Positions 1 to 64,000 of a stretch of 64,000 nt of DNA are shown here, one piece after another; the first letter of the stretch is position 1, and every line of letters begins with the position of its first letter. The notes under the pieces were generated by a model. That model was not told where the DNA came from, made no database searches, and worked only from the letters and a program-made list of their open reading frames with translations. Position numbers and translations under genes: made by a program. This DNA is from Octopus bimaculoides (lineage: Eukaryota). The DNA lies in the NCBI RefSeq assembly GCF_001194135.2, contig NC_068985.1:94701647-94765646 (forward strand). Reading direction: 5' to 3'.

Positions 1-175
1 TTCCCTTGTTCGAAAATATAAGGACACAGATCGTATTGTATAGCCAGCTGGAGACGATGTCTCCTGGGGCTAAATTACAGCAACATTCGTCCTAAACTAG
101 GACTGCCATGTTATGTTGTCAAAAAATCTCTACTACAAAGTATTTTCTGCCTATGAACACCCTTCAAAATATACT
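1..175 (+). repeat. Partial copy of HHR-associated repeat family E (HHR part would lie upstream of the window)
   Basis: atagccagctggagacgatgtctcctggggctaaattacagcaaca matches 15888-15940 and the reverse complement of 52830-53010 and 53590-53760. Confidence 0.65.
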
Positions 176-449
176 CAGCCTAGTTTTTGAGTCCTGAAAT
201 TTTCGATTTTAACCCATTGAATTTAACATAACCATTTTCCATAAAGTAAAGAAATTCAATCAAAATTCGATCATTATTTACGTCTTTGACTATCAGTTGA
301 ACATCCAAACGAAACACTCCATTTTGTTATTTTATTTTTTTTTTGCTTGTTTGTAAAGAAACTGTTCTTCACCTTTAGTTTCTTGCTCAAAGAGGTTGTC
401 TGACTCAAAGGTGAGTATACTCAAAATTTCGCCTTTTCAATTTTGTTTT

Positions 450-1600
450 GTCGCTTTCCAGCCCATAAAATCAATTACCAACTTTGAAGTCGTTGCAACA
501 CCATTTCAGACAAATTGCTTTGTTGTTTGTTTTTATTTTCGTTTTACATTTTGTTTTTCCGGATTCAATATATTCAAGTAGTTGTTTTATGATCTGTGAA
601 AATCGTAGACGTCTTTCCAAATAAATATTTTGTCAGAAAATGTGATAGCGTTAGCTAAAGCTTTCTTTTCTTTTCTAGAATATATTTTCACATCTTTTGT
701 CCAAATTTTTGGTACAAATACAATAGGTTCAAATACAGTTTCCAATCTGAGACTAAGAACTATCCCGAGTCCAGCTTCATGCATCCTTTGCAATAAACAC
801 TGGCAATATTTTATCAAAATCAGCTGACATAATTTTCTCAGTCAGTATTTGCTTCGATCATTTGAAAGCGTTGTTGCATTCAACCGACCAGTTAAATTTC
901 GATTCTGCTTTCCCAAAATACTTTTATGAGCCACAAATTGTTGGCATTTCTTCCAAACAAATGTTTGAAAGGAAATTGATTTTCTTCTCTAAAATATTTT
1001 TAATTCTTTAAAACTTTCTCGAATCATTTACATAACCAGTGTGTTACTTATGATTTTGTCATGTCTTTATATATTGTGGTTATCAATCTGTAATACATTA
1101 GCTTGCCATGAAAAAAATATTTTCCACCACTTAAAGATTAACCAATTCTTTCGTCTCCTTTTCCATAGTTATCTGCAGTTGCTCTCTGAATGGGTTCAAT
1201 CACGCTTTACTCTATAAAATTTGTGCCAATAACAGTATTTCTGGGAAAAGTTTCAGCTATCATCACTCTCCTTTTGTCATGAATTCCAATGCCAGTAATT
1301 ATCTATCTTAAGTATTTCACTGCAATTTTTTTTAAATTCACATTTGTTTTCGCATGTGTAATTGTAGTCAAAATTCTCTTTTCTCTGAAACTACTGACAA
1401 ATATTTCATCGGCTCTTGACTATTTTACCTCGCTACTAATATATTCTGAACTAGGCTGCAATCGTATTGAATCCATTTGTCAGCTTAACATTTGTGATTT
1501 TGCTAGAGATAGTGATACATAAAATGGCAAATTTTTCATATGGAAAAATACTTTTGGAATATTTACCAATATTTTGTTTCATGAAATTTTCATTCACTTC
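450..1600 (-). mobile_element. Decayed Ty3/Gypsy LTR-retrotransposon pol (RT, linker, RNase H)
   Basis: Minus-strand translations with stops and frameshifts, in Gypsy order: NIPKVFFHMKNLPF; VKYLR*IITGIGIH; KFNWSVECNNAFK*SKQILTEKIMSADFD; ILPVFIAKDA/GLGIVLS; YSRKEKKALA; IFTDHK; LQRLQSW*LIL. Confidence 0.75.
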
Positions 1601-3138
1601 ATTGCAAAATCTAAAGAAATATTAAAAAGGATCTGTGACATCATAAATCTTTCTTTAACTTAAAGGTTTATTCTAAACCAGTTTATAACAAATGCAATAA
1701 TGGAGTACAGCCCAATATGTTCACTCATATGTAATTTTTTATAACTGGAATGATCGTACGACAAACTGTCTCCACCAACATTTTTCATTACTTTTCCCTG
1801 ACTTAAATCAAGGAAATCAACCATGAAATGAAAATATAAAAGTTGGGTTTCTAATAAATTGTCTTACATATTTCATATGTAAATTTCTGTTCGCTGAATC
1901 CGATGTAACAACTGCTTTTTGCCCAGGATATATTTCATCTTTAATTTTTTAACAATTCAGAATTCATATGAAGTTATAAAAAGCAAATGTAGTTTTGAGA
2001 ACTTTTGTAAAATTTCCAAGGAGTTGTGATATGGTCTCTGCTTTTATTGTAGGTCTTCTATGAAAGGTGTAGGTACGGCTGTTACTTTTTACCAATATTC
2101 ACAATATGAGAGTCCATGGAATCCTAAATTGCTTCGTAATATATATCTCTATCGTTTTGTTTATTAGATACTACGCACTAGAATCTAGCTTCCTCAATTT
2201 CAGAATACGTATCGTAATTAATATTCTTGTGCTAAATGACTTCACAATTGGAGATAATTAAAATCATTTGAAAGCATTATCAGCTTCTATTTGTAATAAT
2301 TAACTATAATAATTTATTGAGATTTTTTTCCCCCGCAACATCAGATGACAAATTAATTTCCATCTTTCACCAAATGGAAATAGTAATTAAAATTGTAGCA
2401 GTTCATAATATGGATAAACAGAAGGGATTATTTGTAGTAAAGTCTCCCTTGCAACGCCTCTTTTACACAGCCTAATTAGTCGTTCCAAGTGTCGGGTTTC
2501 CAAGCTAGTACATAGCATAATTACTGCTAATTACTCGCAGTAGGCTGTTTACATGTTTAGATACCAAATCTAAGAATCTGTTTGTCAGCAGCATCCATTG
2601 GAAATTATTGAGCATTAAGAGAATCTAAGTTTTATTTACTATTATCTTGAAATAAAGCAGCGAATGAAATTTATTATCTCTTAGTATCATTGCTTGATGA
2701 GACCCCAGGATATCTGTCGATTGTGTTGTGTATTCGCATCGTCCAATTCATTTGTTTGAGCAAACCCTGTTTATAATTTTAAGGAGTAAATTCATTTCGA
2801 AGCTAATCGATTGAAGAACTGGCCATGCATTTTATGCGTGTACACACGGATTTTATTTAAACTATTCGTTTTACTGCATCTTAAATCTGTTATAAACTGT
2901 AATGTTAGATCTAAGAGAGACATCTTTTACATTAATTAAACGTTGTTTCCACGCTGAAGATGGAACAAGAATTGGTCATGGTACCACCTGTACTTTATCA
3001 TAACATCAACTGAATTTATTACTTTTGTAATTGCTTGAAATTCTTTCTCGAATTCATAATTGTCTTACAATTTAGAACCGCTTATAGCATATGTTTTTGT
3101 TTATTATATACGAGCTGAAGTACCTGGTAAAACATTAC

Positions 3139-3594
3139 CGTTAACAAGATGTCTGTTTATAGCCATGAAACAGTTTTCGACATTTTTCAAAAATTTGAAA
3201 TCTATATGAATGGGTCGGACAAATTTGACGAAAAATTGAGCAGAGTCTGGTAACGAACCCGTGTTGTCGTCTTTTTTGTGCATGTGCGTAAAATGGCGAA
3301 ATTTTACGCTTTGGGGCAGATTTCGTCAAATTCATGTCACGACGGCTAGTGCGCAAAATACCTAAATTTTGCCTGAGAAATAAAATGCTCTTACCTGATC
3401 AAAATCTGAAATGATGTGGAATTAAAACAACGAATTGAAATAATAAGTTTGAGCAAATCAAAACAATTCGCATTGAAATGAAGAATTAGCAAATGCTAAA
3501 TAGATTATCGTTAATAAGCTGTCTGTTTATACCCATGAAATATTTTTCGTCAAATTGATGTCACGACGGCTAGTGCGAAAAATGCCGAAATTTT
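3139..3594. repeat. Local direct duplication of two segments (3139-3180 and 3321-3370) re-joined at 3509-3594
   Basis: cgttaacaagatgtctgtttatagccatgaaa vs cgttaataagctgtctgtttatacccatgaaa; tttcgtcaaattcatgtcacgacggctagtgcg vs tttcgtcaaattgatgtcacgacggctagtgcg. Confidence 0.75.
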
Positions 3595-3721
3595 ACAATT
3601 TTTGAAAAATCGAAACTTATTAAAGCCGATTTAAAAAAAAAAATCCAAGTGCGTAAGTGACCGCATGAGCATAAGCCCCACACAGGTGTCAAGTTTTCAT
3701 CAAGATCTGTTGGATAGTCTC

Positions 3722-3781
3722 GGAGGAGGAGGAGGAGTAGTAGCAGTAGCTGTTGTAGCACCAACAGCAGTAGTAGTAGTT
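3722..3781. repeat. (GGA)n/(GTA)n compound microsatellite
   Basis: Direct reading. Confidence 0.85.
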
Positions 3782-3994
3782 CAGCTCTGCTTGTATTCAC
3801 GTGTGTTCTTTATCAAAGACTATTTCACAAACACAAACTTGCCATTTATTATTATAGATTTAACCAATTTCAGTGTAGTTGAGAAGCCGACATGTTATGA
3901 CACACTTAGAAATGCATACATAAGAAAATGCTAAAAGCAAATTTGAAAACAAAAATATAAAAGATCTAAATGCTTTTATTATTAAATTGTTTTT

Positions 3995-4680
3995 AGATTC
4001 TAAGAATTGGTAGTTATTCCTTCGAAATAAACCAGACTCTTAAGCTTGGCAACCTTTCTAATACCAGTATTAAAATGTCTCTCCCCACCTCTCTCTCCCT
4101 CTTTTTCTCCGATACTGGCCTTTTTTGCATTGGAACAAATAATACCATAAGGTTTCTGAATAATCTGTACAAGAGTATAGAGGTGTTCGCACATGACCTA
4201 ATCATAAGGCATAGTTTAAAGGATTATGGCCAGTTCGAAAACAACAAAGCCTTTGTTACCGTTGCTCAGTATGTAATACGTTTATATACGTTGATAGATC
4301 TAGCTGAGATAAGGAAGGATTAAAGTTTGATGGTTTATCTCTTGACTCCCTCGCCCCTAACGTTTTTTTCTATTCTACTTAAAATATTCTCTGCAGCCTT
4401 TTCTACACATATTCCCAGTAGCAGTCTTGCTCAATGAGCAATCTGTATTTCCCAAGTGACTTTTTACTTTTATTTTCTGCCTGTTTCTTGTCATGGAGAT
4501 ATTTGATTTATAGTTCCACGACTGCTTTCATTAAACATTCTTTCATTATCATCGTGTTTTTGTAATAACCGGAATTTGTAAGATAGGCTGTCTTGGTTGC
4601 TTCTATTTGATACACCACATCCATTCAGCGTTCGACGTTTGTTATTCATCTTAACCCGTACAAAAATTGCCACTGAACTT
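3995..4680 (-). mobile_element. Possible very old non-LTR (RTE-like) RT relic
   Basis: Weak motifs in the expected order: SRGTINQIS, GFVVFELA, EHLYTLVQII, NTGIRKVAKL. Confidence 0.25.
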
Positions 4681-5240
4681 ACTTAGTGTTGCAGTGTGAA
4701 AAAAATATGATATATCGAAACCTGGAAAACTATAGAGAAACTTCGTTTAATAGAAAGTAAGAGTGAAACAGATATAAGTTGCTTATTATAATTATATATG
4801 TAAAAAAAAAAAAAACAAATGACTCTATGTATCTTTATGAATAGCTGTCTTCCAATCTGTCGCCGATAGCTACTACTACATTGTAAATACGTTATTGTGA
4901 ACTGAAGTGAAATAAATATTGAACATAAATAATGGGACTGAGATTAATAGTGTATTAGCTAAAGATATAAAACATGTCCTGGGTTTCTTTCGCTTTAGTT
5001 GTAAAACATAACTGAAATACATATTAAATAAAAATGTGAAAGAAAATTTAAAATTTATAGTGAGGAATTGTTAGCACAAAAGAAAGAAGAGACTAAACAG
5101 ACGAAGTGTAATCGTGCTTAAGTATTGAAATGTATTGCATGTCCTACATTCAGATAAAGACGACGAAGAAGCAGACGAACTATAATGGATAAAAGCGGTT
5201 AGAAACAAATATAAGTAATAGTATTGGTATATAGTTTCGA

Positions 5241-5448
5241 CTTTTGGCAAAAGGCCAGCAATTTCGAGGAGATGGGTAAGTCGATTACATTGACCTCAGT
5301 GCAAAACTGGTCCACTTATTTCAGCCTTCCTAAAAGGATGAAGGCAAAGCCGTCCTCGGCGGCATTTGAACTCCGAACATAATATCGCAAAAATAACTAT
5401 AAACATTTTGCCCGGCGGGCTAACGATTCTGCCATCTCACCCCGCCTT
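5241..5448 (-). mobile_element. SINE family B (tRNA head, CORE-like middle), degenerate
   Basis: Minus strand starts aaggcggggtgagatggcagaatcgttag with B-box-like ggagttcaaatgcc; homologous to 61646-61861. Confidence 0.75.
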
Positions 5449-5487
5449 AATAATAATAATGATGATAATTAACATCATTATTATTAT

Positions 5488-6080
5488 AGATGTCGCACAG
5501 TATACAATATCGTGAGGTTGTTGATTGAAGATAGTGTCCACTAGGGGTTTGTAATGTTTGTCAAGTCACAACAGGTAACTCAGACAGACAGTACTTTACA
5601 CAATATACGTGCAGTTCCAAATAATGCCGACTTTTGCAATACATCTAGACTGTAGGGCATTCCTAAGGTTTTCAGATGTTTTTTTTTTTTTTTTCAGACT
5701 GGATGGTATTGAAACGAATGCCCCGATGACAATAGGGACAACATTTTTATGTTCGACTCTCGTAGCTGCCACATTTTAACGATCTCAATTCTCAGACCTC
5801 TATATTTATCAAATTGTTCTCTCTTTGTCATGATGATGTGTTGATCTCTTGGCACTGCTACGTCGATTACTAGGGACTCTTCTTTGTCCCTCCTAAAGGT
5901 TACTATGTCCAGCCTTCGGGGCTCTAACACTTTGTCTGTCTGGAAATCAAAATCCCAGAGGATTTTTGCCTTCCCCTTTTCGTCCATTACCTTTTACGGT
6001 GTATGTTGGTACCAAGCACCCGAAACCTCATATCCATACTACGCCATAGTAGCTAATGGAGGTTTTGGGCTACTTTGTCG
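5488..6080 (-). mobile_element. 5'-truncated R4/Dong-type LINE, restriction-like endonuclease C-terminus and 3' UTR
   Basis: RHDKVAQNLH; KILWDFDFQTDKVLEPRRLDIV..LVIDVAVPRD..KY (degenerate PD-(D/E)xK); PIVIGAF; LQKSALFGTARILCKVLSV*; 3' end runs into (TAA)n on the minus strand. Confidence 0.85.
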
Positions 6081-6092
6081 TGTCTATGCTTG

Positions 6093-6260
6093 ATACGACG
6101 GGCTTCTTTCAGTTTCCGTCTACCAAAATCATTCTCAAGGATTTGGTCTGCCCGAGGCTATAGTAGAAGACACTTGCCCAAGGTGCCACGCAGTGGGACT
6201 GAACCTCGAACTACGTGGCTGGTAAGCAAGCTACTTACCACACAGCCACTGCTACGCCTA
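6093..6260 (-). mobile_element. SINE family A, 5' half
   Basis: Reverse complement of gtggctgtgtggtaagtagcttgc...gacggaaactgaaagaagcccgtcg. Confidence 0.85.
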
Positions 6261-6932
6261 TACTTATCTTTATCACAGAGTCACGTTTTTATAAGATTAC
6301 TTGTTTGTCTTTTTTTGTTTTTGTTTTGTTTTGTTTTGTTTTTTTGTCTTCGGATACGACATTCATAAAGCATTCGGTGCAGACATTTTTTGTTGTTATT
6401 ATCGTCAGCATCGTTGTTTTTCTTATTGTTGACGTGGTTTATTCTGCTATTGTTAAAAGACTCACCATTATTTTCTGTATTGTAAAACACAAAAATACCT
6501 CACTTTTGCAATCTGAAAGAAGCGATTTATTTTGCAAGATTTTGGTTAATTCCTTTTTTATATACGTATTTTTCTGTGTTTAGCTGTGCAGCAGTCAATA
6601 CTTGTGTTTGTACTGAAGCGATTCTTGATGATATTTTATACTGAATATCAGTTAATAGAGATATATTTCAAAAACATTCTCACTTTCGTTTAACCTTCGG
6701 CAAAACAATCAGCAATAAACAGCTTACATTATTCAATTCTGGAAACTGTTCAAAAAAGTAATCCAAAGACAAGAGTGTTGGAAAGTGTGTTGTTCCACAG
6801 TATATTCTAAAGATAATAATAAAAATAATGATAATGATGCTTTATTGACCACGAGGTTTGCAAGAATGTCATTTAGGAAAATACGAAGACAAATGACAGT
6901 AAGGATTTATATAAAGACATGTAAAAAAAAAT

Positions 6933-7304
6933 TAGGAGTGGCTGTGTGGTAAGTAGCTTGCTTACCAACCACATGGTTCCGCGTTCATTCCCACTGCGTG
7001 GCACCTTGGGCAAGTGTCTTCTACTATAACCTCGGGCAGACCAAAGCCTTGTGAGTGGATTTGGTAGACGGAAACTGAAAGAAGCCCGTCGTATGTGTGT
7101 GTGTGTGTTTGTCCCCCCAACATCGCTTGACAACCGATGCTGGTGTGTTTACGTCCCCCGTAACGTAGCGGTTCGGCAAAAGCGACCGATAGAATAAGGA
7201 CTAGGCTTCCAAAGAATAAGTCCTGGGGTCAATTTGCTCGACTAAAAGGCGGTGCTCCAGCATGGCCACAGTCAAATGAGTGAAACAAGTAAAAGAGTAA
7301 AAGA
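6933..7304 (+). mobile_element. SINE family A, full length with internal (TG)n
   Basis: tRNA-like head (tggctgtgtgg, gcgttcattccc), internal microsatellite, 3' end ggcggtgctccagcatggccacagtcaaatgagtgaaacaagtaaaaga. Confidence 0.9.
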
Positions 7305-7319
7305 TTTACAACAGAAACG

Positions 7320-8920
7320 TTCTAACGACAAAATTCCTAAATAGAGTGGGAATGCCAACTAGGGACAACCAAGGAACCCCATAGATTCCGAGTCACTCTA
7401 CACACGAAGAGTTCTCTCATCTCCGTACCCTTCAGTCTATAGGCGAACCTTAGAGTAGGCCCATTCACTCGGGCAATCTTTGCTACATTCACCCACCTAC
7501 AAATTTAGCCCCATCTCCTCTATCTCTCCCTCTACACCCTCATTGTCCTGTTTCTGTAGCGAGCTATCTACAAGGAAGCCAGCAAATAAATCTTGTATAA
7601 GAGGATGAAGCTTGTAAGGCAGATCATCCAGCCCCTGAAGCCACTGCCACGTGTAATTTCTTCATGTGTTTCGTAAGCTCTTGTCGAGATTTTGTAGAAC
7701 TTTGCGTCCATATTCGTGAGGTGCAGTACGTTGGTGGTAAAGTCCACATCCGTCTTCGGTTCGTTATCTGCCTCAAATAGCTAAGCGAAGAGCCACCAAG
7801 AAGTCGTACACATCTGCTTGGAATCAAGTAGCCCTCTCAAAACATTAAGGGTCGAAATGCAATTCTCTCATCAAGTAGTGCCTCAACCACATGGCTCATC
7901 GAACGGCTCTCGTTCTCTAATTCCTTAGAGTCAGCACCTAACATATGACTACGCAATCTTTGTGCTCAGTGCAAAAGAATTGGTCAAAAACCCATTTCGC
8001 TGCCAACACACCGCTAAGAACATCTTGCTTAAACGCTTCTTAGTTGCTGAGTTGTTCTTCAACCACCCTAGAACAATCTATCAATGTCTCCTTTCGATTT
8101 TATAGTAACATCGTATTCTAATATAACATTCTTGAGGCTAGCCACCGTGGATTCTTGACATTACACCTGTTATCTTCCTATTAACTATTTCACTAAATCT
8201 GTCTCTGCAAACTTGGCACACCGGATATGATACATTCAGTTCCCAGTCACAGGATCTTTCTTTACTTATGATCTGTGTGGCAAACAACTTTGATTTGTAG
8301 ACAACCCATATTATGCTTATCTGTTGGTCTACAAAGTACTCTATCTTGATAGGATTTGTGGGACCTGATATTCTTTGCTCATGCCCACATTAGTATAATT
8401 TAGAAATCCAATCTGTACATGTGGGCCAAATGGAATCGACTGGGGTTTGCGATGCACGTATCACAACTATCAGCTAACCCCACATAATCTAGATATGTAT
8501 TCAAGATGGCGCTCCGATTTCCCACTAACACTAAAGATTGGAATTTTCCCAAGAAAGCATCCAGATGCCTGGAGAAGTCCGGCCGTCTCGCTCTATTTGT
8601 CTAATTTTAAAAGGCAGCAGCTTCGCTACTGCTCTCGATCAGAATCACAGCCTTACCGCCCGGATCCAGGTGAATCGACCGTCTCTCGAGGGTCAGATTT
8701 TTCCGTCACAGCACTGTTACCCGTCTTCTTGCCGGACCGAGTATGAGATTCGAAGATCTCAAATTAGCCAAAAATAGGTGCTAAGCACGCATGTGTCGGA
8801 AATCCTGGTCTCCACGATTGCTATTAGATCGAAACCAAACGATCTGATGTCATTAGACAAGCGACTCTCCTCCCATGATCCCAGCCCGCGCACATTTATT
8901 CACCTTATAACACTGAAAAC
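7320..8920 (-). mobile_element. L1/Tx1-clade LINE ORF2 fragment: AP endonuclease, linker and start of RT, disrupted
   Basis: INVRGL (8882-8899), DLIAIVETR, HLDPGGKAVIL, SLVLVGNRSAIL, SYQDRVL, TDHK, then GLDDLPY (PGLDGLP-like). Confidence 0.8.
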
Positions 8921-9074
8921 CAGGTGTTGTTGTTCTTGTGAATAAAATGGAGGAAAAAACCTGTTTAGTCATAAATATTGCAGTCTCTAGTAATGGTTGA
9001 TTATCAGAAGAGAAGAGAAACAGGTTACATATGATGACGTGAAGTGGAAAAAATACTGTGGTCATTGAAGGTGG

Positions 9075-9358
9075 TGAATGCTATACAGAGGACCTAGCCA
9101 TTGAATTACAGAGACTGTGGAAAGTGCGGGTAAAATGTATTCCAGTAACTATGGGTTACAGGTGCATTCGGAACTCTCCCAAAAGATCTGAACAGATGGA
9201 TAGAGGAAATAGGCGTAAAACCCAGTTAGCACAGCTCCAGAAAACCGTGTTATTAGGGTCAGCTAGGATATTTAGGAGAGTTGTTGGCATCTAAGGTTAC
9301 TTGTTGAAGCCCGATGTTAAGATATTTTCTTTTCCAACCGTTTAGTTTGTTGTGTGTA
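9075..9358 (+). mobile_element. 3' end of a second R4/Dong-type LINE
   Basis: YTEDLAIELQRLWKVRVKCIPV...LAQLQKTVLLGSARIFRRVVGI* (stop 9292-9294), short 3' UTR, then (ATA)n at about 9360-9378. Confidence 0.8.
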
Positions 9359-9816
9359 CGATAATAATAATAATAATAGGAGGATATCTCGCGCTACTAC
9401 ATAGCCATTATCTCTCGTTGTTGCTCTCTCTCTCACGCTCGCTCTCCCTCCCTTTCTCTGTCACTTTCTATCCCTCTCTCTTGCTTTCGATATTTGCTTG
9501 TCTTTACTTGTTGCTTATGTTGTTTATTCACATGTGTTTAGCTCCGATCAAACTTGTAGTTATTGCAAATATTTATTAACTAACATCAGAGAAGAATTTG
9601 GAAATTAATCTAAATTGAAACACGTCATTATACAAAGAAGTCTGTGATTTACAGAGAATGTTTGCTGGAAATGTACAGAAGTGTTGTGAATAGAAAGAAA
9701 TTAATCACAATGTATANNNNNNNNNNNNNNNNNNNNNNNNNNNNNNNNNNNNNNNNNNNNNNNNNNNNNNNNNNNNNNNNNNNNNNNNNNNNNNNNNNNN
9801 NNNNNNNNNNNNNNNN

Positions 9817-9850
<34 letters not shown>

Positions 9851-10717
9851 TGTATCTTTGTATGTATAATATGTGTAACTTGCGCACATTTTGATTCTCC
9901 TCACATGATGCACATTGTGTGAAACTAACAATCTCTAAACTTATATTGTTTGTCCATTTTGTCATTTGCTTTCCCAATGGCCTTCCTATGTGTTCAGTTA
10001 TATCAGATCTCTCTATTTATTACTTTTAATAAACAATATCGTTATTTCATATTTTCAACGAAAACCACCCCCAATATTTCATGCTTACTTTTTTTATATC
10101 TTAATGGCATCGTTTTCACGTTTCTGTAATAGTTTGTATATTGCCACATTTAAACCCAGCATTGACTTCTAAAATCCTTTAATGTACATACTTAATATAC
10201 ACTACAAAGGGGAATTTTCGTAATAATGTTCCCCGTTTATTCCTATATATTTACGCCGTTATTAGTATAATTTTTATGCTATATAAATCCATTTTCCCCA
10301 CTGAAGCTAAAATAAGTTTACACGTGAGAGAGGTTGTTTGTTGCAGTTCGTGAGAGAGTTTGTTTATCTTACATGTCACTGAGAGAAATAAAAAAAACAA
10401 AAACAACGAAAGGTTTACACAAATACAGTATAATATCAGTATTAAGGTTTGGAGTTATTTTCTTATGGACAATAGAACAGCAAGTAATATTTATATTGTT
10501 CCAACAGCAGAACAGTTGGGATCTGGCAGAATCTTTATCGCATCAAACATTTCCTCCAGTTCTTTACGTTCTGAATTCAACAAGCGCTGAAATCCACTTT
10601 GCCATCCCTCAAGCAGGTGGCAGTAAAATATTGTAGGAGTCAAGCACTGAGGTCGGTGTAATTGATTAAACCCCTTTCGCTTAAAACTACTGTACCAAAA
10701 TTTAAAACAACTATCAA

Positions 10718-10925
10718 AAGGTAGCGAGTTGGCGGAATCGTTAGGGTGACGGACAAAATGCTTGGATGCATTTATTCGGGCTTTCTTGTCCACAGTTCAA
10801 TTTCTGTTGAGGTCGACTTTGAATTTTACCCTTTAGGGGTTGTAAAATAAATATCGGTTCAGTACTAGGGTAGATGTAATCGACTCTTTCCACATCCCTG
10901 AAATTGCCCGCCGTGTGCCAAAAAT
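10718..10925 (+). mobile_element. SINE family B, degenerate
   Basis: aaggtagcgagttggcggaatcgttag...gaggtcgacttt...gatgtaatcgact. Confidence 0.7.
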
Positions 10926-11685
10926 CTCACAGTGAGAAAGAGATATTGTCATGCCGTATTAAGCGCACTTTTATATTCTGAGTTCAACTCTCATCACTTT
11001 GCATTTAATCCTTCGTGGGTCGATAAATCAAAGTATACATCAAGCTCTGAGGAAAATGGTGAGGTACCACGCTTGATTCAAAATTACTACTAATTTACTG
11101 CCTAAACGCGAAATATTACCGTTTCGTACGTGTTGCGGGTGCGAGTTTAAATCGAAACCTCAGTAAGTACGTTTCTGCTATGGCATACATGTCGTTGGTA
11201 TAAGAATAGAAATTATATCTCGTTTCCTCGTCCGTTACAACACATGGTCACCTCCAACCGAGAAGTTGTGATCAAATTTGATGCAAGATTTTCTTGGGCT
11301 GGGAAAAACTACATTATTTCCTAAGTGGATCAATGTTACCACATATTCTTTGATAGCTGTATCGTATTAGTTATCATGATTGTAAAACGAAATACTGAGT
11401 TCTTGCTAGCGATTAATATCCCCATCCCCACTGAAATTGTTCGTCGTGCCAAAAATTCATAATTAGAAATAGTTATTGTCATGCGATATTTAGCGCACGA
11501 CTTTTATATTCTGAGTTCAACTCTTACCATTTTGCATTTTACTCTTCGTGGGTCGATAAATTAAAGTACACATCAGCTTATGGGGGAAATGGTGATGGAC
11601 AATGTTTTCTTCACAATTACTACTAATTTGTGGCCTAAACGCGAAATATAACCCTTTCGTAATTGTCGCGAGTGCGAGTTCGAAT
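10890..11685. repeat. Old direct duplication of about 260 bp (10890-11150 and 11420-11685) containing SINE B fragments
   Basis: Shared blocks ttattgtcatgc, ttttatattctgagttcaactct, cttcgtgggtcgataaat, aattactactaattt, gcctaaacgcgaaatat. Confidence 0.75.
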
Positions 11686-11919
11686 ACTGCCATACCATCT
11701 TCGCCTTTAATCCTTCCAGGGATGATCTGGTAAAATGCTCTCAACGGTTAGGGAGTCATTTAATCAAATATCCACTTCCTCTAAATATCTAGCGTTTTGG
11801 AATTTTTTGCAGTCAGTAATAAAATATATAATCGCTTAATAAAAATCCTTATGCAAAATCTATTTTCAGTGCAGTCAGACACGTTATGGAGAAGTACATA
11901 CACGCACACACCGATCGTA

Positions 11920-12346
11920 GCACTCCGTCGGTTACGACGACGAGGGTTCCAGTTGATCCGATCAACGGAACAGCCTGCTCGTGAAATTAACATGTAAGTG
12001 GCTGAGCACTCGACAGACACGTGTACCCTTAACGTAGTTCTCGGGGAGATTCAGCGTGACACAGTGTATGACAAGACTGGCCCTTTGAAATACAAGTACA
12101 ACAGAAACAGGAAGAAAGAGTGAGAGAAAGTTGTGGTGAAAGAGTATAGGAGGGTTCGCCACCATACTCTGCCGGAGCCTTGTGGAGCTTTAGGTGTTTT
12201 CGCTCAATAAATACTCACAATGCCCGGTCTGGGAATCGAAACCGCGATCCTATNNNNNNNNNNTACTCACAATGCCCGGTCTGGGAATCGAAACCGCGAT
12301 CCTATGACCACGAGTCCGCTGCCCTAACCACTGGGCCATTGCGCCT
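11920..12346 (-). mobile_element. SINE family C, full length
   Basis: Minus-strand head gcgcaatggcccagtggttagggcagcggactcg...ggtttcgattcccag (A and B boxes); body homologous to 53085-53441. Confidence 0.9.
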
Positions 12347-13902
12347 GCACTCGCACATATCATGGAACCCTTATGATGCCTGTATTAACTTGAAGCCTTA
12401 TGGCTGTGGATATGATCACCGTAACTCTTTAAATTGACACATATTATAATTAACTCATCTATTATTTCAAATTCGTTAATTACGAAAAAAAAATTGTTTT
12501 GACACAACTTAATACTCTGTTGAACACGTCTTACTAAAGTGTCTACATGACGTGACATCAAGTTAGCTGCAAAAAACAAACCCCAAAACAGCATACTTCG
12601 TTATATAAGGATATTAAAATTTCTTTAAAAAAATATTTTGTGAAAAAAAAACATATCGGAGAAATAGTGTCAAGTACATTTCTAATCATCCTAATGGAAA
12701 CAATAAATATATTGATATTTTAATGGATTTAGTCTGCTAAAATATTTACAAAGCAGAAAATATAAATTTGGTTCCCTTTCTTCTTGTGCTTCATATAATA
12801 TTTACCAAGATGAAATACCTATCAGGAAAGCAGCCACTATTTTTGTTCTGTTTTACCACTTTTAATATCCGATAATTTTGAACGTCATGTGTCGTGGCTT
12901 ACGTCCATCAATTGCTTTAGAAAACTTTCAGACAACTTGCCATTAGTAGTTCATCTGACCCCAACCATTTCCTGCTTTCTGAAGTAGCCATTGTTATTTT
13001 AATAAAGATAAGCTGACAGAATACTCTTTAAAACAATACATTTCTAAATTATTCTAGTTATTTAACAATTTTTTTCAGTACAATCATTACAGCATTTTCG
13101 CTATTTAAAATGTTATATTGAAGATAATTTATGGAAAATTGTCATTTTTTTTTAATCAACACATGTGTGTAAAGACAGTAAAATCAAACTTTTACAATAA
13201 ATCTTTTTACATAGATAAATGAAATGCATTGTTATTTTTCAAGATTACTAATAGCAATTTTAAATAAAAGAATGCAAAAAAAAAAAAAGACAAGATTTTA
13301 CATCACACTTAAAAGCTATTTTATTTAACTAATTTTATTATTTTTTATCCAAATACCTTGAAATAAAACAAAACTGAAATATTTGCATTTAGAATTAAGT
13401 TTATAGTACTGGTTGGGTAAATTGGTTGACTACATACGTCAGATAATTAAGGTAGGTTGGAAGAAGGCAATCGAGTCATTTGGTAGAAAATCGAAACCAC
13501 AACAAACACGTTTCTGTTATGGCATAAATGTGGTTGGTATAAAAACAGAAATTATATCTCGTTTCCTCACTCGTTAAAATACATGGCTTTGGACCATATC
13601 CAACGGAAAAGTTCTTGTATGTGATATTACTTTCCCTCCTGTTGACAGTCAATTCCTCAGTAGGGCTTAATTCCACATTGGTTCCTTCTCGCCGCTTCAT
13701 TTCGGATTAATTTTTCCGTTTATCCCATTCCATTCCATGTTTTTTTAATGTTTGCCATCTCCGCAAAGCTTCTATCTCCTCTCGCGCGTTTCTCCATCTT
13801 ACTCCACAAATTATCTGACAGCTCTGACTGTTCCAAAGAGAATAGTTCCGAGCAGCTGATATCCGAGTCGCTTATATCTTTTAAAATTTCCACTTGACTT
13901 AC

Positions 13903-14041
13903 CTTCCACTACGAGGAGGGAAAGTACAAACAAGCTACCACAATATAACACCAAATAATACTACTTCAACTCACCAGAATGTTCGAAGAAATTTCCTATA
14001 ATTTCGGAAAACCAGGAAGTTACGTAAATTGCCTATCCAAT
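13903..14041 (-). promoter_or_regulatory. Candidate promoter and non-coding first exon of a minus-strand gene
   Basis: CAGGAAGT (ETS-like, 14013-14020), TTACGTAA (bZIP-like, 14020-14027), CCAAT (14037-14041); two consensus donors on the minus strand, CTG|GTGAGT (13975) and AAG|GTAAGT (13903); locally CpG-richer sequence at 13680-13920. Confidence 0.3.
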
Positions 14042-14522
14042 AGTGTTATACCGCTAAACTTAATGGGTATTCACAAGCAATGTGTTCGTGGCTAGTTAAT
14101 GGGTTGGATGTGATGCTGATGAAAGTGCAATAACTCTTCAAATTTGCATATACCCTCATTACTTAGATTTTCTATCCTAGATCGCATTGTTTATTTACGA
14201 CATTTCGTATACGAATATGTTTAAGTTCCAGTGCTGGCTGAATTCTATAGAAAATCTGTTGAGTTAAACTTAAAAATGTTTATTACCAGTTACAACACAT
14301 TGATAATCGACTTAAAAGAGCGATTGAATAGAAGATTTTAATTCTAGAATAGATTAATTTATGTTTCTGGCAAATAGAGAAAAATATTTTGCTAAAAGAG
14401 ACATTCGGTATTTCTTGTCAATCATTTAATTACGTAATAAGAATCAACTTAATTCTTGACTATGATTTATTCGAAGTCTAACCTACAGTTCTGTGTTGAA
14501 AACGATATTCTTATACTATAGA

Positions 14523-14588
14523 GTGTGGTTAGGACAATGGATTCGCCGTCGAAGGATCGCGGTTTCGATTGCCAGACCGGGCATTATG
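14523..14588 (+). mobile_element. Isolated tRNA-like head of SINE family C
   Basis: gtggttaggacaatggattcgccgtcgaaggatcgcggtttcgattgccagaccgggc. Confidence 0.65.
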
Positions 14589-15315
14589 AGGAAAATTAAA
14601 TGTGAACTTAAATGCGCGTATTTATTGGGCACTATGACACTCTCAAAGTAAAATTAAATCAATTTATTCGTTTTATCAGAATTTACAATTTGATAATTTA
14701 TTCACTGCAATAACGTAGAAGGTATAAAATTAACATATTGCTAATATTTCATAGAGAATGTAATATAATGTGGTCAGAGTTTGTGTTCACAAATTGTATT
14801 GAAGTTGTGATAGGTTCTAAGAATAGATTGAAGTTGACGTACGTACTACTGATTTTTATAAGATTTCTAAAAGATCTGCATAACTCTAGGAAAATGTGAT
14901 ACTTCATGTGAACACACGACGTCGACAGATAATAATAATAATAATAAGGCAAATTTGTTTTGTGATTTATAAAAACAGTATGTCCACGTGAAAACAAATT
15001 CGATTTCCTTCCGATTATACATCATTTCATATTCATTTTGACAATGATATATAACGTAATAAATTATATTTCTTCAGAGATTTCAAGTATAGTGATTGAA
15101 AGTTATCAGCGATATATGTGTATTAACTGCATTGGAATTGGCAGTGAAATCGGAAACTAATTTGCAACTTTGCTTACTACTTTTTTGTGGAAGAAAATGG
15201 AATCCAACTTGCTATTGTTACCATTATTATAGACATCTGGAGACTGGTTATATGAGCATGCAAACATAATAATTTGTATGAACGTAGTATAAAAAATAGA
15301 ATATACAGAATAATA

Positions 15316-15375
<60 letters not shown>

Positions 15376-15392
15376 GTCTGTCTGTCTAACAA

Positions 15393-15439
<47 letters not shown>

Positions 15440-15489
15440 ATCTATGTATCTATCTATCTATCTGTCTGTCTGTCTGTCTGTCTGTCTGT
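15316..15489. repeat. Compound (CTAT)n/(CT)n/(CTGT)n microsatellite
   Basis: Direct reading. Confidence 0.9.
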
Positions 15490-15496
15490 ATATACT

Positions 15497-15650
15497 TTTA
15501 TTCTTTTACTTGTTTCGGTCATTTGACTGCGACCATGCTGGAGCACTGCCTGGTGTTATTTACTCGCAAGTGCTTTAGTCGAAGGAATCGACCCCACGAC
15601 TTATTCTTTGTGAGCCTGGTACTTATTCTATCGCTTTTCTTTTTCTGAAC
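15497..15650 (-). mobile_element. SINE family A, 3' half
   Basis: cttttacttgtttcggtcatttgactgcgaccatgctggagcac...gacttattctttg...tacttattctatcg. Confidence 0.8.
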
Positions 15651-15960
15651 CTCGTTCAGAGATTTATTATTGCTTGTTTACACTTTTTCGAGATCAGTGA
15701 CTTTTCGACACTGGAAAAAGGATATATGTATTTGCATTGGGACCCCTTCGCATCGAAGACCGGTGATTGTCGTATGCTGACGACGGGTAAATTTCCAGAA
15801 ACCTCGGTCCATGCGTATCACGTCAGGTCAAAGATGGGAAGGATGGCTTCCCTTTGCAAATACTGATAGGGCACAGAAAGAGTGTCAATAGCCAGCTGGA
15901 GGAGGTGTTCTCCTGGGGCTACAAGTTACAGCATCATCCACCCTTTGTGGTTAGCCACAT
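15650..15960 (+). mobile_element. HHR-containing repeat family E (retrozyme-like), about 310 bp
   Basis: Collinear with the minus strand of 52828-53790 after removal of the SINE C insertion: tcgttcagagattt, cgagatcag.gact, gtatttgca, ggtgattgt, HHR, aaagatggga, ttccc, cctggggcta. Confidence 0.7.
15771..15815 (+). ncRNA. Minimal type I hammerhead ribozyme motif, core intact
   Basis: Stem I CGTATG/CATGCG (6 bp), CTGACGA, C, stem II GGG-taaatt-TCC, A, GAAA, stem III A-CCTCGG-T, cleavage triplet GTC (15807-15809). Confidence 0.7.
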
Positions 15961-16079
15961 CTAAGTGGCAAATATACTTCACGTTATATATATATATATA
16001 TATATATNNNNNNNNNNNNNNNNNNNNNNNNNNNNNNNNNNNNNNNNNNNNNNNNNNNNNNNNNNNNNNNNNTATATGA

Positions 16080-16390
16080 AAGGTATCTAGAAGACCCAAG
16101 GTGGTTGGTAACGCTAGTATGTAATGGAACTGCAACTATAACATATTTATACATTTGTATCCTTATTTCTACATTCATTCTCCTATTTCCCTATATACTC
16201 CTTATTCGCTTCCTTTTCCAAAATAACTCCTTATATTGAACTCTAATACTTCCCTCTATTTAACCATCTCACATCGTTTCTGATGAAGGGATATCCCTAA
16301 TATTCCAGAGACAGCTGTAAGACTAACTTTCTCTTTATAAATATCCTGAAAACTCCACACAGCCTTGGTTTTGTTGTCTCATTTTATTTA
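16080..16390 (+). mobile_element. Penelope-type pLTR-like repeat with degenerate HHR at 16276-16323
   Basis: gttt-CTGATGA-a-GGGATAT/ATATTCC-a-GAGA-CAGCTG-TA-agac; GAAA reads GAGA. Confidence 0.45.
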
Positions 16391-16599
16391 ACACACACAC
16401 ACACATATAAGTGTGTGGCACCCACCCACACAAACACACACACGTGTGTGTATGCGTGTGTGTATATGTGTGTGGCTGTGTACGTATGCACATATAATAG
16501 ACAGTCATATACATAAAATACGATAGCACAAAGTATAGACAATAATTTGAATAAGTTCAGCTAGTCACGTTTGTAATATATTTTGTATGTGCTTTTCTG

Positions 16600-17440
16600 G
16601 TACCATAGTCACCGTAGATTTCAGAAAACGTGTAGATTTGTGAAAGCAATTTATTCTACAGTTACTGACTTCTTCTTTTGTCAGACTAAAGTAGAAACTT
16701 GCTGTTGTTCTGTGATCAATAGTACAACGTGTTGATCACATTGCTATTGTACTTGCAATCGCTTTGTAGTTTCTTAAGATCATCATAGTGTACCAAGCGA
16801 GATCCACAGAAATCTTTCTTTCAATTTCTTTGGTTGAGCATCATACACGCAAATATGACAAACAGCAGTGAATCGATGAACTACAAAGTGATATTCTAAA
16901 CTTGAATATTTCTGTGGCTGTGCCGCCAAAAAAAACAAAACAAAAAAACATGAAGGTGAACAAAATATTCTCGCTGAAAGTTTGGCATTCGTTTTTGTTT
17001 TTTCGACTTGAACTCTGGCAAAATGTTTAAATTAAACGATATTATTGATGATACTTTTAATCTCGTGTGCATGAGGATGATATCCTTGTTTAGATTGAAT
17101 GATGGAGACAATATTTTTTAGATAGATGTTCACATAGCATGTTTGGTTTTTGTTTGTAGTGAATTCAAATAATTCTTTGGAGGTATTTCCAAAGATAGAG
17201 TTCGATTAAACAAGAAATTTTGCTCCTCATATTTCTAGTGGGTTTTCCTATTTATATTTATGTCACCATAGAGCTGATATGCAGTTGTGCACTGTATGTA
17301 TAGGCTGAACAGTGTTACTTTGTGTTCCTGTAGATAATTGCGGTTTTGTTTGGTAAAAATCAAAGCTCAGTCAAAGTAGCATTTTCAATCGTTTGTTCTC
17401 TTCTTCCGTTCTTTAAATGCGATACGCATGAGTGATCCTA
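16600..17440 (-). mobile_element. Decayed RTE-clade LINE RT relic
   Basis: Weak: KDIILMHTRLKVSSII..ILPE; DSLLFVIFACMML followed by DDLKKLQSDCK..VINTLYY, resembling RTE/BovB RT domains 4-5. Confidence 0.35.
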
Positions 17441-17544
17441 TGTTTCTATGCCATGTTCTCTTGCTGCCCTGTCTTCTAAATCTCATTATATCAACAACAT
17501 ATATCGTGTAATTGTCCCGTTTGCAATTCATATTATACTTATAT

Positions 17545-17856
17545 TCATTTACTTGTTTCAGTCATTTGACTGCGGCCATGCTGGAGCACCACCTTTAGTC
17601 AAACAAATCGACCCCAAGACTTATTCTTTGCAAGCCTAGTACTTATTCTATCGGTATCTTTTGATGAACCGCTAATTTACGGAGACGTAAACACACCNNN
17701 NNNNNNNNNNNNNNNNNNNNNNNNNNNNNNNNNNNNNNNNNNNNNNNNNNNNNNNNNNNNNNNNNNNNNNNNNNNNNNNNNNNNNNNNNNNNNNNNNNNN
17801 NNNNNNNNNNNNNNNCATACATACATACATACATACATACATACATACATACACAC

Positions 17857-17892
<36 letters not shown>

Positions 17893-18060
17893 ACACACAT
17901 ACGACTCGCTTCTTTTAGTTTCCGTCTACCAAATCCACTCACAATACTTTGGTCGGCCCGAGGCTATAGTAGGCAACACTTCCCCAAGGTGCCACGCAGT
18001 AGAACTGAACCAATGTGGTTGGTATGCAAGCTACTTACCACACAACCACTCCTTCGCCTA
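17545..18060 (-). mobile_element. SINE family A, full length with internal microsatellite and gap
   Basis: 3' half 17545-17697, (CATA)n/(CA)n, 5' half 17900-18060. Confidence 0.88.
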
Positions 18061-19308
18061 TGTTTATCTTAAAAGCAATGAAGTGTGTTTATCTCACTGA
18101 CTGGGAAGTATAATGCCATTTGCAGTTATTTGGTGTTCTAGATAAAAAGGAGAACAATGCATTTAGCTTGGGAAAAGGAATATTTGTGTTGGTAATATGT
18201 CTACTCGAAATACCAGCAACATTTACGTAATACACCTTAAAAGAGATGCATATAATGTATAGACTAATCCTGCATATAACATACCATAAAAGGCCGACTG
18301 TCCATGACCGGAACGCCGATCAAACGCTGGTGCTGCTTTTATTTTCAGTGTTGAGATTACTTGTGACGCTATATTCTCAGTGAATACATATTTATTCTCC
18401 TATATTATCTTAAGACTTACAGAGCCAATACCATACTAACCGAAGCAGTATTTCGTTATATTAGACGTGTGTGTGTGCGTGTGTATGTGTGTGTGTATGT
18501 GAAATGTTTTCCTAATATTTGTAACTTATAAACATAAATCTGTCTTAGCACAAATCGTTCGCTGGGAGCCACTGTAATTCATGGATTATATCTAGTGTTT
18601 AAAAGTATCAAAATGAAATATTAGTTTCATTGTGAAGGAAAGTTAATTGAAAAATTGGATTGAATAATTAAATTTAATCTACTATTCTGTTCGTATTCTA
18701 TTCGTATTCTGTTATATAGAATCATGAAATCCAGTTTTCTAACTTAGAATAAGTAAAGTTTGAAATTTCATACGTTCTGTTTAGCATTGCTCTATGAATA
18801 TAGGTAGAATGCATTACGTTACACTGGTCTAATTGATCTGCCACGATTGGTTAGCAGATCGATCTCTGAATGTTCAGGTTAAAGCTGGCTTTTCCTTATC
18901 CTCTGAGACAGCCAAACAATAAATTCTAAAGGCGTTTCGCATTATAAATGTGTATCAGATATGGACTTTCTAACAATCTTTTCATACTAAACTCTCCATG
19001 CACGCAACAATCACAACCAAATAAACAGCTTGTTTTGTCATAATATATTTAAAAAATTAGTATATTCAAAGAAGATCTTCATGCAACTAGAAATAATCAC
19101 TATTTTAGATATTTAATATGTAATAGAAACCTTATTCCAACCCCATTTATTCGCGATTTTACTCTTTCGACACCACTCAAGATTCACAGTTGTAGGTTAG
19201 AGTAGCCCCCCACCAAAAAAAAAAAAACCGAATTGGATATGAGTTTCGCCTTTAAGCCAACTTCCCACCTTCTGATGATGAAGCACTGCATCTAGCTAGC
19301 GCATTGTA

Positions 19309-19537
19309 TTGGGTTGTCCGGAAAGTTCGTGCCGATTTTTAAATGAAAGAAAAAGGTCAATAAATACTTGCCATTACATGTTTAATCAACCAAATATGAA
19401 CCATTTTGTTGCACAATGCGTCTCCATCTTTCCTTTAACTTGAAAATACCCTTTTTCTCAGAATTGAGGTGGTTTCATGGCAAATAAAACGAAAGATAAG
19501 CTATTATAAATCGGCACGAACATTCCGGACAACACAA
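19309..19537 (-). mobile_element. Mariner-derived MITE (internal deletion derivative)
   Basis: 30-bp TIRs with 2 mismatches (ttgggttgtccggaaagttcgtgccgattt), TA on both sides (19307-8, 19538-9), retains transposase C-terminus KGIFKLKERWRRIVQQNGSYLVD*. Confidence 0.9.
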
Positions 19538-19544
19538 TACAAGC

Positions 19545-20070
19545 GCCAACAGTGTTTGCCTCCGGTGGAGGCAAATATACATTCCATCACACATTTTAAC
19601 ATCCACAAGGCATTTGAAATTCCTGACCTACTACGGTGCCGTGAGTATTGGGTCGGTTTGTCTTGAGAACAACCATCTCTGAAGTCCTCGCAAAACTGAC
19701 TTTCAGTTTGGTCGTACAATCGCCAACAATAAACTTATGCGGGGGTATTGAAGAAACGTTACTAGATAGAGTACGTAGCATGGAGATTAGAAAATCTCTC
19801 AAGATTGCGCAGCTATTCTCGCACTGAGATGTCCACACTCCAGTATAACCAGCATGTTGTTTATATATCTGACTAAAGAACTGCAGGAAGTATTTTAAGT
19901 GCGAGACCACTCGGCGGGAGACATACGGATATACTCTTTGGCAGTGATAAGATAAAATCCTTAGACTCTTTTCGTCTCGCTTGTGAATACAGCCAAGAGA
20001 AGTTCTGAAGTTTGTTTGTGATGAGATCTTCAGAAAGTCCTATCAGAGGAACTTGCCTCCCCACGTTATT
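19545..20070 (-). mobile_element. RTE-like LINE AP-endonuclease relic
   Basis: LRTLSSNVSSIPPHKFIVGD..KL..TNR resembles the RTE EN motif SIPxHN..GDxNAK..TNRNG. Confidence 0.45.
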
Positions 20071-21535
20071 CATATGAATAATGAGCTATGAAACTGAATA
20101 GATGGAAATATACTATAGGATCATTCATGACATCAATTAATTTAGTTGAAATGTGGTTTGACAAGAACTGAATGCACAGAAGCGACAGTGATAAGCTGCA
20201 AGGAGCTCATTATTTCAGAATATGAGATTGTATTGAGATACAAGTTAATTCTACTCCTACAATATTCATTTATCTGAGAAGCTATGTTAAAGATTGGCTG
20301 ATTCTACAGTTGAGAAATAATCGTTTCTTCTCCGGATACAACACAACAGTAGTAGCCACATACAAACTTACAACCATTTCGCTAGTTTGTCGCTAATGTC
20401 TTATTGTTTTTAGAGGCAAAGTAATGCGTACCTAGAACTACAACATTTATTGCGCCCTCCCCTTTTAGGTTAATTGGATATAATTTCAAGGAGAACTAAG
20501 GAGACTGGCACTCTAGTACTGCACATCTATAAGATCTTTTAAGTATTTTGGATATGTTAGAAATTGCCATCAGTTCAATAACGAAACAACTGAGAAACTA
20601 ATAAGATGCCTGAGAAAATATGAACGATTTCGGTTTTTACTAAAGCAACATTAAATAAACGTGTATTGAACAATCCTGAATGTAATGTCGAAACAAATAC
20701 ATACATACATACATACATACATACATACATACACACATACGCACATTATATACCATTAATTATTAGGATTAGCTTTCATTGATTTACTTCCATTCAACTG
20801 ACGTAATATTGAATGGGAATGTCTTAACATAGAGAATGACTTCAATTCAAGTGACATTATTGGTATAAAGCTTTTATATATATTGATATAATTTCATAAT
20901 TAGAAGTTTGGTTACATAATCAATATATTGGTTTAAAATCAATACTTACCAGCTTGGAGAAATCTTACATAAAATAACATTAAAACTATTCGAGAAAATG
21001 ACGTTTATAGATTTATAAAATTTTGTTTCTTTCCTAATTATTTTTATTTCATCTTTAGATATAATATAGTTCTTATATAATACTCAGAAGAGACTAACTT
21101 CCAGCAATTGATTATTTTNNNNNNNNNNNNNNNNNNNNNNNNNNNNNNNNNNNNNNNNNNNNNNNNNNNNNNNNNNNNNNNNNNNNNNNNNNNNNNNNNN
21201 NNNNNNNNNNNNNNNNNNNNNNNNNNNNNNNNNNNNNNNNNNNNNNNNNNNNNNNNNNNNNNNNNNNNNNNNNNNNNNNNNNNNNNNNNNNNNNNNNNNN
21301 NNNNNNNNNNNNNNNNNNNNNNNNNNNNNNNNNNNNNNNNNNNNNNNNNNNNNNNNNNNNNNNNNNNNNNNNNNNNNNNNNNNNNNNNNNNNNNNNNNNN
21401 NNNNNNNNNNNNNNNNNNNNNNNNNNNNNNNNNNNNNNNNNNNNNNNNNNNNNNNNNNNNNNNNNNNNNNNNNNNNNNNNNNNNNNNNNNNNNNNNNNNN
21501 NNNNNNNNNNNNNNNNNNNNNNNNNNNNNNNNNNN

Positions 21536-21569
<34 letters not shown>

Positions 21570-24304
21570 ACCACACAAGCACACTCACATATTTTTTATA
21601 ATTAGAATGACAAGACGTATTTCTAATAATTTAGCGTTATCGATTTCAGATCTGAATCCAGATTTCGCTATAATGTACAAATATTCAAAGAATGGCCTTT
21701 TCTCTTTCCCAGCTGGAACTTTATATTGTTAGGTACATTTCAATGTCATCTATTAGAAAGTGCAGTAACTACAGAGTACAAAAAATCTGGGCAGACATTA
21801 TTTCGTTAATCTGGTTTTACGTCAAACTCTATATTTTCACGGTTTAAGTTGCTCTTTAGGACACAGCCACAAAGCGTAAACGCGTGAAGTTATTACTTGA
21901 TGTTAATGATTTTTAGCACTTACATATTGCAAAGCAAAACCCTGCCACCTTTTTTGTTATTTTACGTTTATGATATTCAGAAGTGTTTCATGATATGACC
22001 CAACAAATATTGCCCATCGTACTCTGCTTAACTTTTACTTTGGTATCAGATTCGTTGACAATTCTCTCTTGGTGAGAATAATACTTCAATACTGTAATGC
22101 AAGGTATACGCCTAGATGTTAGTGCAAAACATGTACGTAGAAAGATATCCTTCTGCCGATTGTTTCAAATGCATTCACCATGTAATACAATCTCCAAGCA
22201 GTTTTCAGCTCTGTGATTTCGGATAAATACTAGACGTTTACAAAAATATTTTCGAAATACCGTGATCTTTCAGGATATTTTGTTAGGAATGATGAACTTT
22301 CCATAACACAACGTGTTATGAAGATCAATATAGTTTCTAAATTCTAACTTAATATATTTCAAACCATCGTTGAAAGCCTGAAAGAACAAATTCAATAATT
22401 TTGAACTATGAAGGTCGAAGGGAAAGGTCTCCATTCTTGTAATCATAGATCCATCTCACTTCTACTTTTCATTTGTCAATTGAACATTCTACAGAAGTTC
22501 ATGTAATCTTCATGTAAAGCAAATGTTGTGGATCTCCTCTCATTCCAAATTTCCAATTCACAACTTGATTCAGAAAATATTTACTTGCTTTAAATTTATT
22601 TGACTCTGGCAAACCCATTGCCTGCATCGTGTATAAATTACAACAATCGGAAAAAATAATATTTGCAATAGTTTGCTTTCCTGTTTAGCCAAACAAGTAA
22701 TATTATATGATACAACGCAAAACGAAGTGTAGTATTTAAAATTCTTCTATAGAATCAACTTTCAGATTTTATTGTGGTAACTATGTTTATCTGCAGCTGT
22801 ATACTATTCAAATACAAAATAAACCCGCTGATAATGATCTGAACAGCAATGGACGCCATATAAATTTAATATAAGATAAAATACCAACTGAAGCCTCTAG
22901 ACAAATTTCCTTGAAATCACATTACTGCTTTAAAGCACGTTGGATAATGATGCTCTTGAAAATAAAATGGATATGGATGACTAGGGATGGAATGAGTTTG
23001 ATCGAAACAACAAACAAAAACCGAACAATGCAATCCAGAAAGTATATAATTGTGAGTATAACTAAGAAACACTAAATTCTCTCTAAAAAGAACAACAGTC
23101 AGAAAATAGTAATCAATCATATTAATGTACTGTATATTTGGCTTAACATACACATACTGCGAAATACACGACTGCTTTTAGTGTAGTTCACTATGTTGCA
23201 AGCTTTCGGAACAAGCTCCTGGTTTGCGGATACCTTCCCCTCCCCTGCCTTCACATTAGTCTTGAAAACCTGATAATTTCACATGGGTACTACCTTACCT
23301 TCCGATAGGAGGACAAAACATGTAACTTCTAAGTAACCTGAGGGCAGTTGGCAGCACGAATTTTTGTCAAGTGGGGAGAATGATATGATGCATTTTTCTG
23401 AGAGGAATTATTTAAATATTTAATGCATAAGTTATCATTTTTTATGCAACTTACGCAAAGCTAGCTTGAGGCCAACAGATGCTCTAAAAACAAACAAATA
23501 AACGATGTCCATCTCTAGTCCTCTAATATAAATAGTGGATTAACATTCAGTTTTGCTCTGGATTAGGTTCCATTTGTATTAAAGGTAACCAGCTTTAAAT
23601 AGCAGTATGTAATATAGGCAAAATACATATAAATATGACCAAAAAAGCATGCATATTGTTCATTAAATAACTTATAATTTGCTATCTTCATACTTTAAAA
23701 TCACCACAAGCATTTATATTCTAGTGTTGTTTACACTTGATGTTCTAAGAATGTGCTTGTTGTATTTCGTCCTTAATTCAATTCTTAATTTTGTCTAATT
23801 TTGGTGTTTAGTCTAAAACAAACTTTTGAGGTGATGGAAAACATCCGAGAGCATATTTGAAATCAACACACCAAAATTACCAAGAAAGAGATACAAATGT
23901 TTTGTTGTAGAGTTGAGTAGTAATTGGTTGCAGTGGAAGCGTATCAATCTTCACAGACGTGAACCCAAATAAGTTTGAAATATGTGACAGGAAAAACTTA
24001 ATTGTGTTTATCAATTATTCATAACGAAAGAAAAAAAAAACATCGGAAATAATTTCCATCAAATTAGTTTCGAAATAAAAGCGAACGGCAAAATAGTCAC
24101 GTCAAGTATGAATCCATATGTATTGTTTATGCATGTATCAATGAAAAAACATACATCCTTCCTTCCATGTCATCCTTTCCTCCATATATATGTATATGCA
24201 TGTGTAATCTATATGTGTATATGTGTATACGTGCATGTTAATATGTAAATATGTATATGCACACTTTTACGCCTCTGTATACATTCACCCCTAAATATAC
24301 TCAT

Positions 24305-24392
<88 letters not shown>

Positions 24393-25464
24393 CGTGTAAA
24401 TGTGTTTGTGTGTGGTGTGTTTGTGTATACAAATAATATTTAAAAGCCCACGAGCTTAGTTACCGCGAAAAGCTTTGCAGAATAAAACTAAATCTAATAA
24501 TCTACCAATATTGGAAAATATGTTTCACATTTATTTCCTTAAAGTACACTAACCTAATTTTTAAACTAAACCTGACTGAAGGCCAATTATCTCCGAGAAA
24601 GAACATTTTTACGAATAGCTATCAAGCATATACTAGACACAATGTTGTTTAGAACGAAAACGGCATCTTGAACAATGGTTTGTCAACAATTGCAGAAGAG
24701 ATAATAACATTAGGGACAAATACAACAGTAAATTTAACCGGTTCAAAAGTAAAGACTTTTCTCTCTTCTTCGAAAGCATTTGTTTTTGCTAACACTATAG
24801 TACCTATCTTGGAACGTAGGACGGAAATTCTATTTGTTTCTTCTTTTTTTCATTTTTGGAAAATTTCCTCTGGTTGAAAAGATATCGGAATTGCATTGTT
24901 TCTTATCTTTATGGGAGCATCCGGTGCGAGAGTTTTTAATGGTGACGTGCTCTTAACCTCACAAATAGGAATGGCCGGATTAGAACTGTCTTTCATGAAA
25001 TTTAGTGAAAGATGTTTCAAAAATTCCAGCTCACACTGGTGCTAGTAAAGTTATTTATTTTCGAAGTCACATTAAATTTTCATGTTTTCCCCACACAGAA
25101 AACTTAAAGAAAACGTATTTTATAGACGAAAAAGATTCCAATAAGCCTTCCTTTTGTCAAGGAAATTTAATTTGTAATATTACTGAGCGAATATACGCGT
25201 TAATATTGCTTCTCATTAACTTATTAATGTAATAAACCACTATGCGATAGTAGCTTCTCAAATAAAATTCAATATATTTCTCACTCCAATGCCGCCTGTC
25301 TTAAAAATATACCAAGATACAGCTGTTGCGTAATCGCTTCTAGTACTGTTAAAGAATTTCTAAATTTAATTTCTTTTTCTTTTCTAACACATCATATTAT
25401 AAATTTTGTATTAAAAGAATTGAAGTTATGTAGTCTTGCTGTAGATAGTGGAAGTGCATGTCTT

Positions 25465-25715
25465 AGATGTTAGTGTGTTCGGCTCATGATAAAGAGATTG
25501 TAGTTTCGATTCATGGACCGGGATTTGCGTTGTGTTCTTGCGCAAATTGCTCTAGTCCCACTCAATGCTCTAGTCCCACTCATTGCTCTAGTCCCACTCA
25601 TTGCTCTAGTCCCACTCATTGCTCTAGTCCTATTGCGGGTAAAAATTAGCAACCCTGCGACGGAGCGGAGTCCCGTCCAGGGTGGAATATGCTAGCCACA
25701 GAAACCGGTAAACAA
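25465..25715 (+). mobile_element. tRNA-derived SINE of a fourth family (V-domain-like 3' part)
   Basis: B-box-like gtttcgattc, gcgttgtgttcttg, and gcaaccctgcgacggagcggagtcccgtccagggtgg...gccacagaaaccgg; the domain name is from recall. Confidence 0.55.
25547..25630. repeat. 18-bp minisatellite (ttgctctagtcccactca) x4.7
   Basis: Units at 25547, 25565, 25583, 25601, 25619 (partial); one mismatch overall. Confidence 0.95.
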
Positions 25716-27957
25716 GCCCTATTCTCCTTACTGAATAATGTGGACAAACCAGCTTGAATTCAAAACGATTCTCCAACAACAATTTTACAGTCGCTGCTCC
25801 TATCTAACTCCATTGCACCAGCAAATTGTTCACCCTATGGCAATTGCTTCTGGAACCATGTAAAGGATTCAGATATCTGAAGGAAATCTGATATTAGTTA
25901 CAATAGGGAATTAGATATTTTGCTCCGATAATATGTGCTAGGCATTTCTCTTAGAACTTATTTCACATTGCTCTTGTGAGTACTAAATCATGCATCTGTC
26001 ATACGTAAGTATAATTTTGTGAAAGCTCAATGTCACATATGAGACCACGGAACTGACTCTACAAGATTATTCTAACAGTGATAGGTGAGAGAACTACAAA
26101 GTGGTAAATGCGTTATAAACGATTGTAGAACGTTATTCAATAGTACCGTTGAAATATGTTTTGAACACCTAACGCATTCACCGAATTTCGTGGACTTGGT
26201 TATGAATGCAACCAAGAAACACTGTCAAATTGCCCCAGAATTATGCAAAGAAACTGACGGGAACTGAACATTCATAGTCAAAGCGAAAAATGAACATTTT
26301 ATGCAATCGAGACAAGCTTTTATTTATTACGTATTTGAACGATTTGTTCAAGGTAAGGAATTGTTTATCCATAAATATGGAGTTTGATTACTGCTATAAG
26401 GAATAAAGAATAAATAACATAAATACAGTCATTCAAGTAAAGAAATGGTCCAAAAGAACACTTTCAATATTTGATCTGGGAGACTTCTAATTTTCGAAAA
26501 GGTGAGCATTTTCAATTCGATGAGACGACCATGGTAACGAAGTGCCACCAAATTTTTATGATTAATTAATAACAAAATTTAAAACGTAAACATATACGCA
26601 TTCTGACGTTTCTTTCGAGAGTTACCTTGAGATGAAATCGCTAATTAAATACGTCAATCCAATTCTAAATTAAAACATAAAAAAGAAAAACAAAAGATAC
26701 TGAAATGACGAATAGAAATAGCTTTCTACACAGCGCTCTGGTAGATTCAATACAAATTGTAACTGGTGAAAAAAATAATTATTAAGAGCTCATTATTCAG
26801 CTAATTAATAATTAGAAGGTTTTCATCATTTTGATATTGTACATTCATTATCATTTTTGATATGGGAAGTCTAATTGCGTAACACTTCTTCATGCTGAGC
26901 ACGCATGAACTATAATACATTTTGCTTTTCAGCGTTTCCATTTCACCTTTCGTTATTTCATTTTTACAAAGACCGCGAAATATTTTTTATTATGTACAGT
27001 ATAAACCATGGTCCAAAATGCATTAGATTTTTGAAATGAAGCATACGATATAATTTAATATGATATAATGCAATATAACTTAATATAGTATAACTTAATA
27101 TAATGTAACAATGTAATATAATATAATATAACATAATAAAATTTTTGCGAAAAATATAATTACATAATGGAGTGTAAATATAGAAAAAAATAATTCTAAA
27201 TCTTAGCCTTGGAAAAGATTATTGGGTTTTGAATTAATTAAACAGGGAATATTTTACTAATTTCATTTATTTTACATCTTGACAGATACACTCGTAAGTT
27301 AGGAAAACTTTGTCCTGATGTCGATGTGAGCGATTCTTTCGATGTTGGGATCGGTCTTCACAATCATTTCGTTCACTGCTACGATATTTCTAAGTACCTT
27401 TCCATATTGCTTGAAATAGAGTATCGTTATTTCTTCTCCGTATCTTTGTCATTAATGTCTTCTTAACTGGATCCGTTTTGTTTATGTAAAGAACAGTTAT
27501 CAATTATTTTATATGAGACAAAAAAAAAATCCTTAACGGTTGTAGAGTCAACATACTGTTTTACAATAGGTACTATTCCTTGTATAACTTGTACTTGAGA
27601 AAATAAATCCTTTGAAATTATCTGAGCATTGTGAAAAGATACTTTCCATATATTTGCTTGAACTTAGTTCCTCACTAGGATGTTCAATGGTATCAATTTT
27701 ATTTTTTACATTCTGCTAGAAATCAACTTGAGAAATTGCATTTTCCCTGTGTAGAAGTTCATATGAAATAGGTTTTAAATGTTATGCTTATTTATTGAAT
27801 GATCATGTGCAGCTGGTTGCCTGAAGTTTTATCTTAAATTGATACTAAAATTAATACTAAAATAATATCATAAACGTAACATTTCTTCGCTTACAATATA
27901 TATCAAAAACTGAGAAGTATTGTAAAACCACTTTGTAAAAACCAATTCTTCGAACAA

Positions 27958-28470
27958 ATATACGAAGCCCAATATTTCCACCATGACAACTCGTCTGATA
28001 AGAATACACCAGGCACATGTTTTACAACCAGATGTGGACGGCATAGTGACCTCATATGATGATAAACATCAAACGTATGATCTTGGAGGTGGGGGCCAGG
28101 TAGAATTTTCTTCGAGTCCAGTAGATCAACCCATTCAAAAGGTTCCTGAATAAGGGTTGTTTAAGGATGAAAGAAGAAACAACCATGTTCCCAGAGGAGA
28201 ATTATTCAAATCCTAAAGAACTCCTCTCAACACATAGCTATGATGCTTCCCCACTACATCTGATCGTGGTCAGTGATGCACATATCAGGAACCACTAAGG
28301 AACATGCTCAACCGGTTAAAGTCAAGCAACTAACAAATAAACCTGTGGTATTGAACAAAATATATACTGTAGCCCATCTTTTGCACCAAAACAAAACGCA
28401 CATGGTAACACTTCCAATCAGCTTAGAGTTACTGAGAGTCACTGCCTGGTACTGCATACCGCATCAGGGC

Positions 28471-28475
<5 letters not shown>
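27958..28475. mobile_element. Non-coding repeat family D, copy 1
   Basis: Collinear with 28568-29102 (cgtctgataag, cctgaata.gggttgtt, aattattcaaa, ccactaagg, gcctggtactgc); abuts (TTA)n. Confidence 0.75.

Positions 28476-28567
<92 letters not shown>
28476..28567. repeat. (TTA)n microsatellite, about 30 units
   Basis: Direct reading. Confidence 0.95.
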
Positions 28568-29102
28568 GTGTGAGAGAGCAGTGCATACCATCAAAGTGAT
28601 ACTCGGGTACAAATATACGGATCCCAGTATACTCAACTTGACTAGCCGTCTGATAAGCGTACACCAGGTACATGCATCACGACCATTTGTGCGCAACATG
28701 ATGATCTCATATAAAAATATGACCTTGCAGTGCATAATCTTGCAGGTGGGGCCTAGTTAAAGATTTCTTCACGTCGAGTAACCCATCCCACTCAAATGGT
28801 CCCTGAATAGGGGTTGTTCAAGGGTGTTCAACGAAGCATTAATGTTTCCAGAGGTGAATTATTCAAACCCCAATGAATTCCTCTCAGCACATGGCTATGA
28901 TGCTCCGTCTCTACGTTTGCCCGTGATCAGAGCCACTAAGGGACATACTCAACTGGTTATAGTCAAACAACTGACAAGCAAATCTGTGGTATTGAGCAGA
29001 TTATTTGCTGTCGCCCATCTATTATACCAAGACAAAACACGTACATGATGACACTCCATCAGTTAAGACCAGAAGTCACGAGAGACAGTGCCTGGTACTG
29101 CT
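28568..29102. mobile_element. Non-coding repeat family D, copy 2, flanked by (TTA)n on both sides
   Basis: Same orientation as copy 1; no long ORF. Confidence 0.75.
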
Positions 29103-29119
29103 TTATTATTATTATTATT

Positions 29120-29481
29120 CAGTAGTTTTATTTTTATAACGTGCTTTCACTTCACTACCGAGTGCAGTTCTGTGCGCCTTGGGTATGTGCTGTGGTTTGC
29201 TGTGGTGCTCTTATGTTTACTGTATTGAAAGTGTTTTGCGTAGAATGTGTGCAGTACCCAGTAGTGCAATTTTCTGTATGTTATATATATTTGTAAGTCC
29301 TGGTGTTTTTGTTATGTATTTGTCTGAGTATTTTTTAATTATACCTAAGGCACCTACTATGATAGGAATTGTTTCTGTTTTTAGATTCCACATTCGAGTT
29401 ATCTCTATTTCCAGGTCTTTGTATTTTGAAAGTTTTTCCATTTCTTTTAGAAAAACGTTGTCATCTGCTGGTATTGATACA
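29120..29481 (-). mobile_element. 3' end of a third R4/Dong-type LINE (5' part in gap)
   Basis: EKLSKYKDLEIEITRMWNLKTETIPIIVGALG...IQKIALLGTAHILRKTLSIQ*, 3' UTR, then (TAA)n. Confidence 0.9.
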
Positions 29482-30214
29482 NNNNNNNNNNNNNNNNNNN
29501 NNNNNNNNNNNNNNNNNNNNNNNNNNNNNNNNNNNNNNNNNNNNNNNNNNNNNNNNNNNNNNNNNNNNNNNNNNNNNNNNNNNNNNNNNNNNNNNNNNNN
29601 NNNNNNNNNNNNNNNNNNNNNNNNNNNNNNNNNNNNNNNNNNNNNNNNNNNNNNNNNNNNNNNNNNNNNNNNNNNNNNNNNNNNNNNNNNNNNNNNNNNN
29701 NNNNNNNNNNNNNNNNNNNNNNNNNNNNNNNNNNNNNNNNNNNNNNNNNNNNNNNNNNNNNNNNNNNNNNNNNNNNNNNNNNNNNNNNNNNNNNNNNNNN
29801 NNNNNNNNNNNNNNNNNNNNNNNNNNNNNNNNNNNNNNNNNNNNNNNNNNNNNNNNNNNNNNNNNNNNNNNNNNNNNNNNNNNNNNNNNNNNNNNNNNNN
29901 NNNNNNNNNNNNNNNNNNNNNNNNNNNNNNNNNNNNNNNNNNNNNNNNNNNNNNNNNNNNNNNNNNNNNNNNNNNNNNNNNNNNNNNNNNNNNNNNNNNN
30001 NNNNNNNNNNNNNNNNNNNNNNNNNNNNNNNNNNNNNNNNNNNNNNNNNNNNNNNNNNNNNNNNNNNNNNNNNNNNNNNNNNNNNNNNNNNNNNNNNNNN
30101 NNNNNNNNNNNNNNNNNNNNNNNNNNNNNNNNNNNNNNNNNNNNNNNNNNNNNNNNNNNNNNNNNNNNNNNNNNNNNNNNNNNNNNNNNNNNNNNNNNNN
30201 NNNNNNNNNNNNNN

Positions 30215-30278
30215 TCTTCTTCTTCTTCTTCTTCTTCTTCTTCTTCTTCTTCTTCTTCTTCTTCTTCTTCTTCTTCTT

Positions 30279-30352
<74 letters not shown>
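30215..30352. repeat. (TTC)n(TTA)n compound microsatellite
   Basis: Direct reading. Confidence 0.95.
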
Positions 30353-32352
30353 TGCTTCAAGAGAAATATTCACGCCGGAGATACAGTTACTCTAAAACAA
30401 TGAACAAATCGCGTAAATATAAATGTTTGCAAATAGAGACAACTAGAATGGGAAACTATGAATGGGAAGAAGACAATAGTAAAATAATAGGGTCCTTGTA
30501 CACACAACATGCAATAGATAATACTGCAAGGCATTGGACGTGTATTACGTAGAGTATTGTGAATAGAATAGTCAATAGAAAGCCAAAGCAAACACAATAC
30601 ATGCTTCGGGTCTTAGTAATGTGGTGAGTCGTATATTGAAATCATAAATAGAAATAACTCTACTGTAGGTAACAACAAGACTAGCAAGTGCAAATGTAAC
30701 AGCCACCCCCAATAGCAGCAGTACCACCACCACCACCACCACCACTACCACCACTAGCTACCCCTCACGTTTCTCAATATACGAGGTGACAGACAAGTCA
30801 GTAAATATCTCTGCTAGTCAAGAAGTGATTATAGTCTAGAATGTTCTAATGCTTTCTTCAACTATTTATTGAGATATTTCTGTATTACACGAGTTTCTTA
30901 TCTGACTATCGGCCATCTCGTAATATTTTAATATTTAGTTTTTCAATAATTATCAACTATGTTTTTTTTATTGCTATTGAGGTATGATTTTGGAGAGACA
31001 TTTGAAGAGTTGATTATACTGTTGACTAACTTAACAACATCATCCACGGAAGATACAATTATTACTCTGGTGGCATGACTTTTGATGTTACCATATACAA
31101 AACGTGTTATCTTACAGCTGATAGAGTTACATTCTTTTAGTTTCTTACGACAATAAAGCCCTTTAATTAATACGTGTTTAAGAGTAGAAATTTATGTGTG
31201 AGTTGCCATAGATATTGGATAGTCTATCGGGAATTGGCACCTGACGGTTCGTACGTCCATTATTCAATTCGCATCCAAAAATTGTATCCTGAATCCGATA
31301 TTTTCCGCAAACTTTCGCTGTTCTTATGAAGACACGTTATATGTTATAGCTGCGATCTATCATCTGTAATGCCATCTGTTGACGAATGCTATTTCCAGTG
31401 TTATAATACAGAAGGATATTAAATTTCCATTTGCTCTGCACTTCAATTAGTGAGGTGTTTCCTAGAAACTTGATCGATGAAAGAAAACCTGAAGCCATTT
31501 GATATTGTATTGACTCGTGTTATAATCTTATTCCTTGAGTGGTTTGTTTATGTATACGGTGATGTTCTCCTTAAATCAAGTTGTGAGCTGTGTTTCAAGC
31601 TGTTTGTGTCTTTCCTCAATTTCTACATATTCCTTATCGGATACTGCACATCTGTATAATGGCAACAATCATATTTATATTATAGTTACCGTTTTTGCTT
31701 TGATTGTAGTTCATCGTCTTCGCAATTTTCGCGAAGAAAGAACCGACTGTACAATTTTGGTCATTGATTTTACTTAGCTGTATCGTTCCTATCAAAAACT
31801 GCAAGTTTCAGGTGACATTTGTCCATACAGAAATGTAAGCGTTTTTTTCTCTCTATAATCCTCATGCAATAACTTCGGGGATTGTTCTTAGGTATTTTGG
31901 ATATCACGTAGTGTTAAGAAAATTTACTCTTATTTCTTTTTAGAATTCTCCAATCTGTATGCTCGTTTTGAATCTTTGGATGTATGATGCGTACATATAA
32001 TAATTTTACGTTACGTGTATATATGTATGTAGCTTTTATATGGATTAAATCAACTGCAGGGTTCGAAAACTAGTGTTAATACAGTTTCATAGAAACGTGT
32101 GGCCATGAGAGAGTTATTGGTTGTGTCTATTTATGTTGTTCCCCTGACAGTAATTCATTGTAAAGAATGAACTTCTTTTCGACAAATAATATGTTCCCAC
32201 CTGAGAACTATTTCGGATAAACCTTGAGATCATTCTGGTATAGAAACTTGTCCATATATATTTGAATTAATATCAATATATGATGTATTTCTGTGTAAGA
32301 GCGAACACATTAATGTATATGTTCGCAAATTAATCTCTCTCTCTCTCTCTCC

Positions 32353-32392
<40 letters not shown>

Positions 32393-33311
32393 ACATGCGC
32401 GCACACACACACACAGACACATNNNNNNNNNNCACATACACACATGCGCGCACACACACACACAGACACATGCACACACACACACATGTAGAAGAAAGCA
32501 GAGTGGTCGTCATATGATCAATGACATTTCATTGGTGTTGATTTTGTCTTTTGTTAATATCTATGAAACTAAATAAAATATTGTCACCGCTATTATGGAA
32601 GACAATAAAATTTGATTTGTGTGAATTTAAGCGATAATTGTTGCAATCCAGAAACTCCGTAGCGTATTCCGTCTTGGTTTGAAAATTATGTGGTAGAATG
32701 TATAGTTTATGTAATTAATTGTCAAGAATACTTTAAACCTGTGGCAGATTAATTCCCGTGAATAACTTATTGCTCCGGTTTTCTATTTAACAAAAAGAAA
32801 AAAATAATAATAGCGTTTGTTCTTGGCCTAGCGTAAATATCAATAACAACAGGATATTATAACTGTCGGAAAAGATCATTATGGAAAGCCATCTGACGTT
32901 CGAACATGAAACAGATCAATAGATCAATGTTATATAGATTGTATTCATAGTTTTGGTCAACACTATTTACATTTGAATGTGAACATTTTTTTTTTATTTA
33001 CAATAGTATCATGAACAGAAAAATGAATAGTTTTATTGTGGAGTTATATGGAATGTCCCCGTGGTTTGTAAAATAGGGGACTCATCAAAATGAAATAACT
33101 ACTGATTGAAGATATATAAGTAGATACCAACTAATCTCTCTTTTTATGTCTATGAGGGTATTACATTTAAAGGCAAGGGGTTGAAACCTATACATGCAAT
33201 GTTTTGTAAAATCTATAGATGTATTCTGTAGTGCAGTATAAAATATTGACAAAAAGAAAGAAAGAAAACGGTTTTACAGCTCTAATTTTCAAAATATCTC
33301 CCGGTAGTGCA

Positions 33312-33460
33312 GCAGCTGCTGTGTGGTAAGAAGCTTGCTTACCAACCACATGGTTCCGGGTTCAGTTCCACTACCTTGGGCAAGTGTCTTCTACTATAGC
33401 CTCGGGCCGACCAAAACCTTGTGAGTGGATTTGGTACACGGAAACTGAAAGAAGCCTGTC

Positions 33461-33496
<36 letters not shown>

Positions 33497-33699
33497 NNNN
33501 NNNNNNTTGTCCCCCCAACGTCGCTTGACAACCGATGCTGGTGTGTTTACGTCCCCGTAACCTAGAGGTTCGGCAAAAGACACCGATAGAATAAGTACTA
33601 GGCTTCCAAAGAATAAGTCCTGGAGTCGATTTGCTCGACTAAAGGCGGTGTTCCAGCATGGCCGCAGTCAAATGACTGAAACAAGTAAAAGTGTAAAGA
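33312..33699 (+). mobile_element. SINE family A, full length with internal (TA)n and gap
   Basis: Homologous end to end with 6933-7304. Confidence 0.9.
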
Positions 33700-35616
33700 G
33701 AGTGGTGATTTATACTTGTTGATAGGCCTCTGCAAGCTTATAACCAAAACCTGAATAACAGGTTAAACAGAAGCGCAGAGGATAAAGGACGAGAGGACGG
33801 TTTTGGCAGAAAAGAAGAAATATCTAAGCAGCTATTATGAGCTATGCTGCTGAAAATAAAGTGAGACACATAGAAAGGGAAGTGATTTGAACAAACATGC
33901 AGATGCTAAAATCGCTAATACTCAGAGGAATAAAATACGTAAATATCTTAAGATTAAAAAAGATTACATACTAGGTGTAATTCTTCCATGTGAAACATAC
34001 TGTATGTTTATGTTAATATGGATTTTGCTATTTATTTATATTTTCCTGCTAGGAAATTATCAGCTTTTATTTACATTTCACACCAGGGGTCTTTGACTAA
34101 ACATTAACAATCGCTTGAATATAAACTGCCTAATTTCAGAGAACGTTGATGATTCTCAATTTAATGCTCTTATTTGTTATTCACCATTTGAAATGGTGTA
34201 AATACTTTTAGTAACTTTTCTGGAATCTCATGTTTCTGCAGAACTTAATAACACATCCTAATACCGAGTTTCAAGCAAAACATTTGATCTCACGCTTAAT
34301 AGAAATATGCAACTTACGGCTTTATTCCTGTATAAGACTACAGATATATTTATTCACAAGAAGGTAAGAAATGCTTATAGCAATGCTATTATTGCGGTGA
34401 ATAAGTATCAGCTTTGCTAGGAATCTTACTTTTCAACTGTCTCAAAGGAAGACTATTTACCTGAAACGTAAAAACTACTCAATCTAGATATAACTATTTA
34501 GCTGACGAATCTACTTGGTTATGTGAACATATCAAATATATAGTACAGCGTTAACAGTAACTATTGAGGCAAGCCGAGAAGTTTATTTTGGCAACAAAAA
34601 CACTTCAAGTTCTTTCTGTAAACTGTTGTTAGTAATAATCACAATCGTGTTTATTCATATTTTTCATTTCCTTTTCAAACCAACGCTTAAAATGATCGAT
34701 AATTCAGGTGTTACGTAACCAAATAAACCATCATCAATATGGTGATATGTTTTATCCAATTTACGTGCGTCTTTACCGCAACATTCAGTTTAATTTCACA
34801 CTTAGCTTAGCATTCTATGCAATCAACCTGAATAAAAGAATCAATTTAATTCAAACAGGAAATGACAGAAGTTTTAAAAGAATGGAAGACATTCAGTTGT
34901 TGATTTGAAGTAGTTTTAGAACACTTTTCTGATAAAATATTTGTTTATATGTGTATATTAAAGAGTAAAAATACCAGTCATATCATTCAGTGCTGGATGA
35001 CATAGCTATCGCGTAATATAGCATATGAAATGAAATACCGAAGTGGGAAAGTTTTCTTTTTGCTTATAATTTATGATTAACCATAAGATTTTCATTCAAT
35101 TTCTATCATTGAAGCATATTTCCAAATCACAGCAGTTTAACAAAATGAACTACCGAATCAGGAGAATATTGCTACTGTTTCAGTAACCCACACTTCACCT
35201 TCGAAATATCTAAGGATGATTTCTGCCTCCGTTTTAGTTTCTTTATTTTTTTCTTTTTATGTTTTCCTTTTTTTCTCTCATATTTCACAATTTTCTTATT
35301 TTCGGATATCAGCACGATCAGGCAACAGTGTGTTCGTTGAAATTATAAACAACACTATTGAATCTTGTTAGATTCATTGATTCGGAAGTGCTTCTAGCTG
35401 TGGAAACACGACAGGTCAATAACCAATGTTCCAGAATTCCTTGTACTAATGTATCGCGTTTACTATGAACACATAGACGTCGTAAAGGAGAAGTTATTAC
35501 GAACAGAACAGCAATTAGCATATTCATGTTCGAATCACTCCGAACATATTAAGAATATGCTAGTCGTCGTATCGTTTTTCTGTGAGCCGTAAAACGCACC
35601 CAGAATGATAATTCTA

Positions 35617-35743
35617 CAGCGTGTCCACAAAGTCTGGGTACATGGGGATTAACACATACTTTAAGAAATTATTATTTTTTATATTTAACAGTTTATGTTA
35701 TGATTTTATTTACTCCATGTACCCAGACCTTGTGGACACCCTG
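35617..35743. mobile_element. Tc1/mariner-type MITE, 127 bp
   Basis: 29-bp TIRs with 2 mismatches (cagcgtgtccacaaagtctgggtacatgg), TA on both sides. Confidence 0.88.
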
Positions 35744-35994
35744 TATTATTCCTATATTTAAATCAAGAATATATATACATAAAGGTGTGTCGCACCACTC
35801 ATACAGTATATTGACACACACGTACAGTGTATGACAAGGAGTAAACTCCTGCCTTTGATGGATTATAAGACACATTTTCCACCTGAATATGCGATGCTGA
35901 GATTGGGCTGCGTCTAGTATGACAATACTTCTTTTATGCCATCAAATAGTGTTTACCTAATCTGAGATGAAGCGATCAACTGGAAGTTGATACT

Positions 35995-36198
35995 GATTTC
36001 AAATTTTGGCAGAAGACCAGCAAATTCGGAGAAGTAGGGATGTCGATTAAATCCACTCCATTACTCAACTGGTACTTTGTTTTAAAATGAAACTTCAAGT
36101 ATGAAAGATAATGACGGAATTTGAGAGAACATGAAAACGTTCGAAATACCGCCGAGCATTTTACGCAAGGTGCTAACGATTCTGCCAGCTCGCCACCT
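35995..36198 (-). mobile_element. SINE family B, degenerate
   Basis: caactggtact...gaaataccgccgagcatttt...gctaacgattctgccagctcgccacct. Confidence 0.7.
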
Positions 36199-39100
36199 GA
36201 AACTGCAAGATAATATTAAGATTGAAAATAAGAACAACACATGTCAGAACCTCTTAATGTCACAAATCATGTTTATTTATGAAATCCTTTCTATTTTTAC
36301 CAAAAAACTAAAAATCACTACATACTTCAGTAGAAATGCATCCCTAAGAATTGCTGAGGCATGGAGTAACCCACCTGCTTTAGTTGTTAGCTGTCGAGAC
36401 CCTGAATGCTTCCAAGCGTTTATGATTACTGAAATTCGTCAAAAATACGCCTGATTCCCCCACCCACTGTTCTCTCCCTGCGCATATTCTATGTTCATGC
36501 AGTTTTTTAATTTCTTCTGATGAGTAAACCTGATCACTGTATACAGTTCATTATTCTATTTGTAATTAGATTAATAGAAAATAGGAGGAAAAGTTTCACA
36601 GTATCTTGTGACACAGGCACACACGCACAAACCCGAGTACACACGCACAAAACCAAACACACACACGTATACTACGAGTGAATCGATCCATGATATATCT
36701 AACACATTTTCTGTGAATGCCTTACAGCCAAAATATCTGCTAGTTGCAAGTGGGTGCTTTTCAGACATTTATTCATTTACTATTTCTCTGTTTGATTTGG
36801 CAAAGGAATTTTCACGGAAACTTTTATAAAGAGATAAGTGATCTGTGCTAACTCTTTCTGTTATATGTTTCATAGCTTTCTACAAATTGTTACATGGATA
36901 TATATGAAGTAAATCGTGTCGAAAAGCCGGTGTCCCAGAACGTGTTTTACAAATGAAAAGTGTGTGATATGACACCCTCCCCCCCACATACTCACACTCA
37001 CGGCCACGCACACATATATGCACGCACAGACGGCCTTCAGTAGTTAATTTAGTTAACCGATTTCGATCTACACAGGGAGCTTACAAAGTATTTGCTCGTA
37101 TTTTTTTCCCCTTATTTTTGATACACACATATGCGTATGTGTGCGTCTGTGCGTTCGGATGTAGCTATATATAAATGTACATCTGCATATGTATATATAT
37201 ATTCATATGTATTTTTTCATTGTGTATATGTGTGTATATCTGTGCTTGTGTCGGGCATGTAAGTCCAGCGAAGTGTGGGTGTCTATTGAAAGTCAATAGA
37301 ATCTGATTAATGTTGAAGATTTACTATTTTTTTCTAAAAAAAGAAAGTATTAACCCCATTGTTTTAGAGATCTGAAAATTTTGTGTTATTTCTGACCAAT
37401 ATCTAGAAAAGTGAGAATGCAAGCATCAGGTTTTGAGATTTAATGTTGATAAATGCAATAATAACATAAATATCAATAATACTTGGGCTATTTCAAACAT
37501 TTTAAATATTGTCAGTCATAATATTATTTGTTTATTTCGTATCTATCTATGTAATCATTGTTAAATTATTGGTGTTTCATTGATAAAATATTGGCGTTTC
37601 TTTTCTTAGCCTTGCAGTATTAAATATATCACTCGTTGTTTACGTTATACCGTATAACAAAATATACGAAATATAATTATATATTTTTATATAACTCTGG
37701 CACTATTGTATACCCCTCAACATTAATATGCACCGCATGATCCTACCACATAATTCATACCAGAATGCAACGTGGCATATTTCATAGATGTGTCACCTAG
37801 CGTTGCATTTCCACAACGAAAGAGAAATTTCCTCCGTATTCACAAAATACGATAGACTTTGTAGGAAAAATTCCTTCAGATGTTCGTATATTTTCTTATC
37901 ACATAGTCTGAGTGACAATATATACGGCCAAATAAGTTTTCGAATTTTCCGAGTTTTTGAGAATACGATATCTAGAGATATTGGGAACTAATTCGAATTC
38001 GTGGATAAGTGAAGATTCCACTGAAGGTAATTAAGATTCAAATGTAATGGTGCTGAAACCAGATGACAAACGTTACTCTCTTAAGTAGAAGGAACACACT
38101 AGAGAATGAGTCTCTTCCTATCACGCATTATAATGGTAATAATATCACCTGCACGTATGCAGTATTATGATTATGAAGCGTTTTATCCTTAGCTTACTCA
38201 CTCGAGGCTGTTTTGAAATGAATAGCAACAGTAAGCAACAATAATAGTCCATTGTATATCGTTAGGAAACATGAGACATGATGCATTATTTAGCTCTTGG
38301 TAAGATATAGTACATGGTATCAAGATACTTCTCAATCGGAACTTTCAACATATGTGTGACTGTGCGCTCAAAAAGCTTGCATTCTCCTTCTGGGGGTCAG
38401 CTTGGAGAAGTGACCTCTACTGCAACACCCGAGACTAGCAATAATTTGTGAATGAACTTGATCGCCGAAAAGTATGTGGAAGTCCGGTGTGTATACACAG
38501 TATGTTTGTATATATGTATATGTATATAAATATGTGTATNNNNNNNNNNNNNNNNNNNNNNNNNNNNNNNNNNNNNNNNNNNNNNNNNNNNNNNNNNNNN
38601 NNNNNNNNNNNNNNNNNNNNNNNNNNNNNNNNNNNNNNNNNNNNNNNNNNNNNNNNNNNNNNNNNNNNNNNNNNNNNNNNNNNNNNNNNNNNNNNNNNNN
38701 NNNNNNNNNNNNNNNNNNNNNNNNNNNNNNNNNNNNNNNNNNNNNNNNNNNNNNNNNNNNNNNNNNNNNNNNNNNNNNNNNNNNNNNNNNNNNNNNNNNN
38801 NNNNNNNNNNNNNNNNNNNNNNNNNNNNNNNNNNNNNNNNNNNNNNNNNNNNNNNNNNNNNNNNNNNNNNNNNNNNNNNNNNNNNNNNNNNNNNNNNNNN
38901 NNNNNNNNNNNNNNNNNNNNNNNNNNNNNNNNNNNNNNNNNNNNNNNNNNNNNNNNNNNNNNNNNNNNNNNNNNNNNNNNNNNNNNNNNNNNNNNNNNNN
39001 NNNNNNNNNNNNNNNNNNNNNNNNNNNNNNNNNNNNNNNNNNNNNNNNNNNNNNNNNNNNNNNNNNNNNNNNNNNNNNNNNNNNNNNNNNNNNNNNNNNN

Positions 39101-39510
39101 NNNNNNNNNNNNNNNNNNNNNNNNNNNNNNNNNNNNNNNNNNNNNNNNNNNNNNNNNNNNNNNNNNNNNNNNNNNNNNNNNNNNNNNNNNNNNNNNNNNN
39201 NNNNNNNNTATATATATATATATTAATTATAATAAAGGGTAAAAATCATTAATGATTTTACCAAGGGGTCAACGCGGAGATAAAAAGCTGATAGGCGAAT
39301 TTTACAAATATAATAATAATTATATACATAATCATAACAAGGGGTTGGCTATAAACCTCTCCACTCGTTAGAAATAGAAAGTTGTAAAGCGATGTTGGGA
39401 CACACACAACCATACACACACACACACATACACACACACATGCATGCATGCATACATACATACATACATACATACATACATACATACATACATACACACA
39501 TACACACACA

Positions 39511-39657
39511 TATAAACGATTTCTTTCGGTTTCCGTCTATCAAATTCACTCGAGCCTATAGTAGAAGATACTTGTCCAAAATGCGACACAGTGAGACTGA
39601 ACCCGGAACCATGTTGTTTGGAAGCATGTTATAACCACACAACAGCACCTGCACCTA
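39511..39657 (-). mobile_element. SINE family A, 5' half next to (CA)n/(CATA)n
   Basis: tttccgtcta...ctatagtagaagatacttgtccaa...ctgaacccggaaccatg. Confidence 0.75.
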
Positions 39658-39966
39658 TAAAAGACAAAACCGCTAAGAATATATCGATGTGCGACCGAGA
39701 GTAGGGTTCAAATTTACCTGCAAAGATTAGGGCCTTGTTTAATATTTTGAGGGTGTGGAAGCGTAATAGTTCGATACACATAAACACACACACACACACA
39801 CACACATACACACACACACATACACATGCATATATAAGAAAAATAGAAGTTGAATATACACCGAGTATAAAATATTTTTATTGCTATATTTAAAGATTTA
39901 ACCGGTTTCACTCCCTACATCGTCGTTTCAAATAACGCTATATCAACGTTATATAACGCTATATGT

Positions 39967-40070
39967 TCTTCTTCTTCTTCTTCTTCTTCTTCTTCTTCTT
40001 CTTCTTCTTCTTCTTCTTCTTCTTCTTCTTCTTCTTCTTCTTCTTCTTCTTCTTCTCCTTATTATTATTA
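39967..40070. repeat. (TTC)n(TTA)n microsatellite
   Basis: Direct reading. Confidence 0.95.
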
Positions 40071-40622
40071 TGTCGATTACTCTTAGTTCCCTACTTTCTC
40101 CGCTATGACCTCGATAATTTTAGAAACCTTTCAGGAATATAATTCATATGATGGTAAGATTCACTTACTCAATCATATATGTTACATATCGATCATTTGT
40201 CTAGTGAAACGCAAAGGAAATTGATTTTCCTGGAAGAAAATATCTGGCAGGGAGATGGGCAGCCATTTAAACGACACCACCACTGAAGCGATCGCAAATG
40301 CTAAAATAGGACTTGACAGGAGGTGAATTAAGAATGTAATGGAACGTTGATAAACAACACATGCCGTTTAGTTCGGCGCCCTGCCAAATCTATCACTGAA
40401 TTTCTTTCTTTGATTCTTCGAGTGACGACAATCATTTGCTCTCTAATAGCACTGAGGCGATGTTGAGTTACTACCAGCTTTTATAATGCATCTCAGAGGG
40501 CGAAGGTGTGACATTCATTGACACGTCATTGTTGTTAAGTTCTGCTATACGGCTAACAAACAACAATTATTTTTCTCATCTGGTTTAGATAACGCAGCGT
40601 TTACCGAGAATTGATAACATAT

Positions 40623-40667
40623 GATGAATCAACATAGGATGAATCGACATAGGATGAATCGACACAT
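40623..40667. repeat. 15-bp tandem repeat x3 (gatgaatcgacatag)
   Basis: Direct reading. Confidence 0.85.
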
Positions 40668-40969
40668 TAAAGACATCTTGAAGGGAATTGCATATTCATC
40701 TTAGCTGGCTTTCAGTGGTAAACTGTACGAAATCCTCGCAATAGAGTCTGTCCGTAGTTATGCAGATGCAACGTAGAAAAGACAAAAGCAGACAAAAATC
40801 GGACCAGCTAATTCCAAACACATAAAGTCTTTTGAATTTACTAAGTCAGGCACTTATGTTAGAAGCAGCGTTTGAAATACGCTCTGGCATCTTAAGGTAA
40901 AGCATTTTGGGTTTCCCTTTTTCATAGTGCAAGAATACATAAAATTATAGCACATGTCAGTCTACCTAT

Positions 40970-41074
40970 CTGTCTGTCTGTTGGTCTGTCTGTCTGTTGG
41001 TCTGTCTGTCTGTTGGTCTGTCTGTCTGTTGGTCTGTCTGTCTGTTAGTCTGTCTGTCTGTTGGTCTGTCTGTC
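40970..41074. repeat. 16-bp higher-order repeat (gtctgtctgtctgttg)n
   Basis: (GTCT)3+GTTG repeated six to seven times. Confidence 0.85.
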
Positions 41075-41108
41075 TAAGTATATGATAAATATGTATGTGT
41101 ACACATTA

Positions 41109-41323
41109 CGTGGAGGTGCTGAAAAGTTCCTGACTTGGGGTAAAAAAAATACTGGAGTATCAGGCAATTATGATTTTATTCAACATACTCCCTCCCGGAT
41201 TCCCACACTTATTGCAGCTGTGTACTTCAGTTTTTCTTAACTCTCTAAAAGATCTCAGAATGTTGGGCCTCCAGCTAGACCTTTCACAATTGCCTTAAAG
41301 CAAGGAACCTTTCAGCATCCCTC

Positions 41324-41324
<1 letters not shown>
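41109..41324. mobile_element. Mariner-type MITE
   Basis: Imperfect TIRs cgtggaggtgctgaaaagttcctg / caaggaacctttcagcatccctcg, TA on both sides. Confidence 0.75.
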
Positions 41325-41388
<64 letters not shown>

Positions 41389-44300
41389 TAGATAGATACA
41401 TGTCTGCGTGTGTACACACACACACACACACACACACATAGTGAGAGAGTGTGTGTGAAAGACGATTGCAATTTCCATATTTAGATTTTCAAATTCAGTG
41501 CACAGTAAAAGGCCTTTATCGATATAAGCTCTAACTTACGTAAGGAAAAATCCATCTCGTCTACTTAAAACAATTTACCAGAAATATTTCTTGGAGTATA
41601 ATCTATAATAAATAATAGAAAGAACAATTGCTTAAAAATCAAATAACTGTAATTATATTTGCAGTAATTTTAATCAACTTTTGTATGGAATAAGAGGATC
41701 AAGCGAATCTGTCCATTTCGCCAGATGAATACTTTAAAATCTTATTACATTAATTTTCTCCGAGATACATGAAGGCAATTTTCCCGTAATTAGTGACATT
41801 TTTATAGATATAATTGAAATATAAAGAGAACTAATATGTTGTTGATTTAAAAATGATTTTTAAAATGAAAGCTGTGTAAAGAGGAGAATTAGCTAACATT
41901 GGAAAATATTATTGATATTTGCTATAGGTGACAGTTATGTCACTGGAATTATCTAAATTTAAAGTGGAATCTTAAATATAGAGAATACAAAGATTCTTGA
42001 TTTTAAGACTGTAAATATGGTGAATGTAGTTTAAATTTTAAGTCTCGGAAGGCACTTTCTTCAAAGTATTTAATTATCAACTATATGATTTAATTAAGTT
42101 CGAATCATATCGAGAAATATGCTGAGTTAAGTCTTCCCAATGTAAAATATATTTATGGTAGAATACGTGTGAAAATATTTACAGCTGTGTCACGCTTAAA
42201 AAAGAATTTCTTGTTGAATAGAGAACTGTCCTCATTGGCGTATTAGACGGTGAGGGAGAAAGAGAGTTCGCAAGACGGAAAGGGAGAGAGAGAGGGAGAG
42301 AGAGATGGGTGTTTAATGAAAGCTATCAGAGTCAGACTGACGAGATATATGGAACGCTATATACAGCTACAATCACACACCTCTAAACACACAAGTGATA
42401 TATTGTGAAAGTTTTTAGGTTGTATTAATTGTCATGGTGTTATGAGCCGAGATGGTGGTTGATGGAAGTGTTCGGGTTGGCACTGAGAGTGATACAGATG
42501 GAAGAGCAATGAAATTTGGTTATTTTTCATCCGTTTGCTGATTGCATATTAATATAAATAATTGTCATACGCTAGTTATTGATAAGTGAGCAGCTTATAG
42601 ATTTTGATTTTATTTTTTAAAAAATGGCCAGACTAAAGAGTGAATCAAAAAAACAAAATAAAGAACTTGAATAAATCAGGAAGGTGTAAGGTAACGGCGC
42701 ATGGATAAATCACAAGAAATAGAATGGCAGTGGAGATGAGTAAATATACAGGAAATAGAAACATAATCCTCAAGTAGAAACTTAAAAAATTGACATAAAT
42801 ATTCTATTTAATCATTGAAACGTGCTTCGATATATAGATGAACATCTGAATTGCTTAAAAATGAAATAAAACATATCCCTTATCTAGAACACATGAGATG
42901 TTTGGTTTCGTGAAAATAATACGTAATACCATTCTGATATATATATATATANNNNNNNNNNNNNNNNNNNNNNNNNNNNNNNNNNNNNNNNNNNNNNNNN
43001 NNNNNNNNNNNNNNNNNNNNNNNNNNNNNNNNNNNNNNNNNNNNNNNNNNNNNNNNNNNNNNNNNNNNNNNNNNNNNNNNNNNNNNNNNNNNNNNNNNNN
43101 NNNNNNNNNNNNNNNNNNNNNNNNNNNNNNNNNNNNNNNNNNNNNNNNNNNNNNNNNNNNNNNNNNNNNNNNNNNNNNNNNNNNNNNNNNNNNNNNNNNN
43201 NNNNNNNNNNNNNNNNNNNNNNNNNNNNNNNNNNNNNNNNNNNNNNNNNNNNNNNNNNNNNNNNNNNNNNNNNNNNNNNNNNNNNNNNNNNNNNNNNNNN
43301 NNNNNNNNNNNNNNNNNNNNNNNNNNNNNNNNNNNNNNNNNNNNNNNNNNNNNNNNNNNNNNNNNNNNNNNNNNNNNNNNNNNNNNNNNNNNNNNNNNNN
43401 NNNNNNNNNNNNNNNNNNNNNNNNNNNNNNNNNNNNNNNNNNNNNNNNNNNNNNNNNNNNNNNNNNNNNNNNNNNNNNNNNNNNNNNNNNNNNNNNNNNN
43501 NNNNNNNNNNNNNNNNNNNNNNNNNNNNNNNNNNNNNNNNNNNNNNNNNNNNNNNNNNNNNNNNNNNNNNNNNNNNNNNNNNNNNNNNNNNNNNNNNNNN
43601 NNNNNNNNNNNNNNNNATATATAAGATTACGTATTTAATAACATTAAACAGTAAAACACAACCAGTTATCAATTACTGCCGCAGATTCCAAGAGCAAAAC
43701 ACTACAAAAACTGAGAACAGTTCAAACAAAATAATTATACCAAATTTTGAACATGACACTACGATTTTGCGGCTAGGAATACTGGAAAATTTGAATATAC
43801 CTGAAAACATTCTAGAAAATGTGTCACTATTTAGTATGCTCTTACAAACTGAATTAATTTTGCAGCTATTTGAACATTTTGAAATCCTCAAAATGTAATC
43901 CAAATTTGGAAACAAATCGGATCATTTGTAATGCTATTATGAAATGTATAAAGCTATCATTGGTTTCGTCTTAAGCATAGGCCAAGTAGTGTTAACTTAG
44001 TCTTAATTGCATTGAAAGCTTTTTAATGAATGAGGCTCTGACAGGTAAGCGAGTGTTAATATCTATTGCTAATCAGTCACCTATTGATTAACTTAGCATT
44101 TAATTTTACAAATTACCCACTTTCGTGTTAGATTAGCGTATACATTGCCAATGAATAAAAATCGGCGTTAAACACAGTATGATATAGATTGGTGTAACAC
44201 AACCAGCATTCAGTTATAGACATTTAGACGCTGCATTTTCTTCTGCTTAGAAATTAACTGATGTTTTGAGCGACGACAATAGGAAGAAACAAGGAAACAA

Positions 44301-45879
44301 AGCGGGAAAAACTCATTAAGTAGTTTTAGATTAATGGTTCAAACATATGATAACGTTAATTGCGTTATAAAGCTAATGATATGCTAATGAAATAATCATA
44401 CTGATATAATGGTGTAATTATTATAACTTTATTAATTATTTGGTGTTGACGCAAAATAAAAAAAAAAGCAGGATTTCATTTTCTGTACCCACCAAAGTCT
44501 GATAAATTACTTCGATGATATGTGTTATCGTAAGAATGTAGGTTAAAGTAATTGTTGTATTAGGTGCCAACATCAGAAAATTACCATGGGTTCAGGAATA
44601 AATGCATTAATAAATATATACTTTTCGTGTGAGATTGTATGATTAATTAGACGGAAAGGAAAATGAGAAAAGGGCGACAGGATATAAGATTAAAGTACAA
44701 GCTCCGTAATCTCTCACACCCACGCACACACAGTGTGTGTGTGTGTGTGTGTGTGTGCGTGTGTGTGTGAGTGTGTGTGTGTGAGTGTGTGGGTATGTGT
44801 TTAATTAAGTCCAAGTACAATCAAAATGATGAATCCTTTTCTGGCCTTCATTCATAGAATTTTCTAAACATAAAAATTTATGCACTTGTTGCACTTCTGT
44901 GTGCTAATTTATTGCAGATACAGACCTCACATCTTTTCCAGTATTTCAATTTTTTTTTAATATTGTAGAAATAAATTCGTATTATACTATATTTTCAAAT
45001 AATTTTAGATAATATCTACGCGAAAGAAGTAATGACGTCTGTTAGAGACATTTCACTGTATTTCATTCAGTGTTAGAAAATATGAACATCACAAATCCAA
45101 GTTCTCAGATAAAAATAACAAAGTCAGACAATTCAATTTAGACTGTAGTATATATTTTTTTATTAATAAATGAAACAGCCACGTTGAAAATTGAATAATA
45201 TCTGGTACAAAAGCGAAATTGAATAATTTTAGCGATAGTAATAGGAAATATAGGATTCTTTGACAACCGAATTAATGTGAAATCTCTCTTTTCCAGGATT
45301 AGCTTTATGTTTTGCTTTAGTAAAATATACTATTCTTTTTATTAGCCATTGGCTTCTGTAGTAATTTGTCTCATGTGGCTTTACATTGTTTGGAAAAATT
45401 TCTTTTTTCTTTGCACCCAAATGCCTCAAGTACCACTAACCAAGTAACTATTAATTTGGAGAGGAATATATTGCCAATATTCTGAAAGTAATGTGTCTTA
45501 ACATGCAGAAGAATACAATGGGATAAGATTTTATCTTATAATCACGCAGTTTGTAATTCGGGATGTTCCCCTCAAATTTACTGTTTCAACTGACACATCC
45601 TCAGTCACATATTGCATTGTGAAACAGATATAAAGATCATGATGACAACGACAGGCGTCATCGACAAACACTGGAGTAGTGATGAATATATTCAAAGATA
45701 GCTTGATAAGAATGTAATTTTACTTTGGTCGCATTTTTCTGGCTTTAGCAGTGCTCAGATCAATTCAGAATATAAAATGTATTGTAGGAGAACTCGTCAA
45801 TAATTGTATATGTTAAAGTGCGAACTGGTTTGAGCCCCCTCTTTGGTAGCTGGATCACTAAAATGTATAGCTATATCTA

Positions 45880-46095
45880 TTCCGTGTGTGTCAGTGTCTG
45901 TCCAGCCACGATCGCTTGACATCCGATGGTAGTGTGTTTACGTCCCCATAACTTAGCAGTTCGAGCAAAGATATTGATAGAATAAGAGCTAAGAGCTAGG
46001 CTTAGAAAGAATAAGTCCTGGAGTTGATTCTGCTCGACTAAAAGCGTGTGCCCCAGCATGGCTGCAATCAAACGACTGAAACAAGTAAAAGTATC
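45880..46095 (+). mobile_element. SINE family A, 3' half
   Basis: atcgcttgaca...gtgtttacgtcccc...gaataagtcctgg...cagcatggctgca...gactgaaacaagtaaaa. Confidence 0.8.
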
Positions 46096-46098
46096 AGA

Positions 46099-46150
<52 letters not shown>

Positions 46151-46152
<2 letters not shown>

Positions 46153-46295
46153 GATGGGCTTCAACAGTTTCAGTCTAATTTACCTCAGAGTTTATTGGTC
46201 AGCCCGGGAATATAATAGACGATATTTGCGAAAGGTACAGTGGAATTGAATCCGAAATAACGTGTTTAGAAGCGAGCTTTTTAACCACAGAGCTG
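46151..46295 (-). mobile_element. SINE family A, 5' half, degenerate
   Basis: acgatgggcttc..cagtttcagtcta...ttggtcagcccggg..tataatagacga. Confidence 0.6.
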
Positions 46296-46596
46296 ATATT
46301 ATCGTAAATATTACATGGATAACTCAATAAAAATGAGATACGTATATACGCCATGTGCCCATTATGAAACGGAAGATAACCGCATACTAATTGTGTTAGA
46401 TATGTCAATGTTTCATTAAAACGAAAGGTCTAATCTAATCCAATAATCTAGTTTCTGTCCATTTTCATGAGTTTTATAACATATACCAGCTGACCACGTG
46501 CCGTCAATAATGGCGGCTCATTATAGTATTTTATACATGAATAAGATAGAAAATACGGTACATAATAATCGCACATACAAACATTCACATACTTCC

Positions 46597-46642
<46 letters not shown>

Positions 46643-46994
46643 CTCATACAGATTTGAAACGCTGATTTTTTTACACCTTCCTTCCTTATTCATCTATCAA
46701 CCCTTCCTTTCTCTAATTGGTATTACTTTCTCTCACTCAACTTTCAGTTTTATTTCTCTCACTACTTCTCCATCACAGAATTACTATTTTCTCTNNNNNN
46801 NNNNNNNNNNNNNNNNNNNNNNNNNNNNNNNNNNNNNNNNNNNNNNNNNNNNNNNNNNNNNNNNNNNNNNNNNNNNNNNNNNNNNNNNNNNNNNNNNNNN
46901 NNNNNNNNNNNNNNNNNNNNNNNNNNNNNNNNNNNNNNNNNNNNNNNNNNNNNNNNNNNNNNNNNNNNNNNNNNNNNNNNNNNNNNNNNNNNNN

Positions 46995-47025
<31 letters not shown>

Positions 47026-49270
47026 GATATATATATATATGTATATATAAACACTACGCGCTCATTATTATATTAGGAGATATTTGTAGATACATCGTGA
47101 GTTTTTGAAGATTATTTTGTAACGATGATTTGGAAATAACTGAAGAGCCAGGTGAATTCATGTGAATTCATACATGAGTATTTAATTGTTTTAAACAAAA
47201 GTTCAGTGAAATATTTGAAATGAATCTGGCATCTAATCATTTTGTTTAAACTACTTTGTAAATTATATGAATGACATATGTTTATCGTTTCTGGCACTGC
47301 GGTAAGAGTAGTACCGCTCGAAGATGCATCAACGATAATGTTAACTTAGAATGATACAAACCATCGTACGGGGATGGCCTTCACACTTATCAAGATGTCG
47401 TCTTCCGGGTTTATCTGTGCGAGAGTTACTCAAACATATCAATGAGTGCTCCATTTATGTATCCGTGAAAGGGCTGTTGACTCCTTATTTAGTTCATCCA
47501 AACATGTAGATTTGTATTTTCTCTCGATTTTAGAGGGAACCCATCAACGCTACAAAGTTATTGACGGTTCATACACCAACAGACATCCGTAGAAACAGAA
47601 ATGTTATGTATGATTAAAAATAGATTGCTTAATATTTTATAACTTGTCAATGATTATTGCAAACACCACAGTCATTGTATTTCTAAAAAAGGCTTCAATC
47701 TCTCTCTATATAAATTTGACATAGGCGATTCAGTCTTGTCTTGGGATTTACGGTCAAACGGCTGGGTGGAATTGCGCGAAAAAATACACAGATGTGTAGA
47801 ATAATCCAGTGGTGTTGCTGGGCTTTGTATGATTTTAATAGCTCCCATGGTTACCGAGATAATGTACTATAATAATACTCTTGTGCTTATGAATGAGAAT
47901 GGATGGGGTGATAGAGGAATAAGGAAGGACGGGGGTGATGTCATACTTGGTAGTGGGATGATGAAAATTGTACGCTGAAAACAATAAATCAAACAGCGTT
48001 TCAACTCTCTGAATATATGTCTGTCTATGTAAAAGGGGTATGTGAATGCATTTGTGTATGTGCGTGTGTGCGCGTGTGTGTGTGCGCGCAATGGAGGTGG
48101 GATGGTTCATCTTTGTTCGCTTAGTATTTGGGTTTATTTTTTGATTTAGTTGAATCTTGGTTGTTGTTTTTTTTTTGTTGGTCAGTTATTTTTAGCGTTT
48201 TGACAGAAAAAAAGTCGTTCTGAAATTGTTTTTTAACGTAAGCGTGCCCAAACAAGTCGAATGCTTACACAGAGCAGGTTTTATAGCCACATCATCTAAC
48301 CCGACAGGGTGAAACCGGGCTTAACTGCTAGTATGCATATAACAGCGGCAGATGTTATTGCATAGCTTTACTCTAGCTCTGTTCTCTCATATCAATACTA
48401 GAAGTGGAGTCTTATCCAAAACGGCAATCTGAAAAATCCCTTGTCATTCATCAACATTCCAACAGTTTCAACAAGTTAACAACATAACATTTTCCTTTTA
48501 TTTGGTTCAGTCATGTGATTGCGACCATGCTGCAGCACCGCTTTGAAGGCGTTAGACGAATAGTCAGTTACATCAAATTGCAGATCACAAAACAAATAGC
48601 CAAATTATCATCATATCATATAGGCTTACACAAAGGAGGTGTATGAAGTATGATTTAGTCCTGGATATATTAGACTTTAAACAAAACACTGAACAGTCGC
48701 GGTTTGAACAACTTTAGTCATAGTTCGACTTAACCACTCAAACAGAACGAACTGAATAAATATAAAAAAAGTGTGAGCTAAGTCAATTACGTAATCCTTG
48801 GATGATAAGCAAAGAAAACCATAATTCATTATCTATTTGGAGAAATATCTAATAATTCAGAAATAAATAGCTCATATACTTTAAAATCAACCTCTCAACA
48901 TTCATTGTTTGGTTATAAGTAAATGCAGTGTATACATATTGAGAACGAAAGCAGCGAGCAGTATGTATAATTCAAAAAGACACGAGAACGCTAAGACTAA
49001 ATGGCAAATATATAACAATGACATGAAATACATTATACAACATATATGTTTACATATCAAGTATACCACTTTCAGAAATAAGTGGTGAGCATGATGTGAA
49101 TTAAATCTGAATGCAGAGTCAATTACTTTGTCATGCAATTTCACTTCATTAACAAACATGCTATCATCTCAATATTATACAAATTTGAAGACTGGGTTGA
49201 GATGAAATAAGTTCTGTTGTGGAGCTTTATTTGCTAAAGTTATCTTTTAAAGTTAAATTATTTTCATAAT

Positions 49271-49436
49271 AGGTGAAAGTGTGGTTTTTTGGCAAGAGGT
49301 TTGCTTCCCAGCTACAGGGTTCTGTGTTCAGTCCCACTGCGTGGAACCTTGGGAAACTACTTTTTTCTCCTTGCTCGGGCCGACCGAATCTTTGTGAATG
49401 GAATTGGTAGACGGAGGTTGAAATGAACCCGTCGTA
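49271..49436 (+). mobile_element. SINE family A, 5' half followed by (CA)n
   Basis: ttcagtcccactgcgtggaaccttggg...ctcgggccgacc...tggtagacgga...cccgtcg. Confidence 0.75.
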
Positions 49437-49446
49437 TATACATACA

Positions 49447-49494
<48 letters not shown>

Positions 49495-50260
49495 TATATA
49501 TGTGTGTTTGTGGGGATGTCATGTATGTGTGTGTGCGCATTTGCACATACACACACACTCGCATACAAACACAGACGCAAACGCATGATAATGCTAATAC
49601 AATAGCATGAACAGTATAAACTATGCATATATTGCAGAAAAATTCGTTACCGGCCAGCCATGAGACTGGAAGAAGTGCTTAAATTTATGCTTCATATCAT
49701 CTACATCTATCTAAATTTTTCTCTCTTTCTGTGTGTGTAAATTATAATCATTTGCGTAGATAGTGAAACAGTGAAGAGTATCTGTAAACTAGAATAGTTA
49801 AAAAAGTGTTAGGTGAGATAACAGATACAGGAGACATAGATTATATATGACCAGAGAGGGTTAAAAAGAGGCTATATTGAAAAGAAGCGGTGCTGGGGTC
49901 TGTAGCAAACTACTTCTGAAAATCACAAGATTTCGTAACTTATATGAAATGTGAAATCGCTTTTGTTACTCCATGCACATTGTATGATTTAGTCACGTTC
50001 AAAGCATTTAAACTAATTGAAAGGTTAAAACAATAAAGTATATTAAATCTACAGTAAACTTTATAAGTGGAAAACTTTAATGTGTTAAATGGTTTGAATT
50101 AACCCTATTAAATATTCGCCTAATGGTATAATTTGGGAGTACAATCACTAAAGTATAAAATCATTTATATACGTGTCAAGTAACTTAATTTAGGGAAACA
50201 AGAATATGTAAGCATATATATGTGTGCTTAGAACATACTTAGACAATATATCACAAATCG

Positions 50261-50410
50261 AAAGGCAGCGAGAGGCCTGAATCAGTATAGACGACGGGCA
50301 ATGATGCTTAGAGGAATTCTATCTGTCTTTACGTTCCGAGTTCAAATTCCGCCGGGCTCGACTATGTCCGTCATTAAACAATTTTTGGTGTACTTGTATT
50401 TTGAAACTAT
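50261..50410 (+). mobile_element. SINE family B, 5' part, degenerate
   Basis: aaaggcagcgag...gtctttacgttccgagttcaaattccgccg. Confidence 0.6.
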
Positions 50411-50527
50411 TATACGGACATTACTTCCCACTAATATTATTTGTCCCATTTCCCTGTTTGCTATCGTGTTGTGCAGATTCTTTCTCACAATGGTAAGAAA
50501 AATACTTCCAGTTACACACACACACAC

Positions 50528-50561
<34 letters not shown>

Positions 50562-50813
50562 NNNNNNNNNNNNNNNNNNNNNNNNNNNNNNNNNNNNNNN
50601 NNNNNNNNNNNNNNNNNNNNNNNNNNNNNNNNNNNNNNNNNNNNATATATATATATATATATATATATATAGGTAGTTTTTTCCTGTCCCTCGTTTCATC
50701 GTCTATCTGTCTGGATGTTTTATTGTCTTCTGTTGCGTTCTTGTTCCACTTTTGGGATTTATATATGCATTTAGCGGTGCACGTACACATTGCTTACCTG
50801 ATATATCTATCTG

Positions 50814-50849
<36 letters not shown>

Positions 50850-50889
50850 GCGAGAATTCACAAAAAAAAAACAAAGAAAAAAAAACAAA

Positions 50890-51050
50890 ATACGAAGACA
50901 GGTGGTGAAGAAGACAAACAGATGTATTAGTATAACGCTCGGGAAGTGAAGAAGTCTTTAACGTTTCGAGCCTACGCTCTTCCACAAAAAAGAACACGGA
51001 AAGAAGCAAGGAGAGAAAAAAAGAATGTGTATTGGCCGAATCACTAGAAT
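50890..51050 (-). mobile_element. Penelope-type pLTR-like fragment with degenerate HHR-like motif (50954-50993)
   Basis: Minus strand: tttt-TTGTGGA-a-GAGC-gtag-GCTC-GAAA-CG-TT-aaag. Confidence 0.4.
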
Positions 51051-51149
51051 GTCAGTATTTATACCGGCTGTTTAGGTTTTAAGTTCAAATTCTAGGGATA
51101 TTGTTTTTCCTCTTGCAGTGTTGATCGATATCATGGACCTTAGTTGATA

Positions 51150-51400
51150 TGCCGACGGGTATATCGCGTAGTGGTTAAGAGCGCAGCCTACTAGCCCCAA
51201 GATTCGAGTTCGATTCCAGGCAGTGACCTGAACATTAACGATAATAATAATGATAACATCGAAAAAATACCTTAGGAATGAGAATCCAGGTTCGAAATTT
51301 CCCCAAGACACCTGAAGAAGGCTGGAGGGTATATCAGCTGAAACGTTGTGTTAACAACAAACAAGATGAGGACAAATATCCGTCGAATGTAAATAACGTA
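51150..51400 (+). mobile_element. tRNA-headed short element carrying an HHR motif
   Basis: A-box-like tcgcgtagtgg, B-box gagttcgattcc, (AAT)n spacer, then HHR at 51307-51352. Confidence 0.65.
51307..51352 (+). ncRNA. Minimal type I hammerhead ribozyme motif
   Basis: Stem I GACAC/GTGTT, CTGAAGA, A, stem II GGCTG/CAGCT, GAAA, palindromic A-CG-T, cleavage nucleotide T51347. Confidence 0.65.
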
Positions 51401-52579
51401 ACTAATGCTTAGTCGATGATATCGACAAAATTAAAAGATTGTTTTTAACCTGTTTAATTAGCCATTATTCGTACCAATGTTGTTGTTGGTGCTGCTAGTG
51501 GTATTGTTGTTGTGAGTCAGATGCGTACACTGGATTCTTACTATCAACAACTATTATCGAATGTTTCGTTAACATTCAGAACTCATTTAAATGTTTGATA
51601 ATTGATAAAGCTGTTTTGACATCACGGTGGTCTTTTCTCACGCTACCACCATACCATAACACCATAGTTCTCTGTCCTTTTCACCCTGAGTTTAAAACTA
51701 TCGGCATCACGTCATGCGTACACATGTTTCACACTGTCACTCCAAAATTTTCTTTAATCGGTTTTTCTACTGTCACGTCAAATGAATATAAGATAACCCT
51801 TTATTGAAAGAGAAACGTATGACCTTGCAGACATGAACTTTGGTTTACATTACCACTGTCAGTTGTTATATTTCTTTCCCTTCCAGTCGTGCAATTGTCT
51901 GTTGGAAATTTTCTGCATTAAAGTTACAGAAATATAATTGATAGCAGCAACAATATAAAATTGATATGAATTAAATTAACATTGGATAAAAGCCTCTAAA
52001 TGCATTATCGAAAATAAAATAATTAAAATAACACTGACGGACTTCACTGTTTTGCCATCAAATAATGTCTGAGCTGGAAGTGACATCTGACATTTGAAAA
52101 AAAAAATGTAGAAAAAAATATCTATAATTTCTAAAATGGTTTTAAACGATGCTCTTCAATAATTTTCACCAAAAAATCTAAGATATAATCAGATTGCATG
52201 TTATACTTGTGTGTGAGCTTCAGTCTGGTAATAACATTCGCACCATTTAACAGTCAGAGAGTATACTGAATTGTGAAATATAATCAGCATAAGGAATGTA
52301 CAGAATTACACACACAGACACACATACACACATACACACACATGATCGCGCGCACACACACGCAATCACACATTTAGACGTACACATATATATTACTTAC
52401 ATACATGCATATACACACACATACGCGCGCGCACACACACACATGTTATTATGCCTCTACGTGTGTGGGTGAATAAAACATAGACAAATAAATATTTTAA
52501 TGGAGGCATGATGCTGTTGGTACTTTGAGGCATCGAATTTCTCAGAAAACTTTCAGATATATATTATCTTATTTTATTC

Positions 52580-52783
52580 TTTTACTCTTTTATTTGTTTC
52601 AGTCGTTTGACTGCAGCCATACTGGAACATCGCTTCTAGTCGAACAAACCGATCCCAGGACTTATTCTTTGTAAGCCTTGTACTTATTCTATCGGTCCTT
52701 TTTGCTGAACCGTTCAGTTACGGGGACGTAAACAACCCAACATCGGTTGTGAAGTGATAGTGGGGGACTAACACAGACGCAAA

Positions 52784-52790
<7 letters not shown>
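52580..52790 (-). mobile_element. SINE family A, 3' half, followed by (GA)n
   Basis: tgtttcagtcgtttgactgcagccat...gacttattctttgtaagcc...gttacggggacgtaaac. Confidence 0.8.
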
Positions 52791-52830
<40 letters not shown>

Positions 52831-53043
52831 TTGTTTTCAATCTCTGGGCGAGAGATATACAGTAACAGTACTGAATAGTAAAGGTTATTTGCCAACATTA
52901 TGTGGCAGTCCTATAAAGGACGATGTAACTGTTATTTAGCTCAAGGAAAACATCTTTTCCAGTTCGCTACCGACACACACTTTGTGCCCGTATAGCATAT
53001 GCAAGGGAGGTCATCGCTCCCGTCTTTATCCTTACTTGATACA

Positions 53044-53084
53044 CACAGACCTAGGTTTCTGGATAGTTACTCGTCCTCAGTGTG
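53044..53084 (-). ncRNA. Minimal type I hammerhead motif, core intact, stem II weakened
   Basis: CACA-CTGAGGA-C-GAG-taacta-TCC-A-GAAA-CCTAGG-TC-TGTG; perfect palindrome ACCTAGGT, GTC triplet. Confidence 0.68.
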
Positions 53085-53469
53085 GGGGCGCAATGGCCCA
53101 GTGGTTAGGATCACGGTTTCGATTCCCAGATCGGGCGTTGTGAGTGTTTATTGAGCGAAAACACCTAAAGGTCCACGAGGCTCCGGTAGGTGTGTTGGTG
53201 GTGAACCCTACTGTACTCTTCCACCACAACATTCTCTCACTCTATCTTCCTGTTTCTGTTGTACCTGTATTTCAAAGGCCAGTCTTGTCACACTCTGTAT
53301 CACGCTGAATCTCCCCCGAGAATTACGTCAAGAGTACACGTATCTGTGGAGTGCTCAGTCACTTGCACGTTAATTTCACAAGCTGGCCGTTCCGTTGATC
53401 GGATCAACTGGAATCCTCGTCGTAGTAACCGACGGAGTGCCAAGCATGCAAGCAACCAACCAACCAACC
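53085..53469 (+). mobile_element. SINE family C with (CAAC)n tail and 13-bp TSD
   Basis: TSD cgtcctcagtgtg (53072-53084) / cgccctcagtgtg (53470-53482); body matches 11920-12346. Confidence 0.9.
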
Positions 53470-53781
53470 CGCCCTCAGTGTGAAACAATCACCAGTTAAT
53501 GATAAAGGCTCTCTTCACTTGCAAATACTATATATTTTTTAAGCGACACACAGAGTCGCTGATCTCGTAAAGAGAAAAACAACTTGTTTTAAATCTCTGA
53601 ACGAGAAATATACCGCAACAGTACCAAATAGTAAAGTTTATTTGCCAACATAATGTGGCAGCCCCATGCAAGTAGCATGTTACTGTTATTTAGCTCCAGG
53701 AAAACATATTTTCCATTTGCCTACCGGCACACAGTTTATGCCCGTAGAGTAAGGGAGGTCATCGCTCCCAACTCTAGCATT

Positions 53782-53820
<39 letters not shown>

Positions 53821-53904
53821 NNNNNNNNNNNNNNNNNNNNNNNNNNNNNNNNNNNNNNNNNNNNNNNNNNNNNNNNNNNNNNNNNNNNNNNNNNNNNACA
53901 TGAG

Positions 53905-53945
<41 letters not shown>

Positions 53946-54435
53946 TTCTGTGCGTGTGTGCCTGTGTCTGTGCGTCTGTGTGTTTGTGTTTGTGTATAAG
54001 TAACAATATATGGTTTCAAGTCATCTGGTAGTATTCATAAAAAAAATTCCTTAATGTATCATTCTACAAAACGTATGGAATATATAGTTTGATAAACGAG
54101 AAATCGATAAGGAATGTATAAAGTCAAAAATAACGTACAAATAGTTTGATGAAATTTTATTTAATAAGAAAATTCAAATATCGCAACAAATTGTTTCGTA
54201 AGTTAAAAACGTGTAAATAGTTTATATTTTTATACTCAATAATAAATATATTTCCTACATATCTGCATTAATGCAAAATGCAAAAAGTCTTTCAAAGGTA
54301 TTTAAGTTATGTCCTCAGGTGAAAGAAAGTCTTTATTAAATACTAAATTCTTGACCTAAAATTACAAGAACATGAAGTTTATATTTAAAAGATTATTGAA
54401 GACAATAATAATAAAACTGATATAAAAATAATCCT

Positions 54436-54647
54436 TTTTACTATAGGCACACAGCTTGGAATTTGAGGGCGGTGGATAATCGATTGCATCAACCACAGTG
54501 TTGTACTGGTACTTAATTTATCGACCCCGAACGGATGAAAGACAAAGTCGATCTCGGCGGTATTTGAACTCACAGTTTTGCGACAGGCGAAATACCGCTA
54601 AGCATTTCTTTCTGCGTGCTAACGATTATGCCAGCTCGCCGCCTTAA
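54436..54647 (-). mobile_element. SINE family B
   Basis: ctggtacttaatttatcgaccccgaacggatgaaagacaaagtcga...gctaacgattatgccagctcgccgcctt. Confidence 0.85.
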
Positions 54648-54689
54648 AAGTGATATAAAGTAATGAGACGATTGTTTAACACACACAAG

Positions 54690-54725
<36 letters not shown>

Positions 54726-54727
<2 letters not shown>

Positions 54728-54880
54728 CGTTCTGAATTCAAATTCCGCCGAGGTCGACTTTGCCTTTCATCCTTCGGAGTCGATAAATTAAGTACAAGTT
54801 GCGTACTAGAGTCAATCTAATCGACTGGCCCCTTCCCCAAAAATTCGGGTCTTGAGCCTACAATGGAAAAAGATTATTAT
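54726..54880 (+). mobile_element. SINE family B, 5'-truncated
   Basis: gttctgaattcaaattccgccgaggtcgactttgcctttcatccttcggagtcgataaattaagtac. Confidence 0.85.
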
Positions 54881-55416
54881 ACTGAGAATAGATGATAATA
54901 GCTATACTTCAAAATTTGATAAACTCTCAAATAGTTTCCAACAATAATACTATACAATTCTACACGATGTCTATGTCCAAAATGATAAATTCTTATACAT
55001 AGACATAGAGTTTTTTTTTATATATGTCAAATAGGTATTTTTTTTAATGTTTTACTATACTAGGAAAGAGCTTCTAAGTACATTCATAACAGGAATTATT
55101 ATCTCGAAAACATGGCTTCTTATTTTGTGTCTGATTGTTTCAAGATTATGTTCGCTTATTCGAGACGAAAGTAAATAAAGCACGTTACTGTGTTTTATTA
55201 TTCATTATGTGAAATGCAAGTCTGTAGATATTAAGTTAAAGGCAGGAACAATTCTGATAGACATAATGTCTAGCTTCTTGTGGAGAATTACAAATATCAC
55301 CACTGGCTTGGGTTTTCTTATCTTGTGAAATATCGAAGAATATAAAATAATAAAAATAATCACGTCTAAGTCGGTAGATGCAATTATACATATCACCCGC
55401 AATCTCCCAAACTATA

Positions 55417-55636
55417 CAGCAATCCCTCGCTATATCACGGTTCACCTATCGCAGTTTATTATTTAAGTTTACGTCGATTCCTTCATGGTGTTGTTCTGCA
55501 TTTACAATAAATTAAATATATAAATTATAAGAATAATAACGAAATTATACAGTACAGAACTGTTTCTACTTCGCGGGTTTTCACCTATCACGGGCGGTTT
55601 TGGAACGTAACACCCGCGATAGTCGAGGGATTACTG
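55417..55636. mobile_element. pogo/Tigger-type MITE
   Basis: Imperfect TIRs cagcaatccctcgctatatcacgg / ccgcgatagtcgagggattactg; TA on the left, CA on the right. Confidence 0.65.
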
Positions 55637-55829
55637 CATTTTGTATCTGCTTTTAACTGGATCACAAGTGTTGACTGCAAATATATGGTTTTTGTGTGTT
55701 TAAAATGTGCTCTGGAGAAAATAGTATTAGATGAGAATTAATGTTCGCTGGTTCGAATCCGAAACATAGTTTTAATGCATTTATTCAGCTTCTAGATTAT
55801 TGGTCTGAAAGTGATATATATATATTTTT

Positions 55830-56435
55830 CTTTGCTCTTAGGTTCATGGGGTCGAATAGAATGGTTGGCAGGTGATTGTCACCGCTATATCTGTAGGCTT
55901 CGATATGGTTCATTTAGCGGCATCAGCTTTTTAGCATTTGCTGCTTCACATGGCAGAGGGCGTTATTGTCTTAGATTAATGGACACCGAATGCTTACAGT
56001 GCTGACGAAAGTTTCGCTGAAGTAACCACACTTGGTTGTGGTGAATTAAAATTTGATGTTGCTAGGCTGGATTGCAAGCACAGACGGGGTTAATTACTGT
56101 GCAGTTGAATAGGGAGCAGGGAAACTGATGGTGGTATATATTGTTTGTCAGCTGTCTGAGATTAGAATTTTGTCAAAAGGAACTATCCCTGATGACAGAA
56201 ATAAGTTAGTTCCTTCTTCCTGTTGGTAGACAGCAGCAGCTGGTGAAGTATGTGTAGTTTCTAGCAAAGGCAGATTTGGTACTCGTGTGTTTTAGGTGAG
56301 TGCAGAGAGACCTTGTCAATAATACTCTATTCGATATTGTTGAAGTCATTCTGGTAGGCATGGAATCTCCAGAAAAATGGGACAGTGGGGTGGAATATTC
56401 TCTATCAATGTCCCAGAAGAACTCCATATGCATGT
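55830..56435 (-). mobile_element. Possible Penelope-like element relic (RT thumb region and downstream)
   Basis: HMEFFWDIDREYSTPL resembles PLE FTWDIS..SIPFLD; weak YFSET downstream. Confidence 0.3.
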
Positions 56436-56460
56436 ACAGCTTATGTACCTATAATAAATG

Positions 56461-56590
56461 GCAGGTATACTCATGTAGTGTCTTGTATTGCCATCGGACG
56501 ATGTGAGGTTGGTTCAATAAACCTCATCCCTTGAGAGGCAGATGCCGTTCAGTGGACATTCGTTCGGGTTTCGAATGTCACAAGATGAGG
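56461..56590 (-). mobile_element. Penelope-like GIY-YIG endonuclease relic
   Basis: SCDIRNPNECPLNGICLSRDEVY*TNLTSSDGNTRHYMS matches the PLE pattern CxCR..CPLxGxCL..VY....YIG. Confidence 0.7.
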
Positions 56591-57499
56591 TGTTCATTGG
56601 AAGCTGTGTATATGTGTGTATGTGTATGTGCGTGTGCGTTAGTGTGTGTGTTAGTGTGTGTGTGTACGTACATACATACATAAACATATATTGATTTCTT
56701 TTTATTAAAAGGAGGAAATGCACTGTATTTTATATAAAGGGGACTGCAGATTGTGACGTCGATGCATTTATGTTGTACTTTAAATACGTTGTGGAGATGT
56801 GTCAGCACTTCGCGAAATTATTATGGTTTGGTAACTTGCAATTCTGTCATCAAATTGTTAAGCATTCAAATGACTGAATGTATTTGAAAAAATCATATTC
56901 AGACATTAAGTGAATAAACATTTAATAGATCCAGCAAACTGTTATTTCTTGGAGACATAATATTATATTCTATTAACTGGCGACACATTGTAACATTCAG
57001 AGAAATTTAAATTGCTATCACACTGAGATAAATATTAATATGTTAATTTGTATATAACAACGACTTCTGCTTATTGATAGCCGCAAGAGTTCTGATTTAA
57101 TAACATTCAGCTGATACATAATTGCTGTTATCTGATACGATAGGATTCAGTAATTAATATAGAAGTTTGTGCTACGACATTGAAAACCAAGATGTGAATC
57201 ATTATTTATCTCAGCTAGAATCTGATAAAATTTGAAACTGCCTTAAAGTATCAGGCAACAAATGTTTCGATTTTTTCTTCTAGACGACAACTTCAGTTTT
57301 TCTCAGCTTCTGTAACAGAGTTCGAAATATACAGCAAACACAGGTATGATCAAAATTCACGTACGAATTCTTGGTTCATTTTGAAGAAGTTATATGTGAG
57401 ACTGCAACAAACGTTCTTTGTTGATAATTTTACTCAATATATCTCAAGGATTCATGAAATACATTTTTGTATAATATGGAAACATTGAAATGTTATTCT

Positions 57500-58420
57500 T
57501 TTCCTTCTTTTCGAGGGAATACACAACTGTCTCCATGATAAGGGATATATTTGCGCCGTCGATGAATCCATCTCTCAAAATCACCTTTGAAAAAATTTCA
57601 GATGTCTCCTGTGGTAGCCAGACCTTCACGTACACTTTCACATCGTTTGTGTTATCGGATCTTTGTCATCAGTAACGAATCTTCAATGGACTAAATCAGT
57701 GGGAATTTTTGAACGCCAGATACTAACTGAACGATAGACGGGTTACTCTACCAGCTCAAATTGGCGATTGGCTGATTTGTGGCCAAAAATATGTGTGATG
57801 TCGTGTTGTGGCGGTAAATATGTCTCCTTTTTACATTCTTCTTCGGTTTCATCCGTAGGGATTTTGAGTGTTTCAAACCACAGGTCGTTGTTCAGGGTAC
57901 AGCCACATTCAAAACAATCAAAACAGCTACACTCTTGTAATTACCAATGCAGTTATCATGACTTCCTTCAACGTTCATTAGCTTTTGAAATACTTAGAAA
58001 ATGTGTGACGTCAGTCCATAGACTAATCTTTCATTTCTGGAATATAACTGCCCAATCACGCTTCAGCATCTCTTACCACATTGGATGAAGTGGTTTTATT
58101 CATTGGCTTCAATAACTTGCAGCAAAGAAGACTGCCACCCATCTATCCTTCAAATAGATATCAACAATTTGCACACACTTTCCGATACAAAAGATTTCCA
58201 ACTTTGTAGGTAATGTATTGTGGACACAGTATAGTTGTGCAGTCACCTCAAGAATTGCGACTCGTTTGTTCGCGAGAATGAAATCATTCAGTGGCTGGTC
58301 ATTCATATCAGTGATCGTAGTTGATGGACTTCCACAGTGTTGCTTGTCTTCAATGCCAGATTGCTGTCCGTTTAAAATTCTTGATCGCTCTGTACACATT
58401 CATTTTGTTAATGATCATTC
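57500..58420 (-). mobile_element. Decayed mariner transposase
   Basis: GIEDKQHCGSPSTT..FILANKRVAILEV (HTH), VVRDAEA*LGSYIPEMKD*SMD*RH (TGDETW..SMEW region), DVKVYVKVWL..FS and HGD near the C-terminus. Confidence 0.7.
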
Positions 58421-59746
58421 CCGTAAGCAATTTGTGATCACCAGACGGCCTACATGCCTCCTTCATTTCATAAATTCAATGATGGCAGGTCGCTTTTGGC
58501 TTGAAGCCTTTTATTTGCTTGCAATGAAGACGAAGAAATGTTATCATAGACAAATGCTTTCTCAACTAAGACGTGCAACTAGAACGATCTGTGCCAGTGA
58601 ATAAAAACTGTTATGCCTACTTTTGCATTTCTATTAAGACATTCCTCGAACGCATATACGTTAGTGTATCTGTGTGTGCGTGCGTGCATGTGCGTGTGTG
58701 TGTTTGTGCGTGCGTGTGTGTGTATATATATGTAGATATGTATGTATACTGAAATTCATACATATATAGTGGCTCAAGTCGCTTAACGTGTGTTTGGTAT
58801 TAGCGTATCTAACTATCATAACTGCCAAAACAACTTATATTAATAAAATGCATTTCGTAGTTCGTTCTATATAAATGCATTGTATATTCACGTGGGAGTA
58901 TCAAACAGTTGTGTGCATTAAAACGTTTGCATTACTTATGCAAAAGATTTCTGGGAAAAACGACATTTAACATAAATGTCTGCTGTAGAGGGAAATGTGC
59001 TGTCAGTTATGATTATCTTGTCCCGAATTACACTAAATGAAATATAAATGTTTCTACAATATATGTCGTTTTCTAGGATAGTAAAGATTCTTTTGAAATT
59101 AAGAACGCAAATCACAAAACCTGTATGTTATATTAAACAGAGATGTATGTTTGTTATAACATACGCATTATTATATCCGGGAAAGAATGTGTTATATATG
59201 GATACGTACATACATACGCACATAGATACATACAGAAAGACAGACCACCCATACATATAGCCATCCATCCATCCATCCATCCATCCATATTAAGTAAAAC
59301 GGATAAATATGTAAAATACTAACATTTCATTGGGAAATACCAACGCTATCAGCCAAGGGAATTGCCAAACATTACAATTATACATTATATTAAAAAACGA
59401 AAAAGAAAAAAACGTTTTGAAAAGTTTATCTATGATAAAGTTTTCAATGCAGTTTGTTCTTTTTGAATATAAGTTTACAGGTGTGAAAGCAAACATTTGC
59501 ATATATATAAGTTTGTGTGTATGTGTGTGCGTATGTAACCGCACGTGGACTGTTGGCGATCTTTCCTTATTTTCCATTCTGTCTCTTTGGATTTTTCTGT
59601 TTCCGACAAAGATATATGCTCGAAATATTTACAACTCTCTCCCTTAAACGAGCGTCAAATTAACATATTTCATATGCACATCATCACGTTGTTTTTCTCC
59701 TTTTACTCTCTGTTTTATTTTTAACTGTTTGTTTATTTGAATAAAC

Positions 59747-59777
<31 letters not shown>

Positions 59778-60040
59778 TTATTCATTTATATTTATATAAA
59801 GGGCATTATTATAGAAAATAATAACGCCACACAGTGGACTTCTCAAAATAACCACATTTAGTACCTAATGCGAGGAAAAACAACCAACAGAAGACGACCA
59901 ACTTTCTTTTAAATAAACTTAACTGTGTATCGGCCGATTTTTCCTCGCATTAGGTACTAAATGTGGTTATTTTGAGAAGTCCACTGTATGGCGTTATTAT
60001 TTTCTGTAATAATGCCCTTTATATAAATATAAACGAATAA
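59778..60040. repeat. 103-bp inverted repeat with 57-bp spacer (foldback/MITE-like)
   Basis: Arms 59778-59880 and 59938-60040; 3 mismatches, all transitions. Confidence 0.95.
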
Positions 60041-60190
60041 TTATATTCTTGGGNNNNNNNNNNNNNNNNNNNNNNNNNNNNNNNNNNNNNNNNNNNNNNN
60101 NNNNNNNNNNNNNNNNNNNNNNNNNNNNNNNNNNNNNNNNNNNNNNNNNNNNNNNNNNNNNNNNNNNNNNNNNNNNNNNNNNNNNNNNNN

Positions 60191-60226
<36 letters not shown>

Positions 60227-60319
60227 TATGCATTTGTGTGCATGTGTATATATTCATACCCAAATATTTGTATATGTATAAGTAAATGAACAAATGAACT
60301 AGTTACAAAATAAGAGATG

Positions 60320-60815
60320 AAAACAGTAACTATACTGAGAAGTAATATCTACAATCCCTTCAACATGGCTATTCCAAAGAAGCCGACGGTACTACTATTT
60401 TGACAGCGGGAGAACCTCTTATCTAGCTGGTTATTGGATGCAGTCTGCACCCGATAGATATTGCAAGAAGGGGAGTGGACACCTACTATTTTCCAACCAC
60501 CAGGCCATACGGTTGATATCTCTTTGTGCTCATCTTCAATGGTGGATTCTCATCCGCTAGAGTTAACAGTAGCTCGATCCAGCTCACAATGTATAGTAAA
60601 TAAGTGACACCCAGTTACTGATCTTGCAACAAGCAAATTAGCTAGTTAGAAAATCTCTATAAGAGTTGAAAGCAGTAACTATACTGAGACGTAGTGTTTA
60701 TCGCCACCTCAAAATAGTTGTTCCGTAGGGACAACTGCTATATCTAGCGGACGCGTATTCCCCATTGAGGATGAGCACAAAAAACTCGAAACCGTACGGT
60801 CTGGTGATCAGGTGT
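60320..60815. mobile_element. Direct plus inverted repeat cluster with two HHR-like motifs (Penelope pLTR-like)
   Basis: gaaa.cagtaactatactgaga at about 60320 and 60668; inverted copy 60490-60630; HHR-like motifs at 60760-60806 (+) and 60497-60545 (-). Confidence 0.55.
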
Positions 60816-60980
60816 TCGTCGATTGTTTACGTTCCTGTAACCTAGCGGGTTGACAAAGAGAACGATAGAATAAGTACCCGACTTAAGAATATGTTCTGTA
60901 ATGGATTTGTTTCACTGGAAATCTTTCGAGGTGGTGCTCCATCATGGTAGAAGTCTAGTGAGTGGGAGCAGTGAAAGACA
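60815..60980 (+). mobile_element. SINE family A-related 3' half, degenerate
   Basis: tgtttacgttcctgtaacctagcgg...cgatagaataagtac...ggtggtgctccatcatgg. Confidence 0.6.
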
Positions 60981-61645
60981 ATGTATAGAAAACACGTTAG
61001 ACAGCCTGTTCAATACATAACTAATCAAATAACAATGCATATCTTTTAAATATTAATTTGCAAAAATCAATTAAATGTCACATACGGATATTAAACTGTA
61101 TCGGCAATTCAAATGCTGTTTGCTTTCATTTTATCGCTCATGTTTGTTTGTTATCATTAGAAGCAAAATTTAGTTTCGAAGATTAAAACAATGGGAAAAT
61201 ATGAACAGAAAATATCTGCGTAATTCTCGGAGTTAAAACGAAATGAAAGGCGGTAATACTACGCTAATATACTCTCTTTTTTTCTATCCACTCTTCTCTC
61301 TTCCTTATTAGCACCATTTCTATGAACATGTACCGATCTATTTATACATATTTAACCTTAATCCACCATTGTATGAGGTGTTATTTATAGGTAAGTGTAT
61401 TTTTGTGTTATCAGAGCAAGCGATATTTCCTTGCGAATTTGGTTTAACTAAATGTAAAATTTTAACATTACTGTTTCATTTGATAAAAAAATATTTCTTC
61501 TTTATTCGATATAGGAAGATAATTGTGCCATCGTTTCGAACTTATATATGATGGAAGAATTTGATAAATTGAAGTAGAAACAATCCGATGTGTTGACTGT
61601 GTTCAAGAGTTGTGGAAGAATAGGAATAAAAACGAAGTTGATTTA

Positions 61646-61861
61646 GTCTTTTCTACTCGAGGCACAAGGCCTGACATTTTGGGGGAGAGGGCCAGTCGAT
61701 TAGATCGACCCCAGTACGCAACTGGTACTTAATTTATCGACCTCGAAAGAATGAAAGGCAAAGTTGACCGCGGCGGAATATGAACTCAGAACGTAAAAAC
61801 GGGCGAAATGCCGCTAAGCATTTTGTCCGGCGTGCTGACGATTCTACCAGCTCGCCGCCTT
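61646..61861 (-). mobile_element. SINE family B, full length with 15-bp TSD
   Basis: TSD aacgaagttgattta at 61631-61645 and 61862-61876; A box tggtagaatcg, B-box-like gagttcatattcc on the minus strand. Confidence 0.92.
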
Positions 61862-62261
61862 AACGAAGTTGATTTAATAAATGAGTGGACAAGATGTGAA
61901 ATATTAATATTCGACGTAAAATTGTTCAAAATAAAATTAGAGATGGTTGAATGGACACGAGTACAGATTTGTTGATAGGAAAACCACTAATGACATTTCG
62001 TGTCTGTCGTAAAAATATTTCAGTCGCGTTAGTTCATTCATTTGAAATGACTGTGCTAGTCCTTTAACTGTTCTGCGTAAACAGCTGTGCGTACGAGGGT
62101 TTTCTAATAGTTAATAATCTTATAGCTATCGAAGCTCATGCTACCGAAATGGAGAATTTGGCGAGGAAAGTCTCGCTCTATGTTTGAAAAGAAATTAAAA
62201 ATTGTCACCGTCTTAAGTGTTCAGATTTTGTTAAAACCACCATCAGTGCTTCAATGTTACA

Positions 62262-62453
62262 CTTTTACTCTGTTACTTGTTTCAGTCATTTGACTGAGGA
62301 CATGCTTGAGCACCGCCTTTAGTCGAACAAATCAACCTTATTCTTTGTAAGCCTAGTACTTATTCTATCGGTCTCTTTTGCTGAACCGCTAAGTTACAGA
62401 AACGTAAACACACCATCATCGGTTGTCAAGCGATGCTGGCGGGGACAAACACA

Positions 62454-62494
<41 letters not shown>

Positions 62495-62718
62495 ANNNNN
62501 NNNNNNNNNNNNNNNNNNNNNNNNNNATATATATATATATATATATATATATACGACGGGCTTCTTTCAGTTTCCGTCTACCAAATCCACTCACAAGGCT
62601 TTGGTCGGCCCGAGGCTATAGTAGAAGACACTTGCCCAAGGTGCCCTACAGTTCGACTGAACACAGAACCATGTGGTTGGCAAGCAAGCTACTTACCACA
62701 CAGCCACTCCTGCGCCTA
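62262..62718 (-). mobile_element. SINE family A, full length with internal (CA)n/gap/(TA)n
   Basis: Homologous end to end with 6933-7304. Confidence 0.9.
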
Positions 62719-63493
62719 TTGTTAGAAATAATAAAACACTGAAAGGTAAGGAAATATAGACAAAACTACACATGATGCTGCTAGAATTAGTTAATAAGAG
62801 TAGTGAAAGTAAATGAAATACTATACAATCATATGCGTTTCTGCGTGCGTATGTATGCGTGTTAATATATGCGTGTGTGTTTGTGTGTAATTTAGTAATT
62901 GTTGTGACAATGAAACTATCTCATACACGCAAACAAAATGTATAAACAGTAACTAGAAAAAAAAATTGATTACATTGTAATGATAATTAGAAATTCCTGT
63001 CAAATGAGGGTCAGTGGTAAATAAAGATAAAATAGAAATGAAAATCAATTCTAAGAGAAAACATAGGCATTACAAAAAAAAAAAAAATCAGTGTACAAAT
63101 ACATCAAGAAAGCAAGAAAATATAATGCAAAGCAAACGATTTCATTACGAATGAAAATGAATTTACGATATCTTGAAAACAACACCGCTATGCAGTTTAT
63201 AATGCTTTTGTTTTGTTTCTGAACAAAAAGAAACATCAAACTATGTTGATTAAATTTAAAGAACTAAAAGAAAACCAATTCTTTTGTTACTAACTCGAAC
63301 ACCATAGATTAGCTTCATGCAAAGCACTGACTAATTTGAATGGTAAGAATACAGACACAAATAGTCAACTGGCGAATGGTTTAATGCTTATTTCGTACAT
63401 ATGTGCATATGGTTATGGGCGTATGATAATTTCCCGTTTCTCAAATTATTTGAAATCTTCATCTGTGAAATGAGTTGTTTCCTAACAAAGACA

Positions 63494-63625
63494 AAATTCC
63501 GCCGAGGTCGACTTTTCCTTTCATCTTTTCGGAGTCGATAAATGAATTACCAGTTACGGACTGGTGTCGATCTAATCGACTGGCCCCTCCCCCAAAATTT
63601 CAAACTTTGTGCCTAGAGTAGGAGA
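63494..63625 (+). mobile_element. SINE family B, 5'-truncated
   Basis: aaattccgccgaggtcgacttttcctttcatcttttcggagtcgataaa...gatctaatcgactggcccctccccc. Confidence 0.8.
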
Positions 63626-63925
63626 AAAAAACTATTGTAATAGACAGTGAAGGTGCACGGCCTAATATTCAGGGTGCTGGAAAGTACAAAGATATGGAAG
63701 ACCTAACCGTGGTATATACGTCAAACAAATTGAAGGATCGGAGTTCTTCAGACAGAGTCAACGCTTTACCCACACAAACATTGAAAACGAATCGATATAT
63801 TCAGAACATTCACTCTCCATGAATATATTTAGAACATATCCAACTACTACTGCTACAAACACAAGAATTTTGGGTTACTTGATTCCACGGACAGTATACT
63901 ACTAGGTCATAACATTCCCCTCGCT

Positions 63926-64000
63926 TTCCTTTCTTCTTCTTCTTCTTCTTCTTCTTCTTCTTCTTCTTCTTCTTCTTCTTCTTCTTCTTCTTCTTCTTCT
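63926..64000. repeat. (TTC)n microsatellite running off the window
   Basis: Direct reading. Confidence 0.95.

What the first reader, a model, noticed from the sequence alone, without database searches (positions are those of the whole stretch)
52828..53790. Retrozyme-like tandem repeat: ~355-bp monomers carrying a type I hammerhead ribozyme (family E)
Seen: two direct copies start at 52828 and 53581; subtracting the 398-bp SINE C insertion gives a 355-bp monomer. The minus strand holds CACA-CTGAGGA-CGAGTAACTATCCA-GAAA-CCTAGG-TC-TGTG. Homologous sequence occurs at 15650-15960 (starting at a different point of the monomer) and at 1-175. There is no ORF. Established: animal retrozymes are non-coding tandem monomers of a few hundred bp with minimal type I HHRs whose palindromic stem III supports dimeric cleavage, producing unit-length and circular RNAs. 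Inference: this is a dispersed, possibly undescribed retrozyme family in this (probably cephalopod) genome.
Basis: partly seen in the sequence, partly recalled or inferred. Interest (0 to 1): 0.85.

Follow-up and report, generated by a model that had tools for sequence, protein, structure and literature searches.

The report
Decayed hammerhead-bearing short tandem retroelement
A 355-bp non-coding repeat, seen as a 1.6-unit tandem and as two scattered copies, carries a small self-cleaving-RNA (hammerhead) motif of the kind found in Penelope-like retroelements and animal "retrozymes"; it looks like an old, worn member of that known class, not a new kind of element.

Summary
Family "E" is a 355-bp non-coding unit. 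It occurs as a head-to-tail 1.6-mer (52828-53790, minus strand) split by a 398-bp SINE with a 10-bp target-site duplication, plus single copies at 15650-15985 and 1-154.

Both copies that cover the region carry a type I hammerhead-like motif with all 12 fixed core positions intact. Helix I shows compensatory changes, and the helix III segment is palindromic, so it forms only in a dimer. The motif is the best-conserved block between copies that are only 65% identical overall. My minimal-hammerhead descriptor expects 0.02 sites per shuffled window and finds three.

Cautions:
- No Rfam hammerhead model matches, even at E<=10.
- Helix II is weak, with a C.A at the 10.1/11.1 position and one mismatch per copy.
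- Only one motif is visible per locus.
- The copies are old: K2P 0.18 between adjacent units and 0.43-0.55 between loci.
- No other genomic copies or RNA data could be reached.
- The host organism was not identified.

No RT or endonuclease ORF lies nearby, and the direct 355-bp junction argues against a pLTR-ORF-pLTR structure.

Verdict: most likely a decayed non-autonomous, Penelope-type hammerhead element (retrozyme-like). It is a new member of a known kind. Activity and circular RNA are untested.

The parts
53581..53790 (-). Copy A: the 5'-truncated upstream unit of the tandem (210 nt). It begins just 3' of the expected hammerhead position. Its 5' side is replaced by (TA)n at 53787-53820 and an N gap at 53821-53897.
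   Evidence: blastn gives 81% identity to copy B. Alignment gives 84% and K2P 0.18. Sequence read.
53483..53580 (-). Copy B, 5' part of the full 355-nt unit on the minus strand: from the unit junction to helix I of the hammerhead.
53085..53482 (+). Secondary insertion of a tRNA-headed SINE (398 bp including one TSD copy). It splits copy B at the helix I/core boundary. TSD CCTCAGTGTG lies at 53075-53084 and 53473-53482.
   Evidence: Sequence. A second copy at 11920-12345 is 89% identical.
52828..53084 (-). Copy B, 3' part: the hammerhead motif and the downstream hairpin-rich body. It ends at ...AAAACAAGTT next to (AG)n at 52788-52828.
53044..53084 (-). Hammerhead-like motif of copy B: CACA / CUGAGGA / C-GAGU-AACU-AUCC-A / GAAA / CCUAGG / UC / UGUG. 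Predicted cleavage is after C17 (GUC^U), between 53048 and 53047.
   Evidence: Pattern match at 53048-53080. Relaxed descriptor hit. The CM built from B and C scores it 59.7 bits. Dimer cofold forms the 8-bp ACCUAGGU helix between two copies of the motif.
15650..15985 (+). Copy C: about 0.9 unit, circularly permuted relative to B, so it runs through the unit junction. Its 5' end is fused to the 5' part of another SINE through the microhomology CGTTCAG. Its 3' end abuts (TA)n and an N gap.
15771..15815 (+). Hammerhead-like motif of copy C: CGUAUG / CUGACGA / C-GGGU-AAAU-UUCC-A / GAAA / CCUCGG / UC / CAUGCG. Helix I is 6 bp. Predicted cleavage lies between 15809 and 15810.
   Evidence: Pattern match at 15777-15809. 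It passes the strict minimal-hammerhead descriptor. Pair counts.
1..154 (+). Copy D: the 3' part of a unit, cut by the window edge. There is no significant homology beyond about 154.

Best explanation
Family E is a short (355-bp), non-coding, non-autonomous retroelement of the hammerhead-bearing Penelope-like / animal 'non-LTR retrozyme' class. The copies seen here are old and decayed.

**Inferred mechanism for active members**
1. A multimeric transcript is made from head-to-tail copies.
2. The hammerhead has a short open helix I (4-6 bp), a 4-bp helix II and no stable helix III of its own.
3. The palindromic A-CCUAGG-U segments of two motifs pair to form an 8-bp helix III (a double hammerhead).
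4. Each motif cleaves after GUC, releasing unit-length 355-nt RNA with 5'-OH and 2',3'-cyclic phosphate ends.
5. A cellular tRNA ligase (RtcB type) can circularise this RNA.
6. A Penelope-like RT/GIY-YIG enzyme encoded elsewhere copies it into AT-rich or microsatellite DNA as more-than-unit or 5'-truncated partial tandems.

**Shown here:** the repeat structure, the closed 355-bp unit, the intact core, the helix I covariation, the palindrome, and the absence of any ORF.

**Inferred:** transcription, cleavage, circularisation and the identity of the mobilising enzyme.

The copies in this window are most likely inactive relics.
For: 1. **Unit structure.** The closed 355-bp unit junction is seen twice: at the junction of units A and B, and collinearly inside copy C. 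A and B are each other's closest relatives (K2P 0.18, against 0.43-0.55 between loci), as expected for one more-than-unit insertion.
2. **Core conservation.** All 12 fixed core positions are identical in B and C, although the copies are 65% identical overall. The hypergeometric P that 14 differences in 55 columns spare all 12 is 0.018. The best-conserved 33-nt window of the whole B-C alignment is exactly the hammerhead (85%).
3. **Helix I.** Two pairs changed on both sides (A-U to G-C, C-G to U-A) and two on one side. Of all cells, 88.5% are paired in register, against 54% or less when the partner is slid by 1-3 columns.
4. **Chance test.** The descriptor gives 3 sites against 0.02 expected per shuffled window.
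5. **Match to published Penelope minimal-hammerhead traits** (PMC4209133): short helix I, an unpaired nucleotide after A9, and a palindromic 15.2-16.2/loop 3. The dimer cofold forms the helix III between two copies of the motif.
6. **Non-coding, no partner ORF nearby.** No ORF or Pfam domain in or near any copy. GC is 40-45% and unit size is 355 bp, within the ranges reported for metazoan retrozymes (PMC7229834; bioRxiv 10.64898/2026.07.22.740005).
5'. *(numbering continues)*
7. **RNA structure.** The body holds conserved hairpins with two compensatory pairs and some G-U pairs that favour the hammerhead-sense strand. The monomer folds better than shuffles, z = -2.1.
8. **RNA-mediated origin.** Copy C is joined to the 5' part of another SINE at a 7-nt microhomology, as a reverse-transcriptase template switch would give.
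Against: - No Rfam hammerhead model matches at gathering score, or at E<=10 on short pieces.
- The position equivalent to the normally conserved G10.1-C11.1 pair is C.A. Read another way, there is a bulged C plus an extra A before G12, which is not a described variant in the papers read.
- Helix II has only 4 positions and one mismatch in each copy. Minimum-free-energy folds of single motifs do not give the hammerhead shape.
- Only two sequences carry the motif, so the shuffle control of the covariation count is not significant (122/500).
- Only one motif is visible per locus, so unit-length excision from these loci is not demonstrable.
- The antisense strand folds even better than the sense strand (z = -3.4), so the stability signal is not strand-specific.
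- No further copies, no autonomous partner and no RNA evidence could be obtained.
Confidence: 0.6

Rival explanations
1. The segments are solo or truncated pseudo-LTRs (terminal non-coding parts) of an autonomous Penelope-like element, not an independent non-autonomous family.
For: The motif has the minimal Penelope-type architecture (PMC4209133). Most such motifs in genomes are single and derive from truncated elements (same paper). Partial tandems, 5' truncation and insertion next to (TA)n or AT-rich DNA are Penelope hallmarks (PMC8557442, PMC11167929), and two copies abut (TA)n. Retrozymes and pLTRs are sister sequences in frogs (bioRxiv 10.64898/2026.07.22.740005).
Against: The unit closes on itself after 355 bp with no ORF between units. 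This is seen at two independent loci. No RT or GIY-YIG domain was found in stop-free segments of 60 aa or more across 1-32 kb and 46-61 kb. (TA)n is very common in this window (12 loci, and it flanks most assembly gaps), so adjacency to it is weak evidence.
Confidence: 0.2
2. Family E is an ordinary old interspersed or minisatellite-like repeat. The hammerhead resemblance is fortuitous or long dead and never had a role.
For: There is no Rfam hit. Helix II is imperfect, with C.A at its base. Single-motif folds do not adopt the hammerhead. Only two sequences are available, so covariation statistics are weak. The loose core pattern is not enriched in the window.
Against: The structured descriptor is about 100-fold enriched over shuffles. 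The motif is the most conserved block between copies with K2P of about 0.45. Every difference within the 33-nt core-to-cleavage-site block falls at a position the hammerhead consensus leaves free, and helix I changes are compensated.
Confidence: 0.15
3. It is a SINE-like element mobilised by a LINE, like the hammerhead-carrying Sm-alpha element of schistosomes, rather than by a Penelope-like enzyme.
For: The window is full of SINEs. Another hammerhead-like motif sits inside a tRNA-headed SINE-like element at 51140-51400. The chimeric SINE-E junction suggests template switching by some reverse transcriptase.
Against: Family E has no tRNA-like head (ARAGORN finds nothing; no Rfam tRNA/5S/7SL hit). 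It has no simple-repeat or poly-A tail of its own. It occurs as a head-to-tail partial tandem, which LINE-driven SINE insertion does not produce.
Confidence: 0.05

Closest known systems
Minimal hammerhead ribozymes of metazoan Penelope-like elements (Cervera & de la Pena 2014, PMC4209133)
   Same: Type I topology, short helix I (4-6 bp), an unpaired nucleotide right after A9, a palindromic helix III segment that can only pair in a dimer, and a location in a non-coding repeat arranged head to tail. Most genomic copies are single and highly divergent.
   Different: Helix II is 4 bp rather than 6-8 bp. An extra A lies between helix II and G12, so the base of helix II reads C.A. No RT/GIY-YIG ORF is attached. 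Helix III keeps a 6-nt palindrome, as in the Drosophila, rotifer and shrimp variants, rather than none.
Metazoan non-LTR retrozymes (Cervera & de la Pena 2020, PMC7229834; Li, Clavereau & Pollet 2026, bioRxiv 10.64898/2026.07.22.740005)
   Same: Tandem non-coding units of a few hundred bp (355 bp here), low GC (40-45%), one type I hammerhead per unit, no LTR, PBS or PPT, and a mix of dispersed monomers and short arrays. Amphibian members also need dimeric hammerheads because of a weak palindromic helix III.
   Different: Described retrozymes carry canonical hammerheads (6-bp helix I, 4-bp helix II with G10.1-C11.1, loop-loop contacts) and are shown to give linear and circular RNA. Here the motif is minimal and atypical, only 1.6 units with one motif are visible, and no RNA evidence exists.
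Newt/salamander satellite 2 and Schistosoma Sm-alpha hammerhead repeats
   Same: Genomic repeats of about 330-350 bp whose hammerhead has an unstable helix III and cleaves as a double hammerhead. This rests on established knowledge summarised in PMC7229834 and PMC4209133.
   Different: Those are high-copy, well-conserved families with proven cleavage. Sm-alpha is a tRNA-derived SINE. Family E shows neither feature in the data available.

Membership tests
Hammerhead ribozyme (type I) | Conserved core C3 U4 G5 A6 N7 G8 A9 / G12 A13 A14 / A15.1-U16.1 / H17 | tested here: met
   Both motifs (53080-53048 minus, 15777-15809 plus) carry every core nucleotide. They differ only at N7.
Hammerhead ribozyme (type I) | Helix I formed by the 5' and 3' flanks (open helix, so type I), supported by covariation | tested here: met
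   Helix I is 4 bp in B and 6 bp in C. Two pairs changed on both sides and two on one side. With only two sequences, the shuffle control is not significant.
Hammerhead ribozyme (type I) | Closed helix II starting with the conserved G10.1-C11.1 pair | tested here: inconclusive
   A 4-position helix (G-C, G/A-C, G-U, U-A/U) has one mismatch in each copy. It is flanked by C and A, which gives C.A at the 10.1/11.1 position, or a bulged C plus an extra A before G12.
Hammerhead ribozyme (type I) | Helix III | tested here: inconclusive
   No stable hairpin is possible in a single motif (2-nt loop). The palindrome ACCUAGGU forms an 8-bp helix between two copies of the motif in the B dimer cofold. In C the palindrome has a central mismatch (ACCUCGGU).
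Hammerhead ribozyme (type I) | Match to curated covariance models (Rfam Hammerhead_1, _3, _II, HH9, HH10) | tested here: not met
   No hit at gathering score, nor at E<=10 on 1.2 kb, 76 nt and 66 nt. The second, more typical minimal motif at 51312 is also missed, so these models may not cover minimal variants. No positive control could be run.
Hammerhead ribozyme (type I) | Site-specific self-cleavage | not testable with these tools
   Needs in vitro transcription of monomer and dimer constructs.
Metazoan non-LTR retrozyme | Head-to-tail tandem units of about 150-450 bp (51-972 bp in the 2026 survey), each with a hammerhead, two or more per locus | tested here: inconclusive
   The 355-bp unit and the head-to-tail junction are confirmed. 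The array is 1.6 units, and the upstream unit's hammerhead position is lost in (TA)n and a gap. The other loci hold one unit or less.
Metazoan non-LTR retrozyme | Non-coding, no LTR/PBS/PPT, low GC | tested here: met
   Stop-free stretches are 71 aa or less, with no Pfam match or homologue. GC is 0.40-0.455.
Metazoan non-LTR retrozyme | Expressed as unit-length linear and circular RNA | not testable with these tools
   No transcriptome of the host was accessible.
Metazoan non-LTR retrozyme | Canonical type I hammerhead with loop-loop tertiary contacts (invertebrate members) | tested here: not met
   Helix I is short, with no recognisable internal loop. The architecture is that of the 'atypical minimal variants' which PMC7229834 sets apart from retrozyme hammerheads.
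Penelope-like element (pLTR) | Repeat flanks a single RT + GIY-YIG ORF (unit of about 3 kb or more) | tested here: not met
   No Pfam domain was found in stop-free segments of 60 aa or more across 1-32 kb and 46-61 kb. Units join directly after 355 bp. Degenerate fragments under 60 aa were not examined.
Penelope-like element (pLTR) | [quoted passage not shown] | tested here: inconclusive
   Met: helix I, the nucleotide after A9, and the palindrome. Not met: helix II length. G-C is present only if both C and A are treated as unpaired (criteria from PMC4209133).

The most novel reading that the evidence does not exclude
Family E is a previously undescribed retrozyme family of a lineage (possibly cephalopod) where none has been reported in the literature I could search. 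Its younger copies elsewhere in the genome form arrays that are processed into 355-nt circular RNAs. The hammerhead doing this would tolerate a conserved C.A pair (or flanking bulges) at the base of helix II, which would be a natural core-adjacent variant not covered by current models.
Probability: 0.25. Interest if true: 0.5.

Novelty: new member of a known kind. Interest (0 to 1): 0.3.

Why it matters
If active copies exist, the host would join the animals known to make abundant ribozyme-derived circular RNAs. The family would also add an unusual helix II base (C.A) to the catalogue of natural hammerhead variants, one that curated models miss. It would be one more case linking short hammerhead repeats to Penelope-like elements. 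Taken on its own, this window shows only worn relics of a motif class already known in thousands of copies in many animal genomes, so the finding is mainly useful for annotation.

Tried and rejected
**Searches that returned nothing**
- Rfam at gathering score and at E<=10 on the region and on short pieces found no hammerhead, tRNA or other relevant family.
- Two scans of metagenome contigs, with a strict and a relaxed family E hammerhead pattern, gave 0 matches.
- I concatenated all stop-free six-frame translations of the four copies into one pseudo-protein, to fish out spurious ORF calls on other copies. None scored.
- Host identification failed. A retrotransposon-like ORF gave no exact record and no homologue, so 'cephalopod' stays unverified.
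- A Pfam scan of stop-free segments of 60 aa or more found no family across 1-32 kb and 46-61 kb.
- ARAGORN found no tRNA-like gene.
- A covariance model built from the two motifs finds only those two in the window.

**Weak or negative results**
- Copy D shows no significant homology beyond position 154.
- With two sequences, the shuffle control of the covariation count is not significant.

**Ideas rejected**
- A composite 'abundant SINE + E' element. The relative orientation differs between the two loci, and seven other copies of that SINE have no E next to them.
- Treating (TA)n adjacency as strong evidence for Penelope-type integration. (TA)n occurs 12 times in the window and flanks most assembly gaps.

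Full report
**Observation**

The region reads as described. blastn of the SINE-free monomer against the window recovers five matches:
- the unit itself (53083-52828 and 53580-53467);
- a second direct copy (53789-53581, 81% identity);
- two remote segments (15759-15921 at 75%, and 41-135 at 77%).

Alignment extends the remote segments to 15650-15985 and 1-154.

The interruption at 53085-53482 is a genuine SINE insertion:
- it has a tRNA-like head;
- it is flanked by a 10-bp target-site duplication, CCTCAGTGTG (53075-53084 and 53473-53482);
- a second copy lies at 11920-12345 at 89% identity.

Excising it leaves exactly 355 bp.

On the minus strand the locus reads: (TA)n, then copy A, then copy B, then (CT)n.
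- Copy A is 210 nt and begins just 3' of where a hammerhead would lie.
- Copy B is the full unit.
- This makes 1.6 units with one visible hammerhead.
- The 5' side runs into an N gap (53821-53897).

Copy C (15650-15985) is circularly permuted relative to B. It runs collinearly through the same unit junction as A into B. The 355-bp unit is therefore closed on itself at two independent loci.

**The motif**

- Copy B (minus strand, 53084-53044): CACA CUGAGGA C GAGU AACU AUCC A GAAA CCUAGG UC UGUG.
- Copy C (plus strand, 15771-15815): CGUAUG CUGACGA C GGGU AAAU UUCC A GAAA CCUCGG UC CAUGCG.

The features that fit a hammerhead are these.
- All 12 fixed hammerhead positions are present in both copies; they differ only at N7.
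- Helix I pairs in both copies (4 bp and 6 bp). Two pairs changed on both sides and two on one side.
- In register, 88.5% of cells pair. When the 3' partners are slid by 1-3 columns, at most 54% pair.
- The helix III segment A-CCUAGG-U is a perfect 8-nt palindrome in B. It cannot close a hairpin, but it forms a helix between two copies of the motif in a dimer cofold. This is the classical double-hammerhead arrangement.

**Is it more than chance?**

The loose pattern CTGANGA..GAAA..TH is not enriched (13 matches against 6.2 +/- 4.2). I therefore wrote a descriptor modelled on the published minimal hammerhead. It requires helix I of at least 4 bp, an optional unpaired base at either end of helix II, helix II of at least 3 pairs, a palindromic A..U segment, and UH.
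- The strict form hits copy C and one unrelated site, against 0.025 sites per dinucleotide shuffle.
- Allowing one helix II mismatch also recovers copy B, giving three sites against 0.02 expected and a maximum of 1 in 300 shuffles.

Conservation points the same way.
- B and C are only 65% identical overall (K2P 0.48).
- The most conserved 33-nt window of their alignment is exactly the hammerhead, at 85%.
- The chance that 14 differences in the 55-column block spare all 12 core positions is 0.018.

**Reasons for caution**

- No Rfam hammerhead model matches at gathering score, or at E<=10 on pieces of 1.2 kb, 76 nt or 66 nt. I could not run a positive control. The second, more typical minimal motif at 51312 is also missed.
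- Helix II has four positions with one mismatch in each copy: A.C in B and U.U in C.
- Helix II is flanked by C and A. This gives either C.A where G10.1-C11.1 is normally conserved, or the Penelope-type bulged nucleotide after A9 plus an unexplained extra A before G12.
- Single-motif minimum-free-energy folds do not adopt the hammerhead shape.
- With only two sequences, the shuffle control of the covariation count is not significant (122/500).

**Age and state**

- A and B are each other's closest relatives (K2P 0.18). Copies from different loci differ by 0.43-0.55.
- If A and B arose in one more-than-unit insertion, that insertion is old. It was later hit by a younger SINE.
- These copies are best read as relics.

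**Body of the element**

- RNAalifold on the four copies finds four conserved hairpins downstream of the hammerhead.
- Two pairs are compensatory (G-C to A-U and A-U to G-C). A few G-U pairs would be C.A on the other strand.
- The 355-nt monomer, cut at the predicted site, folds better than shuffles (z = -2.1).
- The antisense strand folds better still (z = -3.4), so this signal reflects palindrome-rich DNA as much as RNA selection.

**Coding capacity and neighbours**

- The longest stop-free stretches inside the copies are 53-71 aa.
- They have no Pfam family and no homologue in the large protein collection.
- No Pfam domain at all was found in stop-free segments of 60 aa or more across 1-32 kb and 46-61 kb. 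No recognisable RT or GIY-YIG ORF therefore lies beside any copy.
- Together with the direct 355-bp junction, this argues against a pLTR-ORF-pLTR structure at these loci.

**Integration clues (weak)**

- Two copies abut (TA)n. Penelope-like endonucleases prefer AT-rich or microsatellite targets (PMC8557442, PMC11167929).
- However, (TA)n occurs 12 times in this window and flanks most assembly gaps.
- Copy C is fused to positions ~5-147 of the abundant SINE through a 7-nt microhomology, CGTTCAG. A reverse-transcriptase template switch would give this junction. So would microhomology-mediated repair.

**Comparison with known systems**

Cervera & de la Pena (PMC4209133) define the minimal hammerheads of metazoan Penelope-like elements by these traits:
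- helix I of 4-5 bp;
- a large helix II;
- G10.1-C11.1;
- a palindromic 15.2-16.2 segment or loop 3.

They note that these motifs are extremely variable, mostly single, and poorly active in vitro. Family E shares the first, second and last traits. It differs in helix II.

Metazoan non-LTR retrozymes (PMC7229834) are tandem units of 150-450 bp with GC below 50% and type I hammerheads, and they give linear and circular RNA. A 2026 preprint (10.64898/2026.07.22.740005) reports the following:
- consensus lengths of 51-972 bp;
- many dispersed monomers;
- sister relationships between retrozymes and Penelope pLTRs.

Family E fits the size, GC content (0.40-0.455), lack of coding capacity and arrangement. 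It lacks the canonical hammerhead of invertebrate retrozymes and any RNA evidence.

The papers I could search on octopus and cephalopod repeats list Penelope-like elements as abundant. The one I searched for those terms, the O. vulgaris repeat annotation (PMC13282606), mentions no ribozymes or retrozymes; PMC8967140 was searched only for 'Penelope'. No paper held both a cephalopod term and retrozyme or hammerhead findings. I could not confirm that the window is from a cephalopod.

**Conclusion**

The most likely reading (about 0.6) is a decayed, non-autonomous, Penelope-type hammerhead element, retrozyme-like in organisation. It is a new member of a known kind.

The rivals are:
- a solo or truncated Penelope pLTR (0.2), which overlaps conceptually with the main reading;
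- a fortuitous or long-dead motif in an ordinary repeat (0.15);
- a LINE-driven SINE-like element (0.05).

Activity, circular RNA, copy number and the mobilising partner remain untested. The decisive steps are a genome-wide census with covariation analysis, RNA-seq junction analysis, and monomer-versus-dimer cleavage assays.

Noticed in passing
window 51307-51352 (+), inside 51140-51400: A second, unrelated hammerhead-like motif: GACAC CUGAAGA A GGCUGG-AGGGUAUA-UCAGCU GAAA CG UU GUGUU. It fits the published Penelope minimal hammerhead better than family E does: 5-bp helix I, a bulged A after A9, a 6-bp helix II and the palindrome ACGU. Its 10.1/11.1 pair is G.U. It sits in the body of a single-copy tRNA-headed SINE-like element about 1.5 kb from the tandem, on the opposite strand and converging on it. 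The descriptor expectation is 0.02-0.025 sites per shuffled window. Rfam gives nothing, and there is no second copy in the window.
   Followed up: partly
window 15491-15665: Copy C of family E is joined to the 5' part (about positions 5-147) of the abundant SINE through the 7-nt microhomology CGTTCAG. This could be a reverse-transcriptase template-switch chimera or microhomology-mediated repair.
   Followed up: partly
window 52571-52790 and eight other sites (7098-7304, 15491-15659, 17530-17693, 33512-33697, 45887-46091, 48495-48543, 60823-60920, 62254-62467): A SINE of about 220 bp is present in 9 copies at 72-84% identity. It is often followed by microsatellites and is the dominant repeat of the window.
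   Followed up: partly
window 11920-12345 (-) and 53085-53482 (+): Two copies (89% identical) of a ~400-bp tRNA-headed SINE ending in a (CAAC)n-like tail. The copy at 53085 has a clear 10-bp TSD. ARAGORN and Rfam do not recognise the tRNA-like head.
   Followed up: partly
15 N gaps across the window (for example 9717-9816, 16008-16072, 53821-53897): Thirteen of 15 assembly gaps are flanked on at least one side by microsatellites, mostly (TA)n or (CA)n. (TA)n of 16 bp or more occurs at 12 loci in 64 kb. This looks like a draft short-read assembly that breaks at microsatellites.
   Followed up: yes
window 5694-5987 (-) and 58109-58399 (-): Two short ORFs resemble, by eye only, the C-terminal part of a non-LTR retrotransposon protein (KILWDF..IDVAVP..) and the N-terminal HTH of a mariner-type transposase. 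Neither gave a Pfam hit at E<=0.01. The first gave no homologue or exact record.
   Followed up: partly
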